64,000 nucleotides of DNA, from NCBI GenBank assembly GCA_964487045.1, contig CAZAOT010000003.1:72983-136982 (forward strand), given 5' to 3'. The notes below the pieces were generated by a model that ran no database searches, was not told the origin of the DNA, and saw only the letters and a program-made list of their open reading frames with translations. Shown in pieces: positions 1-64,000 of the stretch. The first letter of the stretch is position 1. Each line of letters starts with the position of its first letter. The DNA comes from an uncultured Candidatus Saccharibacteria bacterium. GTDB taxonomy: Bacteria > Patescibacteriota > UBA1384 > DTJR01. The translations under genes were made by a program, and so were the position numbers.

Positions 1-1011
1 ATTCAATTCCCCAAAAAATTTAAGCTCGTAAGGTATTTCAATCACAAAAGCGAGGAATAATTTTGTAAGTAAAATGAAAAAGATACCCCTGACAACCCCG
101 CGAAGCACTTTCTTGCGAATATTATCATTTCTTCTTGTTATCTCAGAGCGGACAAGAGCATTAAATCCATCTTTAGAGTTTAAGTTGTGCTCAAAATTGC
201 TAGTTCCGCGATGAATCGACTCGTAGATTATATTAAAAGCAGGCGAGGTCTTCTTGATATATTTATTAATCGGGGACTTCTTGTTGTAAATGATTTGCTT
301 TTCTACTTGCTCAAAATAACTTGGAAAATTCACTATAAACTCTTGACCTTCATTTTTCGGAACTTTCGGCCAAGACTTATAGTATCTAGAGAGGAGTTTA
401 TAGCGAAGCTGTTCCCAATCTTCTTTTACAATTACTTTTCTAATAGATATTTCGATTTGTATATCAACCAAATCCTCGGGCAATTCTTCGGAAAGATTAA
501 TATTTTGCGAATATATCTGCTTGCAGAAGGTCATATATTCATCTCTCTCGTCTGAATTGGAGAGCAGCTCTTCGATTTCGCAAGCAGCGAAGCTAACAAA
601 AAGGTCGGTAGAGGCTGTTTTAGAAAGATTGAGTTTGGCGTTTTCTCTAAAATAAGTATATTTGCGCAAGATACTGTCGATTTCTTCTGCTAAAGAGATC
701 GGTATAGTTTCGTTTTCGAAATATTTTGCCCAGACTAGCTCCTTGAGAAGAGCCAAGCCATTGCCTTGAGCGCCTAGATAGGTGCGTCTTTTGAGAATTC
801 GCTTTATCGCGTTTTTCAAAAATAAGTGCTCGTCTTGATATTCAATAGCATTTCGAAGTTTTTCGTAGTAAAAGGCCGCTTGGCCGACTGATTCATTTAC
901 TTTAATCTTTGCTTCTTGAGAGTCTTTATACTTAAGTGTCTTTTTTCCCTTGATGGCAGCTATAGTTTTTTGTAGATGGGCGTTCACCCCGTTAGAGAAA
1001 ATATTATTCAT
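1..1011 (-). CDS. hypothetical protein, N-terminal 337 codons; C-terminus lies left of the window. A hydrophobic stretch near the window edge suggests a membrane segment.
   Basis: Uninterrupted minus-strand frame from ATG at 1011..1009 down to base 1 (MNNIFSNGVNAHLQ...KFFGELN). Absent from the ORF track because it has no in-window stop. The 187..555 + ORF is its shadow. Confidence 0.6.
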   Translation of the reverse strand, partial: MNNIFSNGVNAHLQKTIAAIKGKKTLKYKDSQEAKIKVNESVGQAAFYYEKLRNAIEYQDEHLFLKNAIKRILKRRTYLGAQGNGLALLKELVWAKYFENETIPISLAEEIDSILRKYTYFRENAKLNLSKTASTDLFVSFAACEIEELLSNSDERDEYMTFCKQIYSQNINLSEELPEDLVDIQIEISIRKVIVKEDWEQLRYKLLSRYYKSWPKVPKNEGQEFIVNFPSYFEQVEKQIIYNKKSPINKYIKKTSPAFNIIYESIHRGTSNFEHNLNSKDGFNALVRSEITRRNDNIRKKVLRGVVRGIFFILLTKLFLAFVIEIPYELKFFGELN

Positions 1012-1203
1012 AAGTTTTTTTGATTTATTTATTTTGTATTATATTTGCTGACTTCTCTAACGGGGTTCATTGTTCTATTATTCGCCCCGTTAGAGATTGC
1101 GCAATCATTTTTCCTAACCTTTTGCTATCTTTATAAGATAGGCTTTATAATATGACTATTGGTTTGGTTTTTACGAAAGCTATGCTTTCTATCTCTAACG
1201 GGG
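987..1203. promoter_or_regulatory. Four copies of the 12-nt motif TCTCTAACGGGG in symmetric nested inverted orientation in a divergent promoter region
   Basis: Copies at 987-998 (-), 1054-1065 (+), 1085-1096 (-) and 1192-1203 (+). The inner pair forms a 12-bp stem with a ~20-nt loop. The last copy ends 8 nt before the ATG at 1211. Confidence 0.45.
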
Positions 1204-1210
1204 TTAAATT

Positions 1211-1747
1211 ATGCTTATTCTATTAATTATTTTAGATTTATTTTGGTCGGGGGCAGCTTGGGTATATGACATGAGCAAACTCATAACACTCTCGCCCTTA
1301 ATTTGGCCGTTTGTGGCAGTCTGCCCGGTCTTTCCGCTTCTACTAGCCCTTGTTCTCCTGCAATTGTATCGCAAAAAATCCCCAAATCAATTTTTACTAG
1401 CTTTTGCGGCAGTTGGGAGTGTCATTTATGGATTGATAGCAATCCTGTTTTATCCAGTTGCAATGATATATCAAGGATTTTCTTGGAATGGTCTTGGGCA
1501 AATATTTTGGGTACTGGTTTATGGCGTGCAAGGAGCTTGGCTGATAAAAAAATACAAAATTAAAAAATTGCCTCTGTACACCTCTACTATTTTTTTTGGA
1601 GTGCAGATAATAGTGATAGATCTCTGGCAGAAAAGCTTTGGTTATTTCGATTTTTCAAATATTCCCTTTTTGATCTTAATTCTTGTAGTAATCTTAAGTT
1701 TTCTATTTTTTTCTATACTCCTTGATGTTTTAATGAGAAAGTGCTAA
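1211..1747 (+). CDS. integral membrane protein, multiple predicted TM helices, function unknown
   Basis: 178-aa ORF, very hydrophobic, AT-rich codon usage like neighbouring genes. Confidence 0.6.
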   Translation: MLILLIILDLFWSGAAWVYDMSKLITLSPLIWPFVAVCPVFPLLLALVLLQLYRKKSPNQFLLAFAAVGSVIYGLIAILFYPVAMIYQGFSWNGLGQIFWVLVYGVQGAWLIKKYKIKKLPLYTSTIFFGVQIIVIDLWQKSFGYFDFSNIPFLILILVVILSFLFFSILLDVLMRKC

Positions 1748-1787
1748 AATTCCCACAGCGATATTATTCTGATTGCGGAGGCCTACT

Positions 1788-2111
1788 ATGTCCGACCTTT
1801 CTGCTGTCGCTAGTCGTGTTGTTGGGGGTGTTCTTCTGACTCGGACTCCAGGCAATATCTTGCGCTGGGGGGCATTCCGGGTCGTAAATGCTACGACCAA
1901 CCCGGTTGGGTCGTTGCAGTTGGAGATTGAAGCAGTAGAGCCCCCTTTCAAGCAGTTTGAAGGGCGCTCGGTGGCGAAGGGGGTTTACGGCATGGGGCGG
2001 ATGTTCCGAAACCGAGGCAATCCGCCCAAGTATGACGGGAAGATAATTCGGCTGGAGGATCCTCTGCTGATCGCTGGCTATGATCCGGCGCCGATGATCT
2101 TTCTGATCTAG
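1788..2111 (+). CDS. hypothetical protein (G+C-rich gene)
   Basis: GGAGG sits 6 nt upstream of the ATG at 1788 (the track's start at 1773 is an in-frame extension). A strong hairpin terminator follows. The opposite-strand ORF 1764..2147 is judged a shadow. Confidence 0.5.
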   Translation: MSDLSAVASRVVGGVLLTRTPGNILRWGAFRVVNATTNPVGSLQLEIEAVEPPFKQFEGRSVAKGVYGMGRMFRNRGNPPKYDGKIIRLEDPLLIAGYDPAPMIFLI

Positions 2112-2135
2112 GGCAGCACCCGCTGACCTACAAAG

Positions 2136-2175
2136 GGGCATCCGCACTCACGTGTGGATGCCCCTTTCTCTTTAT
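2136..2175. terminator. Rho-independent terminator hairpin, possibly bidirectional
   Basis: GGGGCATCCGCAC-TCAC-GTGTGGATGCCCC followed by TTTCTCTTT on the + strand. It lies between convergent genes 1788..2111 (+) and 2186..2509 (-). Confidence 0.6.
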
Positions 2176-2185
2176 CTTCTAGTAT

Positions 2186-2509
2186 TTACTTCTTTGCGGC
2201 TTTTTTGACTTTGTCGTAGCCTTCTTCTAGCTCTGCCTGAATCTCTTTAGCTTGTTTAATGGTAATTTTCTTACCTTTTTCGTATGTTCCTACTACTTTC
2301 TTGACCGCGTCCTTGTAAGTGTCCTTGGTAAAATCTCCAGCTTTTTCAAGCTCAGCAGCGATTTTATCTTTCATTTCCTCTAGATAGTTAGCGATATCAG
2401 CTCGAGTCTCTTTGCCCGACTTTGGAGCAAACAAAATACCGGCGACTGCTCCGGCCAATGCGCCAACTGCTAGTCCTACTCCTACACCCTTCATCGTTTT
2501 CTTGTCCAT
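2186..2509 (-). CDS. YtxH-domain (DUF948-like) general stress protein
   Basis: N-terminal Gly/Ala-rich membrane helix (GVGVGLAVGALAGAVAGILFAPKSGKETR) followed by a charged coiled region, typical of the YtxH family. An extended -10 (TGcTATAAT) lies upstream. Confidence 0.75.
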   Translation of the reverse strand: MDKKTMKGVGVGLAVGALAGAVAGILFAPKSGKETRADIANYLEEMKDKIAAELEKAGDFTKDTYKDAVKKVVGTYEKGKKITIKQAKEIQAELEEGYDKVKKAAKK

Positions 2510-2583
2510 CGTTTCCTTTCGTTAATTGATTTGATTATAGCACAATAGTCAAAGGCCGCCTCGTTTATGAAAACTCGGCGGCC

Positions 2584-3657
2584 CTAGGATTTGCCCCAAT
2601 CGAGATCGGGGTCTTCGAGGTCGAATGATCGTCCGCGGATGAATGGATAGATGCGGGTGATCGAGAGGTTGAGGTGCTCAATGGTTTCACGGCTGAGGAT
2701 TGGCTTGGGCTTGTTGCGAAGTGCCCCGAACAACCGATGGACTTCATAGTCATTCATCTGCAGCAGCAGAAGCGTTGGATTGGCGTCTTGGAAATGCTCA
2801 GAAGACGAGATGAACTCATAACAGCGTTCAAGCTCGCTGGCAAACGGCTTGCGATTAGCGTTGAGCGGTACGTAACAGTTAGCGTACATCCAATCGCGTA
2901 GTCGCCAGAATTCCTTGGCTTCGTCGCTCTTAGAGAAACTGATCCGACCTACCGATGCCGATTCCCTTACCAGGGCATTTGCGAAGTTGAGCAGCCTCTC
3001 TTCCTTGGTTCGTCCGAAGCACATCGCTTGATGGTCGGCCTCTTCGAAGCCTGCTCCGATCCGCAAACCATCCTCGATGTCAGAGAACATGTAGATTTTG
3101 TCTACGATGTTCACCAGGCGAAACTCCTGAGGAAGCCATATGTACTTCTGCCGAGAAGTGCCTGAGTGGTGGTAGATTCCAAGCAGAGTTTCATAGGCCA
3201 GGTCGAGACCTTTGCCCGAGTGTTCAATTCTCTGTAGGTTCAGGCAGGCGATAATGCGGTGGTCGATCGTCAAACCACACAGCTTCGAGATTGTCTCCTC
3301 TCCAAAATGACCGAAGGGTGCGTGGCCGGTGTCATGCCCTAGCCCAACCGCTTCTGTCAAGTACTCATTTAGCTTGAGGAACCAGGCTATGAGCTTAGCG
3401 AGACTTGCAACCTCCATGATGTGAAGCAGTCGATCATTACTGGTCGATTCTTCTCTTCCGATGAAGACTTGGGTCGTTCCATGCTTGCGAAACAGGGACT
3501 CGCTATTGCCGACCCAGTAAGCATCCTCAATGAAGCCTCGCTTACCGGTTGGTCTCCTTCGCCCTCCCTCTTTCTTTGGTCGTCGTCCGCGACTCATCTC
3601 TTCTTGGAACCGTAGGTGCGCCAAGCACCCACGATATCTCTTGTCGAGGTTTAACAC
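2584..3657 (-). CDS. HD-domain phosphohydrolase, dGTP triphosphohydrolase-like
   Basis: HD motif region LGHDTGHAPFGHFGE. Arg/Lys-rich N-terminus. Visibly higher G+C than host genes. Hairpin (GGCCGCC...GGCGGCC) after the stop. The true start is uncertain. Confidence 0.7.
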   Translation of the reverse strand: MLNLDKRYRGCLAHLRFQEEMSRGRRPKKEGGRRRPTGKRGFIEDAYWVGNSESLFRKHGTTQVFIGREESTSNDRLLHIMEVASLAKLIAWFLKLNEYLTEAVGLGHDTGHAPFGHFGEETISKLCGLTIDHRIIACLNLQRIEHSGKGLDLAYETLLGIYHHSGTSRQKYIWLPQEFRLVNIVDKIYMFSDIEDGLRIGAGFEEADHQAMCFGRTKEERLLNFANALVRESASVGRISFSKSDEAKEFWRLRDWMYANCYVPLNANRKPFASELERCYEFISSSEHFQDANPTLLLLQMNDYEVHRLFGALRNKPKPILSRETIEHLNLSITRIYPFIRGRSFDLEDPDLDWGKS

Positions 3658-3728
3658 TAGGACGCACCTCCTTATCGTGGGCTGCCTAGGATTGTAGAGA
3701 ACTTATATTCTTAATTCAAGACCAAGTA

Positions 3729-4154
3729 TTATGAAGCGTCTTCTTTCGTTTCAACGTATCTGCCAAGATCATCACGATCTTCAGCCTTGGCGCCCTTTGG
3801 CAATAGTTTTACTGAAATTTTAAATTTTCGAGTCGAGCCGTCTTGATCGGTGATCATGTCAGTTTTCTTTTCATTATAAAAATCCATCAACTCGACCGAG
3901 AGAATATCTCTTAGGGTCTTTATCTCATCCAGGTTTTCCCTAATGTCTTCGGCGAGCTTGGCATTTCCTTCTTGATTAAAAATTGCATCTCTGACTTCTT
4001 TGCGTTTTTTTGCAGCCGATTTTGCCTCCTCGGCAATTTGAGTGTAGGAGGCATCATTTTCAAGGGCGGAGCGAAGTAGCTCTTTAGCTTTTTTATTTTC
4101 TTCTTCTAGTTTTTCAATAATTCCGATTCTTTCTTTGATGACCGATAAATCCAT
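3729..4154 (-). CDS. hypothetical coiled-coil protein
   Basis: GGAGCGGAGG lies 5 nt upstream of the ATG at 4154 (MDLSVIKE...). The track ORF extends to 4208 through the leader hairpin and is likely over-extended. Confidence 0.55.
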   Translation of the reverse strand: MDLSVIKERIGIIEKLEEENKKAKELLRSALENDASYTQIAEEAKSAAKKRKEVRDAIFNQEGNAKLAEDIRENLDEIKTLRDILSVELMDFYNEKKTDMITDQDGSTRKFKISVKLLPKGAKAEDRDDLGRYVETKEDAS

Positions 4155-4300
4155 AATTGCCTCCGCTCCTTGTCCAGCCCTTCGCGAAGGGCTGGACCGG
4201 AAGTCCACCTGGAGCGAAATCTATTTGCAGATTTCTTAAATTAAGAATACTGCAAGAGATTATGCGAAGGTGGACACGCTTATTTTTTACCTTAAGATTG
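4145..4300 (-). promoter_or_regulatory. Structured 5' leader: nested hairpins ending in a perfect 13-bp palindrome immediately 5' of the SD GGAGCGGAGG
   Basis: Minus-strand reading: GTGTCCACCT...(GAAATCT-gcaaat-AGATTTC)...AGGTGGAC-TTCCGG-TCCAGCCCTTCG/CGAAGGGCTGGA-caaGGAGCGGAGGcaattATG. Shares the CTTCCGG / GGAGCGGAGG frame with the leaders at 12424 and 21440. Confidence 0.45.
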
Positions 4301-4326
4301 TAACACTATTTTCTTTACGCCAAAAA

Positions 4327-4932
4327 TTATTTTTCTTTTTCTGGCTTTTCGTGTTCCTGATAGTCGATTGGTCTTGAAAGGTCGATTTCTTTCTTGTCTT
4401 CTTCGATCAACTTAATTACTTTTTCAATTAATTTTTTGGGATCATCGTCATAGACAATTTTGGGGTTTGGCCGACCGCATTCCTGAACTATCTCATTGAT
4501 TTCTTCGGCAATTCCCCCGGTACCAGTGAGGATTCCAATCGGTTTATGATCTTCAAAAGCAATCGTAAATTCGTTTAGAGTTCCGATTCTTCCACAGACC
4601 GTTATAACCGCATCAGCTGATCTGATCAGAAGAAGGTTTCTTCCTGAATAGCCAAAGCCGGTGTAAATAATGATATCGAACTCTTCAGTCGGTAATTTAT
4701 ATTTTTTAACATGTTCAAGCTCACTTGAAGCAGGTGAGATCCCGATCGAAAAACCTTCCTTAAGCGACTTACATCCCTTGGCAGCCCAGAGCGGTGCTCC
4801 AATTGTAGCTCCAGTTACCAGCACTCCTTCTTGACGAACGATCTCGCGACCTAGTTCTGTAGTCATCTCTTCAGCTTCCGGCGAGCAAGTTCCGGTTACT
4901 GCTGAACCTGATACACAAATTTTATACTTCAT
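4327..4932 (-). CDS. LOG-family / TIGR00725-type Rossmann-fold nucleotide-binding protein
   Basis: CGRIGTLNEF and TGTGGIAEE motifs characteristic of the LOG / DprA-like SLOG fold. Confidence 0.7.
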   Translation of the reverse strand: MKYKICVSGSAVTGTCSPEAEEMTTELGREIVRQEGVLVTGATIGAPLWAAKGCKSLKEGFSIGISPASSELEHVKKYKLPTEEFDIIIYTGFGYSGRNLLLIRSADAVITVCGRIGTLNEFTIAFEDHKPIGILTGTGGIAEEINEIVQECGRPNPKIVYDDDPKKLIEKVIKLIEEDKKEIDLSRPIDYQEHEKPEKEK

Positions 4933-6298
4933 TGTTCTCCTTTGATTCGCCCGAAAATTCGATCGATTCAGAATTCTTGGGGATATCTATTTCAATATTC
5001 ATCGTTTCTTTAATTTTGGCCATTAAAGCCTCTTTAGCTTCAGGCTCGCCGTGAACTAGAACGATTTTCTTAACATTTTTAATCTGCGAGACCCACTCGA
5101 CAAGTTTTGGTTGGTCAGCATGCGCGGAGTATGATTGTATCGGGATGATTTTTGCTTTGGAGAAAATTTCACTGCCTCTTATTTTAACTTCCTTATCTCC
5201 GTCAAGCAATCTTCGCCCAAGAGTGCCTTTTACCTGATAACCGACGATCAAAAGCGTTGTATTTTCCTTTGGCAAAAATGCTTTTTCGTGCCATTGAATT
5301 CTACCGCCATTCGACATTCCTGAGCCAGCAATGATGATTTTGGTCGATTCGTCCTTATCTAACTTCATTGAATCTTCGCTTTCTTCAATCATCTTTAGAC
5401 CTTTAAACTCGAAGAAGTCGTCGCCTGATTTTAAAAGGGCCGTAGCTTCGGCATTATAATACTGAGGATATTTAGCGTAAACTTCAGTCGCCTTAATCGC
5501 CAGCGGACTATCAAGATAAACAGGTATAAATGGAATGCTTCCGCCTTCAACTAGGCCGTTTAGTTCATATAGGATCTCTTGAGTTCTTTCCATTGCAAAT
5601 GATGGCATTAGAATAGTTCCATTTTCGCTAATCGAGTCTTTGATAATCTTCGTGAGCTGCTCTTTACGTTTTTCCATCGGTTCATGTTCTCGATCGCCAT
5701 AGGTCGATTCCATAATTACTAAGTCTGCTGATTCAATAAATTCAGTTTTCTTAAGCAGGGGAACTGGAGGATTGCCGAGATCACCCGAAAAAATAATTGT
5801 TTTTCCTTCTGCCTGGATTTTGACAATTGCTGATCCAAGAATATGACCCGCATCATAAAATTCGACTTCCACGCCTTCAATAGGTGAGAATTTCTCGTGA
5901 TAATTTTTTTCTTCAATTAAGGCAACTGTTTTAGCGACATCATCTAGATCATATAATGGTTGTTTATTAACGTACTCGGCTTCATTTTCCATTAAGTGGC
6001 ATGAGTCTTCGAGGAAAATTTTGGCAAATTCTTGAGTTGGCCCAGTAGCATAAATTTTTCCGCCAAATCCCATTTTTACCAGGTGTGGTGTTCGACCAAT
6101 GTGGTCAATGTGAGAGTGGGTCATGATCATCGCACCGACGTCTGCTGGGTTATAGGGGAACTCCTGCCAGTTTAAGACTGTTTCATCGTCCCCACCTTGA
6201 AACAGACCGCAGTCGATAATCAGTTTGCCAGCGCTAGTTTCAAGTAGATAATTTGATCCTGTCACACCTTCGGTAGCTCCACAGAATGTAATTTTCAT
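4922..6298 (-). CDS. MBL-fold metallo-hydrolase with beta-CASP RNA-metabolising domain (RNase J / CPSF-like)
   Basis: HSHIDHIG metallo-beta-lactamase motif near the N-terminus; length and C-terminal region fit beta-CASP ribonucleases. Confidence 0.8.
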   Translation of the reverse strand: MKITFCGATEGVTGSNYLLETSAGKLIIDCGLFQGGDDETVLNWQEFPYNPADVGAMIMTHSHIDHIGRTPHLVKMGFGGKIYATGPTQEFAKIFLEDSCHLMENEAEYVNKQPLYDLDDVAKTVALIEEKNYHEKFSPIEGVEVEFYDAGHILGSAIVKIQAEGKTIIFSGDLGNPPVPLLKKTEFIESADLVIMESTYGDREHEPMEKRKEQLTKIIKDSISENGTILMPSFAMERTQEILYELNGLVEGGSIPFIPVYLDSPLAIKATEVYAKYPQYYNAEATALLKSGDDFFEFKGLKMIEESEDSMKLDKDESTKIIIAGSGMSNGGRIQWHEKAFLPKENTTLLIVGYQVKGTLGRRLLDGDKEVKIRGSEIFSKAKIIPIQSYSAHADQPKLVEWVSQIKNVKKIVLVHGEPEAKEALMAKIKETMNIEIDIPKNSESIEFSGESKENNEV

Positions 6299-6990
6299 TC
6301 GTTGCTCCCTGCTTTATCTTTTTCTTCTTCCGTCTCAATCCCTATGATCTTGAGCGCCGAGCTTGTTCCAATTCGAGTGGCGCCTGCTTCAATCATACCC
6401 TTAGCCTCTTCGAATGTATGGATTCCGCCCGATGCTTTGACCTTTACCTCGTCCCCCACAGAAGCACGCATCGTCTTAATATCATCGATGGTCGATGGTC
6501 TTGGGCCGTAGCCAGTCGATGATTTCACAAATGCTGCTCCTGCTTTCTCGGCTCTCTTGCATGCTTCGGTTAGCTCTTCTTCTGTTAGAAAGCCAACTTC
6601 CATAATAACTTTGAGGCCAATTGGCTGAATCGCTGTTGCGATTTCCCTGATTTCTTCTTCGATAAAATCAAATTTCTTCTCTTTAATTGCTCCAATGTTA
6701 ACAACCATATCAATCTCGGTTGCGCCATCTTCTACAGCGAGCTTGGCTTCGGCTACTTTAATTTCGGTTTTTGAAATACCAAATGGAAAGCCAATTACAC
6801 TAATTACTTCAATATCGGCTCCTTCGAGATATTCTTTTGCGGCTGCTACGCGGTAGGTAGTGACGCAAACACTATGAAAACCATATTCCTTAGCTTCAGA
6901 GCAAAGCTTTTTGATGTCTTCATTTGTAGCATCTGCTTTGACACAAGTGTGGTCAATATAAGAAACGATATTTTCTTTTGTAATATTCAT
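6295..6990 (-). CDS. deoC: deoxyribose-phosphate aldolase
   Basis: N-terminal SYIDHT signature of DeoC; Lys-containing active-site region VKxSTGY; ~230 aa. Confidence 0.9.
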   Translation of the reverse strand: MNITKENIVSYIDHTCVKADATNEDIKKLCSEAKEYGFHSVCVTTYRVAAAKEYLEGADIEVISVIGFPFGISKTEIKVAEAKLAVEDGATEIDMVVNIGAIKEKKFDFIEEEIREIATAIQPIGLKVIMEVGFLTEEELTEACKRAEKAGAAFVKSSTGYGPRPSTIDDIKTMRASVGDEVKVKASGGIHTFEEAKGMIEAGATRIGTSSALKIIGIETEEEKDKAGSNE

Positions 6991-7130
6991 TAAATCTCCT
7001 CAAGTTTAGGTCCTTCGATTCCTGCCCCTCTACCTGACGCACTGCAATAACAGGACGGAGTCAGTTTTGCAGTAAGGAATGGTGTGGGGTGGTCAATATA
7101 TTTTCTAATTGATTGTTGATCTAGTTCCAT
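6990..7130 (-). other. uORF (46 aa) made of a diverged duplicate of the deoC N-terminus plus a conserved ~67-nt element; its stop overlaps the deoC ATG (TAATG)
   Basis: MELDQQSIRKYIDH-PTPFLTAKLTPSCYCSASGRGAGIEGPKLEEI*. The element (about 7024..7089) is ~89% identical to the copy at 13989..14055. Preceded by AGGAGG and a -10 TATAAT. Confidence 0.6.
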
Positions 7131-7245
7131 TTTCCCTCCTTATAACGATACAAATGCATTATAACATAATAACTTAAGTGTAAATGAAAAGAGAAAGGGC
7201 CGCCGTGTCGAATGACATGGCGGCCCTGGTTGTGCAGTGAGAGCT

Positions 7246-7968
7246 CTAGCTTGGTAGCTGAAGCGGAGTTAGATACTCAGCAGCTCTGGGAGTCGCCTTG
7301 ATGTCAGCTTTGTATCCATAGGTTCTCGCTGTCTCCAGATCCCAAGCGTAACTACCAGCGGGCTGAGTGGGCCTTGCGATGATTCGCGGGTCAAACCCTA
7401 TCTCATTTCCGGTCGTTGCCCAGTCGATATATGGGTTGATGTCAACTTCATACCGGAAAGGATCGGTCCGATCGCCGGCAGCAAGTGTAGCCAGCTCATC
7501 TAGACGATCGTCTGGCCAGTAAACCTTGCTTGTTGTCTGGCGGTTTTCGATCTCGACCCATTCATCGCCAACTGAGATGACTTCCGCTTCGTCGAAATGG
7601 ACAAATGCCTCTTGCGGAATCTCAATCTCCGGAAACATCAACTCCTCGGGACAGAGCTGTTCGAAGAAGGTCGTGCCAAGTAGCGTTATGCTGTCATCCC
7701 CACGTGGGATGACAAAGTAGGGCTGGTTTTCGTATGCGCCCCACTTCTGGCCAGGCCAGAGATAGCCAAGCGCCCAATCACCGTCTTTTTGCTGATAGAC
7801 GAGCCATGCCGCGCCGCTTCGAACTTCCCACGCTACTGAGCAAAAGTTGTGAAAAGCTGGTTCGGCTGGCCGCTCCGGTGATATCCTTAGCAGGAAAGAG
7901 CAGCACATGTCGGCTTTGTACATGAACGAGTCGATGATCCTTGGCCTAAACTGAAGCCGGTTTGGCAT
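7246..7968 (-). CDS. hypothetical protein (G+C-rich gene)
   Basis: AGGAGG sits 6 nt before the ATG at 7968 (MPNRLQFRPR...). A hairpin terminator GGGCCGCC..GGCGGCCC plus T-run lies at ~7196-7240. Confidence 0.55.
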   Translation of the reverse strand: MPNRLQFRPRIIDSFMYKADMCCSFLLRISPERPAEPAFHNFCSVAWEVRSGAAWLVYQQKDGDWALGYLWPGQKWGAYENQPYFVIPRGDDSITLLGTTFFEQLCPEELMFPEIEIPQEAFVHFDEAEVISVGDEWVEIENRQTTSKVYWPDDRLDELATLAAGDRTDPFRYEVDINPYIDWATTGNEIGFDPRIIARPTQPAGSYAWDLETARTYGYKADIKATPRAAEYLTPLQLPS

Positions 7969-8059
7969 GTCTGCCTCCTTTTGTTCTTTCAAATGCTACA
8001 GGGTTGCATAAAGCTTGCCACTTTGCAGATAGTAAACGGGTCTTCTTATCTAGTCAAGA

Positions 8060-8581
8060 TTATTTATAAATATAGATCTTCGGAGAAGTATTCTTTTTTA
8101 ATGGTTTGCGCCCTGTGAAATTAAAGGTTAGGGACACAACGGAAGCATTTCGCTTTAAATTTTTAAAAATAATAGGTTCAATCTTAGCTAAGAGTTTTTC
8201 AAGTAGATAGACATAAATCAAATCAGCTTTGTTTATTAGGTTTTCGTATTTTAATATATTGCCGTAATAAATTTTAATATTTTTGGTTTGATGGTGAAGC
8301 GCAACATTTAATTTGGCGAGTATGAAATAGAAAGGGGAGATTTCGATGCCGATACCTTTTGCTCCAAACTCTTTGGCAGCAATAATCAAGCTTCGCGCAT
8401 TGCCACAGCCGAGATCGATGACCACTTGTCCAGATTTTAAGTAGGCCATCTCAAAAGCCTTTTTAATAATTTTTTCTTTAGCGTAAACCGTCGGTGCACC
8501 TGAAAAGGCGGAGATTAACAGAGAAATTTGCCAAATAAGTGCGATCAAAGCTAGAGTGATAAATAATATAGAAATAGTCAT
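8060..8581 (-). CDS. class I SAM-dependent methyltransferase with N-terminal membrane anchor
   Basis: VIDLGCGNA (motif I) and typical Rossmann MTase layout. Confidence 0.8.
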   Translation of the reverse strand: MTISILFITLALIALIWQISLLISAFSGAPTVYAKEKIIKKAFEMAYLKSGQVVIDLGCGNARSLIIAAKEFGAKGIGIEISPFYFILAKLNVALHHQTKNIKIYYGNILKYENLINKADLIYVYLLEKLLAKIEPIIFKNLKRNASVVSLTFNFTGRKPLKKNTSPKIYIYK

Positions 8582-8617
8582 ATTTATCTAAGATTAACAT
8601 TTTGTTTCATAAATAAA

Positions 8618-8660
8618 AAAGAAAGCCCGGGCGCTCCACTGGGGAGGGCTCGGGCTTGAT
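8618..8660 (-). terminator. Rho-independent terminator for the G+C-rich cassette
   Basis: Minus strand: AAGCCCGAGCCCTCCCCAGTGGAGCGCCCGGGCTT followed by TCTTTTTTATTT. Confidence 0.6.
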
Positions 8661-8678
8661 GAGGCGTGGTAGCGGGTG

Positions 8679-8939
8679 CTACCGGAGGTTTCGGCGCTGA
8701 TCCGCGGTGGGGTTCTTGCCCACGTTTGAGTTGCCGACCGTCCGCTTTCGCACGATCCAGTCGGCAAGGAGCACGAAGGCGCTGATCGTGGCAGTGATGG
8801 CAGTCATGTAGAGCGTCGGCTTGCTCTTAAACATGATGCCAAAAGCGATGAAAAGCGGGGTAGTGGGGAAGAGGAAGAATTTGAACAATCTCCTCTTTCC
8901 CTTGGTGAGAAAAGACTTCGGCTTGAGTGACTTCATCAT
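8679..8939 (-). CDS. small membrane protein (G+C-rich cassette gene 3)
   Basis: GGGAGG RBS; one or two TM helices; 15 nt downstream of the preceding gene. Confidence 0.45.
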   Translation of the reverse strand: MMKSLKPKSFLTKGKRRLFKFFLFPTTPLFIAFGIMFKSKPTLYMTAITATISAFVLLADWIVRKRTVGNSNVGKNPTADQRRNLR

Positions 8940-8953
8940 AGTCCTCCCTGTTT

Positions 8954-9523
8954 CTAGCCCTTGCAGTCAGGGCATACGATCGTGATTTGGTTTCCTACGC
9001 CGGACCCTGTGTCCGGAATGAAGGGATCTCCACAGCGGAAGCAGTATCTGGGTTCACCTGCAACCAGCTTCTTGTCTGCATCCGAGCAGACCTTGCACTT
9101 GCGGGGATTCCAGAGGTTGCGTCTGCTTGGGGTATAAGCACCGCAATGTGGGCAGTAGAAGTGTGTCATTAGGCGTTGCCCAGTGCTCTTGGCGACAGGC
9201 GGGATCCAGCGCTTGATCGTGAAGCGCTGCTCCAAACCAGGGTGCAACTCTACCGTAGCGCCGTGGCCGCTGGTAGCTCGGACAGCAAAGCCGTTTTCCA
9301 GAAAGAGGTTCGCTATCTGCGCGAGTTCGCCCAGAGGTTCCTGGTTGAGGGCAGTTGCCAACTCAACATAGCATAGTTCTTCTGGAATGCTAGCGGCAGG
9401 CTGGTTGATTTCGACAGCGATACGAGCTTGCTGCTCCTCGGGTAGATTTGCCAATAAGGCAGTAATCCGCCCCTTGAGCGCGTCTGCTTCTTGGCTTGTA
9501 CTGGTGACTCGGGCGCGGATCAT
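8954..9523 (-). CDS. hypothetical protein with C-terminal double CxxC zinc ribbon (G+C-rich cassette gene 2)
   Basis: AGGGAG RBS; C-terminus CPHCG...CKVCS...CFRCG...CPDCKG. Confidence 0.55.
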   Translation of the reverse strand: MIRARVTSTSQEADALKGRITALLANLPEEQQARIAVEINQPAASIPEELCYVELATALNQEPLGELAQIANLFLENGFAVRATSGHGATVELHPGLEQRFTIKRWIPPVAKSTGQRLMTHFYCPHCGAYTPSRRNLWNPRKCKVCSDADKKLVAGEPRYCFRCGDPFIPDTGSGVGNQITIVCPDCKG

Positions 9524-9637
9524 GGTTGCTCCCTATCCTTTTTGGTATGTAAAGGTTCGAACGAACGTTTGATTATATTTGAATTACGTCCGAATGTCAA
9601 TAATTAAGTACAAGGGACGCCGGAGGGGCGTCCCTGA

Positions 9638-9919
9638 TCAGAGCCAGCAGTCGTGGCGAGTGATGATATTTCCGTCATCGCCAATACTGCCAACTTTGCA
9701 TGTTCTTCCGAGACGGCGAAAGCCTCTCATTGCAGGAGCAAATGCGGCTGCACCTAACAATATATAGAAGCTGGTACCAGATATGCCCGAGATGGTAGCG
9801 AAAAGCCAGAACATCTTGGGGTAGCAGATCGCTACAGTCGTTGAAGTGTACGCAACCCCTTTGAGAAGGGGAGCGAGAACGATCGGTCGTGAAACTAATG
9901 ACAGAATTCGACTGATCAT
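9638..9919 (-). CDS. small hydrophobic protein (G+C-rich cassette gene 1)
   Basis: AAGGAG sits 7 nt upstream of the ATG at 9919; a promoter-like TTGAAA-17-TAATTT lies upstream. Confidence 0.45.
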   Translation of the reverse strand: MISRILSLVSRPIVLAPLLKGVAYTSTTVAICYPKMFWLFATISGISGTSFYILLGAAAFAPAMRGFRRLGRTCKVGSIGDDGNIITRHDCWL

Positions 9920-9984
9920 GCGCTTCTCCTTCCGAGGGATATGGTTAAATTATCCTAAAACAAGTTTGTTTTCAACCTGATAGA

Positions 9985-10013
9985 TTGATTTTTTGTCTCA
10001 TTTGGGCTATAAT
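9985..10013 (+). promoter_or_regulatory. sigma70-type promoter for tRNA-Lys
   Basis: TTGATT - 17 nt - TATAAT, ~60 nt upstream of the tRNA. Confidence 0.5.
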
Positions 10014-10074
10014 AATAAGTGCCTGCCTGCCGGTAGGCAGGGCTTTCCGCCTGTTCTTTTCTGTTATAAAGTTT

Positions 10075-10149
10075 GGGCCTGTAGCTCAGTGGTAGAGCAG
10101 TTGCCTTTTAAGCAACGTGTCGTGGGTTCGATACCCACCAGGCCCTCCA
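10075..10149 (+). tRNA. tRNA-Lys (anticodon UUU), CCA encoded
   Basis: Cloverleaf: acceptor GGGCCTG/CAGGCCC, D-arm AGCTCAGTGGTAGAGC, anticodon stem GTTGC/GCAAC with loop CTTTTAA, T-arm GTGGGTTCGATACCCAC. Confidence 0.9.
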
Positions 10150-10156
10150 ATGAAAA

Positions 10157-10190
10157 AAAATATCCACCCGTGCGGTGGATGTTTTTGTTA
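10157..10190 (+). terminator. Rho-independent terminator after tRNA-Lys
   Basis: ATCCACCCGTGCGGTGGAT followed by GTTTTTGTTATTT. Confidence 0.6.
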
Positions 10191-10341
10191 TTTGGAGTCA
10201 CTTAAGAGCGCGAAAGGCGTAGGCCGAGCTAAGGTCGAGAAAAAAAATCAGCAAAAATTGTCCAACATCTTGATTTTTTGAAAAATAAGTGAATAATGTA
10301 TTATTAATTTGGAATACGTACATTGAAAGAGGTAGGTAGCG

Positions 10342-10761
10342 ATGAGTAAGCGCATCCTGGTGGTTGATGATGAGCGCCACATCGTCCGTCTGGTTAAGCT
10401 CAACCTGGAACGCGCCGGCGGCTATGACGTCCTGACAGCGTACGACGGGATCGAGGCTCTGGGCAAAGTCAAGACCGAGAGCCCCGATATGGTGGTGCTC
10501 GACATCATGATGCCCCGGATGGACGGTTACGAAGTACTGCGTAACTTGCAAGCAGATCCCAGCTGCCAGAACATACCCGTGATCATGCTGACCGGCAAGG
10601 ACCAGGACGCCGACTTCTTCAAGGCCTGGGCCAGTGGGTTGAGGGCATATATGACAAAGCCCTTTGATCCCCAAGAATTGCTGACATTCATCCAACGGAT
10701 CTTCGAGGCCGATCAAATCGGGTATGGGGATGATACAGATGATTCGTGCTTTGAAGTGTAA
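10342..10761 (+). CDS. stand-alone response-regulator receiver (CheY-like) protein
   Basis: LVVDDE...DVLTAYDG...VVLDIMMPRMDG...MLTGK...KPF receiver signature. AAGAGG RBS. G+C-rich. The opposite-strand ORF 10198..10863 is a shadow. Confidence 0.85.
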   Translation: MSKRILVVDDERHIVRLVKLNLERAGGYDVLTAYDGIEALGKVKTESPDMVVLDIMMPRMDGYEVLRNLQADPSCQNIPVIMLTGKDQDADFFKAWASGLRAYMTKPFDPQELLTFIQRIFEADQIGYGDDTDDSCFEV

Positions 10762-10782
10762 TGTAGCTTGCCCCTCTCGATT

Positions 10783-10830
10783 CCCATGCCCGCATCTGCT
10801 CCGGAGGCTTTGCGGGCATTCTTTTTCTAA
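10783..10830 (+). terminator. Rho-independent terminator
   Basis: ATGCCCGCA-loop-TGCGGGCAT followed by TCTTTTTCT. Confidence 0.6.
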
Positions 10831-11003
10831 ATAGTTAACACCCATTTTATAAAGTCCAAACACAAATTTTTCAAAATTAGTTCAATCTGAGCCACAGGTG
10901 AAATTTCGCGTTCCACCCGCGAAATCCCCAGAAATAAAATTGCCCCGTTAGGGGCTATTTTAATTATTTAGAGATGTTTCCAGTCGTGTGATATATTAGT
11001 CCT

Positions 11004-11453
11004 ATGGTCAAATCTCATCCAAAAGTAGGTGTTGGCATTATCGTCATCAAGAAAGAAAATGGCAAAGATTTTGTAATGCTCCATCAGCGCAAAGGAAGAA
11101 ATGGGCTAGGCAAGGACTATTGGGGCAGTGGTGGAGGACACCTGGAATTGGGTGAATCGCTGGAGGCCGGTGCGCTTCGGGAGCTCAAAGAGGAAGCAGG
11201 AGGCAAACTGAAGGTAAAAAATGTGAGATTCTTAGGTGTGATTAACTTTACCGAAATGAATCCAAAACACTATGTCGATGTCAGTTTTGTAGCCGATTGG
11301 GTGTCCGGGGAACCAATTAACAATGCTCCCGAGGAAACAACCGACTGGAAGTGGTTTGCGCTGGATGAGCTACCAAGCCCGCTCTTTCCGCCAGTAGAGC
11401 ATTATCTGGAAGCGCTCGAGACAGGGCAAAGTTTTTTTGATTCGTCGTTTTAG
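11004..11453 (+). CDS. NUDIX hydrolase
   Basis: Nudix box GGGHLELGESLEAGALRELKEEAG. Confidence 0.85.
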   Translation: MVKSHPKVGVGIIVIKKENGKDFVMLHQRKGRNGLGKDYWGSGGGHLELGESLEAGALRELKEEAGGKLKVKNVRFLGVINFTEMNPKHYVDVSFVADWVSGEPINNAPEETTDWKWFALDELPSPLFPPVEHYLEALETGQSFFDSSF

Positions 11454-11466
11454 TTAAAGGTGCAAC

Positions 11467-12216
11467 ATGAAAATGCTTGAGTCAATTACAATCCGTCTAC
11501 CTCGAAAAGATCGAGATTTTGAGAATAAATTTCTTAACTTTTTGGGTCAATTTGGAATAAAAAAGGGCGATAAAATCACTTTTCAGCGTTCCAGTGATAA
11601 ATATCTTCCAAGAACTGCCTTTGAATTTAGCGATTGCCAGACTGCTGAAGCGATATTTTGTAGTTCGACAGAGCATAAGGTTAAGATTGCCAATACTACC
11701 GGTCAGGAGAAAAAGAGCCCTCTTGCATATACTCCAATCAAGCTAGGAGAATTTTTAGAACGCGTGAAGAATCTGAATTTTGAATTTGTGGATCATATTG
11801 GTTTTGACATTTTTTGGCCTAGGGGTGCTCATCCGGCAATTCAACAAGCCAGAGAGGTTTTATCCAAGGAGTGTTTGTATTATCTTTATCCAACAGGAGA
11901 AGACTGGGATTTTATTATTCCCGCCACTCCAGAAGAGATTGTTTCAAAAGCGTTAGATTACAAAGCCATTCGCAGGCCAAAATTCGAAATAGTCTCGCTC
12001 GACTATACTTCAACCCCGATTATCCAATTTGATATATCGGTTAAAGAAAATTTTGATCAAATTAAAGGTTTATTTCCTGAAGGTTATCCGGATAATTATT
12101 TGAAAAATGTTTGGGTTTATATAGAGAACCCCTACGAATTATTTATTTGTGTGGTAATTGGTCATCGCAACAAAGGCGACTGGTACCGATTTCTTAAAAA
12201 AGGACTAATCAAGTAG
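11467..12216 (+). CDS. hypothetical protein
   Basis: 249-aa ORF 13 nt after the NUDIX gene; AAAGGTG RBS; no recognisable motif. Confidence 0.55.
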   Translation: MKMLESITIRLPRKDRDFENKFLNFLGQFGIKKGDKITFQRSSDKYLPRTAFEFSDCQTAEAIFCSSTEHKVKIANTTGQEKKSPLAYTPIKLGEFLERVKNLNFEFVDHIGFDIFWPRGAHPAIQQAREVLSKECLYYLYPTGEDWDFIIPATPEEIVSKALDYKAIRRPKFEIVSLDYTSTPIIQFDISVKENFDQIKGLFPEGYPDNYLKNVWVYIENPYELFICVVIGHRNKGDWYRFLKKGLIK

Positions 12217-12423
12217 GACGACTCTGTTTTAAAAGTGAAGATTACGGAACTTTTTTTATAATAATTAGGATTGACTTTTTTGTAATAAACACAAGAATTG
12301 GGATATCATTAAGTTATTAGTAATAATAAAATATCCCAGTCACATTTCACCCTCTCGCAATATTCTTAATCTAAGAAATTTGCGAACCTGCCTACCGGCA
12401 GGCAAGTAGGGATCAAAGTGACG

Positions 12424-12477
12424 GGACTTCCGGAATTGCTTCCTGCCTTGGAGCGCAATTCTCGGAGCGGAGGAAAT
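12424..12477 (+). promoter_or_regulatory. Conserved 5' leader motif: GGGACTTCCGG - GAATTGC...GCAATTC hairpin - GGAGCGGAGG - ATG
   Basis: ~50 nt, near-identical to 21440..21487 (minus strand). The frame CTTCCGG / GGAGCGGAGG is also found at 4145..4200. Confidence 0.5.
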
Positions 12478-12975
12478 ATGGCAAAGCCAACTAAATACGC
12501 AACTCTAATCTGTTTTGTGCTCATGATAGTCGCTGCGATATGCGCCTATATTGGTTATCGCAATCAATCAGCGATTGTTATTGTCCTAGGTCTATTGCCA
12601 ACGGTTATTTATGAAGTCTATCGAACAGAAGGCGAATCAACCCGTGCTTCAAGTTGGCTGATGTTGTTTGTGCTGGTAGCCGAAGCAATCTTAATTTTGT
12701 TTAAGATCAATTTTGATCTCGGGCAATATCTTGGACAATCTGATGCAATAATTGGTGGATCAGTAGTGCCACTTGGCGATATAAAGATTTTGGCTCCAGC
12801 AATTATGGCTCTACTCTCAGTAATTTTATTTACCCGAACAGCCGGAATATATACAAAGTGGTTATCGGTGATAATTTTTGCAGTATCTTTCGTGCTTATT
12901 TATGTTATTTCTCCCGAAGGGTTTTCGGGACTTATAAAATCTGCCATTAATCAGGTTATTTATTGGGGATTCTAA
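12478..12975 (+). CDS. integral membrane protein
   Basis: Start moved to the ATG at 12478 (GGAGG 5 nt upstream), because the track's upstream extension runs through the conserved leader. Four or five TM helices. Confidence 0.6.
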   Translation: MAKPTKYATLICFVLMIVAAICAYIGYRNQSAIVIVLGLLPTVIYEVYRTEGESTRASSWLMLFVLVAEAILILFKINFDLGQYLGQSDAIIGGSVVPLGDIKILAPAIMALLSVILFTRTAGIYTKWLSVIIFAVSFVLIYVISPEGFSGLIKSAINQVIYWGF

Positions 12976-13773
12976 TTATCTTACAGCGAAATAGTAACCC
13001 TTGTAGGAAAAATAATTGCCTCGAGGGCTTTGGGCCGGCTTGGATAGGTCTAGTTTTCCGTAAATTTTAAATTTATTGGCAATGGCAAAATGATATTCGG
13101 TAAGTGAATCAACCGCTGAACCATTTTCAATGAAAGTTCCTCCAGTTAGGCCGAATAAAAACAATGCTTTGATTCCACTCTCAATGCAGATGTTGTCAGT
13201 GCTGATAAATTTATAGTCTTCGTCTAATAACATTTTATAAGTCTTTGAGTCAGTCTTTTGCGGGCCAAGTTTGCCGGGTCTGTCCCAGTAGGTAATTAAT
13301 TTTGTTGCATCTTCAACCTGCATTTTTATTTCTGGAGATTTTCCGAGATACTCAATTTTATCTTCAACAATTTTTATTCCATATTTGATCGCCGGATAAT
13401 AACAGAAAGTGTAAATAGGTTTTTTCTTGTCGTGGATAGTGACAACGACTGAAAACATTTTCTTTCCTTCGGCATACAACTTAGTTCCATCTATTGGGTC
13501 TAGAGTCAAAACATATTTAGACGTTTTTGCAAATAAATGGGCGCTTGGAGTTTCTTCCTCGCCAATAAGCTCACACTCCTTTAGATCGCTTTGAATTAGG
13601 CGACTGAGAATGAACTCCTGCACCGCAAGATCGGCGGAGGTAACTATATCAACTTCGCTAAAACCGGTATTATGTTTCTGATTGGAAGTAAAACTGCTAC
13701 GCATCTTTAATGCTAATTCTCCTGCCTTGATAAAGTCTTGTTCAAATTTTTGAACTTCTTCTATTATATTCAT
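12976..13773 (-). CDS. inositol monophosphatase / FBPase-family phosphatase
   Basis: LDPIDGT metal-binding motif and WDxxG-like region of the IMPase fold. Confidence 0.75.
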   Translation of the reverse strand: MNIIEEVQKFEQDFIKAGELALKMRSSFTSNQKHNTGFSEVDIVTSADLAVQEFILSRLIQSDLKECELIGEEETPSAHLFAKTSKYVLTLDPIDGTKLYAEGKKMFSVVVTIHDKKKPIYTFCYYPAIKYGIKIVEDKIEYLGKSPEIKMQVEDATKLITYWDRPGKLGPQKTDSKTYKMLLDEDYKFISTDNICIESGIKALFLFGLTGGTFIENGSAVDSLTEYHFAIANKFKIYGKLDLSKPAQSPRGNYFSYKGYYFAVR

Positions 13774-13816
13774 AAGCCAATCATATCTAATCTAGATTGA
13801 GAGTAAAGATTGAAGA

Positions 13817-13845
13817 TTGACTAATCGGCGAAAATAGTGTATATT
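13817..13845 (+). promoter_or_regulatory. sigma70-type promoter upstream of the typA uORF
   Basis: TTGACT - 17 nt - TATATT. Confidence 0.5.
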
Positions 13846-13953
13846 CTATTGGTTGTAAACAGCCAAAGAAGGCTTTTTGATCTATTTCGCATAGCGAAGA
13901 GATCAACCCTTCCATAGCTCTTTGAGCGAAGGAGGGTATTCTTTTTAAAAATT

Positions 13954-14070
13954 ATGATTCGAAACGTTGCGATTATTGCTCATGTAGACCCCACACCGCT
14001 CCTTACTGCAAAACGGATTCCATCCTGTTATTGCAGTGCGTCAGGTCGAGGGGCGAGAGATGACAAATAA
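13954..14070 (+). other. uORF (38 aa) made of a synonymous-recoded duplicate of the typA N-terminus plus a conserved ~67-nt element (13989..14055)
   Basis: MIRNVAIIAHVD-PTPLLTAKRIPSCYCSASGRGARDDK*. The first 12 codons give the same amino acids as typA codons 6-16, with 6 synonymous nucleotide differences. The element is the reverse complement of 7024..7089. Confidence 0.6.
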
Positions 14071-14081
14071 AATTTTGCCAA

Positions 14082-15902
14082 ATGGATATGAATAAAATTA
14101 GAAATGTAGCTATCATAGCTCATGTAGACCACGGAAAGACCACGCTTGTCGATGGTCTATTAAAGCAGTCCCATACTTTTCGTGACAACCAAGCCGAGAT
14201 GAATCAGACGCTCATTATGGACTCAAACGATCAGGAGAGAGAGCGCGGAATTACAATTTTGGCTAAAAATACCGCAGTAAATTACAAAGATACTAAAATT
14301 AATATTATTGATACTCCTGGCCACGCCGATTTCGGTGGGGAGGTGGAGCGAACGCTCAATATGGCAGATGGCGCGATCCTTGTAGTTGATGCTCAAGAAG
14401 GACCAATGCCTCAAACAAAGTTTGTTTTGAAAAAAGCGCTTGATTTAGGGCTAAAGATTATTGTAGTAATAAACAAAATTGATAAGAAAAATGCGCAAGT
14501 TGAAAGTGTTATAGAAAGAACTTCAGATCTATTTCTTGATTTAGCTTCTGATGAGTCACAGCTCGAATTTCCAATTTTGTTTTCAATTGCCAAGCAAGGT
14601 AAGGCTTGGAGCGAAATGCCACAGAATTTTGAAGAAGACGGTGATCTTTCGAAAATTTTTGAAGCAATTTTGCAGTATATTCCTGCGCCAAAAGTCGAAG
14701 AGGGTCCATTTCAGATGCTTGTATCGGCCTTGGATTGGGATAGCTATCAGGGAAAATACGCAATCGGAAAAATTTCAAGAGGAAAAGCGATGGCTGGTCT
14801 TCAGGTGAGTTTGGTAAATGAAGATGGCGTAAAAGAAAATACTCGAATTGATAAGATTTTTGTTAGCAGCGGTTTGGTCAAACAAGAAGTTAAGGAAGCC
14901 GTGTGTGGCGACATTGTTTCAATTACCGGAATTAAGAACGCTGGAATTGGCGAAACAATCGCTGATCAGACGAGTCCCGAGGCTCTGCCGGGCATAAGTA
15001 TAGAAGAGCCGACCCTTTCGATGGCAATTTCAGCCAATACTTCGCCATTTGCTGGCAAGGAAGGTAAGTTTGTTACTGGCCGACAAATTTTAGACAGAAT
15101 TAAAAAAGAACTAGAGACAAACGTTTCGCTAAAATTTAAACAGGGCGAGGAAGGCGAATATATTCTCTCTGGCCGAGGCGAACTTCACTTGTCCGTCTTT
15201 ATTGAAACTCTTCGTAGAGAAGGTTTTGAGCTTCAAGTTGGTAAGCCACAGGTTATTATCAAAGAGATTGATGGCATTAAGAGCGAACCACTTGAAGAAT
15301 TAACGGTTGATGTCGAAGATCAGTATGTAAATAACGTGATCGCCGAGGTTATAAGACGAAAAGGTGTTTTGCATCATCAGAACCCACTTCTTGATGGCAC
15401 GACCAGGCTTATTTTTGAAATTACAACGCGTGGAATGCTCGGTCTTAGAAGCCAACTAATGACTCTTTCGCGCGGAACAGCTGTCGCTAACTCGATATTT
15501 TTAAGATTTGAAAAAGTTATGAGCGAAATTCCAAGACTTCGAAACGGAGTTTTGATCGCTTCTGAAGATGGCAAGGCTGTAACTTATGGGCTTGATATAG
15601 CTCAGGGCCGAGGAATCACATTTATCGAGCCACAACAGCAAGTCTATAAAGGTATGATTATCGGGCTTAATTCAAAAGAGTCTGATATCGAAATCAATGT
15701 AGCCAAAGAGAAGCATTTGACCAATATTCGAGCTGCTTCTTCTGATATGACCACGGTTTTGACCCCAGCAACAATTTTGTCACTTGAACAATGTATTGAC
15801 TTTTTGGAAGATGACGAGCTTCTTGAGGTTACTCCAACGTCACTTCGACTTCGAAAGAAGATACTCGATCCAACGCAGCGAAATAGAGCTAGAATTCGCT
15901 AA
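14082..15902 (+). CDS. typA: translational GTPase TypA/BipA
   Basis: AHVDHGKTT, DTPGHADF and NKID G-motifs; EF-G-like domain order; ~600 aa. Confidence 0.95.
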   Translation: MDMNKIRNVAIIAHVDHGKTTLVDGLLKQSHTFRDNQAEMNQTLIMDSNDQERERGITILAKNTAVNYKDTKINIIDTPGHADFGGEVERTLNMADGAILVVDAQEGPMPQTKFVLKKALDLGLKIIVVINKIDKKNAQVESVIERTSDLFLDLASDESQLEFPILFSIAKQGKAWSEMPQNFEEDGDLSKIFEAILQYIPAPKVEEGPFQMLVSALDWDSYQGKYAIGKISRGKAMAGLQVSLVNEDGVKENTRIDKIFVSSGLVKQEVKEAVCGDIVSITGIKNAGIGETIADQTSPEALPGISIEEPTLSMAISANTSPFAGKEGKFVTGRQILDRIKKELETNVSLKFKQGEEGEYILSGRGELHLSVFIETLRREGFELQVGKPQVIIKEIDGIKSEPLEELTVDVEDQYVNNVIAEVIRRKGVLHHQNPLLDGTTRLIFEITTRGMLGLRSQLMTLSRGTAVANSIFLRFEKVMSEIPRLRNGVLIASEDGKAVTYGLDIAQGRGITFIEPQQQVYKGMIIGLNSKESDIEINVAKEKHLTNIRAASSDMTTVLTPATILSLEQCIDFLEDDELLEVTPTSLRLRKKILDPTQRNRARIR

Positions 15903-15917
15903 AACGCACTATCTCGA

Positions 15918-15946
15918 TTGACCTTTTTTGAAAAAATAGGTATAAT
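15918..15946 (+). promoter_or_regulatory. sigma70-type promoter driving the G+C-rich three-gene block
   Basis: TTGACC - 17 nt - TATAAT. Confidence 0.55.
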
Positions 15947-15988
15947 TTTCTATTGCTCTTTAACAAACAGGGAAAACGAAAGGAAGAC

Positions 15989-16219
15989 ATGCCGACGTCA
16001 ATCGAGACTAAGGCGAGGAATATCGATAGACACTTGCCGGAGATGATGTGCTTGGCGCACTCGTCCGGCTTGCCTTCGATCATCCTTCCGTTTGGCACTT
16101 TTGACCAGCCAACTCAGGAGAAGCTGCGTGACCTAGTGGCCGAGTACGCCAAAGGCAAGGGCCACAAGACGCGCAAGTTCTTGCATCAGACGCGCCTCTA
16201 TCTCGAGGTGAGTATCTAA
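15989..16219 (+). CDS. hypothetical small protein (G+C-rich)
   Basis: AAGGAAG RBS before the ATG at 15989. Confidence 0.4.
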   Translation: MPTSIETKARNIDRHLPEMMCLAHSSGLPSIILPFGTFDQPTQEKLRDLVAEYAKGKGHKTRKFLHQTRLYLEVSI

Positions 16220-16226
16220 GGAGGGC

Positions 16227-16448
16227 ATGATGCCCAGGATAACCAGAACTGATTCGGCCGGCAATGCTTTGGAGATCGACGGCGCCAAGGTCGTCGCCGG
16301 GCCTTACGGCTCTCGGGCTGAGGTTGTTGTTGCGCACGCAGAGGTTGGGATGGAGTTGGCTTGTCGTTCGGGACGAATTTCAAGCGGGGTCTTTATTGAG
16401 CTCAATGGAAAGCACTATGCTGTCGAGGTCGCGACACAATTGATGTAA
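16227..16448 (+). CDS. hypothetical small protein (G+C-rich)
   Basis: AGGAGG RBS; 73 aa. Confidence 0.4.
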   Translation: MMPRITRTDSAGNALEIDGAKVVAGPYGSRAEVVVAHAEVGMELACRSGRISSGVFIELNGKHYAVEVATQLM

Positions 16449-16473
16449 GTTGGCCAAAATAGGGAGGCAGATT

Positions 16474-17739
16474 GTGGACAAAGAAGCGATCCAAGGCGCC
16501 CGCAGGGCGCTTCTGCTCAAGAAGCTTGAAGTAGCATCAACGACCAAGGAATGCACCCTTGCGTTCCAGGGTCTCAAGCTCTACAGAGATGACCTTTCGA
16601 TTGTCGCCACTCGTAAGAGAGCGATTGAGCTCGCAGCTTCGGCAGGCGACATGGATGAGGTTCGTCGCTTTCCGTATGATGTGGGTATCTTCTCTCTGGG
16701 AGATCAGGCTTCCGAGTTCTTTCGTAAGGCCATGCTGCTTTGCAGGCCTGAAGAAGTATACGACTTCACAGGCAACTTCGGCTATTACGCCGATGAAGTT
16801 GTTAGCTTCCTTGTCGAGGGGCTTACCGATCCGCTCAAGCTGACTCGACTAGCGATGCGACTCGGAGCGGAGGGTCTGCTTGAGCGCGGACAGGAAGTGA
16901 TCGCTCGGGCTGCTGAACTGGCTGCAAGCTGGGAAGTGTGCGGTTATGTCGGGACGATACACTATGCGCCGCTTCCGACAGGGTTTCTGACCATGGCCGT
17001 CCTTCTCGCTGAGGGGCAGAAGGGTTACGATGCTCCTCTCGAAGTTTGTGGGTGGATGAAGGCTTCGCTCAACGACCCGCTCGAATTCAGACAAGCAGCG
17101 GCTGTTGCCGAGCTGCTTGATGCGCCAAACAAGCGTATCAGGCGGGTAGCCGGAGAGCGGATCAGGCAGGCTTACCAGGAGAAACTGAGCGGCCAAGATG
17201 GCGACTTCTATATCCAAAGCGCCTGGAACGTCGTTTGCGATGCCCGCGATGCGCTTCCGGAACTGGCTGCAGAGCTGACCGCTGATCTCGTGGTGCGTCT
17301 GACAGATGCGGTACCAGCCTGTCAGGACTTTTCGGAGGCAAAGTCGCATCTTGAAGTCGCTTCCGCAATGGAGGACTTCGGGATCGATGGAGTCTACTGG
17401 CCGGCAGCCATGCGTGCGATGGAGCTGGCAGAGGGCTGTGATGATATCCTGGCGTTGGTGCGCCTTGGCATTCATGTCCAGGAGCTCACCGAGGCTGTCC
17501 TGGTAATGGCTGCAACCGAAGATGATATCATTGCAGTCATACAGCGCAACCCGAACTTCTCTGGTGAGTGGACGTTGCCTCTTTGCGAGCGGATCTTCGA
17601 CTATCGGCGCCAGAGGGCGCAGACGATCGAGGACTTCATGATTCTGCATCACCTGACCAAGGACCCGGTCAAACTGGCCGAGGTCGAGGATCGCATCCAG
17701 GAGCTCATCGCTCCATACCATACCGAGCCTGAGGAGTAA
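16474..17739 (+). CDS. hypothetical all-alpha protein (G+C-rich)
   Basis: GTG start at 16474, 6 nt after AGGGAGG (the track used TTG at 16450). Terminator follows. The opposite-strand ORF 16849..17754 is a shadow. Confidence 0.55.
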   Translation: MDKEAIQGARRALLLKKLEVASTTKECTLAFQGLKLYRDDLSIVATRKRAIELAASAGDMDEVRRFPYDVGIFSLGDQASEFFRKAMLLCRPEEVYDFTGNFGYYADEVVSFLVEGLTDPLKLTRLAMRLGAEGLLERGQEVIARAAELAASWEVCGYVGTIHYAPLPTGFLTMAVLLAEGQKGYDAPLEVCGWMKASLNDPLEFRQAAAVAELLDAPNKRIRRVAGERIRQAYQEKLSGQDGDFYIQSAWNVVCDARDALPELAAELTADLVVRLTDAVPACQDFSEAKSHLEVASAMEDFGIDGVYWPAAMRAMELAEGCDDILALVRLGIHVQELTEAVLVMAATEDDIIAVIQRNPNFSGEWTLPLCERIFDYRRQRAQTIEDFMILHHLTKDPVKLAEVEDRIQELIAPYHTEPEE

Positions 17740-17765
17740 CTTCCCCTGGTTCATGGCTCTACAAC

Positions 17766-17800
17766 GGCTCCCGGCCTAGTGCTTGGGAGCCGTTTTCTTT
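17766..17800 (+). terminator. Rho-independent terminator
   Basis: GGCTCCC-ggcctagtgctt-GGGAGCC followed by GTTTTCTTT. Confidence 0.65.
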
Positions 17801-17852
17801 ACCCTATTACCTTGACAAATGATTCTGATCAGCTAGAATCATACTCGTCTAT

Positions 17853-18962
17853 ATGGATAATATTCTCGAGCCTCCCAGTACGCATAGGCGAGGCCTAAAA
17901 ATAAATAGAATACGACAAAGCGCTCCAAGCGCTTTTGCCGGTTTTGGATTAAAAATCCTCAATAATTTGGAAAACTTGCGTCTATCGATCAGGAAACTGA
18001 TCTTTTTTATTAGGGGTCATATTATTTCGTTTAAAGAATTTGCTAAATTGCACGGTGTTAACCGCTCGCTTGCTTATAAATTTGCGATTGTAGCGGCCAT
18101 TGCACTTCTTCCAGTTCTCTCTAAAGTCACAGCTGAAGATCAGGCTTATGAAGATGTAATTCACTATAGTCAGACAATTGACCCGGTTGAGTCTGCTCGA
18201 TTCGCAGTTTATTTTTCCGGCTATACTCCTGGGCTTTATATTGATGCCGACCAAGTTGCCCTAAATGCAGTTACTAATAACGAGTCATATACTCTGGAGC
18301 AGCAGTTAGCGGTGAATCAAGGTAAGGATTACGCGGTTGAGGGTCGTCAGGAACCGACATATGTTCTAAAATCAGGCGAAACGATTGCTGACGTTGCTTC
18401 TAAGTTTGACTTACATGTCGGAACTCTAGTTGATGCCAACGGACTTGATCCGGTGAATTTGAAGAATGTGAGACCAGGTACAACCTTGATGATTCCTTCA
18501 TCGGATACCAATACTTCAAATGACTGGCTGATTGCAATCAACAAAGATGAAGCTGAGAAGAAGCAAAAAGCGGCTGAGGAAGCAGCCAAAAAGAAAGCGG
18601 AACAGGCCAAGAAGGTAGCTTCAGCGAGCAACAATGTAACAGCTACTGGAACGGTTGCCGGAGCAACGACAAGAAGGCAGGTCAGTTCTGAAGTGACCGT
18701 TATCGGAACTTCTTATTCACAGTGTGTTCCTTGGGCGAGAGAAAATTCCGGAATTGCAATTCAAGGATATGCGGGCAATATTTCTGCTACTCAATCAGAG
18801 CCGAGGGTTGGGGGAGTAGCTCTTGATCGATTTTATGGCCATGCCTCGGTGGTAGTAGAGGTTGGCTCTGATTATATAGTTGTACATGAAGCCAACTGGA
18901 TCCATGGCAAGATTACCAAAAGAAAAGTTTCTAAAGATGCTATCCGCGGATACGTGTATTAG
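17853..18962 (+). CDS. LysM + CHAP-domain peptidoglycan hydrolase, membrane-anchored
   Basis: LysM segment (YVLKSGETIADVASKFDLHVGTLVDANGL). C-terminal CHAP Cys/His region (QCVPWAREN...GHASVVVEV...HEANW). Promoter TTGACA-16-TAGAAT upstream. Confidence 0.8.
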   Translation: MDNILEPPSTHRRGLKINRIRQSAPSAFAGFGLKILNNLENLRLSIRKLIFFIRGHIISFKEFAKLHGVNRSLAYKFAIVAAIALLPVLSKVTAEDQAYEDVIHYSQTIDPVESARFAVYFSGYTPGLYIDADQVALNAVTNNESYTLEQQLAVNQGKDYAVEGRQEPTYVLKSGETIADVASKFDLHVGTLVDANGLDPVNLKNVRPGTTLMIPSSDTNTSNDWLIAINKDEAEKKQKAAEEAAKKKAEQAKKVASASNNVTATGTVAGATTRRQVSSEVTVIGTSYSQCVPWARENSGIAIQGYAGNISATQSEPRVGGVALDRFYGHASVVVEVGSDYIVVHEANWIHGKITKRKVSKDAIRGYVY

Positions 18963-19009
18963 TAAGTTTTCAGTAAAAATTAAGAAATTACCTGGTATAA
19001 TCAAGCTCG

Positions 19010-20209
19010 ATGAAAAAAATTGCTTTAAGTTTACTTGCGATATTTGTATTATTTTCTTTTGTTGCAATTAAGCCAGTTCTAGCCGAGGATAGCCAAAATA
19101 CGATAAAGATCTATGAATTTTGGAGTAAATATTGTCCTCACTGCAAGGCCGAAAATGAATTTTTAACTAAGATTTCTAAGGAGAGAGGGGACTTTGAAGT
19201 AATTTCTTATGAAGTTACCTCAGATCAAGGTAGCGCAGCTTTATTTAAAAAATTCTCCGATGCGTGTGGTAACAAGGGCTATGGTGTCCCAGCGCTCTAT
19301 ATTGGAGATCGATCGGTAATAGGATTTGAGAGTGCCGAAACAACGGGTAAGGAGATCGTTACGGTGCTTGATTCATTTAAAGGCAAAGATTATCCAGATC
19401 CACTGAAAATTGTCGAGAGTGGGGGAGGCTTCAAGTCGGGGAGTGAGCTCTGCAGCAAAGAATCTATTGAGACAAAAAGAAAAATTCCGCTACTTGGCGA
19501 GGTGGATTTAGCTAAATTTTCTGCACCGGCTTTAGCGGTGGTTCTTGGAACGGTCGATGGATTTAACCCATGCGCAATGTGGGCGCTAGTGGCTCTGCTT
19601 ACTCTGCTCGTCTCGCTTGGTAGCCGAAAAAGGTTATTACTGGTCGGAGGTACTTTCCTAATCACCTCTTGGCTGATCACCTTCTTCTTCTTGTCGGCCT
19701 TTATGAATGCATTTACATTTGTAAAATTTGATTTAGCGATGAGGATTGTGATTGGGGTTGTAGCGATCTATACCTCATATCAATTATTTAAAAGTTATCA
19801 GAAAGAAACCGAAGAGTGTAAAGTTAATTCAGGCAAGGGAAGAATTTATAAACAGATAGAAAAGCTCTCTAGCTCCAAGGTGATCCCCTTCTTGATCTTT
19901 GGTGCGATCGCTCTTGCGCTGATGGTCAATGTCGTAGAATTTATGTGCTCGATCAATCTTCCGGTTGTTTTCACTAAAGTTCTCTCAATGGTGAATGTTA
20001 GTCCTCTGGGACGATATCTGTATATCGCTCTGTACGACGTTTTTTATATGCTCGACGATATCATCGTATTCTTGATCGCTCTTTTCTCGATGAAGGCTTT
20101 TACTGGATTTAATCAAAAATACACCCGTTTTACGAAATTAGTGGGTGCTATCGTGATGTTTATTTTGGCTGTGATGTTACTGTTCTTTCCGAGGCTATTG
20201 GCGTTTTAG
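19010..20209 (+). CDS. thioredoxin-fold domain fused to a DsbD/CcdA-like membrane thiol:disulfide transporter
   Basis: Signal peptide; CPHC thioredoxin motif; TM domain with a conserved Cys in NPCAMW. Confidence 0.8.
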   Translation: MKKIALSLLAIFVLFSFVAIKPVLAEDSQNTIKIYEFWSKYCPHCKAENEFLTKISKERGDFEVISYEVTSDQGSAALFKKFSDACGNKGYGVPALYIGDRSVIGFESAETTGKEIVTVLDSFKGKDYPDPLKIVESGGGFKSGSELCSKESIETKRKIPLLGEVDLAKFSAPALAVVLGTVDGFNPCAMWALVALLTLLVSLGSRKRLLLVGGTFLITSWLITFFFLSAFMNAFTFVKFDLAMRIVIGVVAIYTSYQLFKSYQKETEECKVNSGKGRIYKQIEKLSSSKVIPFLIFGAIALALMVNVVEFMCSINLPVVFTKVLSMVNVSPLGRYLYIALYDVFYMLDDIIVFLIALFSMKAFTGFNQKYTRFTKLVGAIVMFILAVMLLFFPRLLAF

Positions 20210-20476
20210 TACTATCTTAAAAATTTTTATTTATTATTTTCAATTTTTAATTGATTGGCCCATTTAGCTATTGAAATATTTAAAATAAGTCAATAACTCA
20301 ATCAATAACAAATATAAAATATTAAATCTTAAATAAAGAGAAGCGCATGATGTGCTTCTCTTCTTCCCGAAGTTGTTATCGTTCTAACATTGACTTGTCT
20401 GCTGATTTTGTCTAATATCTGCTTATCGGAGGCTTTGATCCTTCGGTATTTCTTCAAATCGGCAGGAGGGAGCGTC

Positions 20477-20851
20477 ATGCCGAGGGATTCGATTCTCTAC
20501 GAAAAAGCCAGGGCGAGGTGGGAGTATGCTTCACATCTTCCATCTCGCAGTACAGTCAGGCAGTATTCGCTCAAGTGTTTCGCATTAGTATACCCGGTCG
20601 AAGTTTTGCGGGAATACTGGCGTGTAGACGCGTTGTCGCGCCAGAGTCTAATGGTATCGTCTCACAGCTTTGCCCCTTCTCCCGCTGAACTTGCAGCCAT
20701 GGCAGAAGGGCGTGACCGTAATGAACGGCGCGCAAATCAAGCCAGGGCGAGACTCGAAAGGATGGCGACGGAGCACGGGGTGGACCTAGATGCGATGGCT
20801 GATGATATCGCATTCGTTTGGCACAACTGGAGTCTGCTTGAGCTCGAGTAG
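20477..20851 (+). CDS. hypothetical protein (G+C-rich)
   Basis: AGGAGGGAG RBS before the ATG at 20477; promoter TTGACT-17-TAATAT at ~20387-20415; terminator follows. Confidence 0.45.
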   Translation: MPRDSILYEKARARWEYASHLPSRSTVRQYSLKCFALVYPVEVLREYWRVDALSRQSLMVSSHSFAPSPAELAAMAEGRDRNERRANQARARLERMATEHGVDLDAMADDIAFVWHNWSLLELE

Positions 20852-20861
20852 CTCAAACCAG

Positions 20862-20900
20862 TTGCGTCTCAAGGCGAGCGCTATGCGTTCGCCTTCATTT
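20862..20900 (+). terminator. Rho-independent terminator
   Basis: AAGGCGA-gcgctatgcg-TTCGCCTT followed by CATTTTT. Confidence 0.6.
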
Positions 20901-20918
20901 TTAGTAGATGATAAAAAG

Positions 20919-21434
20919 TTATATTCTTCTTCTGGAGCTTAGAATAACAATTACGATAATCGGTGCGAGGAGCCAAAGGGTATAATAATCTTTTAGGAAA
21001 TGAACGAAGTGAGTTTGGGAGATAATTTGTGCTTGTGAGGCATCTGGCATGTATTTAAAGATTGTGGCAGAGATTAAAATGCCAGTAATGACTGAATAGA
21101 AGAAGGTCTCGAGCGGTGCCATTAAGGAGTGATCTCTTCCTACTGAGATATCAGCTTTAGAGGCTACCAAGGATACTACGAGCAGAAATAATACTATTTT
21201 GATTGTTGCTGGCGATGCGTCAGAAGTGATCCAGGTATTAGCAACGGTGAGCTTGCCTTCAAAAAACTGCTTGATCGGGTCCGCCCATACCGAAACGATC
21301 ACCATTCCCATATAACAGGCTAGAAGAGCGGACATAATCTTGTCCCGCTGCATCATAAAACCATATAAAACGGTGATAGCAACAAATATACCTAAAAACA
21401 AATCCCAAGTTGGTACGGTTGACGCTACTTGAAT
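20919..21434 (-). CDS. integral membrane protein; start codon uncertain, possibly ATT at 21434
   Basis: The track ORF (to 21476) reads through the conserved leader motif. By analogy with 12478, the start should be 5 nt after GGAGCGGAGG, where the codon is ATT. The next in-frame TTG is at 21401. Confidence 0.45.
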   Translation of the reverse strand: MQVASTVPTWDLFLGIFVAITVLYGFMMQRDKIMSALLACYMGMVIVSVWADPIKQFFEGKLTVANTWITSDASPATIKIVLFLLVVSLVASKADISVGRDHSLMAPLETFFYSVITGILISATIFKYMPDASQAQIISQTHFVHFLKDYYTLWLLAPIIVIVILSSRRRI

Positions 21435-21439
21435 ATTCC

Positions 21440-21487
21440 CCTCCGCTCCGTGAATTGCGCTCTTCGTCGGAAGCAATTCCGGAAGCC
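21440..21487 (-). promoter_or_regulatory. Second copy of the conserved leader motif (GGGGCTTCCGG-GAATTGC..GCAATTC-GGAGCGGAGG)
   Basis: Near-identical to 12424..12473. Confidence 0.5.
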
Positions 21488-21620
21488 CCGCATCAATTCA
21501 CGAAGCGAAACACGAATGAATAATTCGAGTGGAGCATTCGAGAATTCGGTGCTGGGGCATTTCATTATTTTCCCTAACAAAAACATTATACCAAATTCTT
21601 ATATAACTTTTACAATAGTG

Positions 21621-23942
21621 CTATTTAGATTCAATAAATATTGGTGATTGAGTGATGTTTATTGATTTTGAATTGGCTTCTTTTATGTTGCCTAGCTTGT
21701 CGGTTATTGTAACTAGTCCGCTTAAAACGCTGGATAGATCGATATCTGTAGAACAAGTTCGATCTTCATATCTCCATGCTTTGTTGATCTCGTTGTGAGC
21801 ATCGCTGTCTGTTGGGTTTTTAACATTCCAATACGGTTCACACCAAGCAGAGTATTTTTTCTTACCATCGTTGTCGGTAATTTTTATGATAAATAACGGG
21901 TTAACTTCCTCGTGGTTATTTGCAGGTTTCTGGATAAATTCAATTTTTGAAGCATATTTTATATTATTAGCTAAGATCCTATATGCATCAAATGATAACT
22001 TTTTCTGATAACCGTTATTTTGAATCGAATATATACCTTTTAGGAGGTGGTGGCATAATGAATTCTGATTGTTGATTTCGTAATATCCTTCGGAATTTGT
22101 TTGAGATGGGCACGTTCTTTCTTGTATTGTGTCAGCAGAACTATTGCGATATCCATTCCATGATAATCCGCTTATCCCAAGCGATGAAATTGTTAAAAAT
22201 CTTTTAATTAGATCATCTGATTGAAAATTTTGCGAAAATGTCATCGAAAAACCAGTTGCTACACCATTATTATCATCGATATATTTACTATCGCTTGGAG
22301 ACCCGATTTCTGTAGCGAATATTGGCTTATTGCAATTATTTCTTCCTGAGCAAAGGGTGTCGTAAATTTCCATATTTTTCTGCGTTCTATCCCAATATTG
22401 TGTATAGCCCATGAATCTATTTGGATGAAGGTTGATATGAAATTCATGAGCATCGACAAAGTTATTGTATGAATTTTGTTTTAATACTTCGAAATATGAA
22501 AGGTTATTCATACTAGTCTTGTCCGGGTTCATAAATCCGGCGCTTACCACCCGACAGTCACTGCACATTTTTTTGACAACTGAGCGCAGGCCCTGGCTGA
22601 GATCATAAGCTACTCCTTCATAAATGACTTGCTCTCCCTCCAGGCTAGCTAGTATATTTCCTTGAGTATCTTTGTATGAGCCTGTAGTGATAAGCGAAAG
22701 TGCTTCTGCCGGTATGCCAAAGGCGCTGTCGGAATTAAAGTTGCCATCGGGTTCGTTCCATATTTGCCAATACTTGATGCTATCTTTATATAAATTAAGT
22801 CTAGGTAAAACCATTCCCTTAAAATAATGCTCTCTTACTAATGCCTCTAACTTATTCCAGTCGGCGTTTGCTGGTCGAGTGTTGATATTCCCGTTTGGAG
22901 AATACCCACTATATAGCCTAATATCTTGCCTAACCTTGTCGTAATGTGTATATTTTTGTCCTGAACTGTCCAGAATATCGCTACCCCTATCGGTTTGAAT
23001 TGTAATTCGAGGGAGGAAGTTTCCCATCAAAATCCGTCCATCTCGTTTAAAATTTTGGGCGGCAGCTAGGTCATTATTTCTTTCTGATCTTTTTTCGTCA
23101 AAGTTGATATATCTTAAAAAATTTACTTGTAGCTCTGAAATGTCGCTAGTGAAATTTGTTCCTTGGGTGTCAGTATTGAGTACGGGGGAAGGGTTGAACC
23201 CAATTAAATATTTACGATTTAAGTATGATTCAGATGCATCTGATATTTCTGTTATTTTTACATTTGGCGTAAAGAAATAAACCCAAACATTAGATGCGCT
23301 AGTCAGTCTCTGAGCGTTATATTCGTTTGCAATTGTAATCTTTTTAAAAACAATTGACTTATTTTCGCTAACTGCGCTGTAAATATTTGAAGAAATTGCT
23401 TTTTGATCAATAAGGGCATCTGCTGAGAAGATATTTCCACTGGATAATTTAAAGCTGGTTTTTTTAAGGAAATCCTGTTTTGTTTCTGGCTTAGAGGGAG
23501 AAACTATATGCCAACCAGGTCGATAGTTACTCTGAATATTAGATAGAGTTGTTTTATTTATCTTTGGAAAAGTCCGACCAGAATTTTTATTATATGTTAG
23601 ATATGAGAGTTTAGGATTTAGGCCAATATCTGAGATACAGGGCATCTCCTGAACTACGGCATAACCCTGGCAGTTATTTGATAGATAAGTCCACCCGGTG
23701 TTGTTAGTATTTGGATCGTTGTAAGTGTATATTAAAACGCCTGAATCAAGAACCTCTCTTTGCGTAATAGAATTTAGATCCTGCCCGTTTATCACGCTCC
23801 ACCCAGGTGGAATAGATACAGAGTTGGAGTCTGAATCAGCAAAGATATTGTTTTTTAACAAGAAATGAATCCCGATTAAAAGAATTAGGACGACAGAAGC
23901 CAATAAAACCGATTTCCTAAAAATTTTCTTTTTAACTATCAC
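21621..23942 (-). CDS. secreted glycoside hydrolase, clan GH-A (GH5/GH39-like), N-terminal membrane anchor
   Basis: WQIWNEPD (acid/base Glu in NEP) and IFATEIGSP (nucleophile Glu), with spacing appropriate for a (beta/alpha)8 GH-A fold. Confidence 0.65.
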   Translation of the reverse strand: MIVKKKIFRKSVLLASVVLILLIGIHFLLKNNIFADSDSNSVSIPPGWSVINGQDLNSITQREVLDSGVLIYTYNDPNTNNTGWTYLSNNCQGYAVVQEMPCISDIGLNPKLSYLTYNKNSGRTFPKINKTTLSNIQSNYRPGWHIVSPSKPETKQDFLKKTSFKLSSGNIFSADALIDQKAISSNIYSAVSENKSIVFKKITIANEYNAQRLTSASNVWVYFFTPNVKITEISDASESYLNRKYLIGFNPSPVLNTDTQGTNFTSDISELQVNFLRYINFDEKRSERNNDLAAAQNFKRDGRILMGNFLPRITIQTDRGSDILDSSGQKYTHYDKVRQDIRLYSGYSPNGNINTRPANADWNKLEALVREHYFKGMVLPRLNLYKDSIKYWQIWNEPDGNFNSDSAFGIPAEALSLITTGSYKDTQGNILASLEGEQVIYEGVAYDLSQGLRSVVKKMCSDCRVVSAGFMNPDKTSMNNLSYFEVLKQNSYNNFVDAHEFHINLHPNRFMGYTQYWDRTQKNMEIYDTLCSGRNNCNKPIFATEIGSPSDSKYIDDNNGVATGFSMTFSQNFQSDDLIKRFLTISSLGISGLSWNGYRNSSADTIQERTCPSQTNSEGYYEINNQNSLCHHLLKGIYSIQNNGYQKKLSFDAYRILANNIKYASKIEFIQKPANNHEEVNPLFIIKITDNDGKKKYSAWCEPYWNVKNPTDSDAHNEINKAWRYEDRTCSTDIDLSSVLSGLVTITDKLGNIKEANSKSINITQSPIFIESK

Positions 23943-23966
23943 TTATCTAATAGTAACAGACTAGAT

Positions 23967-24599
23967 TTATCTCTGCCACCAAGATGATTTCTTTTGTTTA
24001 TCGAGATCTTTGAGCTTTTGCCATAAATCTTTTTGTTCTTTAGTAAGACGCTCTGGGAAACGGATTCTAATAATTATAATTAAATCACCTTTCTGACCAT
24101 TTCTGGTTGCTCGTCCTTTTTCTTTGATTCGGTATTGTGTTCCGTCTTGAGTCCCAGGATGTATCTGGAGGGTGATTTTCTCGTCCCCTACTTGAAGGTC
24201 GAATTCATCTCCAAGTACAGCTTGGGCAGGAGAGATTTCAACTTCTGCTTGTACGGTAGCGAAAGCATTTGAAAAAAAGTCTCCGAAAATGTCGCCTAAG
24301 CCACCCATATTGCCAAAATTGAATTCAAAACCTTCACCGCCAAAGTCATAACCACCAGATTGATAACCACTAAATCCGCCTTGGCCGCCGCTACCAGAGA
24401 AGCCACTTTGGCCAAAACGATCATATTGGGCTCTTTTTTGGGGATCGGAAAGAACCTGGTATGCTTCGTTAATTTTTTTAAATTCGGCCTCATCGCCTCC
24501 TTTATCCGGATGATGCTTCAAAGCAAGCTTTCGATAAGCTTTTTTTATCTCGTCTGCGGAGGCGTTTTTGTCTATGCCGAGTAGTTTGTAGTAATCCAT
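23967..24599 (-). CDS. J-domain co-chaperone, short DnaJ/CbpA-like form lacking the zinc-finger domain
   Basis: J domain with HPD (YYKLLGI...[12 protein letters not shown]), a Gly/Phe-rich linker, then only a short C-terminal domain; 210 aa. Confidence 0.85.
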
Positions 24600-24708
24600 T
24601 TTTATATTATTTTTGGGTGTTAAAATTAATTAATCCGCATCTGCGGATAACCTACTGCCAAAGCTAATTTTACCTATTTAGGAGCGGGATGTAAAGAGGG
24701 CTTTACTT

Positions 24709-25512
24709 TTAGAACATATCTTCTTGACGGGTAGGGGTCTCGCTTAGCAACGCCTGAGCAGTTGAAGTTGCAGTGGCCTGAGCATTGGCCGCTACTGATC
24801 CAGAAACTGATGGCTGAGTGTTTAGAATCTCATTAGCAGCGGTATTTCCGGCATTATCGATAACATTTATGCTCCAGCCAGTATCCATAGGATAAAGCTT
24901 AGTCTGAGCAATTATTCCAGGATCGATGAGTTTAAATTTCTCAGTCTGAGTAAATTGCTCATAAGCTGCTGAGAATAGATTTAAGCTACCCGTTTGGTTT
25001 GTCTGACACTTAAGATCGGATGCAATGTCACGTCTAGCGATAAAACTTCTAGTTTTTTTAACCGAACCATAGGAATTAAGTTCAACTAACCAATAATAAT
25101 CCTTAGAAAAATCGTCGTTATAGAATAGGAAACCCTGAATATTCTGGCTTGTTAATTGTGCGCCGTAGAATGTAATAATCGTTCCACAATATTTTGCTCC
25201 ACCCTTTAAAGCTCTCTGCGCGTCTTCTAGGGCTAATTGATAATTTGTCTTGTAAGTATCGTCAATTTGAGTCTTCTCTTCGACAAAACTATCAATTTGC
25301 TGATAGCTTTTAGGCTGACTAGAATTCTGATTGCTTGCATTAGAAACGGAGGAGCTTGTCGCCGTTGCCGCCAGGCTGCCGGCTGCAGCAGGCAGAGCTT
25401 CAGAAGCAATATTAGAACTATTAACCTTGGACGTCGTATCTGATTTTTTAGTGCAGGCGCTCAAAGAAAGCGATATCACTACTACAGCAAAAACAAACAC
25501 AAATTTTTTCAT
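24709..25512 (-). CDS. lipoprotein, function unknown
   Basis: Signal peptide with lipobox LSLSAC; Ser/Thr/Ala-rich linker. Confidence 0.7.
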   Translation of the reverse strand: MKKFVFVFAVVVISLSLSACTKKSDTTSKVNSSNIASEALPAAAGSLAATATSSSVSNASNQNSSQPKSYQQIDSFVEEKTQIDDTYKTNYQLALEDAQRALKGGAKYCGTIITFYGAQLTSQNIQGFLFYNDDFSKDYYWLVELNSYGSVKKTRSFIARRDIASDLKCQTNQTGSLNLFSAAYEQFTQTEKFKLIDPGIIAQTKLYPMDTGWSINVIDNAGNTAANEILNTQPSVSGSVAANAQATATSTAQALLSETPTRQEDMF

Positions 25513-25613
25513 TATTTATATTCTACCAAAAGACCCCGGAACCTGCACACGGCCTGGAAGCGGCTACAACCAGCTCGATAATGCAGGATTCCGGGGTCTT
25601 TCTTTTAAAGAAC

Positions 25614-27512
25614 TTACTTTTCTTCTTTGGTTTCCTCAGTCTTTTCTTCTGCTTTGTCAGATTTTTCCTCTGACTCTTCAGCCTTCTCCTCTGCTTTTTC
25701 TTCAGGAGCAGCGGCTGAGTAAAGCTCTTGCCCAACCTTCTGGATAGTTTCAGAAAGTGCATCTGTTGCCGACTTGATCTTGTCGGACTCTTCGCCCTTC
25801 AAAGCTTCTTTAACTGCTTCAACTTTCTCTTCAACTTCCTTCTTGGTTTCGGCTTTGACTTTATCGCCAGCGTCTTTTAGGGCTTTTTCACTAGAATAGA
25901 CAAGTGTCTCGGCAGTATTTCTAGTTTCTATCTCTTCCCTTTTCTTTTTATCTTCCTCGGCGTGGGTTTCAGCATCTTTGCGCATTTTTTCTACTTCTTC
26001 TTCTGAGAGACCACTTGAAGCGGTAATGGTAATTTTTTGTTCTTTTCCGGTTGCCTTATCCTTGGCCTTAACGTTTAGGATTCCATTTGCGTCTATATCG
26101 AAGCTGACCTCAATTTGTGGTACACCACGAGGTGCTGGGGGAATGCCATCGAGAGTGAATCTTCCTAGAGTCCTATTGTCAGCAGCCATCTCTCTTTCAC
26201 CTTGAAGGACATGGATTTCTACTTGTGGTTGATTGTCAGCTGCAGTAGAAAAGACCTGGCTTTTCGATGTTGGGATGGTTGTATTTCTCTCAATAAGCTT
26301 AGTCATAACTGATCCTAGAGTCTCAATTCCAAGCGATAGAGGAGTGACATCTAGTAGGAGGATATCTTTAACTTCTCCTGCTAAGACTCCACCCTGAATG
26401 GCAGCACCGAGGGCAACTGCTTCGTCTGGGTCAACGCCCTTAGATGGTTCTTTGCCGAATATTTCCTTAACCTTGTCTTGAACTGCTGGCATTCTAGTCA
26501 TACCTCCGACCAAGATTACCTCATCGATATCCTTGGCTTCGACACCGGCATCTTTCATTGCTTTCTGGCAAGGTTTGGTGGTTTTTTCAATGAGGTCGCC
26601 AACTAGAGAAAGAAGCTTGGCTCTATTGATAGTCATGACCAAATGTTTTGGTCCAGAAGCGTCAGCGGTGATAAATGGAAGGTTTATTTCGGCTTCTTGC
26701 TTGCTTGAAAGCTCAATCTTGGCTTTTTCGGCTGCTTCTCTGATTCTTTGAAGTGATGCGGCATCAGCTGTTAGGTCGACACCTTGATCTTTTTTGAACT
26801 CATCAACAATGAAGTCCATAATCTTTTGGTCAAAGTCATCTCCTCCTAAGTGAGTGTCTCCGTTAGTTGCTTTGACTTCTAGGACATCGCCGCCAACTTC
26901 TAGAATAGTGATATCGAAAGTTCCGCCTCCAAGGTCGAAGACAGCTACTTTACCTTCTTGTTTCTTATCAAGTCCATATGCAAGAGCTGCAGCAGTTGGT
27001 TCGTTTATAATTCTCTTTACATCAAAACCAGCAATTTTACCTGCATCTTTGGTAGCTTGACGCTGAGAGTCATTGAAATAGGCCGGTACGGTGATAACTG
27101 CTTCTGTTACCGCCTCACCCAAGTAGTCCTCTGCGTCCTTTTTAATTTTTTGCAAAATAAAGGCTGAGACCTCCTGAGGTGAATAGTCCTTACCAGCAAT
27201 TTTTACTTCAACCGAATTGTTCTTGCCTTCTACGATTTCATAAGGCATTAATTTTTTGTCTCTTGTCACCTCTTCGTCGTCAAAACGTCGTCCGATCAAA
27301 CGCTTGACCGAAGACACGGTGTTTTTTGGGTTGGTAACTGCTTGGCGCTTAGCTAGTTGGCCAACCAGTCTTTCTCCCGACTTAGTTTCCGCGACCATAG
27401 AAGGAACCAGCTTCCCGCCTTCTGCTGATGGCATGAGCTTGGGCTTTCCGCCTTCGATAACAGCGGCAGCCGAGTTGGTCGTTCCGAGGTCGATTCCGAT
27501 TATTTTACCCAT
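25614..27512 (-). CDS. dnaK: molecular chaperone DnaK (Hsp70)
   Basis: [10 protein letters not shown] and DLGGGTFD signatures; start set at [10 protein letters not shown] with AAAGGAAG RBS; promoter TTGACA-18-TACAAT at 27620..27591; EEK-rich C-tail. Confidence 0.95.
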
Positions 27513-27639
27513 ATTGCTTCCTTTCTTCGCTTTAGGATTAGGTTTGCGCTGCTTATGCAACCCACCTATAAATTTTTATTAACTAAAATAATTGTAAAGT
27601 AGACTTTACATTTTGTCAAGAGTCAGTTACTTAATAGGT

Positions 27640-28551
27640 TTAAATTCTTTCGAGTTCAATTGAACTAGCACCAGCTTTGATGGTAAGTTCAATTTTTTTA
27701 CTAGATGAGTCAAAATTGTCAGAAGTATAATCGTCACCCGACTTCTTTAGTCCAACTTCAGTGAAATTATTAGAGCTGGCACCAGATTTTGAGTTTACTT
27801 TAAGCCCAGAGGACTTTGGCACTTTGATTTTAAGAGAGCTTGCTCCAATATCAAACTGACCAGAAAGCTTATCTAGCTTATCGCCAAGCCTAATATTGTA
27901 TGAAGATACTCCGCTTTTTACGATCAGATTTTCCAGATTTACTTCTTGAAGTTCAAGATTTCCGTCGACCGCTCCAGTGTTTAGCTCGAGGGAGGTTCGC
28001 AATGACTTATTAAGGCTTAGTTGCCAATCATTTTTAATTCGATTAAAGAAGCTAATTCTATTTGATGAAGTGCTAAGCTCAATATTTTCTTCGCCATCAC
28101 TAATACTTCGATTAACGTCAACAGGAAAATTTCCATCGATAGTTCCACTGATCAGTTGATCGGAATCTCCATCAATGTTTAATTTTGCCGCTCCTGTTTT
28201 GATGGTTACCTTGGCGCTTTTGGACTGATCGGAGGCACTTTCATCAATATATTGGGTAGCTGAAGCTTGGTTGTAAGTAGATGAATTCTTATCAAAGGAG
28301 TAATTGCCGGAAGTAATGACCCAAGCAAGTCCAGCGATAATCATAATTACTACAACAATATTTAAGATGATTTGACCAATAGTTGAGAGGGATTTAGAGA
28401 TTATTGAGAGTCCGGCAACAATTAAGATAAGTGGCCAAAGCTTCCAGATACTAGCCCAAATTGTTGGACTCAAAACGCCATAATTTATAAGCAGGAAGAT
28501 CAGTCCTATGAAGATGACTATTAGGCCCCAAATTAATTTGCCTATGTTCAT
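27640..28551 (-). CDS. LiaF-like / DUF4097-type membrane protein (cell-envelope stress module)
   Basis: N-terminal TM helices and a C-terminal beta-rich repeat domain; overlaps the PspC gene (ATGA). Confidence 0.55.
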   Translation of the reverse strand: MNIGKLIWGLIVIFIGLIFLLINYGVLSPTIWASIWKLWPLILIVAGLSIISKSLSTIGQIILNIVVVIMIIAGLAWVITSGNYSFDKNSSTYNQASATQYIDESASDQSKSAKVTIKTGAAKLNIDGDSDQLISGTIDGNFPVDVNRSISDGEENIELSTSSNRISFFNRIKNDWQLSLNKSLRTSLELNTGAVDGNLELQEVNLENLIVKSGVSSYNIRLGDKLDKLSGQFDIGASSLKIKVPKSSGLKVNSKSGASSNNFTEVGLKKSGDDYTSDNFDSSSKKIELTIKAGASSIELERI

Positions 28552-29015
28552 TTCTTCTCCTTTTTTGATTTTTCTTCTATTTTTTTATTAGGTGACTTTG
28601 ACAAGATTGCGATTCCTACGGCGATGATAATTAGAGGCCAGAGTTTATCAAACCCCACGTGCCAGAAAGGAAAGAATTCTTGAAGAAGAAACGAAACACC
28701 AAGCAAGATGATAATTAATCCGCCCACTAGCCTAAAATTGTTTGTTCCCGAAGCTTCTTTGAGCTCGGAAGCCATTTTGTCGGCACCTGATTTAATATTT
28801 TCACCGACTTCTTTGGATCTTTTTTCTCCTTTTTCAGGAATTAGGATCCACATAACTAGGTAGACGACGACTCCGCTAGCACCAAATACGGCAAGCAAAA
28901 TAAAAATTAATCTAAATACTATCGGGTCGATCTCAAAATATTCACCAAGTCCGCCACAAACACCTCCAATTACTCGGTCAGTGCTTGATCGATAAAGTTT
29001 TTTATCTTCCTGCAT
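28548..29015 (-). CDS. PspC-domain protein (phage-shock protein C family)
   Basis: LYRSSTDRVIGGVCGGLGEYFEIDPIVFRLIFILL matches the PspC domain signature. Confidence 0.8.
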   Translation of the reverse strand: MQEDKKLYRSSTDRVIGGVCGGLGEYFEIDPIVFRLIFILLAVFGASGVVVYLVMWILIPEKGEKRSKEVGENIKSGADKMASELKEASGTNNFRLVGGLIIILLGVSFLLQEFFPFWHVGFDKLWPLIIIAVGIAILSKSPNKKIEEKSKKEKK

Positions 29016-29023
29016 ATTGTTCC

Positions 29024-29485
29024 TTATTTTTTGCCCGAGGATGTTATCACCTGGGCTGCTCTTATAATTTTATCGCCAATTTTATAGCCTGGCTTTTGAA
29101 TTCTTACAATTGATTCTTCTGGTAAATCAGATGGTTCGACAGCAATTGCCTCGTGGTTATTTGGGTCAAAGGCAGAGCCAATCTCGGGTGCTATCTTTAC
29201 AATATTCTGGTCCGATAGAGTCGTTTCAATTTGACCCACTATGATATCGACACCTTTAACCCACCCGTTTTCTTTGAGCTCTTCAGGGGTATGGTGGGTC
29301 ATCAAGGTCAGATTGTCGAGAAGTGGAATAATCTGCGAAAGCAAATCGATCTTGGCTTGGTCGGTCCAGTTTTTTTTATCAGACTCGGTTCTTTTTTTGT
29401 AATTTTCAAAATCAGCAGAGACTCTTAAGTAAAGCTTCTGAAAATCATCTTGTTTAATATCTTGAGATTTTTTTGTTTTTTCCAT
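29024..29485 (-). CDS. grpE: nucleotide exchange factor GrpE
   Basis: RVSADFENYKKR coiled-coil signature and C-terminal beta domain. Confidence 0.9.
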   Translation of the reverse strand: MEKTKKSQDIKQDDFQKLYLRVSADFENYKKRTESDKKNWTDQAKIDLLSQIIPLLDNLTLMTHHTPEELKENGWVKGVDIIVGQIETTLSDQNIVKIAPEIGSAFDPNNHEAIAVEPSDLPEESIVRIQKPGYKIGDKIIRAAQVITSSGKK

Positions 29486-29540
29486 GCTTATTACCTCGAC
29501 AGAAATACTAGCATATTAACAAAAAAAAGAAAGTTTCGAA

Positions 29541-30113
29541 CTAGAGAATTTGAAGATCGCCAGGAGTTACAATTGTGCCAGTTTGAGTAGTATCAGCCGC
29601 AGGTGTTTGTGTGGTAGTAGGCGATTCATATACAATAGATTCTTCTGCAACAGGTGTAGTGTAGCTGTCAGCACTGTTACCTGGTTCTGTAGAAGGTTCG
29701 CCCAAGTTGAGTTCGAATTCGGCGGTTTCATTTACTTGATCGTTTATAAAATTAACTTCGACAGGAGAGCCAGAAAGTTCATTGTTGGCCGAATAAAGAG
29801 TTACCCTATACTGCCCTTGAGGAATTTTTCTGATATACCACTCTACTGTGTTTAGTCCAGCTGTTTCGAAGGTAAAACTACGATTTTTAAAATAATAATT
29901 AGCTCCTCCATTTACAGGAGTAAATCTAATCGCGAAGGGGATGCTTCTGGCGTCTGGAACGGTGACGTTTAGTCCGACATGAGCGGTAGCGTAGCCGGGT
30001 AAGATAGTATCTGCTTGAATTTTTGACTGATAGGCAAAATAGCCCAAGGCTAGCACTCCGATCGCAAGTAAGCCGGCAATTGAAAGATTAGATATTTTCT
30101 TAATATTTTTCAT
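29541..30113 (-). CDS. secreted or membrane-anchored protein with Thr/Pro-rich C-tail, function unknown
   Basis: Signal anchor, then a beta-rich domain. Confidence 0.5.
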   Translation of the reverse strand: MKNIKKISNLSIAGLLAIGVLALGYFAYQSKIQADTILPGYATAHVGLNVTVPDARSIPFAIRFTPVNGGANYYFKNRSFTFETAGLNTVEWYIRKIPQGQYRVTLYSANNELSGSPVEVNFINDQVNETAEFELNLGEPSTEPGNSADSYTTPVAEESIVYESPTTTQTPAADTTQTGTIVTPGDLQIL

Positions 30114-30137
30114 AAATACTGCTTATAATTATAGTAA

Positions 30138-31556
30138 ATGAAAAAAGGTTTAGCGTCAAAGCTTAATCTATTGGCGCACCCTACTTATTTGTTGATCTTT
30201 TTGACTCTAGGGTTGATTGTCAGTGTAAATTTACCCTTATGGCTAATTTATTTATCTTTTTACCTCACTTTTATTGGCATTTTGTTGGTTCTATTTAAAA
30301 TTAAAAGTGGTGCTTGTTTAGTTTTTCTTGGTTTTGGAATTTTGATCGGAAGCTATCATTTATATAGTGTCGATCATCCCCTTCCAAGCGGTTGTGATGA
30401 TGCGAAAGTTCTTTCAAGGGCAAAGAAATTTAAGACAGGGTTTGTATATAAAATCAAGGGTTCTAAAGAAGTTCTTCTCTACAGCCAAAGCGATGATTTC
30501 AAGATCGCTGATAAAGTGCGAGTATGTTTTGGTAAGCCACTTTTACTCGAGGCAAGGGATCGCAGATATCTTCTATCTCAACTACATAGCCAAAACCTGA
30601 TGGATGCAAGTGAAATAAAGTTACTTGAGCCGGGCAAGGGGGTGAAGAATTATTTAGAACTTCTTAGCGATAAATTTGCAGGCGATGCTGCAAAACTTTT
30701 CTCGGGAGATCAGGGCACTTTAGCTTATGGTGTGATTTTTGGCGGCGGTGATTTTTCAAAAGAGCTCAAGAATGACTTTAAGCGAAGTGGCACAACTCAC
30801 ATCGTTGCAGTCTCGGGTTACAACGTATCGATTATCACTGCTTGGATGTTTGATTTTCTGCGCCAAATAAGTAAGAATTTTTCGGGAATATTTTCTGTCT
30901 TGGCGCTAGTGGGGTTTTATTTTATTACTGGCGGATCGGCTTCGGTTCTTCGCGCTTCGGTCATGGGAGTGATTATTCTTCTTACTAAATTTATAGGTCG
31001 CAAGGTTTCGCCTCTTCATTTATTAATGCTAGCGGCGAGTTTGATTTTAGCTTTTAATCCTTTTGCTCTTTATGATTGGGGATTTCAACTTTCCTTCTTG
31101 GCAACAGCCGGATTATTTTTTCTTGCACCTGCGATTGAAAGCTTGCTCTCTAGAGTAAAATTCAATAAAAGTTTAATTAAGACTTTTAGCGAAACGATCG
31201 GTGCACAAATTTTTGTCCTGCCGATACTTGTGGCAAATTTTGGTTCATTTTCTATCATCTCGCCACTTACTAATCTTTTGATCCTGCCCCTTATTCCCCT
31301 TTTAATGAGCTTAGTCTTTATTTCACTTATAGGTTTTACCCTCTATCATCCGCTGGGAATATTTTTATCTGGAATAACAAAAATATTATTAGCTTATGTA
31401 ATTTGGATCGTAAAATTAAGTTCACTGCTGCCGTTTGCGAGTCTTAATTATAAACTTGATCCCTTGATCGCTATTCCTTTTGGATATGGCATAATCATAC
31501 TATTAACTTATTACTTAAGAAGAAGATATCTTGTTAAATCAAAACAAAATATTTGA
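30138..31556 (+). CDS. comEC: ComEC/Rec2 competence channel (membrane part)
   Basis: GTTHIVAVSGYNVSII competence-domain signature; many TM helices. Confidence 0.85.
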   Translation: MKKGLASKLNLLAHPTYLLIFLTLGLIVSVNLPLWLIYLSFYLTFIGILLVLFKIKSGACLVFLGFGILIGSYHLYSVDHPLPSGCDDAKVLSRAKKFKTGFVYKIKGSKEVLLYSQSDDFKIADKVRVCFGKPLLLEARDRRYLLSQLHSQNLMDASEIKLLEPGKGVKNYLELLSDKFAGDAAKLFSGDQGTLAYGVIFGGGDFSKELKNDFKRSGTTHIVAVSGYNVSIITAWMFDFLRQISKNFSGIFSVLALVGFYFITGGSASVLRASVMGVIILLTKFIGRKVSPLHLLMLAASLILAFNPFALYDWGFQLSFLATAGLFFLAPAIESLLSRVKFNKSLIKTFSETIGAQIFVLPILVANFGSFSIISPLTNLLILPLIPLLMSLVFISLIGFTLYHPLGIFLSGITKILLAYVIWIVKLSSLLPFASLNYKLDPLIAIPFGYGIIILLTYYLRRRYLVKSKQNI

Positions 31557-32394
31557 CTACCTGCTGCTAGCAGTTGTTTTAGTTGGTCTTTTTCTGTATT
31601 CGACAATATATCAAAATGCTCAAGCCAACATTGACCCTGCCTCAGCCAAAATTAGTTTTTTGGATGTCGGCCAAGCGGATTGCGCATTAGTTAATTTGCC
31701 AAATAATAAGCAAATTCTGATCGATGCAGGCAAATCGTCAGACGTTGTCTCGAAAATAAGATCGAGGATGCCGGCCTTTGATTCGGAGATAGAAGCGGTT
31801 TTCTTGAGTCATCCAGATAGTGACCATGTTGGAGGGTTTGTCTCGGTTCTTAATTCTTACAAAGTCGACAAAGTTTATCTGAACACCGATCAATCTGACT
31901 CTAAGACTTTTGACGCGATTTTAGCTGAAATGGATAAGCAAAAAATTTCTCACGAAGTGATCGGCTCTGGACGAGACGTGTATATAGAAGATCTGCGAAT
32001 CAAAACGCTTTGGCCTTCGGAAAATAGTGGTTCCTTAAGTGAAAATAATCGCTCCTTGGTGCTAAAGCTAATGATCAAATCGGGAGTCGCTCTTTTTACG
32101 GGAGATCTCGAGATAGAAGGGCAGAATAAATTAATGAGTGAATATAAGGAAGAAGATCTTTTGGCAGATTTGTATAAAGTTCCACATCACGGAGCCTCTG
32201 GAGCGTGGAATGAAAGCTTTGCCCAGAAGGTTAAACCCAAAAATGCTGTGATTTCGGTAGGTAATAATTCATATGGTCATCCTGGGCAAAGTACAATTAC
32301 GGGACTTGAGAAGATAGGAAGTAAGGTTTATCGCACAGATCAGCTAGGTACGATTGATTTTGTCCTAAGTGAAGCGGGATTTGTGTCAAAATAA
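31531..32394 (+). CDS. MBL-fold metallo-hydrolase corresponding to the ComEC C-terminal domain (split gene)
   Basis: FLDVGQADC...HPDSDHVGG...HHGAS motifs; overlaps the comEC end by 26 nt in another frame. Confidence 0.8.
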   Translation: MLNQNKIFDYLLLAVVLVGLFLYSTIYQNAQANIDPASAKISFLDVGQADCALVNLPNNKQILIDAGKSSDVVSKIRSRMPAFDSEIEAVFLSHPDSDHVGGFVSVLNSYKVDKVYLNTDQSDSKTFDAILAEMDKQKISHEVIGSGRDVYIEDLRIKTLWPSENSGSLSENNRSLVLKLMIKSGVALFTGDLEIEGQNKLMSEYKEEDLLADLYKVPHHGASGAWNESFAQKVKPKNAVISVGNNSYGHPGQSTITGLEKIGSKVYRTDQLGTIDFVLSEAGFVSK

Positions 32395-32404
32395 TACTTA
32401 AAAA

Positions 32405-32440
32405 AGAGGAAAGCCCCCCGCCATGCGGCAGGGGGCCTTG
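32405..32440 (-). terminator. Rho-independent terminator
   Basis: Minus strand: GGCCCCCTGCCGC-ATG-GCGGGGGGC followed by TTTCCTCTTTTTT. Confidence 0.6.
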
Positions 32441-32461
32441 TTTCCCGGTGCGATGAAAGTC

Positions 32462-32911
32462 TCACCAGCGTCCCCCCGGGTAGGGGTTGTTGGCGCGCTC
32501 GAAGTTCCGCTGAGCGCGCTCCAGGTCTCGGTAGCCGCTCGACAGGTAGCCGAGCCGCCGCCGCTCCGCTTCGATGGCGGAGATTTGGTTGTTGTACCCA
32601 CCCTGAGGCAGGTACCCGCCTTGGTAGCTGTAGCCACCCTGGGCGACGTAGCCGTTGCCGCAGCCATAGTTGCGCTGCTGGCAACCGCAGATAGTGCCGA
32701 TCGGCCTGATTTGGAAGCAGGCCGAACAGCGGACGAGCTGCGCCTGCGGGGCGAAGTAACCGCCACCGCAGGTGGGCATCGGCATCGGGCGATAGCCCGG
32801 GCCGCACCCACCACCGCTGCCACCGACCGAGAGGATCACGGTGATCCTGGGGCCGGCGCTCGCCGTCGAAACGGCGGCGATTACGACGAGAACGATTGGC
32901 ATCGTCCTCAT
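32462..32911 (-). CDS. small secreted Gly/Cys/Tyr-rich protein (G+C-rich)
   Basis: GAAAGAGGTG RBS; signal peptide MRTMPIVLVVIAAVSTASA; GGY/GGC repeats with about 12 Cys; promoter TTGACT-17-TATAGT. Three other overlapping ORFs here are shadows. Confidence 0.5.
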   Translation of the reverse strand: MRTMPIVLVVIAAVSTASAGPRITVILSVGGSGGGCGPGYRPMPMPTCGGGYFAPQAQLVRCSACFQIRPIGTICGCQQRNYGCGNGYVAQGGYSYQGGYLPQGGYNNQISAIEAERRRLGYLSSGYRDLERAQRNFERANNPYPGGRW

Positions 32912-32988
32912 TTTGGACACCTCTTTCAAAGGTGCTGGAATTGACTGATTCGGGTAACTATACCACAATTACCCGAGAAAGTCAAGGT

Positions 32989-33348
32989 TCAGACCCTCAG
33001 CATCGCTCCCACGCTCAGCTCCATCTGAGTCTCGAGCCTATCAAGTGAGCAATATGCCCTCTGGATCGAAACCTCCCGAAGATCTCTCGGCTTTGCCAGG
33101 GAGATGACGTGTATCTCGCCGAGTTCATGCTCCTCAAGTGTATCAACAGCAGTTGTGTGACCTTCATTGCAGATAATCAGGTAAGGTCCTTCGCACTTGA
33201 GAGCGAAGATCTCCCGAATATCTCTTCCGTGGAATTCGTGAAGCAGGTATGTCAGCTCGAGGCGTTCAAGTACCGCCTTTACTTTTGAGCCGATCATCCG
33301 CTGATCCTCGACTGCCACGGCCGATACAACACAGATTTGCCTTTTCAA
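32989..33348 (-). CDS. hypothetical protein (TTG start, G+C-rich)
   Basis: AGGAGG sits 8 nt before the TTG at 33348. Confidence 0.4.
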   Translation of the reverse strand: MKRQICVVSAVAVEDQRMIGSKVKAVLERLELTYLLHEFHGRDIREIFALKCEGPYLIICNEGHTTAVDTLEEHELGEIHVISLAKPRDLREVSIQRAYCSLDRLETQMELSVGAMLRV

Positions 33349-33362
33349 ACCCTTCGCCTCCT

Positions 33363-33391
33363 TTGCGAAAGATGTGGTTCTAAGATATAAT
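33363..33391 (+). promoter_or_regulatory. sigma70-type promoter for yebC-ruvC
   Basis: TTGCGA - 17 nt - TATAAT. Confidence 0.55.
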
Positions 33392-33425
33392 CTAGTCCGA
33401 AATTAAGGAAAAGCAAGAGGTTTAT

Positions 33426-34139
33426 ATGTCGGGACATTCTAAATGGGCTTCAATCAAACACCAAAAGGCAGCCACTGATAAAAAACGAAGCAATGTTTTT
33501 ACAAAACTTGCCAATAACATTTCGGTTGCCGCCAGGGGTGGTGGCGATCCAGCAATGAACTATTCATTAAGGTTAGCTATCGAGAAGGCCAAAGGGGCTA
33601 ATATGCCCAAGGACAATATCGAGAGGGCAATCAAGAGAGGTACCGGTGAACTCGGTGGGGCTTCTATCAGTGAAGACTTATTTGAAATTTATGGCCCAGC
33701 GCAAACAGCAATCTTGGTTGAAACAATTACTGATAATAAAAATAGAACTTCGGCCGAAATAAAAGCAGTCATCAATAAAATGGGTGGTAAGCTAGCTAGT
33801 GCAAATGCAGTCTCATATATGTTTGATCGAAAGGGTGAAATAAAAGTAAGCATTGATGGTCAAGGTGAGGAAGATTTAGAGCTAAAAATTATTGAATCAG
33901 GCGCTGAAGATTATCAGCTCATCGATGACGGGTATTTGATCTATTGCAAACCAAACGAACTCAAGCAGGTTGCGGATATTCTGCTTGATCAAGGACTAAA
34001 AGTTGAATCATCAGAGTTGGTTTGGTTACCCAAAGAAACTATTTCTGTTCCAGAAGAAGATTCGGCTAAAGTAATTAGGTTGCTTGAGGCACTGGATGAT
34101 CTCGACGATGTTGCAAATGTAAGCTCGAATTTAGGTTAA
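33426..34139 (+). CDS. yebC: YebC/PmpR-family transcriptional regulator
   Basis: MSGHSKWASIKHQKAATDKKR N-terminus diagnostic of the family. Confidence 0.9.
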   Translation: MSGHSKWASIKHQKAATDKKRSNVFTKLANNISVAARGGGDPAMNYSLRLAIEKAKGANMPKDNIERAIKRGTGELGGASISEDLFEIYGPAQTAILVETITDNKNRTSAEIKAVINKMGGKLASANAVSYMFDRKGEIKVSIDGQGEEDLELKIIESGAEDYQLIDDGYLIYCKPNELKQVADILLDQGLKVESSELVWLPKETISVPEEDSAKVIRLLEALDDLDDVANVSSNLG

Positions 34140-34141
34140 TA

Positions 34142-34618
34142 ATGAAAATTATTGGTATTGATCCGGGTACGGGTCGGCTTGGCTGGGCGGTTGTAGAAAA
34201 AAATAATTCTAAAATTGAACTTTTAGATTGCAGTCTTGTCGAAACTAAAGCAAACACTCCGCTTGCAGATCGGCTGGAAAAAATTTATTTAGTTTTAAAC
34301 GAAGTTATCAAGAAATTCAAACCAGAAGAAATGGCTATCGAAGAACTATTCTTTGTTAAAAATGTAAAAACCGGTATATCTGTGGCACATGCCCGAGGGG
34401 TGGCGATGCTTGTGGCGCGTCTAGCCAAGATGGAAATTTTTGAATACAAACCAAATGAAATAAAACTCGGTATTTGTGGATACGGGCATGCCGACAAGAA
34501 ACAGATGTCAAAGATGGTTGAACTTCATATTAGAGGATGTAAGATAGAACAAGACGACACTGCCGATGCTGTTGCAATTGCTCTTTACCATTTGCAGTGC
34601 CAAAGATATAAAAAATAA
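34142..34618 (+). CDS. ruvC: crossover junction endodeoxyribonuclease RuvC
   Basis: IIGIDPGTGRLGWAV...EELF...DDTADAVAIAL catalytic residues. Confidence 0.9.
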   Translation: MKIIGIDPGTGRLGWAVVEKNNSKIELLDCSLVETKANTPLADRLEKIYLVLNEVIKKFKPEEMAIEELFFVKNVKTGISVAHARGVAMLVARLAKMEIFEYKPNEIKLGICGYGHADKKQMSKMVELHIRGCKIEQDDTADAVAIALYHLQCQRYKK

Positions 34619-34626
34619 GGAGGGGT

Positions 34627-35628
34627 ATGCCTCAGCTTAGACAAAATATCATTACTGGTGAATGGGTCGTTTTTGCTCCAGAGCGAGCTAAAAGACCGAC
34701 TGACTATGTTTCTATAAACAAGGAGAGGAAGCAGAAGAAAGAAGATTGCCCGTTTTGTATTGATTCAAAAAATAGTGAATACTCAAAGCAAAAAAAAGAG
34801 TTTGAGACAGATAATACCTATGTAATCACTAATAAATATCCTGTGTTTATTGAACAGCCTGAAGAGAAATCGGCTAAACTTTTCAGACTCGAGGATGAAT
34901 TCTACAAAATGAAAATTGCTCTTGGCGGTCATGATGTTGTGGTAGTTAAGAACCATGACGTTGATCTATGTGATTTTTCCAAGGATACTTTCGCCGATTT
35001 GCTTAGCACCTTTAAACACAGGGCTGAATATTTTAAGAAAAATGAGAACATTGAGTATGTAATGCCGATCTACAACCATGGCCCGGCTGCTGCTGCTTCA
35101 ATAGAGCATCCACACGCTCAAATTGTCGCTTCAGCAGTTGTACCGAACCAAGTTTTAAGGGAAATCCAGTATACTCAAAAGCATTTTGACGAACATAGCA
35201 AATGCGCATTTTGCGAGCTAGTCGCACACGAAATTGAGCAAAATACCCGGGTAGTGGTAGAAAATGAAGATTTCATCGCTTTTAACTTCTATGCTGCACG
35301 ATTCCCATTTGAGACTTGGATTTTACCGAAAAATCATCAGTGTAAATATGAAGACATAACTAAAGAGCAAATATCTTCTCTCGCCTCCTTATGCAAGGAT
35401 TTATTTGGCAAGATGGGTGTGGTACTAAATGATCCAGATCTTAACTTCTTTATTCACTCCGGTCCTCTTAAAGAAGAGAGTTTGAAATCATATCATTGGC
35501 ATATTGAGATTACTCCTCGACTTTCGACTTATGGTGGGTATGAGCTTGGCTCGGGAATGGTTATCGACATCATAACTCCAGAGCAATCAGCCGAGTTTTT
35601 ACGTCAGGGTAAGATAGAGAAAAACTGA
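34627..35628 (+). CDS. GalT-like HIT-family nucleotidyltransferase (galactose-1-phosphate uridylyltransferase family)
   Basis: CPFC zinc motif and HPHAQ (HxHxQ) active-site motif. Confidence 0.75.
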   Translation: MPQLRQNIITGEWVVFAPERAKRPTDYVSINKERKQKKEDCPFCIDSKNSEYSKQKKEFETDNTYVITNKYPVFIEQPEEKSAKLFRLEDEFYKMKIALGGHDVVVVKNHDVDLCDFSKDTFADLLSTFKHRAEYFKKNENIEYVMPIYNHGPAAAASIEHPHAQIVASAVVPNQVLREIQYTQKHFDEHSKCAFCELVAHEIEQNTRVVVENEDFIAFNFYAARFPFETWILPKNHQCKYEDITKEQISSLASLCKDLFGKMGVVLNDPDLNFFIHSGPLKEESLKSYHWHIEITPRLSTYGGYELGSGMVIDIITPEQSAEFLRQGKIEKN

Positions 35629-35730
35629 ACTATTAAAACCTTGAATTTTTATTCTAGTTAGGGTATATTAACAATCAATCAGGTTAAAGTATCAATTAAG
35701 AGACCTTCAGGTTGATTGTTGGGGTGTAAA

Positions 35731-36993
35731 ATGAAAGTGATGATTCTTCTTAAATTTCCTCTATATGGAGGCGGAAGCGGAACGTACACTAGGAAGCTCG
35801 CTGAGCTTCTGGCTAAAGAGAAGGGGTATCAAGTTGCGGTTGTTTCTCCTGATACTAGAACTATAAAAGGTTGCAAGCACTATCAGATTAAACCTGCTTT
35901 CAAAGCGGTATTCGAGGCTCACCCCGAGATGAAGCGAGCCAAAAAATATTCTCGGCTTTCTGGCAGTGAATTTTCGAGACAATATTCGGCCTACTTACGT
36001 GACATTACTAATGCGGTTGCTGATTTTAAACCAGATGTTATTCATGTTAATCACGCTTCATTTTTAACATGGATAGCTTCATTTATTCGCTCAATGTTTG
36101 GAATAGCGTTTGTAACCACTATACATGGGACTGGTGTGTATAATGCAACTATCGATCAAAGATATAGGCTCTTAACAAAACAAGCTCTTGAGAGATCTGA
36201 AAGCTTGATTGCTGTTTCTCCTCATACCAAAAAATGGTTCTTAAAAGTTTTTGGTAAGAGCTTGATCAAAAAAACAAGAATAGTTCCAAATAGTATTGTT
36301 TTGGATGAGTATATTAAGAAACCATCAGTCGTTAAAATTGAGAAAGAATATAATCTAAAGGGTAAAAAAGTGGTTCTCTTTGCGGGAAGGTTGACCTGGG
36401 AAAAAGGTGTCGAATACTTAATTCGAGCAGCAAAGACAATTAAAGGAAATGTTTATATAGTTGGTGGTGGACCCCATGAGAAAGCCCTGAAGAATCTAGT
36501 AAAGCTAACTGGTGTTAAGAACGTTCATTTTCTTGGGTATATCGGCAAAGACAAGTCAGATGTTTTAAAAGCTCTCTTCTATCGTGCCAATGTTTTAGTA
36601 TTACCTTCAGTGGTAGATGAATCTACTGGTTTGGTTTTGCTTGAGGCAATGGCTTGTAAAACACCCGTAGTTGCATCGGACAAAGGTGGAATTCCTATAG
36701 TTATCAAAAATGGACATAATGGTTTTTTGGTCAGAGCTAGAAGCTCAAAGGCAATATCTCAAGCCGTGAATAATATCCTAACCGATGACATACTGGAGCA
36801 GCGGTTAGGTGAAAATGCTCGCATCACTATCGAAAACAAATTTAGATGGAAGGTTATCTTGCCTCAATTTACTGCGATATACGAAAAAGCTGCTGATGTT
36901 ACACACAAACTACAGAATCAGAAATATAGAGCACTATTCGATAAAGAAGATATTATAAGAGAAAAGGAAGAATTGCAGAAGAAAATTGTTTAG
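35731..36993 (+). CDS. GT4-family glycosyltransferase
   Basis: C-terminal EAMACKTPVVASDKGGIPIVIKNGHNGFLV region with the E-x7-E-like motif; start at 35716 or 35731. Confidence 0.8.
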   Translation: MKVMILLKFPLYGGGSGTYTRKLAELLAKEKGYQVAVVSPDTRTIKGCKHYQIKPAFKAVFEAHPEMKRAKKYSRLSGSEFSRQYSAYLRDITNAVADFKPDVIHVNHASFLTWIASFIRSMFGIAFVTTIHGTGVYNATIDQRYRLLTKQALERSESLIAVSPHTKKWFLKVFGKSLIKKTRIVPNSIVLDEYIKKPSVVKIEKEYNLKGKKVVLFAGRLTWEKGVEYLIRAAKTIKGNVYIVGGGPHEKALKNLVKLTGVKNVHFLGYIGKDKSDVLKALFYRANVLVLPSVVDESTGLVLLEAMACKTPVVASDKGGIPIVIKNGHNGFLVRARSSKAISQAVNNILTDDILEQRLGENARITIENKFRWKVILPQFTAIYEKAADVTHKLQNQKYRALFDKEDIIREKEELQKKIV

Positions 36994-37009
36994 GATATAG
37001 TTTTGATTG

Positions 37010-37681
37010 ATGAATAAATCACTCAAGCTTAATGGTATCGAAGATATTAATCTACTGGCGGTTTTGGGGCATTCGAATAAGTCGGCAAAAATTGACGATC
37101 CGATGACTTTTGATGCGAGAGTAAGGTGCCGCGCGGCTGGAGTTTTGTATAAAGAAAAGAAGGTTAAGCAAATTGCACTCCTTGGCGGGGGTAACGATAA
37201 GGTTATGAAAGTGGCCGAAGGAGAAAGAATGCGCAATTATCTTAAGGATTCTTTCGACATTCCCGATGATTTGATGACAACCGAAAGTGAAGGCGTTAAC
37301 ACCATTACGGATATTGTTTCAATCCTTTTGAATATAAAAAAAGAGAAGATCGATCCAGAAAAAGTTGTATTTGTAACCTCTGACTACAATTCAGTTAGGG
37401 TCAAAATGGTGCTCGAAATATTAGGCGCTGCTAAGATGGCCGTATTTTCCTCTGAGAGAATATTGCTCGAGTCAGGAGATTATTATTCTCATCAAGCCGG
37501 GGAATATATGGAAAGTAAAGAATATCAAAAACGTCTTTTATATGAATCATACTGGATTGCCAAGACTGTCTTTGATGCAAAATACACCGAACAGGCCAGG
37601 GAAATTCTTGAAATTAAAAAAAATCCGTTAGAACTATACAAAGATTTGCCACGACGAGAGATGGATAACATTGATACTTAG
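37010..37681 (+). CDS. DUF218 (YdcF/ElyC/SanA-like) domain protein
   Basis: NLLAVLGHSN...IALLGGGN pattern of DUF218. Confidence 0.6.
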   Translation: MNKSLKLNGIEDINLLAVLGHSNKSAKIDDPMTFDARVRCRAAGVLYKEKKVKQIALLGGGNDKVMKVAEGERMRNYLKDSFDIPDDLMTTESEGVNTITDIVSILLNIKKEKIDPEKVVFVTSDYNSVRVKMVLEILGAAKMAVFSSERILLESGDYYSHQAGEYMESKEYQKRLLYESYWIAKTVFDAKYTEQAREILEIKKNPLELYKDLPRREMDNIDT

Positions 37682-37689
37682 GAGGAATC

Positions 37690-39642
37690 TTGAACAAAGA
37701 ATATGAGGGTATTTCTCCTGAAATTGAAGAAGATGAAAGACGGGAGAGCCAAGCAGATGCACTCATTGTGTTTGGATTTGGAATTAAAGATCCAAACTGG
37801 ATGCAGAAACGCAAAGAAGCTGAAGAAGCCGGTGTTGATCCTGAAACAATTTCAGATCAGTCGGAGGGTTGGATGCTTTCTCTGGGCGCAAAAATGCGAG
37901 TGCAAGCAGCGGCAGAATTATATTTAAAGGGTGCGACTCGAGAAGTTATTTTTACAGGTGGAGCTACTAGAACTAAAGATGGTTTGCAGCAAACGGAAGC
38001 CCAGGTTATGGAAGATTATTTTCTGCATATCCTTCGAAAGCGAAAATTTGAACAATTAAAGGGCGATAGAGTGCAGCTTTCCGAAACGGAAAGACGTGAT
38101 ATTGATGTTGTCTCTACTGCTTATATTCAGGAAGCTAAAACCCATATTATTAAAGAGGATAAAGCCAGCAATACAATCGAAAATTTTTCCAGAACACTTG
38201 CGATGTTTGATAATAATCCTAATAAATATAAAAAAATCGCACTTCTTTCCAGTAAATTTCATATTGACCGGATTGGACAGCTTTCAGAACAATTTTTATT
38301 ACCTGCTGATGAAGAGTATGGTGCCGAAGAGGTAATGGCAGAATCGAGAAAAGGAAAGAGGCATGAAGCTTTATATACTGATGTGTTAAATGATTATCTC
38401 GAATCCGAGGAATATTATAATTTTACTCTGCGAGAGAACCAATGGAGGGGAGGTTTGAGGAAGGTACCTGAATATTTTCTTCCTCAAACTATTTTTGTAG
38501 ATATAGATCGATTTCGAGAAATACTTAGAAGCATGGCATTGCAGGATGAAGTATATGCAAATAAACTTTCTGAGCTTGGTATAAATCCGGATTCTCTAGA
38601 TGATCTTAGCGAAGAGCAGTTAAATGATATCAAGAATAAGATAGAGTCTATTGAAAGAATCCTACCTCCGCAGAGTTGGGCCGAAGTTAATCCCGAGCAA
38701 ATATTTGCTACACCGCCAGCTAGGTTTGAAAAGAGATCCGAGTATACTGATCCTCTTGAAAGAGCAAGGCATTTAGAAACATTGATTTTTAGTGATGTAG
38801 ATGGCACTTTGCGCGGCGAGGGAGCAAATGATCGCCTGGTAGGTGAATACATTAGGCTCGCCGAACGTTGTTCGGGTGAAATAATTTTAACTTCTAGTCG
38901 CTCGAGAGGAGATCTGGAGACGCTTAAGGATCTATACAGGATGAATGAACTTGCCCCGGTTATTTTTGAAAATGGCGCCGGTGTAGCTTTCGATAATAGG
39001 CTAGTTGATATTGGCATGCTAAAACAAATTGCATCTGAAGAGGGTTTTTCTCATGTTAATTTTGTATCAAGCGCAAATACGACAATAGTGGAATTTTCAC
39101 CGAGTCGGCAGAGTTTGAGGCCTGTTTTTGACGAAGTCGCTAAGGAGACGGGGTTGAAATATCATTATGTATTGGATTTACCTGCTCAGGATATAGCTGA
39201 GCTATATAATATCAGTCTCGAGCAAGCTGAGGATATTAAACAGCAAGTTCCTCGCGAGGAAAAATTATTCATGGAAAATATCGTTTTCGAGGAGTCTGCT
39301 TCGGAAGATGAGATCCAGGAATTTGCGCTAAAAGCAAAAGATAGAGGTCTTCACCTAACCAGGGCAAGGATAACTTGGCATTTGATGAGTTCTAATGTCA
39401 ATAAAGGCGAGGCAGTTAGATTTGTACAAAAGGTTTATAAGCATTTGAGTCAAAATTATCGCTTATCGGTAGCGGTTGGAGATGCTCCTAATGATTTTGA
39501 AATGTTTAAACAATGTGATGAGGCGTATTATGTCGGTGATGATAAGTACGTGGTAGAGGGGAGCCATGAGACAGAAAAGAAGAGGTCTGAAGGTGTAATA
39601 GAGTTAATTAGAAATAAATTTCTTAATATGAGGGAACAATGA
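37690..39642 (+). CDS. fusion protein: N-terminal DUF218 domain + C-terminal HAD-IIB-like phosphatase
   Basis: ALIVFGFG...IFTGGATR (DUF218). FSDVDGTL (HAD motif I) ... VGDAPNDFEMF (motif IV). TTG start after TAGGAGG. Confidence 0.7.
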   Translation: MNKEYEGISPEIEEDERRESQADALIVFGFGIKDPNWMQKRKEAEEAGVDPETISDQSEGWMLSLGAKMRVQAAAELYLKGATREVIFTGGATRTKDGLQQTEAQVMEDYFLHILRKRKFEQLKGDRVQLSETERRDIDVVSTAYIQEAKTHIIKEDKASNTIENFSRTLAMFDNNPNKYKKIALLSSKFHIDRIGQLSEQFLLPADEEYGAEEVMAESRKGKRHEALYTDVLNDYLESEEYYNFTLRENQWRGGLRKVPEYFLPQTIFVDIDRFREILRSMALQDEVYANKLSELGINPDSLDDLSEEQLNDIKNKIESIERILPPQSWAEVNPEQIFATPPARFEKRSEYTDPLERARHLETLIFSDVDGTLRGEGANDRLVGEYIRLAERCSGEIILTSSRSRGDLETLKDLYRMNELAPVIFENGAGVAFDNRLVDIGMLKQIASEEGFSHVNFVSSANTTIVEFSPSRQSLRPVFDEVAKETGLKYHYVLDLPAQDIAELYNISLEQAEDIKQQVPREEKLFMENIVFEESASEDEIQEFALKAKDRGLHLTRARITWHLMSSNVNKGEAVRFVQKVYKHLSQNYRLSVAVGDAPNDFEMFKQCDEAYYVGDDKYVVEGSHETEKKRSEGVIELIRNKFLNMREQ

Positions 39643-40727
39643 AGATATTGATGGTAGCACCACTTCGTCGACCAATTGACCCAGATATAACTGCCTCGAG
39701 GCCGAGAGTTATATTGGATTTAATTGAGGGTCTGATAAAAGAGGGTCATGAGGTTTCAGTTCTTGGAACAGGCGACTCCGAAATTCCAAATGCTAAGTTG
39801 ATTCCATTAATTGATAAAGCGATTAATTTTATGCCCGCTTTTGAAAATCCTTTTTATGCAGAAACAGGCTTTTTGGTCAGATGTGCAAAAAAACTTGAGG
39901 AATTATCTGGTGAGTTCGATATTATCCACAATCATCAATTTCCGGAATTTATTAATTTATTAATTGAAGACAAATTAAAATGTCCAATGATAACAACGGT
40001 ACATGCTCAGATGACTCCGGAGATGGATGAAGCACTTGCCTGTTTTCCGGATTCTAATCTTGTAGCAATATCCGAATCTGCAAGTAGCTTGGCTAAAAAA
40101 GCGAAAATGTTAAAAGTCGTTTATAACGGAGTTGACACCAATCTTTATTCTTTTACTGAAGATAAAGAGGACTATCTACTTTGGATTGGAAGGCTTGCAA
40201 AATCAAAGGATGACAATGGTGAGTTTATTGATCCAAAAGGTGTTAAGTGGGCAATAAAATTGGCTGAGGCGACAGGTAGTCGACTAAAATTAGGCGGAAA
40301 TGTAGAAGATCAAGATTTCTATGATCAGGAAGTTAAGCCTCATCTGAACGATAAAATTGAATGGATCGGACCGATTTCCGCAGAGCAACCGCTATCAAAA
40401 GCTGAAGTAGCAGGCCTGATGCAAAAAGCTAAAGCATTTCTAATGACGATAAATTGGGAAGAGCCATTTGGATTAGTTATGGCAGAGTCGATGAGTTGTG
40501 GAACTCCTATTATTGCATTTAGGCGCGGGTCAGTACCTGAGATTATTGAAGATAGGAAAACGGGATTTATTGTGGAGCCTGAAAAAGGAGTTGATGGTCT
40601 AGTCGAAGCTTATGAAAAGATCAAGCAAATAAATCCAACTGATTGCAGAGATCTAGTGCTTAATAAATTCTCAATTCAAAAAATGGTTGAAAATTACGAG
40701 AAGGCATATATTGAACTTGTAAAATAA
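39639..40727 (+). CDS. GT4-family glycosyltransferase
   Basis: EPFGLVMAESMSCGTPIIAFRRGSVPEIIEDRKTGFIV. Confidence 0.8.
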   Translation: MKILMVAPLRRPIDPDITASRPRVILDLIEGLIKEGHEVSVLGTGDSEIPNAKLIPLIDKAINFMPAFENPFYAETGFLVRCAKKLEELSGEFDIIHNHQFPEFINLLIEDKLKCPMITTVHAQMTPEMDEALACFPDSNLVAISESASSLAKKAKMLKVVYNGVDTNLYSFTEDKEDYLLWIGRLAKSKDDNGEFIDPKGVKWAIKLAEATGSRLKLGGNVEDQDFYDQEVKPHLNDKIEWIGPISAEQPLSKAEVAGLMQKAKAFLMTINWEEPFGLVMAESMSCGTPIIAFRRGSVPEIIEDRKTGFIVEPEKGVDGLVEAYEKIKQINPTDCRDLVLNKFSIQKMVENYEKAYIELVK

Positions 40728-40736
40728 AGAAAAAAT

Positions 40737-41807
40737 ATGAAAAAACCAAAAATAGTTTATTATACGACACCGTATGGATACGGGCATGTTGTAAGAGCGA
40801 ACGCAATTATACAGGCGATTGGAGGTCGTGCTGACGTACATTTGATAGCGGCGATTGATATTATTTTTGATCTAGCTAAAAATATTCATTTTCATAAAAT
40901 TGATGAAATTCCTGGCTCGGTAAGGTTTGATTGTCCAATATATTATGAAGATAAAGAGGGGAAAACTCCAAGTACAAGTTCGGGAAAGCATATTGAAGAA
41001 TTTCGAACTCATACGCGAAAATTCGTTGATCTTCTTTGTGATATTAATCCCGATCTAGTCATTATTGATGTAACTCCGGAATTTGCGATTTTTGCGAAGA
41101 TATTGGGTTTTGAAAGCGCCCAGGTTTTAATCACCGGCAAAAGAGATGATTTACGAAATAAAGTGTCTTTGTGCAGCGTTGATCATGTGATAGTTCCATA
41201 CCCGGAAAATTTTGTTGATTTGTCTTACTTACCTGCTGAAGCTCGAAAAAATATATTTTATAGTGGCGCTTTCTCTAGGTTTGATGGCAAGCGAATTATT
41301 TCAAAAGATGATGCAAAAAAGAAACTTGGAATTCCAAGTGATAAGAAATTAGTTGTTTGTGCTTTTGGCCGAGGCGATTTAGGGGGCAAGGTAGTCAAAA
41401 AGGTTGAAGAAATCGCAAAATCTAAAGAATTTGCCGACTGCCAGTTTAAAATATTCGGCAATATTCCGAACGTTGATGAATATCTTAATGCAGCTGATTT
41501 TGCGATTTCAGGTGCTGGAGATAATACAGTGATGGAAAATTGTTATTATCGGGTTCCGATGATAATGATTCCGCTTAAAAGGCGTTATGATGAGCAGGTT
41601 CTCAAAGCTGAAGCGCTAGAGAAAATAGGAGCGGGAAAAATTATTTTAGAGGATGAAATAGATAGCAAGTTACAAGATGAATTACGTCGACTGATATCAG
41701 ACGAGGGGTATCGTGAAGAAGCTGCCAAAGCTGAAGGAAAGTTTGTTGACGGCCATGGAGCTGAGAGACTTGCTGATGAAATAATACGGTGGACTAAGCT
41801 TAGCTAA
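40737..41807 (+). CDS. GT28/GT1 (MurG/UDP-glycosyltransferase-like) family protein
   Basis: C-terminal GAGDNTVMEN...VPMIMIPL region resembling the Glyco_tran_28 C-terminal domain. Confidence 0.65.
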   Translation: MKKPKIVYYTTPYGYGHVVRANAIIQAIGGRADVHLIAAIDIIFDLAKNIHFHKIDEIPGSVRFDCPIYYEDKEGKTPSTSSGKHIEEFRTHTRKFVDLLCDINPDLVIIDVTPEFAIFAKILGFESAQVLITGKRDDLRNKVSLCSVDHVIVPYPENFVDLSYLPAEARKNIFYSGAFSRFDGKRIISKDDAKKKLGIPSDKKLVVCAFGRGDLGGKVVKKVEEIAKSKEFADCQFKIFGNIPNVDEYLNAADFAISGAGDNTVMENCYYRVPMIMIPLKRRYDEQVLKAEALEKIGAGKIILEDEIDSKLQDELRRLISDEGYREEAAKAEGKFVDGHGAERLADEIIRWTKLS

Positions 41808-41901
41808 TAGTTGACTCTTGATTCAATTTGATGTATAGTAATTGCCTCGGTTAAAGTATATGATATTATCATAAATAGTTATTTTAACCTTCGGAGGAAG
41901 T

Positions 41902-42996
41902 ATGAATTATGCCGTTATAATGGCTGGTGGATCTGGTACAAGACTTTGGCCCATGAGCCGAAAACAGAAGCCTAAACAGCTTCATAATTTAGTTTCTGAT
42001 AAAACCCTTATTCAAGAAACATATAATAGATTGCTTAAGGCGTTACCCGAGGAAAATATCTATGTTTCTACGACTAGTTCATATGTAGATGAGATTAGAA
42101 AGCAGCTTCCTAAAATTCCGCGAGAAAATTTTATTATTGAGCCTTCTTCTCGCAATACTGGACCAGCGCTCGCCTATTTGGCAAAAGTTATTGCGATGAA
42201 GGACCCGGAGGCTATTATTGCCACTATTGCTTCTGATCATATAGTTAAAAATATTGATGTTTTCGCCAATACTGTCAAAACGGCTTTTGAAGCAGCTAAA
42301 AAATTTCCTGATCATTTGATTGCGGTTGGGATTAATCCTACTAAACCAGATACCGGACTGGGTTATATCAAAATGGGCTCGATGAAGGTAGAGATTAACG
42401 ATGAGAAGGTTTTTGAAGTCGATACGTTTGTAGAAAAACCAGATCACAAAACAGCGGAAAAGTATTTACAGAGCTGGGAATATTTATGGAATGGTGCTTA
42501 TTATTTCTTCTCGGCCAAATCGATGCTCGGATGGATAAAGAAGTATCGTCCAGAGATGCTCAAGACAATCGAAGAGATCGGCGAGCTTATAGCGCAGGGT
42601 GCTAATGGTACTACGCAAACTAAGATTAAGTCCCTTTATGAGTCACTCGAAAATGAACAATTCGAGAACGCAATTATCGAGCAGGAAGATTTCACTAAAG
42701 TCTTAGTTATTCCTGCAGATCTTGGCTGGTCCGATATTGGCAACTGGGGAACTCTTCACGATGTATTAACTGAAACATATGGAAGTGAGATGATTTCGAG
42801 GGGTTATCATATAGATGTTGATTCGAAAGGTTGCTTGATTTATGGTGGTGAAAAAATGGTTGCTACCCTTGGACTAGAGAATATTATTGTTATTGATACT
42901 CCTGATGTAATGCTGATTGCAGACAAGAGAAGGGCTCAGGACGTTAAAAAGTTACTAGAAAAACTTAAAGACGAAGGTAAGCACTTATATTTGTAA
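41902..42996 (+). CDS. manC: mannose-1-phosphate guanylyltransferase (GDP-mannose pyrophosphorylase family)
   Basis: MAGGSGTRLWP NTP-transferase motif; ~360 aa. Confidence 0.85.
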   Translation: MNYAVIMAGGSGTRLWPMSRKQKPKQLHNLVSDKTLIQETYNRLLKALPEENIYVSTTSSYVDEIRKQLPKIPRENFIIEPSSRNTGPALAYLAKVIAMKDPEAIIATIASDHIVKNIDVFANTVKTAFEAAKKFPDHLIAVGINPTKPDTGLGYIKMGSMKVEINDEKVFEVDTFVEKPDHKTAEKYLQSWEYLWNGAYYFFSAKSMLGWIKKYRPEMLKTIEEIGELIAQGANGTTQTKIKSLYESLENEQFENAIIEQEDFTKVLVIPADLGWSDIGNWGTLHDVLTETYGSEMISRGYHIDVDSKGCLIYGGEKMVATLGLENIIVIDTPDVMLIADKRRAQDVKKLLEKLKDEGKHLYL

Positions 42997-42997
42997 G

Positions 42998-43864
42998 ATG
43001 AAGATTCTTGTTCACCGAGTCCCGCTATGCGTAAAAAATGACAAGTTAGTTGAAAGCGGTGAATTGAACTCTCCAGAGTTTGATTTTAAGGGTCATTTTG
43101 CGAAAGAGACGATTGTCACTCTTGGTAGGTTTATGGTTTGCTACAAAGCCAAACCTTGGATGATTAATGATCTCATGATTATCGATGGTGACAAGGAGTA
43201 TGTAAAAAGTCCATCCGAGCTTGATGAGGAAGACTCAAATATTTTGAATTCTATTATTAATATTGCTATTGCGGAATTATCTAGTAATTCACAGATTAGC
43301 AAGATCGTCGTCGGAGCCAATATTAATCCCCTTCCTGAGAAAGAAGATCATGAATCGATCTGGCGTCTTCATGTGCATGTTTGTGGTTTGACAAAGGGTG
43401 AAGTCGAAAAAATGGAGATTTTAGACGAAGAAACAAATATTTATGAAGATGAAATAATCGAGCAATTTAAAAAAGAAATCGCCCAGCTCGATGGTTTTGA
43501 AGAATATGCCTATGGGGCAAGAAAAGATTTGGAAAATATAAAAGATGGTAATTTTATGGATGAAATTAAGTACATAGATATCAAGGTTAAAGAAATACTT
43601 TCTAAATTTGTAAGTAAATTTTCAGTAATTTCTTATTCTTTTTCTATAATAATAGAAGACGACCGGGCAAGTATGTACGTTTCCCCTAAGTCCAGAGATG
43701 GACGAGGGGTGCTTGAAGCAGTTGGAATTATACTTGATCGAGAAGAAAATCTTGAAATTGATAAAGATTTTATTGATGGAAGGAATAAATTTTTGAAAAG
43801 AGTGCAGGACAAACTAATTCAAATAGATGGCGCCAAAATTGGAAAGCTAAAATTGGAGGAATAA
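42998..43864 (+). CDS. hypothetical protein with an HIT-like H-x-H-x motif (WRLHVHVCG)
   Basis: Sits between ManC and the phosphohexomutase; motif resemblance only. Confidence 0.45.
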   Translation: MKILVHRVPLCVKNDKLVESGELNSPEFDFKGHFAKETIVTLGRFMVCYKAKPWMINDLMIIDGDKEYVKSPSELDEEDSNILNSIINIAIAELSSNSQISKIVVGANINPLPEKEDHESIWRLHVHVCGLTKGEVEKMEILDEETNIYEDEIIEQFKKEIAQLDGFEEYAYGARKDLENIKDGNFMDEIKYIDIKVKEILSKFVSKFSVISYSFSIIIEDDRASMYVSPKSRDGRGVLEAVGIILDREENLEIDKDFIDGRNKFLKRVQDKLIQIDGAKIGKLKLEE

Positions 43865-45756
43865 TGAAAAGCAGTGAAAATCTTATAAATATTGTTAAGA
43901 AACTTGGCCGAAGAGGAGAAGAAGTAATTCCAGTTGGCGAGGATCTTACTGACGTTTTTGGTAGGAGACTGAAATTCGAAGGGCAGGCAATTGATCTTGA
44001 GAAGAACCAGTTGAACAAGGCGGCGCAAGATTTGCTCAAAGAGCTTCAAACTGAGGGCTCGGAGATAGAGAAAGTTCTTAGAGGACAAGTAATGTGGTAT
44101 GACGTTCGGTCTTCGGTTTGGAAAGAGCATCCTGAACTTTCTGCTCTTATGGCACTTGCCTACGCTAAAGTCTTGATTGAAAGAACTGGAAAAACTACTG
44201 GTCATACGCTTAATATCGCGGTTGATTGTTACAAGAAGCATTATGAGTCAATGTCGGTGTTTGCGGATACAATTATTAGAACTGGAATCGTACGAGATGG
44301 TGGTGGCGTGATTTATTGGGGCGTTCAAAATGGAGGGTCTATTAGAAATGTTGCTCAGGCAGAGCGAGCATTTACTGGTGAAAATGGAAACTGGATTTTT
44401 GGAACAATGAGTCATAGAGCCGAGGATTATGTCGGTGCTAAATTTGGAATGCAGGGCAAGGTTTTTTGCGGTCCTGATCTAATGAATGATTTATATGGAA
44501 AAATAATTTCTGGAGACTTTCCTGAATTAATTGAGATAGCATCTCCTGAAGAATATGCTGTTACGGTTGGTGATTTAACTGCAAATAATATTGATATTGT
44601 TGAGGACTTGGTCAGAGCTAGAACTGGTACGAAAAAGCCGAAAGAAGAAATTCTTGCTGGTATGAAGGTTGGTATGAATATGTGCGGTAGCCCAGTTGGC
44701 AAAAACCTACTTGATATTCTCAAGGCGTTTGGAGCGGATGTAGTAGCTATGAATGATGTTTTGAATGAGAATTATTCAACTGCTAATATTGTTGACCCAA
44801 ATGAACATGAATCTGAAGCGATGGAGGATATGAAAGAAAAAGCTAAAGAAAATGGAAGAATCTATCTAGCGCTTGACCCAGACGGAGATAGGGGGACTGT
44901 GATTGCGCTTGATTCAAATGGTAAGCCAGAGTCGTTGACAGGTACTGAGCTACTTCTTCTGGCGACTGAGAATCTTGCTACTTATAATCCAAATAAACTA
45001 CAGGCGGACGTTATCTACGACATGAGAACTGGTATTTCAATCTCTATGCTCCAAGAAGCACTCACTAAAGCTGGATTTCCGATAAAGACTCTCGCGGCCG
45101 AACCTGGATATCCATTCTTTATGGAAATGATGGGAAATAACGAAGGGGCAGTTATAGCTGTTGAGAATACTAGCCATCAATTTCTTACGCCGATGACCAA
45201 TCCAATCTGGGGTGCACCAAAATATTATCCTGGGGTTCAAGGTGGAGACGATGGTGCAATCTTCTTGGTTTATATTCTCTCGCTTTGTCATGAAAAGTGG
45301 GAAGGAAGAAATCCGATTGAACAACTTGAGTTCTTGAGAGAGAAGTATAAAATGCCGAAAACTTTGATCCGGGAGTTCAAACCGACAGTGGATAAAAAAG
45401 ATGCTATGAGAAAATATGATCTTGCTGAGGCGATGTGCAACATTGTAAATGATGAGATCGATGGTAGTAAATATCAGATCGATACTATGAATAGTGGAGT
45501 AAGGTTAACCGATCATAGCAAGCAAGCGATGGTTCTTATCAGATACTCTAACACCGGTCCATCGTTTACCGCTTCAGGAGAAGCGGTGAGCAAGGAGGAT
45601 AGTGATTTCATGTTCTCTTTAGGTGGGGCGATTATGGCCAAAGCTGTCGCAAAAGTAAAAAAAGAAAAAGGTGACTTTGAATTTGACTTTGCTAACTATA
45701 GCGAATTCGGTAATATCGATGAAGCTAAGTACAATAAAATAATTAGCGAGGTATAA
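43864..45756 (+). CDS. alpha-D-phosphohexomutase family (phosphomannomutase / phosphoglucomutase-like), divergent
   Basis: Metal-binding loop DPDGDR and an active-site-like GTMSHRAED in place of TASHNP. Confidence 0.6.
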   Translation: MKSSENLINIVKKLGRRGEEVIPVGEDLTDVFGRRLKFEGQAIDLEKNQLNKAAQDLLKELQTEGSEIEKVLRGQVMWYDVRSSVWKEHPELSALMALAYAKVLIERTGKTTGHTLNIAVDCYKKHYESMSVFADTIIRTGIVRDGGGVIYWGVQNGGSIRNVAQAERAFTGENGNWIFGTMSHRAEDYVGAKFGMQGKVFCGPDLMNDLYGKIISGDFPELIEIASPEEYAVTVGDLTANNIDIVEDLVRARTGTKKPKEEILAGMKVGMNMCGSPVGKNLLDILKAFGADVVAMNDVLNENYSTANIVDPNEHESEAMEDMKEKAKENGRIYLALDPDGDRGTVIALDSNGKPESLTGTELLLLATENLATYNPNKLQADVIYDMRTGISISMLQEALTKAGFPIKTLAAEPGYPFFMEMMGNNEGAVIAVENTSHQFLTPMTNPIWGAPKYYPGVQGGDDGAIFLVYILSLCHEKWEGRNPIEQLEFLREKYKMPKTLIREFKPTVDKKDAMRKYDLAEAMCNIVNDEIDGSKYQIDTMNSGVRLTDHSKQAMVLIRYSNTGPSFTASGEAVSKEDSDFMFSLGGAIMAKAVAKVKKEKGDFEFDFANYSEFGNIDEAKYNKIISEV

Positions 45757-45758
45757 CT

Positions 45759-46394
45759 GTGGGTAAGACGAAAGTATTTATAGATCTTGACGATACGTTG
45801 ATTGACACCGCTCAGATCAAGCATGATATTTTTGGCAAAATCGCTCTTATGGGTGTGCCTATGGCAGAAATAGCGTCAAGCTACAGCGAAGCGCGCAAAC
45901 AATTCGGCGCTGACTATCTTAAGCCTTTTGCTGAGTCATTTCAGGAATTTGGGATTGATGGCGAGATTTTGTACAATGGTCTGCAGCAAATGATTCTGCA
46001 ACATATGGATAAATATTTACTAGAAGATCGTCTTGTGTGGCTAGATCGGTTTCAGAGTGATCAATATGAAATGTACTTGCTCACTCACGGTAACCCTGAT
46101 ATTCAGGAGAGAAAGGTTCAGGGCCTTCATTTAGAAAATCTCTTTGAAGATAGAGTGATTTATGTGCAAGACAATAAGGCCGACTACATAAAGAAACTTC
46201 TAGGGCCTGGTGAGAAATTTATTTTGGTTGATGATAAAAAGGAAGTACTGGATGAAATTATCAATGAATACCCAGAACAAGCCGAAGTTTGGGAAGCAAC
46301 CAAAAGCGTAGACGATCAAGGCGAAATTACATACAATGATCCAGAAGGGTATTATAGTCCGCTTGATATTGCCCGAGAAGGAAAAAATTATTAA
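45759..46394 (+). CDS. HAD-family hydrolase
   Basis: FIDLDDTL motif I; GTG start. Confidence 0.75.
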   Translation: MGKTKVFIDLDDTLIDTAQIKHDIFGKIALMGVPMAEIASSYSEARKQFGADYLKPFAESFQEFGIDGEILYNGLQQMILQHMDKYLLEDRLVWLDRFQSDQYEMYLLTHGNPDIQERKVQGLHLENLFEDRVIYVQDNKADYIKKLLGPGEKFILVDDKKEVLDEIINEYPEQAEVWEATKSVDDQGEITYNDPEGYYSPLDIAREGKNY

Positions 46395-46406
46395 TAAGGA
46401 GTCTTT

Positions 46407-47330
46407 ATGGCAAAAATTTTAGTTACCGGTGGAGCTGGCTTTATTGGTTCGAACTTTTCCAATCTAATGAGTCAAAAAGGGCATGAAGTTGTTGCTTTTG
46501 ATAACCTTTCTCTTGGAAAAAAGGACAATCTTTCCGAAAAAGTAAAATTTGTTGAAGGTGACGTTAATAAAGAAGAAGATCTGCTTAGTGCTGGAGAAGA
46601 TTTTGATTATATTATTCATTTAGCTGCTTCCTCCTCTGCTCCAATGTTCGCCGAAAATATGTACTGGGCTTATCAGAATAATGTTTCGGGTCATGTCAGG
46701 GTCATGCAATATGCGAAAAAAATTGGTGTTAAGAAAATGTTGTTTGCCTCTACTTCTTCAATTTACGGCAACAATCCGACACCACTTACCGAAGACCAAG
46801 AAGTGATTCCTCCGAACCATTATTCGGTGACAAAGTTTGCTCAAGAAGGTGCTTCCCGTGTTTTTTCTAAAGCGGAGGGCTTAGAGATAATTGCTTTCAG
46901 ATTTATGTCGATTTACGGGTTAAACGAAGGTCACAAAACATATTTCGCTAATCTAGTTTCGCAATTTATTTGGTCAATGGCTAAAGACGAAGAGCCGGTT
47001 CTGTATGGTGATGGTACGCAGGAGAGGGATTTTACTAACGTAAAAGACGTTTGCCAGGGTATTGAAAAGGCGATGGAAACAGAAAAAAAATACGGATTTA
47101 CAATCTTCAATATCGGTACGCACAAGGCGATTAATCTATTGGAATTAGTTGAAATGATCAATAAGGCGCTTGGCAAAAATATTAAGCCGAAACTTATCCC
47201 GAATCCAGTTAAGGAAGGTTATGTGAAAAGCCAACTTGCCAGTATTGATAAGATATCAAGTGAACTTGGGTATGAACCGACGGTAGAACTCGAGGACGGA
47301 ATTAAAGAAATTGTTGATAACCTAAAGTAA
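46407..47330 (+). CDS. NAD-dependent sugar epimerase/dehydratase (extended SDR)
   Basis: VTGGAGFIGSN Rossmann motif and YxxxK region. Confidence 0.85.
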   Translation: MAKILVTGGAGFIGSNFSNLMSQKGHEVVAFDNLSLGKKDNLSEKVKFVEGDVNKEEDLLSAGEDFDYIIHLAASSSAPMFAENMYWAYQNNVSGHVRVMQYAKKIGVKKMLFASTSSIYGNNPTPLTEDQEVIPPNHYSVTKFAQEGASRVFSKAEGLEIIAFRFMSIYGLNEGHKTYFANLVSQFIWSMAKDEEPVLYGDGTQERDFTNVKDVCQGIEKAMETEKKYGFTIFNIGTHKAINLLELVEMINKALGKNIKPKLIPNPVKEGYVKSQLASIDKISSELGYEPTVELEDGIKEIVDNLK

Positions 47331-47387
47331 ACTTGTTTCGCACTAATAATTAGGTTAGAATTTAACTGAACAATAACAGGAGGGTTT

Positions 47388-48710
47388 TTGCGTAAAGGCA
47401 AAACAAGAGTTCTCTTTCTAGCTTTGGTTGGGGTTGTTGTTTTAGTAAGTCTTTTTGCAATTTTTAGGAAGCAGATCTTTGCTGACACCATCACGATGCC
47501 AAGCTGGATTGATAGCGCCACGGTAACTAAATATAATACCTGGACTGCAGGCCAGAAACTTTCTTTTGACAGATGTGCGTCGAATGGTGTTAATACTAAA
47601 TCCACCCTTACTCCTCAGGAGATCAATCAGTTCGGTTCGAGTTCGGTAGCTTTTAATATTAGACCAATCGTAAATGTATCTTCGAGTAGTCCTTACTGGC
47701 CATGGTATCAGAGTAGCTATAGGTTAATTGTCACACCTCTAAAATACGATCTTCAAGCCGATGGATCACGAACTCTGAAAATGAGGCTAACGCTTGGTAA
47801 TCCTGGCACTAGTCCTGTGATTGTTGCTAATCCAGAAGCTCGCTATTATTTCTGGTCTTTTAGCAACTCAGTTCCAAAAGTTGGCAATGTAATATTTACA
47901 AGGGGAGTTGATTATACCTATACATTGTTGCCTGGCGAATATGTGAGTCAAGATACGCTTGAACTCAGCGGAGTAAAGGATCCGGCTTACTGGGGAATCG
48001 AGTTCTCGAATATGAAATATACCTTATCTGGAACGACGCCAAATTTTGAGCAGCCAATTTGGGATCCAGTGGCGCAAAAAACTGATGCTACGCTTAGTTG
48101 TATAATCAATCCTCTTCCCTTAGCAGGGTTGGTTCCAGGCTCAATTCCGTCAGTAACTCCTTCGACAGAAGTTCCTGGTAGTAGAGCGGTTACCTTTAGA
48201 AGAGGATTTTCGACTTTTGGTAATAGTGGAATGACGAACGGCACAATGTTTAAAGACGCTGGATTATTTCTCTATGCTTTTGATGGACCAACTAATTCTT
48301 GGAAAATTTATCCTGGGGGACCGGAGATAAATACTGATTTAAAAAAAGGCTATTACGTTTATAATCCTAGTGCTGAGAAAACTATTAGGTTCGGTTTCGG
48401 TAATCCTACAGTGACTACTTTTGAGCTCACCAAGGGTTGGAATATGCTTTGGACTGCGATGGACAAAAGATTAAGCGATTTAAATTTATTTTATAACGGT
48501 CAGACTTTGTCCGCTCAAGATATGATTAATCTAAGGACGATTAGCAATAACATATTTATCATTCAGGATGATACTGCCACTACGGCTTGTACCTACTTTA
48601 AACTTCTGTCTAATACCGATACTCAAGCGACATGCTCTGGTGGATCTGCAGGACTCGGAAGTTCTAGCAAGATTCCAGGTGGTAAAGCATTCTGGATTTA
48701 TGTCAATTAA
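47388..48710 (+). CDS. secreted protein, paralog A of a tandem pair
   Basis: Signal anchor; conserved ADTITMPSWIDSATVTKYNTW N-terminal motif and KGWNMLW...FKLLSNT...AFWIYVN C-terminal module shared with 48787..50217. Confidence 0.65.
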   Translation: MRKGKTRVLFLALVGVVVLVSLFAIFRKQIFADTITMPSWIDSATVTKYNTWTAGQKLSFDRCASNGVNTKSTLTPQEINQFGSSSVAFNIRPIVNVSSSSPYWPWYQSSYRLIVTPLKYDLQADGSRTLKMRLTLGNPGTSPVIVANPEARYYFWSFSNSVPKVGNVIFTRGVDYTYTLLPGEYVSQDTLELSGVKDPAYWGIEFSNMKYTLSGTTPNFEQPIWDPVAQKTDATLSCIINPLPLAGLVPGSIPSVTPSTEVPGSRAVTFRRGFSTFGNSGMTNGTMFKDAGLFLYAFDGPTNSWKIYPGGPEINTDLKKGYYVYNPSAEKTIRFGFGNPTVTTFELTKGWNMLWTAMDKRLSDLNLFYNGQTLSAQDMINLRTISNNIFIIQDDTATTACTYFKLLSNTDTQATCSGGSAGLGSSSKIPGGKAFWIYVN

Positions 48711-48786
48711 TTTTTTTAAATTGTTTTTGATTGTTAAAAAAGTAAAATTGTAATAGTAGTTTGATTACTTATCATTAGGAGGATGT

Positions 48787-50217
48787 GTGAAGACAAAAAA
48801 TAACCAAAAGCTTAAATTAATAGTATTTTTGGTGCTAGTTATTGGTCTTGCAGCACTTGCAGGTTTCTATATATATAAAAGGACGGTATCTGCTGATACT
48901 ACTCTTCCTTCTTGGATAGATTCGGCTACAGCTACTAAATATAATAGCGTTTGGTCGACTGCTCAGAAACAGCAGTTTCTTGGTTGTATGTCGAATGGTT
49001 ATACTACCAAAAGCACTTTGACTGCCGCCGAACAGTCGCAGTTTGGTGCAAATTCGGTAGTATTTGAGGGTCAGGCAGCTCCTCCAAATGACCCTGCTTA
49101 TCAGATACCATTCTATCAAAGTAAATATCGAATAGTTGTAACTCCCCAAATGTATACAACTAATAATGGATCTACGAGTGCTAAATTTAAATTTAATGTT
49201 TCTAATCCTACTTCAAGCACCTACCCAATGAGAAAGACTTCGATCAGGTTAAGCTTTTGGCATGTCGAGCAATTCGACTATTATGTCGATGGAGTCACTC
49301 CGCATTATTGGGCTGCCGATCAGGTATTATATTTCCCGAATCAGGACAATCAATCATCGCTTGCGCCTGGCCAACAGATGACAATTGAATCAAACGTCTT
49401 AAATATGACTAATGAAAGTTTTTATACCGTTAGCTTTGCTACAGAGATGTATGGTGTTAATACCTCAACCGGGGCAATTACATGGACCGGAGGGGGAACG
49501 GCAAGCTCGGTAAATTGTATAGTAAACCCAATTCCTATTGCATCGCTTAGGACTATGGCTTTTGCCTCTGTCACGCCGACTCAAACTACAACAAGCACCG
49601 CCACTTCCACGGTGACAGCAAGTGCAACTAGGACGGTTGCGCCTCCAACTGTAACGCCAACTCCTTCGGTCACATCAACTACCGCGGGACCGGGAGACTC
49701 TACTTATAATTTTCCTCGTGGTTTTAGTGTATTTGGAGCTACAGCTAATTTCCCATCAAGTCGGTTTGCTGATAATGGGTTATATGTCTACAAGTTTGAT
49801 GGTGTCTCGAACAGCTGGGTATATTGGCCGGGTATGACTCAATTTAATTTAGAAACAGGCAAGGGTTATTATGCCTATGCTGCTTCAGCGAAGTCCGCAA
49901 GCCTTCCTCTAGCCGCTGTTCCTACGGGTACGTATTCGCTGACAAAGGGTTGGAATATGCTTTATAACATTGGGGATAAATCGCTTAGTTCATTGCAGCT
50001 TAGCTATAACGGGGTAACCAAGTCAGCCCAGGAGATGATAAATAGTGGCACGATCCATTCAAGAGTTTTTATTATTGATAACGATCAAGCTACTCAGGCT
50101 TGCAGCTACTTTAAGCTACTTGGGTCAACTAACTCTGTTGCTAATTGTAGCTCAAACACTTTAGCGGTAACGGCTACTTTAAATTCCGCCAAGGCCTTCT
50201 GGGTTTACGTATTCTGA
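48787..50217 (+). CDS. secreted protein, paralog B, with Thr/Ser/Pro-rich linker
   Basis: GTG start after GGAGG; linker SVTPTQTTTSTATSTVTASATRTVAPPTVTPTPSVTSTTAGPG. Confidence 0.65.
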   Translation: MKTKNNQKLKLIVFLVLVIGLAALAGFYIYKRTVSADTTLPSWIDSATATKYNSVWSTAQKQQFLGCMSNGYTTKSTLTAAEQSQFGANSVVFEGQAAPPNDPAYQIPFYQSKYRIVVTPQMYTTNNGSTSAKFKFNVSNPTSSTYPMRKTSIRLSFWHVEQFDYYVDGVTPHYWAADQVLYFPNQDNQSSLAPGQQMTIESNVLNMTNESFYTVSFATEMYGVNTSTGAITWTGGGTASSVNCIVNPIPIASLRTMAFASVTPTQTTTSTATSTVTASATRTVAPPTVTPTPSVTSTTAGPGDSTYNFPRGFSVFGATANFPSSRFADNGLYVYKFDGVSNSWVYWPGMTQFNLETGKGYYAYAASAKSASLPLAAVPTGTYSLTKGWNMLYNIGDKSLSSLQLSYNGVTKSAQEMINSGTIHSRVFIIDNDQATQACSYFKLLGSTNSVANCSSNTLAVTATLNSAKAFWVYVF

Positions 50218-50259
50218 TCTATAGGTTGATAATTGTCAGTTTTGAGCTAAAATCTTTTC

Positions 50260-52026
50260 GTGGCTAAGAAAAAGAAGAAAACTACAAGGCAGCGCTCACC
50301 CTTATTGACACCAAGGGTTCGGCTATTGGTTATCTATGCGGTAATTGGTGTAATTTTTTTATCTTTAGCTGTCTGGCTAACCTGGCCTCTTAGTAAGTTC
50401 ATTAATTCTGCTATCATCTCCCAACCCGACTTTACTGACGGACCGTTTTTTATTTGGAATCTGTGGTGGGTGAAAAAAGCGATTTTGAATCTATCAAATC
50501 CATTCTTTAGTGATTTTGTATATTTTCCCTCGCGATCTAATCTTGCTCTTCATACCCTTACATTTACTTCAGGGATAATCTATTTGCCACTTAGTCTTTT
50601 TTTCAGGCCTCTTACTTCGTTGAATATAATTCAGCTCTTGTCTTTTATAGCGAGTGGGCTAGGGATTGTTTTATTTTCGAGTTATCTAACTAAACCAAAA
50701 TCAATATTGGAATATTTAAGCCTAGTGCCAGGGGCCATTATTTTCGCTTTCTCCCCTTTCGTTTTTTCTCACCTTCTGGCGGGACACTATAACTTAAGTA
50801 TGATTTGGCCGATTCCATTTGTCGCATATTTCTTGATAAGGACACTAGATGAGAAAAAATATACGCCGGCAATAGGCTTAGGGATATTTGCTTCAGCTCT
50901 CGCCTATCTTGACTTGCAACTGATATTCTTTGCTGGCATTGTATGTCTGCCGATTTTTTTCTCACACATGATTTTTAAGTGGAGAGAATTTTTTACCAAG
51001 CAATCGGTGCTCAGTTTGGCTCTAGCTGTTTTAGTTTTTGCAATTATTTTTGCTCTTCCATATGGATATCTGATGAGCGAATTCTGGGGGACGAAAGATG
51101 CATTTTCTACATATAATAATGGCGATATAAAGATTTTATTTGGTTTTAATCCACTAAATCCACTATTTAAATATCAAAATTACAAACTTCTTCTTTCATT
51201 GATTGGATCATATCGCGAAAACACAATTTCAATCGGTTTTACTGGTCTATTTGTAACTTTAGGAGGGTTTGCGTTGTTTGCGCGGCAACATTGGAAACAG
51301 AAATTTATTTATTTTTTCGTTCTTATCGTTGGAATAGCTTTATCGCTTGGCCCCAACCTTCAATATAACAATCATGTTTATGAGCATATTAGATTGCCCT
51401 ATTATTATCTTCAAAATCTACCATTCTTTAATCTAGGTTTAGTGCCGAGCCGATTTATTTTAATCGCTTATTTTGCTCTAGCTGTGCTTGTGAGTTTGAG
51501 CATGTTCTCTGTCGTAAGATTTTTTCAAAACAAAAAATTGTTTATTCCGGCCATCTGCTTACTTGTGATTGTTCCAATGTTTATTTTAGTCGAAAATTAT
51601 TCTGGCAAAATGATGATTGATCCACTTTATGATATCAAGCAGGTTCAAGAAATTGCACGAGAGGAAGGCGATTTTACTATCTTGCCTTATGAAGCCGGTC
51701 AAAGAGACGCGTATATTCAGGTTCTGCATCAAAAGAAAGTAGTGACGGGATTCTTGGGTAGGAGGATACATGATTATTATATGTCCAAGTATGGTAGCGT
51801 TTATCCAATAAACAAATTTTCTAGAGGACTCGCAGATGAGCTTAATCAATCTGACACTAAGCAATCAGTTGTTTCGGTATTCAGCGAATACAAGATAAGG
51901 TATATAGTTATTGAGAAAAATTTTAAGGATGATCAAGAGCTTGCGAAATTGAGGAGCTATTTAAAAAATATTCAGGCAGATTTGACTTATGAATCTAGCC
52001 AAGTGATGATTTACAAGGTTAATTAA
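50260..52026 (+). CDS. polytopic membrane protein with C-terminal soluble domain, putative GT-C-fold glycosyltransferase (PMT/ArnT/YfhO-like)
   Basis: About 12 TM helices over ~430 aa, then a ~150-aa hydrophilic domain; the assignment is architectural only. Confidence 0.5.
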   Translation: MAKKKKKTTRQRSPLLTPRVRLLVIYAVIGVIFLSLAVWLTWPLSKFINSAIISQPDFTDGPFFIWNLWWVKKAILNLSNPFFSDFVYFPSRSNLALHTLTFTSGIIYLPLSLFFRPLTSLNIIQLLSFIASGLGIVLFSSYLTKPKSILEYLSLVPGAIIFAFSPFVFSHLLAGHYNLSMIWPIPFVAYFLIRTLDEKKYTPAIGLGIFASALAYLDLQLIFFAGIVCLPIFFSHMIFKWREFFTKQSVLSLALAVLVFAIIFALPYGYLMSEFWGTKDAFSTYNNGDIKILFGFNPLNPLFKYQNYKLLLSLIGSYRENTISIGFTGLFVTLGGFALFARQHWKQKFIYFFVLIVGIALSLGPNLQYNNHVYEHIRLPYYYLQNLPFFNLGLVPSRFILIAYFALAVLVSLSMFSVVRFFQNKKLFIPAICLLVIVPMFILVENYSGKMMIDPLYDIKQVQEIAREEGDFTILPYEAGQRDAYIQVLHQKKVVTGFLGRRIHDYYMSKYGSVYPINKFSRGLADELNQSDTKQSVVSVFSEYKIRYIVIEKNFKDDQELAKLRSYLKNIQADLTYESSQVMIYKVN

Positions 52027-52064
52027 AATTTGTAAATTGTAAATTAAGAGAATATATTGAATCA

Positions 52065-52928
52065 ATGAGCCATAAGTATTTGATTGGAGCTAGTTTAGGA
52101 TACTCTGGAATTGAAGCGATCACTTCCGATCAAAATTTTAATATACTGGAAAAGAAGTCCAATCCTTTCCCGGGCAAGTTAGGCAAGGATACAATAGTCG
52201 CAAAATTATCTAAAACCATTACTTCGCTTGCTGAATATCACAACTCTTTTGCGGTAGGGATAAGTTTGCCTGCGGTTTTCGATCAAAGTAATAAAAAAAT
52301 CATTTCTTCTCAAATCGAAGGACTTGAAGGTGTGGATATTTATAGTCTGCTCTCGCGAAAAATTGATAAGCCAATTTTTTTCTTCCGAAGAAACTTCTCG
52401 ATTATGCTTTCTGAGCAAGCTTTTGGCGCGGCTAAAGATCTTAAAAACGCAGTATTGGTTGAAATTGGTAGAGATATCTCATGCGCGCTTCTCATCGGCG
52501 GGAAGATCTACAAAGGATCAAATAACGCCGCTGGACTAATTGACGAAACAATAGTCGATATTACTAGGGAAAAGAGGAATGAAGGAGGGACATTCTCAAG
52601 TTTAATTTCCGGTGAGGGTATTGAATCATTAACCGGAAAATCTGTGTATGAAATTCTAAAAGATTCCAAGGACTCAAACTTAGTTAGCAAACAGATAATC
52701 AGAGACCTCAAAGAAACATTACTTACTGGTTTTATTAATGCTAAGCTTTTGCTGGACCCCGAAGCTTTTATAGTAAGTGGGGAAATATTACAAAATTACG
52801 CTTTATTTGAAGCCGCTTTTAAAGACCTTGGAGTAGAGGTAAAAAAAGGAGAAATTGGCTCATCGGCCCCGGCACTTGGTGGGGCAATTGCCCTGTATAA
52901 TAAAGTAAATAAGAAGGACGTTAAATGA
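52065..52928 (+). CDS. ROK/BadF-type (ASKHA-fold) sugar-kinase-like protein
   Basis: N-terminal IGASLGYSGIEAI phosphate-1-like loop; weak similarity only. Confidence 0.45.
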   Translation: MSHKYLIGASLGYSGIEAITSDQNFNILEKKSNPFPGKLGKDTIVAKLSKTITSLAEYHNSFAVGISLPAVFDQSNKKIISSQIEGLEGVDIYSLLSRKIDKPIFFFRRNFSIMLSEQAFGAAKDLKNAVLVEIGRDISCALLIGGKIYKGSNNAAGLIDETIVDITREKRNEGGTFSSLISGEGIESLTGKSVYEILKDSKDSNLVSKQIIRDLKETLLTGFINAKLLLDPEAFIVSGEILQNYALFEAAFKDLGVEVKKGEIGSSAPALGGAIALYNKVNKKDVK

Positions 52929-53485
52929 TTGGATACGTTAAAGGAAAGATCATAGCTAAAAGCAGCAACTCATTAATACTAGAGAACCAGGGATTGGGTT
53001 ATAAAATAAACACTGGCAATTTTCCCAAGGGCGAGATCGGTCAAGAGGCGGAATTTTATTGTTATCACTATGTCAGAGAAGACATAAATGATTTATTCGG
53101 TTTTCAAAATTATGAATCGCTCGAATTCTTTGAGCTTTTACTAAGTGTTTCAGGAGTTGGGCCAAAGGTTGCACAAACGATACTTAATAATTTATCTAAA
53201 CAGAAAATAATTCAGGCAATCGATACTAATGATCTGAATTTATTTAAAAGTATTCCCGGAATTGGCACTAAAGTAGCCGCTAAAATCATAGTCGAACTCA
53301 AAAGTAAGCTTAGTAAGAATGATATAGATCTCAATTCGATTGAAAATGACGAGACGGTTGATGCTCTTTTGGCTCTTGGACTTAAAAAAGCAGAAATTCT
53401 TCCCGCTCTTAAAAATATACCACCAGATATGGATAGCGTTCAGGAAAAAGTTAAATTCGTTCTCAAGAATGTCTCCAAATCCTGA
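52925..53485 (+). CDS. ruvA: Holliday junction branch-migration protein RuvA
   Basis: MIGYVKGKI...LGYKI OB domain and two HhH motifs (VSGVGPKVAQ, IPGIGTKVAAKI). Confidence 0.9.
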   Translation: MIGYVKGKIIAKSSNSLILENQGLGYKINTGNFPKGEIGQEAEFYCYHYVREDINDLFGFQNYESLEFFELLLSVSGVGPKVAQTILNNLSKQKIIQAIDTNDLNLFKSIPGIGTKVAAKIIVELKSKLSKNDIDLNSIENDETVDALLALGLKKAEILPALKNIPPDMDSVQEKVKFVLKNVSKS

Positions 53486-55463
53486 AATAGAGTTAAAAAA
53501 TATTTCTGGAATTGGACCTAAGTATCAACTAGCCTTAAATAAACTCGGTATTTTTAGCGTGCATGATTTGATCTATTTTTTGCCAAAAAGAATAATTGAT
53601 CTTACGAATATAACCCCAATTGATAAAGTTAAATCTTTAGTTGACAAAGAAGTGGTGATCGAGGCTAGGGTTAGAAGTGTTAACGTCGTTAGAACTAAAA
53701 TTAAAAAGATGTGGGTTGTCGAAGCGATTCTGGAAGATGAATCCTCGGCGATCCAGGCGATTTGGTTTAATCAGCCATATCTTTTTAAATTCCTCAAGCA
53801 AAATAAAGACTTAAAGATCTATAAAGCAACTGTTAATCTCTCTAGCAAGAAAATATTTTTAAATAATCCGGAAATTTATCCTAAAAAAGGTCTCTATCCA
53901 ATATATAGACAGACTAAGAATTTATCTTCCAGGATTATTAGCAGAATAATCAATAAAATTTTAATCGAAAGTCTTTTGAAAAAAGATCTCTTGCCAGCAC
54001 CTGTTCGCAAAAAAAATAATTTGCCAATATTGTTTGATGCTGCGAAACTCGTACACTTTCCTGGCAGTATTGCTGATTATAAATTAGGAAAATATCGTTT
54101 TTTGTTTGAAGAATTATTTCTGTTTATGTTAGTTAATCTAAAAATTAAGACAGAATTTGATAGCCAAAAGTCCCCAGTAATTAAAAGCTCTGGAGAGCTA
54201 AAAAAACTTTCTGAAAAACTTCCATTTAAACTTACTCAAGATCAAAATGAAACACTAGCAGATATTCTGGAAGATTTTAAGAAGAAACGTCCAATGAATA
54301 GAATAATTCAGGGAGATGTGGGCTCTGGGAAAACGGTGGTTGCGTTTTTGGCGGCGCTAGAGGCTGTATTGTCTGGTTTTCAAGTTGCGGTTCTGGCTCC
54401 TACTGAAATATTGGCGATGCAACACTTTGAAACGTTTCAATCTTTGGCTACAGGTCTTAATTTCAAAATTAATCTAAGTCTAGTTACATCCAAAACAAAA
54501 AAGATAGCCAGTAATGAAAATATAATTATAGGTACTCACTCGCTTTTTAATTATAAATTCAAAAATCTTGGTCTAATCATTATTGACGAACAGCAGCGAT
54601 TTGGGGTCGAGCAGCGTTCCCTATTGCTCGAGTCACATGGTTATATGCCACATTATTTAAGTTTGTCCGCTACGCCAATTCCAAGAACACTTGCCCACGT
54701 AGTTTTTGCTAATTGTGATTTGTCGGTAATTAAGGAAAAACCTAAGGGCCGCCAGAAAGTAGATAGTTTCTTGATTCCGGAAAACAAGAGGCAATCAGCG
54801 TACGAATTTGTAGATAAATTGTTAGCAAGGGGCCAACAAGCTTTTGTTATCTGTCCTTTAATTGTCGCTGACGGTCTATACGACGATAAGAAATCTGTGG
54901 AGTCAGAGATGCGTAATATTAAGAAGTCTATTCTCGGAAAAAGAAGGATCGCTTCGCTGCACGGCAAGATGAAAATAAAAGACAAGGAAAAAGTTATCCT
55001 AGACTTTAGACGAGGAGAAATAGATATATTGGTTTCCACGAGTGTAGTTGAGGTTGGAGTAGATATTCCAAAGGCTACTGCAATGATAATCGAAGATGCT
55101 CAAATGTTTGGACTTTCTCAACTCCATCAATTTAGAGGGAGGGTGGGTAGGTCGGATTTGAAGTCATATTGTTTTTTATTTGCAAAAATTGAAAATGAAA
55201 TTACCAAAAAACGCTTAAAAGCTTTTATCCAAAATGATGATGGATTCGAGCTATCAAGCTATGATTTAAAGCTAAGGGGTCCTGGATCAATGTTTGATAT
55301 AAGTCAATCAGGATTTTCAAATATTAATCCTTTATGGTTTGAGAATTCTAAATTACTTGATGAGTGCTCTAGGTCAGCCAAGGAAGTTTTAGATGAACTT
55401 GATAAATATCCTAATCTTAAAGAAGAAATTAATTCTAAAATATCAGTTACGCATCTTGACTAA
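53469..55463 (+). CDS. recG: ATP-dependent DNA helicase RecG
   Basis: QGDVGSGKT (motif I), IIDEQQRFGV (motif II), QLHQFRGRVGR (motif VI); start ATG at 53469 overlaps the ruvA end. Confidence 0.9.
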   Translation: MSPNPEIELKNISGIGPKYQLALNKLGIFSVHDLIYFLPKRIIDLTNITPIDKVKSLVDKEVVIEARVRSVNVVRTKIKKMWVVEAILEDESSAIQAIWFNQPYLFKFLKQNKDLKIYKATVNLSSKKIFLNNPEIYPKKGLYPIYRQTKNLSSRIISRIINKILIESLLKKDLLPAPVRKKNNLPILFDAAKLVHFPGSIADYKLGKYRFLFEELFLFMLVNLKIKTEFDSQKSPVIKSSGELKKLSEKLPFKLTQDQNETLADILEDFKKKRPMNRIIQGDVGSGKTVVAFLAALEAVLSGFQVAVLAPTEILAMQHFETFQSLATGLNFKINLSLVTSKTKKIASNENIIIGTHSLFNYKFKNLGLIIIDEQQRFGVEQRSLLLESHGYMPHYLSLSATPIPRTLAHVVFANCDLSVIKEKPKGRQKVDSFLIPENKRQSAYEFVDKLLARGQQAFVICPLIVADGLYDDKKSVESEMRNIKKSILGKRRIASLHGKMKIKDKEKVILDFRRGEIDILVSTSVVEVGVDIPKATAMIIEDAQMFGLSQLHQFRGRVGRSDLKSYCFLFAKIENEITKKRLKAFIQNDDGFELSSYDLKLRGPGSMFDISQSGFSNINPLWFENSKLLDECSRSAKEVLDELDKYPNLKEEINSKISVTHLD

Positions 55464-55501
55464 CTTGAAACTAAGTAAGATTAGGCACATAATTTTAATA
55501 A

Positions 55502-55996
55502 ATGAGGTCTTCAAAAAAAGTAGGATCTGAGTTATCGAGAGTAAAACTTTATCTTTTAATTTTTCTTGGTCTAGCCATTATGTTTGGTAGTGGAATATTA
55601 TTTTGGCAGATTCAGAAACAGAACTCAGCTTCTTCGAATACCGAGAATTTAGCGTTAAAAAATCAAATAGATGATCTAAATAAAAGGATCGACGAGTTAA
55701 ATAAAACCATTTTAGAAGCAAAAAATGCTTCACCGATAGTGGAGACTCGCTCTTACACAAAATCTTCTGGTCAGGTAGCTGGCGAACAATCGAGTAGGGT
55801 TAATGGAAAAATAAATATAAATTCTGCCAGTAGCTCTGAGCTTGACTCCCTGCCTGGAATAGGCGCTTCTTATGCTGCGCGAATTATCGAATATCGTGAA
55901 TCAAATGGCGGATTTAAGTCAATTGATGAGATAAAAAATATTAAAGGTATCGGGGATAAGACTTTTGATAAATTAAAAGATCTAATTAGCGTTTGA
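55502..55996 (+). CDS. comEA: ComEA-like helix-hairpin-helix DNA-binding competence protein
   Basis: TM anchor, then NINSASSSELDSLPGIGASYAARIIEYR...IKGIGDKTFDKLK. Confidence 0.85.
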   Translation: MRSSKKVGSELSRVKLYLLIFLGLAIMFGSGILFWQIQKQNSASSNTENLALKNQIDDLNKRIDELNKTILEAKNASPIVETRSYTKSSGQVAGEQSSRVNGKININSASSSELDSLPGIGASYAARIIEYRESNGGFKSIDEIKNIKGIGDKTFDKLKDLISV

Positions 55997-56067
55997 TAGT
56001 GCCTTGGGGCTATAGCTAGAATGCCTTCTTTGATTTATAATGTGATAGTGATAAGTAAGGAGGGAAA

Positions 56068-59000
56068 ATTAGAAATAATTTTCTAGTTATTGTATTAGGT
56101 CTATCTTTTGTGGCATTTACTTCTTGTATTTCTGTTTCTCAAGCCGCAGCCGATGAAGATATAACAATTTCTTCAAATACTACCTGGGTTGCTGGGACAT
56201 ATACTTATAGAGATATCACTGTCACCAACAATGCAACATTAACTCTAGGTGGAACTTATACAACCGATACCAACGGTACGGGTGTAATTATTAATGCTAG
56301 GAGCGTTACTGTAAATTCAGGCTCTACAATCTCCGCTACCGGTCAGGGTTATGCTGCTAATGCTGGAATTGGTAAGGGAACGAATGTTAGTGCTTATGGC
56401 GGCGGCGGCAGCCACGCTAACAATGGTGGAAATCATGCTATTGGCTCTGGTGGTGGTACTACTTTATACGGCTCAACAACTGCTCCGACAACACTCGGCT
56501 CTGGCGGCGGAAATGGAGGAGCAGGTGGAGGGGCGATTCAGCTTAATTTATCTGGAAATTTATCTCTTGCTGGGAATATATACGCAAAAGGAAATAATGG
56601 TGGCACTAATACTGGTTCAGGTGCTGGCGGTTCAATTTATATAAGCGCTGTCGATTTATCTGGCGCTGGAAATATTAGTGTTAATGGGGGTAGCTCAGGA
56701 TCAGGTGGCGGCGGCGGTAGCGGCGGAAGAATTATGATTTATCACACAGGAACAAATTCTTTAACTGATGGTAACATTACAGCCGCTGGCGGAACTGGTT
56801 ACGCATCTGGCGGAGTTGGTTCTAAGCTGATCTATAACAAGACAACTAAAGACGTAACAATTGCTTCTGATATTACAATCGATTCGACAATGGGAATTGA
56901 TGAAAATGGAGACCCATCAACAGACGGAATATTTCACTTTAATGATTTAACTATTAATAATAATGCAAACCTATATTCAAAAGCTTATTACACTACTGAC
57001 ACAAACGGAACAGGTATTGAGCTAAGTTTGACTGGCGACTTGAATGTTGCCTCTGGGGCAAAAATTAATGGTATCGGTAAGGGTTATGCCTATCAGGCAG
57101 GGGACGGAAAGCCTACTGGAGTAAGCAATACTTATGGCGGAGGTGGAGCTCACGGGGGTAATGGTGGACGTGGCGATCCTGCTGGAAGCGGCGGAACAAA
57201 ATACGATTCAACCCTTTTTCCTGTAAAACCTGGGAGTGGAGGTTACACTACTCGTGGAGGTGCAGGAGGAAGTGCAGTTAAGATCACGGCAAGTGCGATA
57301 ACGGTAGATGGCTCGATCGACCAATCTGGCGCGGTTGTTGTGGCGAATGCTTCAAATAACGGTGGTGGTGGTGCTGGTGGATCGGTATATGTTGTTGCTG
57401 ACTCGCTTTCTGGTGCTGGTACGATCAAAGCTGATGGGACAAATGGTTATGGATATAGTGGCGGTGGCGGTGGAGGAAGGATTGCGATTTATGCTGACAC
57501 TTCCGGATTTAATACTAACAATATAACTGCAGCCAAGGGTATCAAGGGTGGATCTGGTCTTTCTGCTGATGGAGATGTCGGGACTATCTTTTTATACGAT
57601 ACTGCATCCGGAAATGTTTCAGCTTCAAGCGATGTAACTTTTAATGCGGATCAAGGTGTGAGTCGTGATGGTTCAGCTAGAACTGACGGAGTTTTTTATT
57701 TTAATAATTTGACTGTTACGAATAATGCTACTGTGACAATTGGTGGTTACTATACCGATGACACTAATGGTCGCGGAGTAACTATAAATCTCGATGGAAG
57801 CTTAACGATAGATTCTGGATCAACTGTAACAGCAAGCGGACAGGGATACACGGCTGGAGCTGGTCCGGGCAAGGGTTCGGGAGGTTCTTCTACTTCTGGA
57901 TCAGGTGGTAGCTATGGAGGTGTCGGCGGCCAGTCGTACAACAACAACTTAGCCCCAGCGGTTTACGGTACCACCGAAGCTAATTTTCCTTATAAACTTG
58001 GTTCAAGTGGCGGCGCTGGTGATCAGGTCACGGGCCCTGCAGGCGGAGGGGCGGTGACATTCCGTGTTCTGGGAAATATTGTAAATAACGGAACTATTTC
58101 TGCTGACGGCTCAGTTGCTAAGGCCAGTCCAATTCCGGGTTGGTACACTGGGGGTGGATCTGGAGGAAGCGTCTTTCTTGTTTGTAACACCCTATCTGGC
58201 AGTGGAACGATAACCGCTAAAGGTGGCAATGGTGCAGGAACTGATTATGGATCTGGTGGCGGTGGAGGAGGAAGAATATCAGTTGTTTATTCAACTAGTC
58301 AAAATATCGCACTAGGAAACTTCTCAGCATCAGGCGGCACTGGCGGTGGCGGAGTATCTAACCGAAATGGAGCAGAAGGATCTGTTAACATTACGCAGAA
58401 AGTGTTGCCTGCCGCTGAATTTACTTTAAAAAATCCTAATAATGATTCAACCCAATTCACTAACACAGAGAACGTAGAAATTGTGCCGACTGATGAGACT
58501 GTCGAAAAATATAAGGAAGCCGCGTCAGTAAATGAATTAGTCCCTGCGTTTTACGCCGACGGTTGGGCAAATATCACGGATGGTAAGGATGTTGGAGCTT
58601 CAGAGGGGGCAAAAACTGTTAGAGCATGGTTTAAAGATTCAAATGAATTAATCTCGAGCTCTGTGGGAAGCGCTACAATTACGCTTGATAAAACTCAACC
58701 AGATATTACGATCTCAAATAATAATCAGTCAGTTTCAAATGCTTCAACTACAGTTCAGCTTGATTTATCCGATAATACTTCCGGAATAGATTACCTATTG
58801 ATCAATGGTCAAAGAGTTGAGGTTAGTGCTCTATCCATTGTTTCCAGGGTTCAACCCTCAAGTATAAAAGCCTATGCTGATAATATTACTTACGAGGCAA
58901 CCGTCTCTCTTGCTGAAGGAGAAAATTCAATTCCAATTGTTGTATATGATAAAGCTGGCAATTCTACTCAAACTACATTTATCGCGACAAGGACGACCCC

Positions 59001-59367
59001 AGTTGTCCCTTCGCCTACGCCAACTCCAGTTAACTCCAGCTTGCCTTCTAGCTCGGCTACCTCGACAGCATCTTCATCCGGTGAATCTTCATCAAGCGTA
59101 ACTGCCAGTGGCTCATCTACAGATTCGTCTGAAACCACAGAAGCTGAAGCTGGTGAAGGACTTATGTCATCTTTAGCCGAAAACATACAATCAGCGACAG
59201 AAAAAATTGCTGATGCCCTCAACCCATTTTCAAATAAATCTAGCATTGATGAGTCTGAAAATTCTGGATTGGAAAAATCTCCTTATTCTTCTCTAAAAAT
59301 CATTATTCTCATCATTCTTATGTTAACTGTTATCTTTAGCTACTTTGTCTTGAAGAATAAAAAGTAG
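56068..59367 (+). CDS. very large secreted Gly-rich beta-helix-repeat surface protein with C-terminal TM anchor; start probably non-canonical
   Basis: Three ~250-aa modules (TLGG.YTTDTNG.GV.IN...GQGY..AGAGPGKG...GGGG). A TS/P-rich linker and terminal hydrophobic helix. The in-frame upstream stretch KIRNNFLVIVLGLSFVAFTSCISVSQAAA looks like a signal peptide. It follows TAAGGAGGG, with ATT at 56068 or GTG at 56110. Confidence 0.65.
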   Translation: MRNNFLVIVLGLSFVAFTSCISVSQAAADEDITISSNTTWVAGTYTYRDITVTNNATLTLGGTYTTDTNGTGVIINARSVTVNSGSTISATGQGYAANAGIGKGTNVSAYGGGGSHANNGGNHAIGSGGGTTLYGSTTAPTTLGSGGGNGGAGGGAIQLNLSGNLSLAGNIYAKGNNGGTNTGSGAGGSIYISAVDLSGAGNISVNGGSSGSGGGGGSGGRIMIYHTGTNSLTDGNITAAGGTGYASGGVGSKLIYNKTTKDVTIASDITIDSTMGIDENGDPSTDGIFHFNDLTINNNANLYSKAYYTTDTNGTGIELSLTGDLNVASGAKINGIGKGYAYQAGDGKPTGVSNTYGGGGAHGGNGGRGDPAGSGGTKYDSTLFPVKPGSGGYTTRGGAGGSAVKITASAITVDGSIDQSGAVVVANASNNGGGGAGGSVYVVADSLSGAGTIKADGTNGYGYSGGGGGGRIAIYADTSGFNTNNITAAKGIKGGSGLSADGDVGTIFLYDTASGNVSASSDVTFNADQGVSRDGSARTDGVFYFNNLTVTNNATVTIGGYYTDDTNGRGVTINLDGSLTIDSGSTVTASGQGYTAGAGPGKGSGGSSTSGSGGSYGGVGGQSYNNNLAPAVYGTTEANFPYKLGSSGGAGDQVTGPAGGGAVTFRVLGNIVNNGTISADGSVAKASPIPGWYTGGGSGGSVFLVCNTLSGSGTITAKGGNGAGTDYGSGGGGGGRISVVYSTSQNIALGNFSASGGTGGGGVSNRNGAEGSVNITQKVLPAAEFTLKNPNNDSTQFTNTENVEIVPTDETVEKYKEAASVNELVPAFYADGWANITDGKDVGASEGAKTVRAWFKDSNELISSSVGSATITLDKTQPDITISNNNQSVSNASTTVQLDLSDNTSGIDYLLINGQRVEVSALSIVSRVQPSSIKAYADNITYEATVSLAEGENSIPIVVYDKAGNSTQTTFIATRTTPVVPSPTPTPVNSSLPSSSATSTASSSGESSSSVTASGSSTDSSETTEAEAGEGLMSSLAENIQSATEKIADALNPFSNKSSIDESENSGLEKSPYSSLKIIILIILMLTVIFSYFVLKNKK

Positions 59368-59431
59368 TTTTTCTTATTTATTTTACGCAATAATCTGCTA
59401 AAATTATATTTCTAATTGTTTAGGAGAATAT

Positions 59432-60631
59432 ATGGAAATATTAAGAAACATGTGGCGAAGAAAATTCAGAACACTTTTGACGATTTTCGGGATTGTTATA
59501 GGAATTTTTGCTTTTACGGTGATGGGATCGATGGCGCTCAAGCTAAACAAAATGATAGATGGTGGAAAAAAATACGTAACCGGGCAGATTACCATTTCTC
59601 CTAAGGGTTCCGCTGGATATGGCGCTGCAACAGGAACACTGCCAATAGATACTATTAACAAAATTTCTCAAATAGATGGTGTGGATAAAATTGCTCCAAT
59701 GGCTTCCCTGTTGGTAGAAGAGCCAGACTTAGACAATCCGTCGATGAATTTTGGTGAGCCACCAACTATTTATGGTGAGGATCTTGAGTCTGGGTTTAAA
59801 AATCGCAACTGGGCGAATATGTCAATGAAATCTGGAAAGATGCTTGATAATAGTTCATCTGACAATGAGATTGCGATTGGGATAACTATCGCAACTGACA
59901 AAAAGCTTAATGTGGGTGATTCATATACAATCAGAGGCCGTGAATTTAAAGTAATCGGAATTGTGGATAAGACCATGACGGGTCCAGATAGTTATGTATT
60001 TATGAATATAACTCCTGCCAGGGAAATGCTGATTGAGTCAAGCCCATTTATGAAATCTCTTTACCAGGGCGGAAGGCTAAAGATGGAAGATGTTAACTCG
60101 ATGGCGGGTGTTTCTTGGAAGGACGGTTATGACTCCGAAAAGGTAGCCAATGACATAAAGGATCAGTTTGGTAAGGACGTAAGTGTTATGTCGCCGGTTA
60201 AAATGGGTGAAATGATAGATAAAGCATCTAGCACAATGAATGCAATTATACTTGGGTCAGCAATGCTGGCACTTATAGTTGGGCTTTTCTCGATCGTCAA
60301 CACGATGGTAATGAGTATTTCAGAAAGAACTAAGGAAATTGGTATCAAGAAAGCGATGGGTGCTTCACCTGCTTCGATTGCCTGGGAATATACGATGGAG
60401 GCCGGAGTTATAGGTTTAGTTGGAGGAGCGATCGGCATGGGCTTCGGAGTACTGGCTGCGACACTAGTTAATAATAAAATGGCTGAAAAAGGCGCAGAGA
60501 TATTTCTACTCGAGTCAAACTTTCTAATCGCTGTTGTAGCATTTTCGTTCGTGATAGGAATAATCGCAGGTGTGATTCCAGCAATAAGAGCTTCTCGGTT
60601 AAAGGTTGTAGAAGCAATTAGAGAACTCTAA
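59432..60631 (+). CDS. FtsX/MacB-type ABC transporter permease
   Basis: N-terminal TM, large periplasmic domain, C-terminal 3-TM FtsX domain. Confidence 0.8.
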   Translation: MEILRNMWRRKFRTLLTIFGIVIGIFAFTVMGSMALKLNKMIDGGKKYVTGQITISPKGSAGYGAATGTLPIDTINKISQIDGVDKIAPMASLLVEEPDLDNPSMNFGEPPTIYGEDLESGFKNRNWANMSMKSGKMLDNSSSDNEIAIGITIATDKKLNVGDSYTIRGREFKVIGIVDKTMTGPDSYVFMNITPAREMLIESSPFMKSLYQGGRLKMEDVNSMAGVSWKDGYDSEKVANDIKDQFGKDVSVMSPVKMGEMIDKASSTMNAIILGSAMLALIVGLFSIVNTMVMSISERTKEIGIKKAMGASPASIAWEYTMEAGVIGLVGGAIGMGFGVLAATLVNNKMAEKGAEIFLLESNFLIAVVAFSFVIGIIAGVIPAIRASRLKVVEAIREL

Positions 60632-60643
60632 ATAAGGAATATT

Positions 60644-61327
60644 ATGAATAAAATAATTGTTCAAGCAAAAAAGATTGAAAAGACCTACAAGATGTCTAAA
60701 AAGAATATCGTTAAGGCCCTTGATGGGGTTGACCTGGAAGTTTTAGAAGGAGATTTTTCGGCAATAATTGGTCCTTCTGGCTGTGGCAAGTCAACATTGA
60801 TGCATATCCTAGGACTCCTCGATCGACCCGACTCTGGTTCTCTGATTATCGACGGAGTTGATATGACTAAGCTACCAGAGAAAAAAGCTTATAAAATGAG
60901 AGCTAAAAAAATAGGATTTATTTTTCAAGGATTTAATCTTATCCCTACTCTGACAGCTCTTGAAAATGTTGTCTTGGCCGGAAGATATGGTGGTCTGAGA
61001 AAACGAGAAAGAACTAGCCGAGCCAAGGAGCTTTTAAAGATGCTGGGCTTAGAAGGTAGAATGAACCATAAGCCCAATGAGCTTTCAGGTGGGCAGCAAC
61101 AGAGAGTAGCTATTGCTAGGGCGCTTATGAATGACCCTGCTATTATTCTGGCTGATGAGCCTACAGGCGAACTTGATACCAAGACGTCGTTAGAGATTAT
61201 GGATATTCTAAAAAAATTAAATAAAGAAAAAAATAAGACATTCGTGATTGTTACTCACAATATGGAAGTAGCTGAATCTTGCAAAAAAATCATACGCTTG
61301 AGGGACGGCAAGAACGTCAGCAAATAA
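60644..61327 (+). CDS. ABC transporter ATP-binding protein (MacB/LolD-like)
   Basis: Walker A GPSGCGKST, signature LSGGQQQRVAIARAL, Walker B ILADEPTGELD. Confidence 0.9.
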   Translation: MNKIIVQAKKIEKTYKMSKKNIVKALDGVDLEVLEGDFSAIIGPSGCGKSTLMHILGLLDRPDSGSLIIDGVDMTKLPEKKAYKMRAKKIGFIFQGFNLIPTLTALENVVLAGRYGGLRKRERTSRAKELLKMLGLEGRMNHKPNELSGGQQQRVAIARALMNDPAIILADEPTGELDTKTSLEIMDILKKLNKEKNKTFVIVTHNMEVAESCKKIIRLRDGKNVSK

Positions 61328-61338
61328 GGAAGAATAAT

Positions 61339-61686
61339 ATGATCGACCTACATAGTGCGATCCTCTACTCAAAAGATATAAAAAAGATAGTAGATTTCTA
61401 TCAAAATAAACTAGGTCTAGAGTTAGAATATAACGAAAATGATTATTTCGTGTCATTTATTTTTCCATCAGGCGGAAGGTTGGGCATTAGGCAGGAAAAG
61501 GGCGAGCGAGAAAAGGCTGGACACCAAACGGTCTTTTTGAGAGTTGAAAATATCGATGATTACTATAAAAAGATATCCCAAAGTGGGGAATACAATATCT
61601 ATCGTAAATTAGAAAAACATTCTTGGGGCAAAGCTTTCGCAATCCTTGATCCAGATCATAACAAAGTCGAATTTATCGAAAAATGA
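61339..61686 (+). CDS. VOC (glyoxalase/bleomycin-resistance) family protein
   Basis: Start at ATG 61339 after AAGGAAG (the track extended to 61279); beta-alpha-beta-beta-beta VOC pattern. Confidence 0.65.
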   Translation: MIDLHSAILYSKDIKKIVDFYQNKLGLELEYNENDYFVSFIFPSGGRLGIRQEKGEREKAGHQTVFLRVENIDDYYKKISQSGEYNIYRKLEKHSWGKAFAILDPDHNKVEFIEK

Positions 61687-62501
61687 GAAAAATTTATAAT
61701 AAGCTCATTAGAGATAATATTCCTGAGATTATTGCATCAAATGGCTCTACCCCAAAAATCCACAAGCTCAAGAAGTCGGAGTTTATCAGTGCACTCAAAC
61801 TAAAGCTTAGAGAAGAAGTGGATGAGCTTTTAGAGGCTAAGGGTGCTAATGAGATTATGAATGAGCTTACTGATATTTCAGAGGTTCTTGATACTATCCT
61901 AAAACTTAACAACATTTCTAAAAATAAATTGTACGGCGAGCAAAAACGAAAGAATGCGAAGCGGGGTGCTTTTGGCAAGCGTTTATTTTTAGAGTATGTA
62001 GATGAAGAAGAGGATATAGAAATTATCGATGTTATTGATAAAAACGACGAAGTTATTAAGAGTGTGCCTACAAATGAAATATATAAAAATAAATTATCTC
62101 ATCGGATCGTGCATGTGTTGATTTTTGATGAAAAGGATAGGCTAGCCTGCCAGGTCAGGTCTAAAGATAAGAGTTTCTGCCCAGGATGTATTTCTACATC
62201 AGTTGGTGGACACGTCCAGTCAGGAGAGTTACCCGAAGACGCCGCAAAAAGAGAAATGAAAGAAGAAATTGGTAAGTCGGGGAAACTTGAATTTATGTTT
62301 TCCGAGTGGTTCGAAGGAAGGGGCATAAAAAAGCTTCTTTATGTTTTTAGATCGAAAGTGAAGCCGCCCTTCAAATTAAATCCTAGAGAGGTTGAGTCGA
62401 TGAAACATCTATCTTATGATGAGATAGGCAAATTTAAAAATACAAAGATTCACCCGGAATTAAAATTTATTATTAATTTTTTAAAAGATGCCAAAAGTTA
62501 G
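61683..62501 (+). CDS. fusion: MazG/HisE-like NTP pyrophosphohydrolase domain + NUDIX hydrolase domain
   Basis: N-terminus KLIRDNIPEI...EEVDELLEA...ELTDISEVLDTI (MazG-like EExxE). C-terminal Nudix box GGHVQSGELPEDAAKREMKEEIG. Confidence 0.7.
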   Translation: MRKIYNKLIRDNIPEIIASNGSTPKIHKLKKSEFISALKLKLREEVDELLEAKGANEIMNELTDISEVLDTILKLNNISKNKLYGEQKRKNAKRGAFGKRLFLEYVDEEEDIEIIDVIDKNDEVIKSVPTNEIYKNKLSHRIVHVLIFDEKDRLACQVRSKDKSFCPGCISTSVGGHVQSGELPEDAAKREMKEEIGKSGKLEFMFSEWFEGRGIKKLLYVFRSKVKPPFKLNPREVESMKHLSYDEIGKFKNTKIHPELKFIINFLKDAKS

Positions 62502-62910
62502 AATATGCTCAGCTTGTCTGCTTGGCGTGAATTGCCGATATAATGGTAAGTGCAAGCCTTGCGAAAAAGTGATTGGTCTGGCAAAAAAAGAAATCTTGAT
62601 TCCTGTCTGTCCGGAAATACTAGGAGGTCAACCAACTCCCAGGCCTAATGCTGAGATTAAGGACGGGAAAGATAAAGTGTTTGAGCCAGATGGAACTGAT
62701 GTAACTGAGTTTTTTGAAAAAGGAGCTGAGGAAGTTTTGAAGATAGCAAAGCTGTATAATCGCTGTGAAGCAATCTTAAAACAACGCAGCCCTTCGTGCG
62801 GATCGGGCCAATTGAAGCAGATGGATGGTTCGATAATTAAAGGAGATGGAATTACTACGAGACTGCTTAAAAAGAATGGGATAAAAGTAATTTCCGAGGA
62901 AGATTTATGA
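62488..62910 (+). CDS. DUF523 (TudS-like) family protein
   Basis: ICSACLLGVNCRYNGK N-terminal Cys motif typical of DUF523. Confidence 0.7.
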   Translation: MPKVRICSACLLGVNCRYNGKCKPCEKVIGLAKKEILIPVCPEILGGQPTPRPNAEIKDGKDKVFEPDGTDVTEFFEKGAEEVLKIAKLYNRCEAILKQRSPSCGSGQLKQMDGSIIKGDGITTRLLKKNGIKVISEEDL

Positions 62911-63425
62911 AATTAATTTGCGAAATAACCAATAAGGAGGTTGGTGAGGTGAGTGAAGTTTCAAATAAACCTTGTCTTGATCGTCACGCGGCTAGGGCGA
63001 TACTTATAGATGAAGATAAGAAAGTTGCGATAATCGAAGCTAAAAATATTAAAATTCATAAAATTTTAGGCGGTGGAATAGAAGAGGGTGAGGACATTGA
63101 GCTAGCTTTAGAGCGTGAAATTATGGAAGAGTCAGGTTGTAAGGGCGAAGTTTTCGAAGAGGTGGGAACGATAATTGAGCATCGCACAAACAGAAACTTC
63201 AAACAAACCAATTATTGTTATCTTGCAAAATTAGTTGGTGAAAAAGGAACCCCGACATTCACCGATAAAGAAATTGAAGAAGGTTTTAAATTAGTTTGGA
63301 TTGATTTAGATGATGCCATTAAGCGTTTTGAGATGGATGATCCCGACCAGTATTCGGCTAAATTTCAGGGTTACCGCGACCGTATTTTTTTGCAGACAGC
63401 TAAGGAAATATTGGAAAAGCAATAA
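62907..63425 (+). CDS. NUDIX hydrolase
   Basis: Nudix box GGGIEEGEDIELALEREIMEESG. Confidence 0.8.
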   Translation: MKLICEITNKEVGEVSEVSNKPCLDRHAARAILIDEDKKVAIIEAKNIKIHKILGGGIEEGEDIELALEREIMEESGCKGEVFEEVGTIIEHRTNRNFKQTNYCYLAKLVGEKGTPTFTDKEIEEGFKLVWIDLDDAIKRFEMDDPDQYSAKFQGYRDRIFLQTAKEILEKQ

Positions 63426-64000
63426 TGAAGCTGATTATCGTTCGTCATGGTGAGACGCCGGATAATATAAATGATATTTCTCAAGGTCAAAGAGATACTA
63501 TTTTGACCGAAGAGGGGAGAAGACAGGCTGTAAAGCTTGGCGAAAGACTAAAAAATGAAAAAATTGATTTCATCTATTCGAGTGATCTTACTAGGACAAA
63601 ACAGACTCTTCAGGAAATTTTAAAATATCACGACTCCCCTGTTGTTTATGATCAGCTTCTTAGGGAGAGAGCAAATGGTCATTACGAAGGAGGGTCGCGA
63701 AAAATTTTTATTAAAGAAAGAGAAAATAGCGGAATGTCTAAACTCGAGTTTAAATCCCCTTCTGGTGAAAGTGTAAATGACATGCTTGAGAGGATAAAAA
63801 TATTTTGGCAGAGATTAGAAAAAGATCATAAGCAAGGAGAGTCGATACTTATCTGCTCGCATGCGCTTTGGATTAATACTTTTCTAGCTTTTATATTTGA
63901 TAAGGTTAGCGAAGAAGAGATTTTCAAACCCATTTCAAATTGTTCAGTTTCTATTGTAGAAGTATCGGGAAGTCCAAAATCGATTCTTTCTAATTGCGTA
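63425..64000 (+). CDS. histidine phosphatase (phosphoglycerate-mutase-like) family protein, 3' end outside window
   Basis: IIVRHGET catalytic His motif; TAATG overlap with the upstream gene; not in the ORF track because it has no in-window stop. Confidence 0.75.
   Translation, partial: MKLIIVRHGETPDNINDISQGQRDTILTEEGRRQAVKLGERLKNEKIDFIYSSDLTRTKQTLQEILKYHDSPVVYDQLLRERANGHYEGGSRKIFIKERENSGMSKLEFKSPSGESVNDMLERIKIFWQRLEKDHKQGESILICSHALWINTFLAFIFDKVSEEEIFKPISNCSVSIVEVSGSPKSILSNCV

Follow-up and report, generated by a model that had tools for sequence, protein, structure and literature searches.

The typA gene of this stretch of DNA is preceded by what looks like a second start of the same gene, with a short element between the two. 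What is this element, which of the two starts is native, and how does the gene remain intact? We addressed these questions in the whole 64,000-nucleotide stretch (the window) and in related loci. The explanation that we favour, and hold to be reasonably probable, is a family of miniature non-coding mobile DNA elements of CPR (Berkelbacteria-like) bacteria, in which a hairpin core is combined with a gene-end replacement cassette.

Two gene starts and a hairpin core at typA

The features of the locus are as follows.

13817..13845, +, promoter-like TTGACT-17-TATATT from a consensus scan (10/12 matches), putative resident typA promoter
13928..13936, +, GAAGGAGGG, resident Shine-Dalgarno (SD)-like sequence as read from the letters; L029, a relative whose site is empty, has the colinear GAAAGGGGC...ATG
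13954..14070, +, uORF of 38 aa plus TAA: MIRNVAIIAHVD, the core-encoded PTPLLTAKRIPSCYCSASGRGA, then RDDK
13954..13989, +, left copy: typA codons 1-12, judged resident, which the insertion separates from the rest of the gene
13978..13990, +, left identity block GCTCATGTAGACC, adjoining the core and the same as 14118-14130
13989..14057, +, core: 69-nt imperfect hairpin (covariance model, 89.7 bits, E = 3.5e-21)
13990..14129, +, inserted DNA as judged against the empty typA allele, 140 nt (period 140 nt; register ambiguous inside the identity block)
14058..14081, +, tail: element-borne spacer with the uORF stop, absent from L029 and partly alignable to the tail of L031
14082..14129, +, right copy: typA codons 1-16 (MDMNKIRNVAIIAHVD), judged element-borne, now the working N-terminus
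14118..14130, +, right identity block GCTCATGTAGACC, probable crossover region
14082..15902, +, typA (BipA), 606 aa, intact; Pfam GTP_EFTU and BipA_C in homologs

An initial sequence-only reading of this region had described an upstream start, ATG ATT CGA AAC GTT GCG ATT ATT GCT CAT GTA GAC. It is found at 13954 and encodes MIRNVAIIAHVD, and its 6 differences from typA codons 6-16 are synonymous in 6/6 cases, as had been stated. The uORF stop (TAA, 14068-14070) was likewise correctly placed 11 nt upstream of the typA ATG at 14082, and the 13 nt said to be identical beside the element in both duplicates are GCTCATGTAGACC at 13978-13990 and 14118-14130. The element itself, given as 67 nt (13989-14055), is present as described and the unit now extends to 69 nt (13989-14057). 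The same reading had credited the upstream start with a promoter and a ribosome-binding site: the promoter-like TTGACT-17-TATATT is in keeping with the first, but GAAGGAGGG is spaced 17 nt from the ATG at 13954, which is long for an SD site.

A second copy at deoC

The other copy in the window lies upstream of deoC on the reverse strand.

6295..6990, -, deoC, 231 aa, intact
6949..7020, -, tail and right copy (SD GAGGAG, then MNITKENIVSYIDH); the empty alleles L030, L025 and L028 have a colinear native 5' UTR and start
6990..7130, -, uORF of 46 aa (MELDQQSIRKYIDH plus core peptide), its TAA overlapping the deoC ATG (TAATG)
7021..7089, -, second core copy (91.7 bits, E = 9.8e-22)
7089..7130, -, left copy of 14 codons, MEL type; it has an SD of its own (7134-7141) and is colinear with the native start in empty L027

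The repeat period is 140 nt, and the uORF is also called as an ORF in the Logan assemblies L019 and L020. The identity of ~89% first reported between the two cores holds, with 60/67 positions matching at 7023-7089 on the minus strand. Both cores do encode the shared peptide that had been pointed out, but this is a by-product of the conserved DNA, and other loci use another frame. With two covariance models run with filters off, no confident copy beyond these two was found in the window; a faint core-like match at 21486-21559 (12.5-13.5 bits, E about 0.6-1) is insignificant.

The core is a conserved hairpin

The core is palindromic, CCCC(A)CACC ... GGTG..GGGG, with 22 pairs, and its sole ORF is the read-through uORF. 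Over 21 copies, compensatory changes occur in 14/22 base pairs and 96% of cells are paired, in a sample (~20 copies) drawn entirely from one 20-mer seed or one reading frame and biased to close relatives. Shuffles gave 3.8 +/- 1.5 pairs changed on both sides and slid controls at most 6. The 7-bp stem with a compensatory inner-stem change that had been noticed earlier is thus real, and the covariation in further homologs that was to decide its case strengthens it. The unpaired loops YTCCTT and GCGTCA are conserved and invariant among copies; the apical hairpin varies in length (L005, L009, L031). Folding z-scores are only -1.3 to -1.7 for the core and +0.4 for the whole leader; the case for structure rests on covariation and not on energy. 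Zero chance matches are expected for a 45-nt pattern of the element.

Two further ideas about the core were dismissed. Its length is 68-71 nt, or 99 nt where the apex is longer, and is thus not universally divisible by three. Nor does it appear designed to be open in three frames: 7% of shuffles are stop-free and several copies have stops in unused frames.

Covariation of this kind is what a riboswitch or leader RNA would display, and a DNA hairpin would display it equally. We therefore considered that the core might be a cis-regulatory leader RNA (riboswitch, thermosensor or anti-SD) which, with a leader peptide, controls the gene, the similarity of the two starts being functional mimicry. 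We judge this improbable. The conserved structure, the position within transcribed 5' leaders, the invariant coupling of uORF and gene, the anti-SD-like conserved loop YTCCTTA and the long forms that finish with GGAGCGGAGG directly ahead of the start codon all speak for it. Against it, neither form of the element, short or long, had a relevant Rfam match, whether gathering thresholds or E <= 10 were applied, and the leader as a whole lacks unusual stability. Moreover, G.U pairs are not commoner than C.A mismatches in the core copies (8 vs 9), which thus carry no strand or RNA signature. Evidence from the insertion sites, given below, also argues against it.

Distribution and layout of the element

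The copies elsewhere on which the first reading had made its case depend do exist: the core recurs in many independent CPR metagenome assemblies. By sequence comparison, the conserved hairpin is established, and so is the architecture at >10 loci. Core sites include typA (2 genomes), lepA, deoC (2), tsaD and three Rossmann-fold epimerase/dehydratase genes, besides tRNA-like 3' ends, DnaA boxes and SD sites.

typA: window and L031
lepA: L032/L033
deoC: window and L021-23
tsaD: L017
epimerase-like genes: L008, L013, L024
tRNA-like 3' ends: L012, L014 (cores in tandem in L014)
DnaA boxes: L004

An assembly or chimera artefact has a negligible chance of accounting for this. The sources are metagenome-assembled sequences, and chimerism had been raised as a concern, but independent assemblies of many samples, made by different pipelines (NCBI, JGI, ENA and Logan), show the same architecture, with intact reading frames and compensatory variation.

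The order at protein genes is invariable: a short copy of the gene start, the core, a tail of 20-36 nt, and a second copy of the gene start that continues into the intact gene. From the first copy, a uORF runs through the core and stops between 8 nt inside and 11 nt before the real start (9/9 protein-coding loci). The repeat period is a constant 140-143 nt in five unrelated genes, which the mobile-element reading does not account for and which counts against it. At tRNA-like loci the core is antisense to the gene and the layout relative to the core is unchanged. The RNA gene beside the core in L012 has a T arm, an acceptor 3' strand and ACCA; we term it only tRNA-like because neither ARAGORN nor Rfam calls a tRNA.

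Insertion after a His or Asp codon, which had been raised as a question, is not universal. In 11 non-SD loci, A stands at the junction and the target continues with a pyrimidine. The description of the element as targeting gene starts also proved too narrow, since cores are also found at DnaA boxes, at SD sequences and, in antisense orientation, at the 3' ends of tRNA-like genes. What the sites have in common is a very conserved short motif near a gene end. This variety of sites, antisense tRNA-like ends included, means that the phenomenon acts on DNA and not on translation. It is also difficult to reconcile with leader-RNA control: the genes downstream of cores are functionally unrelated (typA, lepA, deoC, tsaD, sugar epimerases, rpsT, gap, membrane proteins), and some copies are placed between DnaA boxes or in antisense at the 3' ends of tRNA-like genes.

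At typA, left copy resident and right copy foreign

The closest typA relative, L029 (90% identical TypA), has an empty site, with no core, and is colinear with the left copy of the window and its 5' UTR (3 differences in 36 nt). Among TypA proteins, the five closest (87-90% identical) begin MIRNVAIIAHVDHGKTT, and the closest all start MIRNV. The right copy resembles the native start of a distant lineage, L034; its N(K/R)-IRN extension and its codons AAT GTA GCT ATC, both absent from close relatives, are common to the right copies of the window and L031. These alignments identify the left typA copy as resident and the right typA copy as foreign. The first reading had offered, as one of two options, that the upstream copy was brought in; it is the downstream copy that is foreign, the upstream copy and its 5' UTR being colinear with empty L029. 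Since the upstream copy is resident and the downstream copy foreign-like, the DNA inserted at typA would comprise core, tail and downstream copy, 140 nt in all. The tail (14058..14081) has no similarity to the window's own 5' UTR and is probably the 5' UTR of the donor allele, as far as its sequence tells.

Directly past the junction, the typA body shares 87% identity with the empty relative, against 77% with filled L031, so that the foreign DNA ends at the right identity block. Homing-style co-conversion of the gene body was, by the same figures, not seen in typA.

The lepA left copy remains translationally coupled (TAATG) to the upstream cca gene. Differences between the copies are synonymous only (6/6 in window typA, 3/3 in L031, 5 codons in lepA) and include codon-family switches (Arg CGC/AGG in lepA, Ser TCG/AGT in tsaD); on this pattern, the two gene-start copies have diverged as working genes. 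The earlier argument that neutral decay of a target-site duplication cannot produce synonymous-only divergence, and that one copy came from another allele, is upheld. A target-site duplication of ~72 nt from the same genome was dismissed, as the tails are unlike their own 5' UTR (Stouffer Z = 0.26). Empty sites without the core were found for typA (L029) and deoC (L030, L025, L027, L028), and the core is, in these alignments, polymorphic for presence and absence between close relatives. Both this absence at the same gene in close relatives and the xenologous origin of one copy, which mimicry leaves unexplained, weigh further against a leader RNA.

At deoC the polarity is either opposite to that at typA or masked by later loss. 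The closest empty deoC relative, L030, has an N-terminus of the right-copy type, which counts against the mobile-element reading. DeoC N-terminus types are interleaved on body-based clustering, on N-termini too short to prove recombination.

Junctions and the mode of spread

The identity beside the core is 11-16 nt in typA, lepA and deoC, and 1-5 nt in tsaD, rfbB and tRNA-like loci. A short target-site duplication of fixed length does not describe these junctions, at which identity ranges from 1-3 nt (rfbB, tRNA-like) up to 15-16 nt (lepA); the longer flanking repeats are imperfect and come from different alleles. The identity block is the same within a genome and different between genomes (typA CAT/CAT vs CAC/CAC; deoC TTGACC vs TCGATC). 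This concerted identity requires gene conversion or repeated recombination, a single integration being insufficient. In tsaD the downstream sequence of the target is repeated after the core (11/11 nt, at the exact position), and the same is suggestive in a tRNA-like locus; such a piece of downstream flank after the core needs a unit of the form flank-core-flank. Duplication of the downstream flank was rejected as a general feature, being significant in tsaD only and absent from typA and deoC.

Matched blocks of 11-16 nt at possible take-off and landing sites (typA, lepA, deoC), identical within each genome, could also suggest recoding. The upstream copy would then be the true N-terminus (MIRNVAIIAHVDHGK), and the core, tail and second copy would be skipped by translational bypassing or removed at the RNA level; the left copies do retain protein-like sequence. 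We consider this very improbable. The block is only 1-5 nt in tsaD, rfbB and the tRNA-like loci, where the core is moreover antisense in the tRNA-like genes; the take-off site lacks a stop codon and 140 nt would have to be skipped; the start of the downstream copy, usually provided with an SD, lies exactly at the uORF stop; and recent resident origin accounts for the protein-like left copy. The mobile-element model makes the opposite prediction for TypA, namely an N-terminus MDMNK..., a translated uORF and no MIRNVAIIAHVDHGK peptide.

A further account dispenses with dedicated mobility. The hairpin would have entered each gene once, long ago, with rescue by local tandem duplication (replication slippage or template switching), spread of the composite locus between related lineages by ordinary homologous recombination following uptake of DNA, and mosaics arising from repeat recombination or gene conversion. 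Several observations suit it: the two deoC loci look orthologous, left copy resembling left and right resembling right; the concerted identity block suggests gene conversion between repeats; the DeoC N-terminus types are interleaved as described; the tandem cores of L014 fit slippage; and the tsaD and tRNA-like loci resemble an interrupted pseudo-fragment followed by an intact copy. In addition, no recombinase was found among the 20 ORFs flanking the window copies. We nevertheless think this account unlikely. Homologous recombination should put the right crossover anywhere in the body, and typA has no co-conversion tract. Cores of different genes are ~90% identical, yet their flanking repeats differ by up to ~35%; the tails are unlike the 5' UTR of the same genome and hence carry no trace of local duplication; and both the 140-143 nt period in five unrelated genes and the ultra-conserved sites are left unexplained.

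A model for the mobile element

In the mobile-element model, the integrated unit would be the hairpin core plus a 3' cassette of about 71-74 nt, the cassette being the nearest end of the target gene copied from another lineage. At protein genes it would contain the 5' UTR/SD, the start codon and the first 7-17 codons, and at tRNA-like genes the 3' end. The proposed entry point is a short, extremely conserved motif near the gene end; in typA these are the P-loop codons AHVD|HGKT. The resident gene end would be stranded 5' of the core, whilst the cassette, joined to the body, would preserve an intact gene. Still equipped with a promoter and SD of its own, the stranded start would open the uORF through the core, ending at or beside the new start codon, and the downstream gene would be expressed by translational coupling or reinitiation.

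We infer that the element inserts by conservative, homology-guided (Campbell-like) recombination within the identity block that borders the core on its 5' side. A recombinase, presumably supplied in trans, may recognise the core, possibly in the form of a folded single strand, and anchoring in invariant motifs would let the element move between diverged hosts. The model predicts that an empty typA junction would read ...CGAAACGTTGCGATTATTGCTCATGTAGACCACGGAAAG, and that a circle or tandem junction (right copy, then core) would read ...AGAAATGTAGCTATCATAGCTCATGTAGACCCCACACCGC. Excised or circular forms were not observed, and a 140-bp double-stranded circle would be physically awkward, both of which count against the mobile-element reading.

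A bolder version can be offered tentatively, as a possibility: a natural, retargetable form of homology-guided insertion. A trans recombinase would act on the folded 69-nt hairpin, and a ~72-nt cassette of ruler-set length would both pick the site and spare the gene. The free unit of ~140 nt, probably a single-stranded circle, would move between orthologs of distant CPR via invariant motifs, swapping essential N-termini.

Searches for a partner or a parent gave no match. No recombinase or transposase was found within ~10 kb of either window copy or beside the fetched copies, which counts against the mobile-element reading, and no autonomous IS sharing the ends was found in ~250 kb of fetched loci or in the window. 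Searched with blastn, 50,697 phage and 72,556 plasmid records yielded no match; IMG/VR scans yielded one chance match inside a coding gene. Peptide and profile searches for an in-frame insertion in a full-length protein (5.8 + 1.8 billion proteins) returned only uORFs of 45-49 aa, and an insertion at AHVD|HGKTT occurs in 0 of the 120 top TypA homologs.

Significance

The element was initially described as matching no known IS, MITE, intron, intein or riboswitch class, and indeed no family matched. It was also thought to be mobile or regulatory and to create a coupled uORF: a small mobile element with a coupled uORF agrees with our results, but nothing requires or supports a regulatory role. 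Full-text literature searches turned up no account of such an element, and we know of no described elements of ~140 bases that bring a spare gene start.

If the mobile-element reading is true, the element represents a new route to harmless selfish DNA, a 140-nt non-coding element inside a catalytic motif at near-zero cost. The cost within essential genes (translational GTPases, tsaD, tRNA-like) would be near zero because a spare gene end is carried. It would also be the smallest known case of a strategy of integrating into a gene and restoring it, hitherto known from prophages and genomic islands. The reading would account for the odd short ORFs and atypical N-termini of CPR genomes, and essential-gene N-termini and 5' UTRs would have a route of exchange between lineages. 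A recombinase with a ruler is suggested by the invariant-loop hairpin, the homology block and the repeat period of 140-143 nt; such an enzyme would be of practical interest if the carried homology sets the targeting. The loci would in addition be natural cases of obligate translational coupling across a structured insert.

Comparison with known systems

Small non-coding repeats (RPE, Correia/NEMIS, ERIC, REP/BIME) are, like the core, hairpin-forming, multicopy and co-transcribed, and the core has the palindromic, non-coding character of MITEs and palindromic repeats. RPE-type and MITE-like repeats sometimes sit translated inside reading frames, as the core does, but the core is not a translated internal segment of a functional full-length protein. 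Unlike MITE-like repeats, it has no fixed-length target-site duplication, no plain in-frame insertion in a full-length protein and no known partner transposase, and it comes with a gene-specific replacement cassette placed precisely in invariant motifs.

Integron attC sites and the XerCD-used CTX-phage attP(+) share the imperfect hairpin, the conserved unpaired bases and the variable apex, and offer, by analogy, a plausible model for recognition of the core by a trans-acting recombinase. The likeness to attC goes no further than form: RYYYAAC/GTTRRRY, the R''/R' consensus, is missing from the stem base, the AAC/GTT pairing being mid-stem and the ends CCCC/GGGG; the sites are coding motifs; and there is no intI, attI or dif context nearby.

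Homing introns and inteins likewise occupy the most conserved motifs of conserved genes (GTPase P-loop, tRNA), are patchy among close relatives and evidently move between orthologs of diverged hosts. The element differs from them in that there is no splicing, no endonuclease gene and no co-conversion tract, and the gene end is duplicated. The core, at 69 nt, also falls short of the >=200 nt or >=130 aa expected of an intron or intein, and had no Rfam intron match.

Like coupled uORFs and leader peptides, the uORF terminates where the main ORF begins; unlike a leader peptide, it would be a by-product of insertion, a displaced native start reading through the element. Matched blocks flanking an inserted segment recall mitochondrial byp elements and T4 gene 60, but bypassing is not supported here.

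Integrative elements (prophages, ICEs and genomic islands) can carry in attP a copy of the end of the tRNA, tmRNA or protein gene that they target, in line with the Campbell model. Here too the gene is kept intact by a supplied replacement end (typA, lepA), the resident end is left as a partial copy opposite, conserved genes are targeted, and an identity block, present at both junctions, marks the crossover. As in integrative elements at tRNA genes, the tRNA-like sites lie in the T-loop region and the 3' end is replaced. Integrative elements are kilobases long and encode an integrase, in contrast to a unit of ~140 nt with no gene, and thus no integrase, of its own. The element also departs from them in that one core family serves many target genes, mostly at the 5' ends of protein genes, in that this core is a hairpin, and in that the displaced start is reused as a coupled uORF.

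Layout of the element

The region upstream of typA proved to be as the sequence-only reading described it: an upstream open reading frame (uORF) opens with a synonymous duplicate of the gene's start, passes in frame through the conserved element and stops short of the typA ATG. That reading also placed a similar element at deoC, which is present on the minus strand. The features are:

13817-13845, + strand: promoter-like site upstream of the typA uORF
13928-13936: GAAGGAGGG, upstream of the typA uORF start
13954 (start) to 14068-14070 (TAA): uORF of 38 aa beginning MIRNVAIIAHVD...; the typA ATG (14082) is 11 nt further on
7023-7089, minus strand: second element copy, identical at 60/67 positions and placed relative to deoC as the first copy is to typA

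The 11 codons after the uORF ATG correspond to typA codons 6-16, with six nucleotide differences (6/6 synonymous), and the last 13 nt of the duplicate (GCTCATGTAGACC) are identical in both copies. At deoC, the uORF starts MELDQQSIRKYIDH and the gene starts MNITKENIVSYIDH; each has 14 codons up to a shared His. The stop of the uORF overlaps the deoC start (TAATG). Two covariance models, run with filters off, gave no further confident copies of the hairpin core in the 64-kb window. Between two minus-strand genes, at 21486-21559 (+), there is a weak match (12.5-13.5 bits, E about 0.6-1, not significant) whose ends resemble those of the family (CCCCGCATC...GGTGCTGGGGCA); it may be a decayed copy. 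The window also carries an ordinary tRNA gene at 10075-10146 (+; 72.8 bits).

The element occurs in many CPR assemblies. A 20-mer from it matched 13 metagenome contigs and three genome loci, of which two belong to one MAG and the third to a Candidatus Berkelbacteria MAG; a fourth match was due to chance. The best named homologs of the window TypA and DeoC are likewise from Berkelbacteria/Patescibacteria. Searches with the element peptide, directly and as a profile, recovered more uORFs and their loci. The element had no match in Rfam and was not found in phage and plasmid collections. Nor was a published description of such an element found in the literature searched, whose incomplete coverage makes this weak evidence of novelty.

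All short-form copies at protein genes have the same layout: a short gene-start copy (left), the core, a tail of 20-36 nt, and a second gene-start copy (right) that is continuous with the intact gene.

Gene-start copies flanking the core. The repeat period is the distance between equivalent positions in the two copies.
typA, window: period 140 nt
deoC, window: period 140 nt
typA, second genome (L031): left MIRNVAIIAHVD; right MNQNRIRNVAIIAHVDHGKT; period 170 nt, core 30 nt longer
lepA (L032/L033): left MELDHIRNFCIIAHID; right MNEMSHIRNFCIIAHIDHGKS; period 140 nt
deoC, second genome (L021-23): left MELTTESIKKYIDH; right MDITKQNINFYIDHTCV; period 141 nt (L021)
tsaD (L017): left ..ILAIETSCD; right ..YILAIETSCDETAA; period 143 nt
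Rossmann-fold epimerase/dehydratase (L008): left KIIVT; right MSKIIVTGGAGF
Rossmann-fold epimerase/dehydratase (L013): left MRKILIT; right MNNILVTGGAGF
Rossmann-fold epimerase/dehydratase (L024): left MDKVLVTGGNGF; right MSKILVTGGNGFIG; period 142 nt
Six other loci: period 89-136 nt

In five different genes, 71-74 nt separate the core end from the junction, of which 37 to 51 nt are coding; the distance is shorter at other loci. Its near-constancy in the five looks like a ruler. At 9/9 loci the uORF stop lies close to the main start, from 8 nt inside it to 11 nt before it, and often forms an ATGA or TAATG overlap. The reading frame through the core varies among loci. Thus, the in-frame peptide noted earlier is indeed encoded by both window copies but results from conserved DNA; it is no conserved protein.

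Origin of the two gene-start copies

All five of the closest TypA proteins (87-90% identity) start MIRNVAIIAHVDHGKTT, as the window's upstream copy does. No core is present on the contig of the closest one (L029), where the 5' UTR and the first 12 codons are colinear with that upstream copy (3 differences/36 nt). An N-terminal extension in the window's downstream copy (MDMNKIRNV...) is missing in close relatives; the extension and the codons AAT GTA GCT ATC are common to the downstream copies of the window typA and of L031. The downstream copy and the tail end can also be aligned to L034, in the native start region of this distant typA lineage (L034 ATATGCAAAATAATAAAATCAGAAATGTCGC; window ATATG......AATAAAATTAGAAATGTAGC). 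Directly past the junction, the first 90 nt of the typA body are host-like again (87% identical to L029 vs 77% to L031). With a resident-like upstream copy, a foreign-like downstream copy and a host-like body, the inserted typA DNA consists of the core, the tail and the downstream copy. The insert is 140 nt (13990-14129), with a sharp right-hand end within the identity block.

At lepA, the upstream copy is still in its native operon context: it overlaps the stop codon of cca, the gene before it. The two gene-start copies differ at synonymous sites only, including codon-family switches (Arg CGC/AGG in lepA, Ser TCG/AGT in tsaD), so the copies diverged while part of functional orthologs and only later came together. 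The suggestion that the alleles had diverged as working genes and that one is foreign therefore holds, but the upstream copy had been proposed as the newcomer, and colinearity with L029 assigns that role to the downstream one.

The resident copy is less clear at deoC. Alleles without the element are of both N-terminus types: L027 is like the left copy, and L030, L025 and L028 are like the right copy with its 5' UTR. The types are interleaved on the gene-body tree. Two readings fit: the crossover may have occurred at the other end of the homology, or the left copy and core may have been lost later in some lineages. In the empty L030 deoC allele, the 5' UTR (700-780) is longer by about 25 nt (ACGGTTTGCGGTTTGTCGCAA, a small hairpin), placed exactly where the window has its left copy and core; this extra stretch could be a scar of element loss. 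In L025, a gene of the 23S-rRNA-intervening-sequence protein family (10723-11091) lies directly behind deoC.

The identity block is the same within a genome and different between genomes (typA CAT/CAT vs CAC/CAC; deoC TATATTGACCA vs TATATCGATCA), which points to gene conversion or repeated recombination there. The main rival to integration by the element itself is a passive history, in which each gene received one ancient insertion with a rescuing duplication that then spread via ordinary homologous recombination with gene conversion. Such a history fits the concerted identity blocks and the deoC pattern, but neither the sharp end of the foreign DNA nor the constant period. The tails show no similarity to the 5' UTR of the same genome, so the repeat is not a simple long target-site duplication. 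At tsaD, the 11 nt behind the core equal the 11 nt downstream of the insertion site in the intact gene, and a downstream-flank piece lies behind the core at a tRNA-like locus too, more weakly; hence at least some units are flank-core-flank.

Structure of the core

Across 21 copies the proposed core structure is 96% paired. Its outer helices are CCCC/GGGG and CACC/GGTG; inside them come a 10-bp middle helix, in which one A is bulged, and a short apical hairpin, which is 20-30 nt longer at three loci (L005, L009 and L031). Two-sided changes occur in 14/22 core pairs in these copies, compared with 3.8 +/- 1.5 in shuffles and at most 6 with slid partners. The unpaired stretches YTCCTT and GCGTCA hardly vary. 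Cores in different genes are highly similar, which does not fit a passive history. Taken alone, the predicted folding energy is unremarkable. G.T mismatches are no commoner than C.A mismatches, so the data do not discriminate between RNA and single-stranded DNA as the folded form.

Long forms of the element (L002 2467-2640; L016; L003 6656-6815 (= L011); L005; L006; L009) fold well (z = -3.8 to -4.3). Additional hairpins lie 5' of the core and after it (L002/L016, L003), and the extra 5' domain contains a T-loop-like hairpin (GGCGGTTCCATCCCGCC). These forms are usually directly behind an AAGGAGGG, and their 3' hairpin is followed by GGAGCGGAGG immediately ahead of the start codon (rpsT, gap and membrane-protein genes). 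Possibly they are a variant whose targets are SD sequences and which brings its own SD.

Target sites

All targets are short, extremely conserved motifs close to one gene end (P-loop AH(V/I)D^HGK; YIDH^T; ETSCD^ET; VT^GGAGF; GGNGF^IG; T loop; DnaA box; SD), a choice that a passive history does not fit. The base preceding the core is A in 11/11 non-SD loci. Locus L004 has copies at DnaA boxes on both sides of dnaA, and L017 has a minus-strand copy in an intergenic site with imperfect repeats of 17-20 nt. Two L017 cores (388-456, minus; 507-573, plus) stand head to head, 50 nt apart, with the left tsaD fragment only between them.

At two loci, L012 and L014, the core directly adjoins a tRNA-like 3' end in reverse complement, comprising T loop, T stem, acceptor strand and NCCA. 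L012 has a second, complete-looking 3' end 45 nt past the core with a different acceptor-stem sequence; neither ARAGORN nor Rfam called this gene, hence only 'tRNA-like'. The core is antisense to the RNA gene at both loci and the layout relative to the core is the same, which rules out explanations acting through translation alone and places the duplication at the level of DNA. Translational bypassing is unlikely, as is a purely regulatory RNA. The RNA-like gene at L012 1-130 ends in a T arm, acceptor strand and ACCA, has a long internal stem (GTCCCGA...TCGGGAC) and may be a tRNA with an intron, its 5' part lying outside the locus sequence. L014 6-148 (minus strand) has two tandem cores 9-15 nt apart beside a partial tRNA 3' end, with a tRNA-Tyr gene 31 nt away; the first core is strongly diverged and fully compensated (CCCCGTATA...TATACGGGG; TCCGCAA/TTGCGGA).

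Proposed mechanism

The best-supported reading is that core and cassette form a miniature, non-autonomous integrative element. The hairpin core would be the recognition site, and the adjacent cassette a copy of the target's gene end carried by the element. Integration would be conservative, by one crossover within the short identity block that borders the core on its 5' side (Campbell geometry), displacing the resident gene end and fusing the cassette to the gene body. The typA and lepA pattern would follow from a crossover close to the core, and the deoC pattern from one at the far end of the homology. Gene expression would depend on ribosomes that initiate at the resident SD and start codon, translate the core and stop at the new start codon. 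Anchoring in invariant motifs could allow a homology-dependent element to move among hosts with TypA identities of only 74-81%. No recombinase gene was found near any core copy.

Other insertions

The TypA homolog P0133 has an unrelated 26-aa in-frame insertion (residues about 199-228; ..VPTSQTVGIPTGSPTILSDSDPKRRS..) relative to a 91%-identical TypA. The inserted peptide looks like a translated palindromic repeat, and these genomes may hold another small element that inserts in frame. In L028, a LepA homolog of 753 aa (18312-20573, minus strand) has a PDDEXK_3 nuclease domain between two GTP_EFTU matches, an arrangement that suggests an intein-like or endonuclease insertion into this relative's GTPase domain; the same locus has a GIY-YIG gene at 8613-8984.

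Comparison with known systems

Like the element, prophages and genomic islands integrate into a gene end and restore the gene (from their attP), but an encoded integrase is their defining feature; the element has none and is two orders of magnitude smaller. MITEs and RPE-type palindromic repeats are alike in form, yet the element has neither a fixed short target-site duplication nor a simple in-frame insertion mode. It also resembles folded-hairpin recombination sites (attC) in form, although the attC consensus is missing, and shares with homing introns and inteins the logic of anchoring in invariant motifs. If a homology-guided, ruler-based mechanism were confirmed, the element could be categorically new; we classify it as a gene-end-restoring integrative element in miniature, non-coding form.
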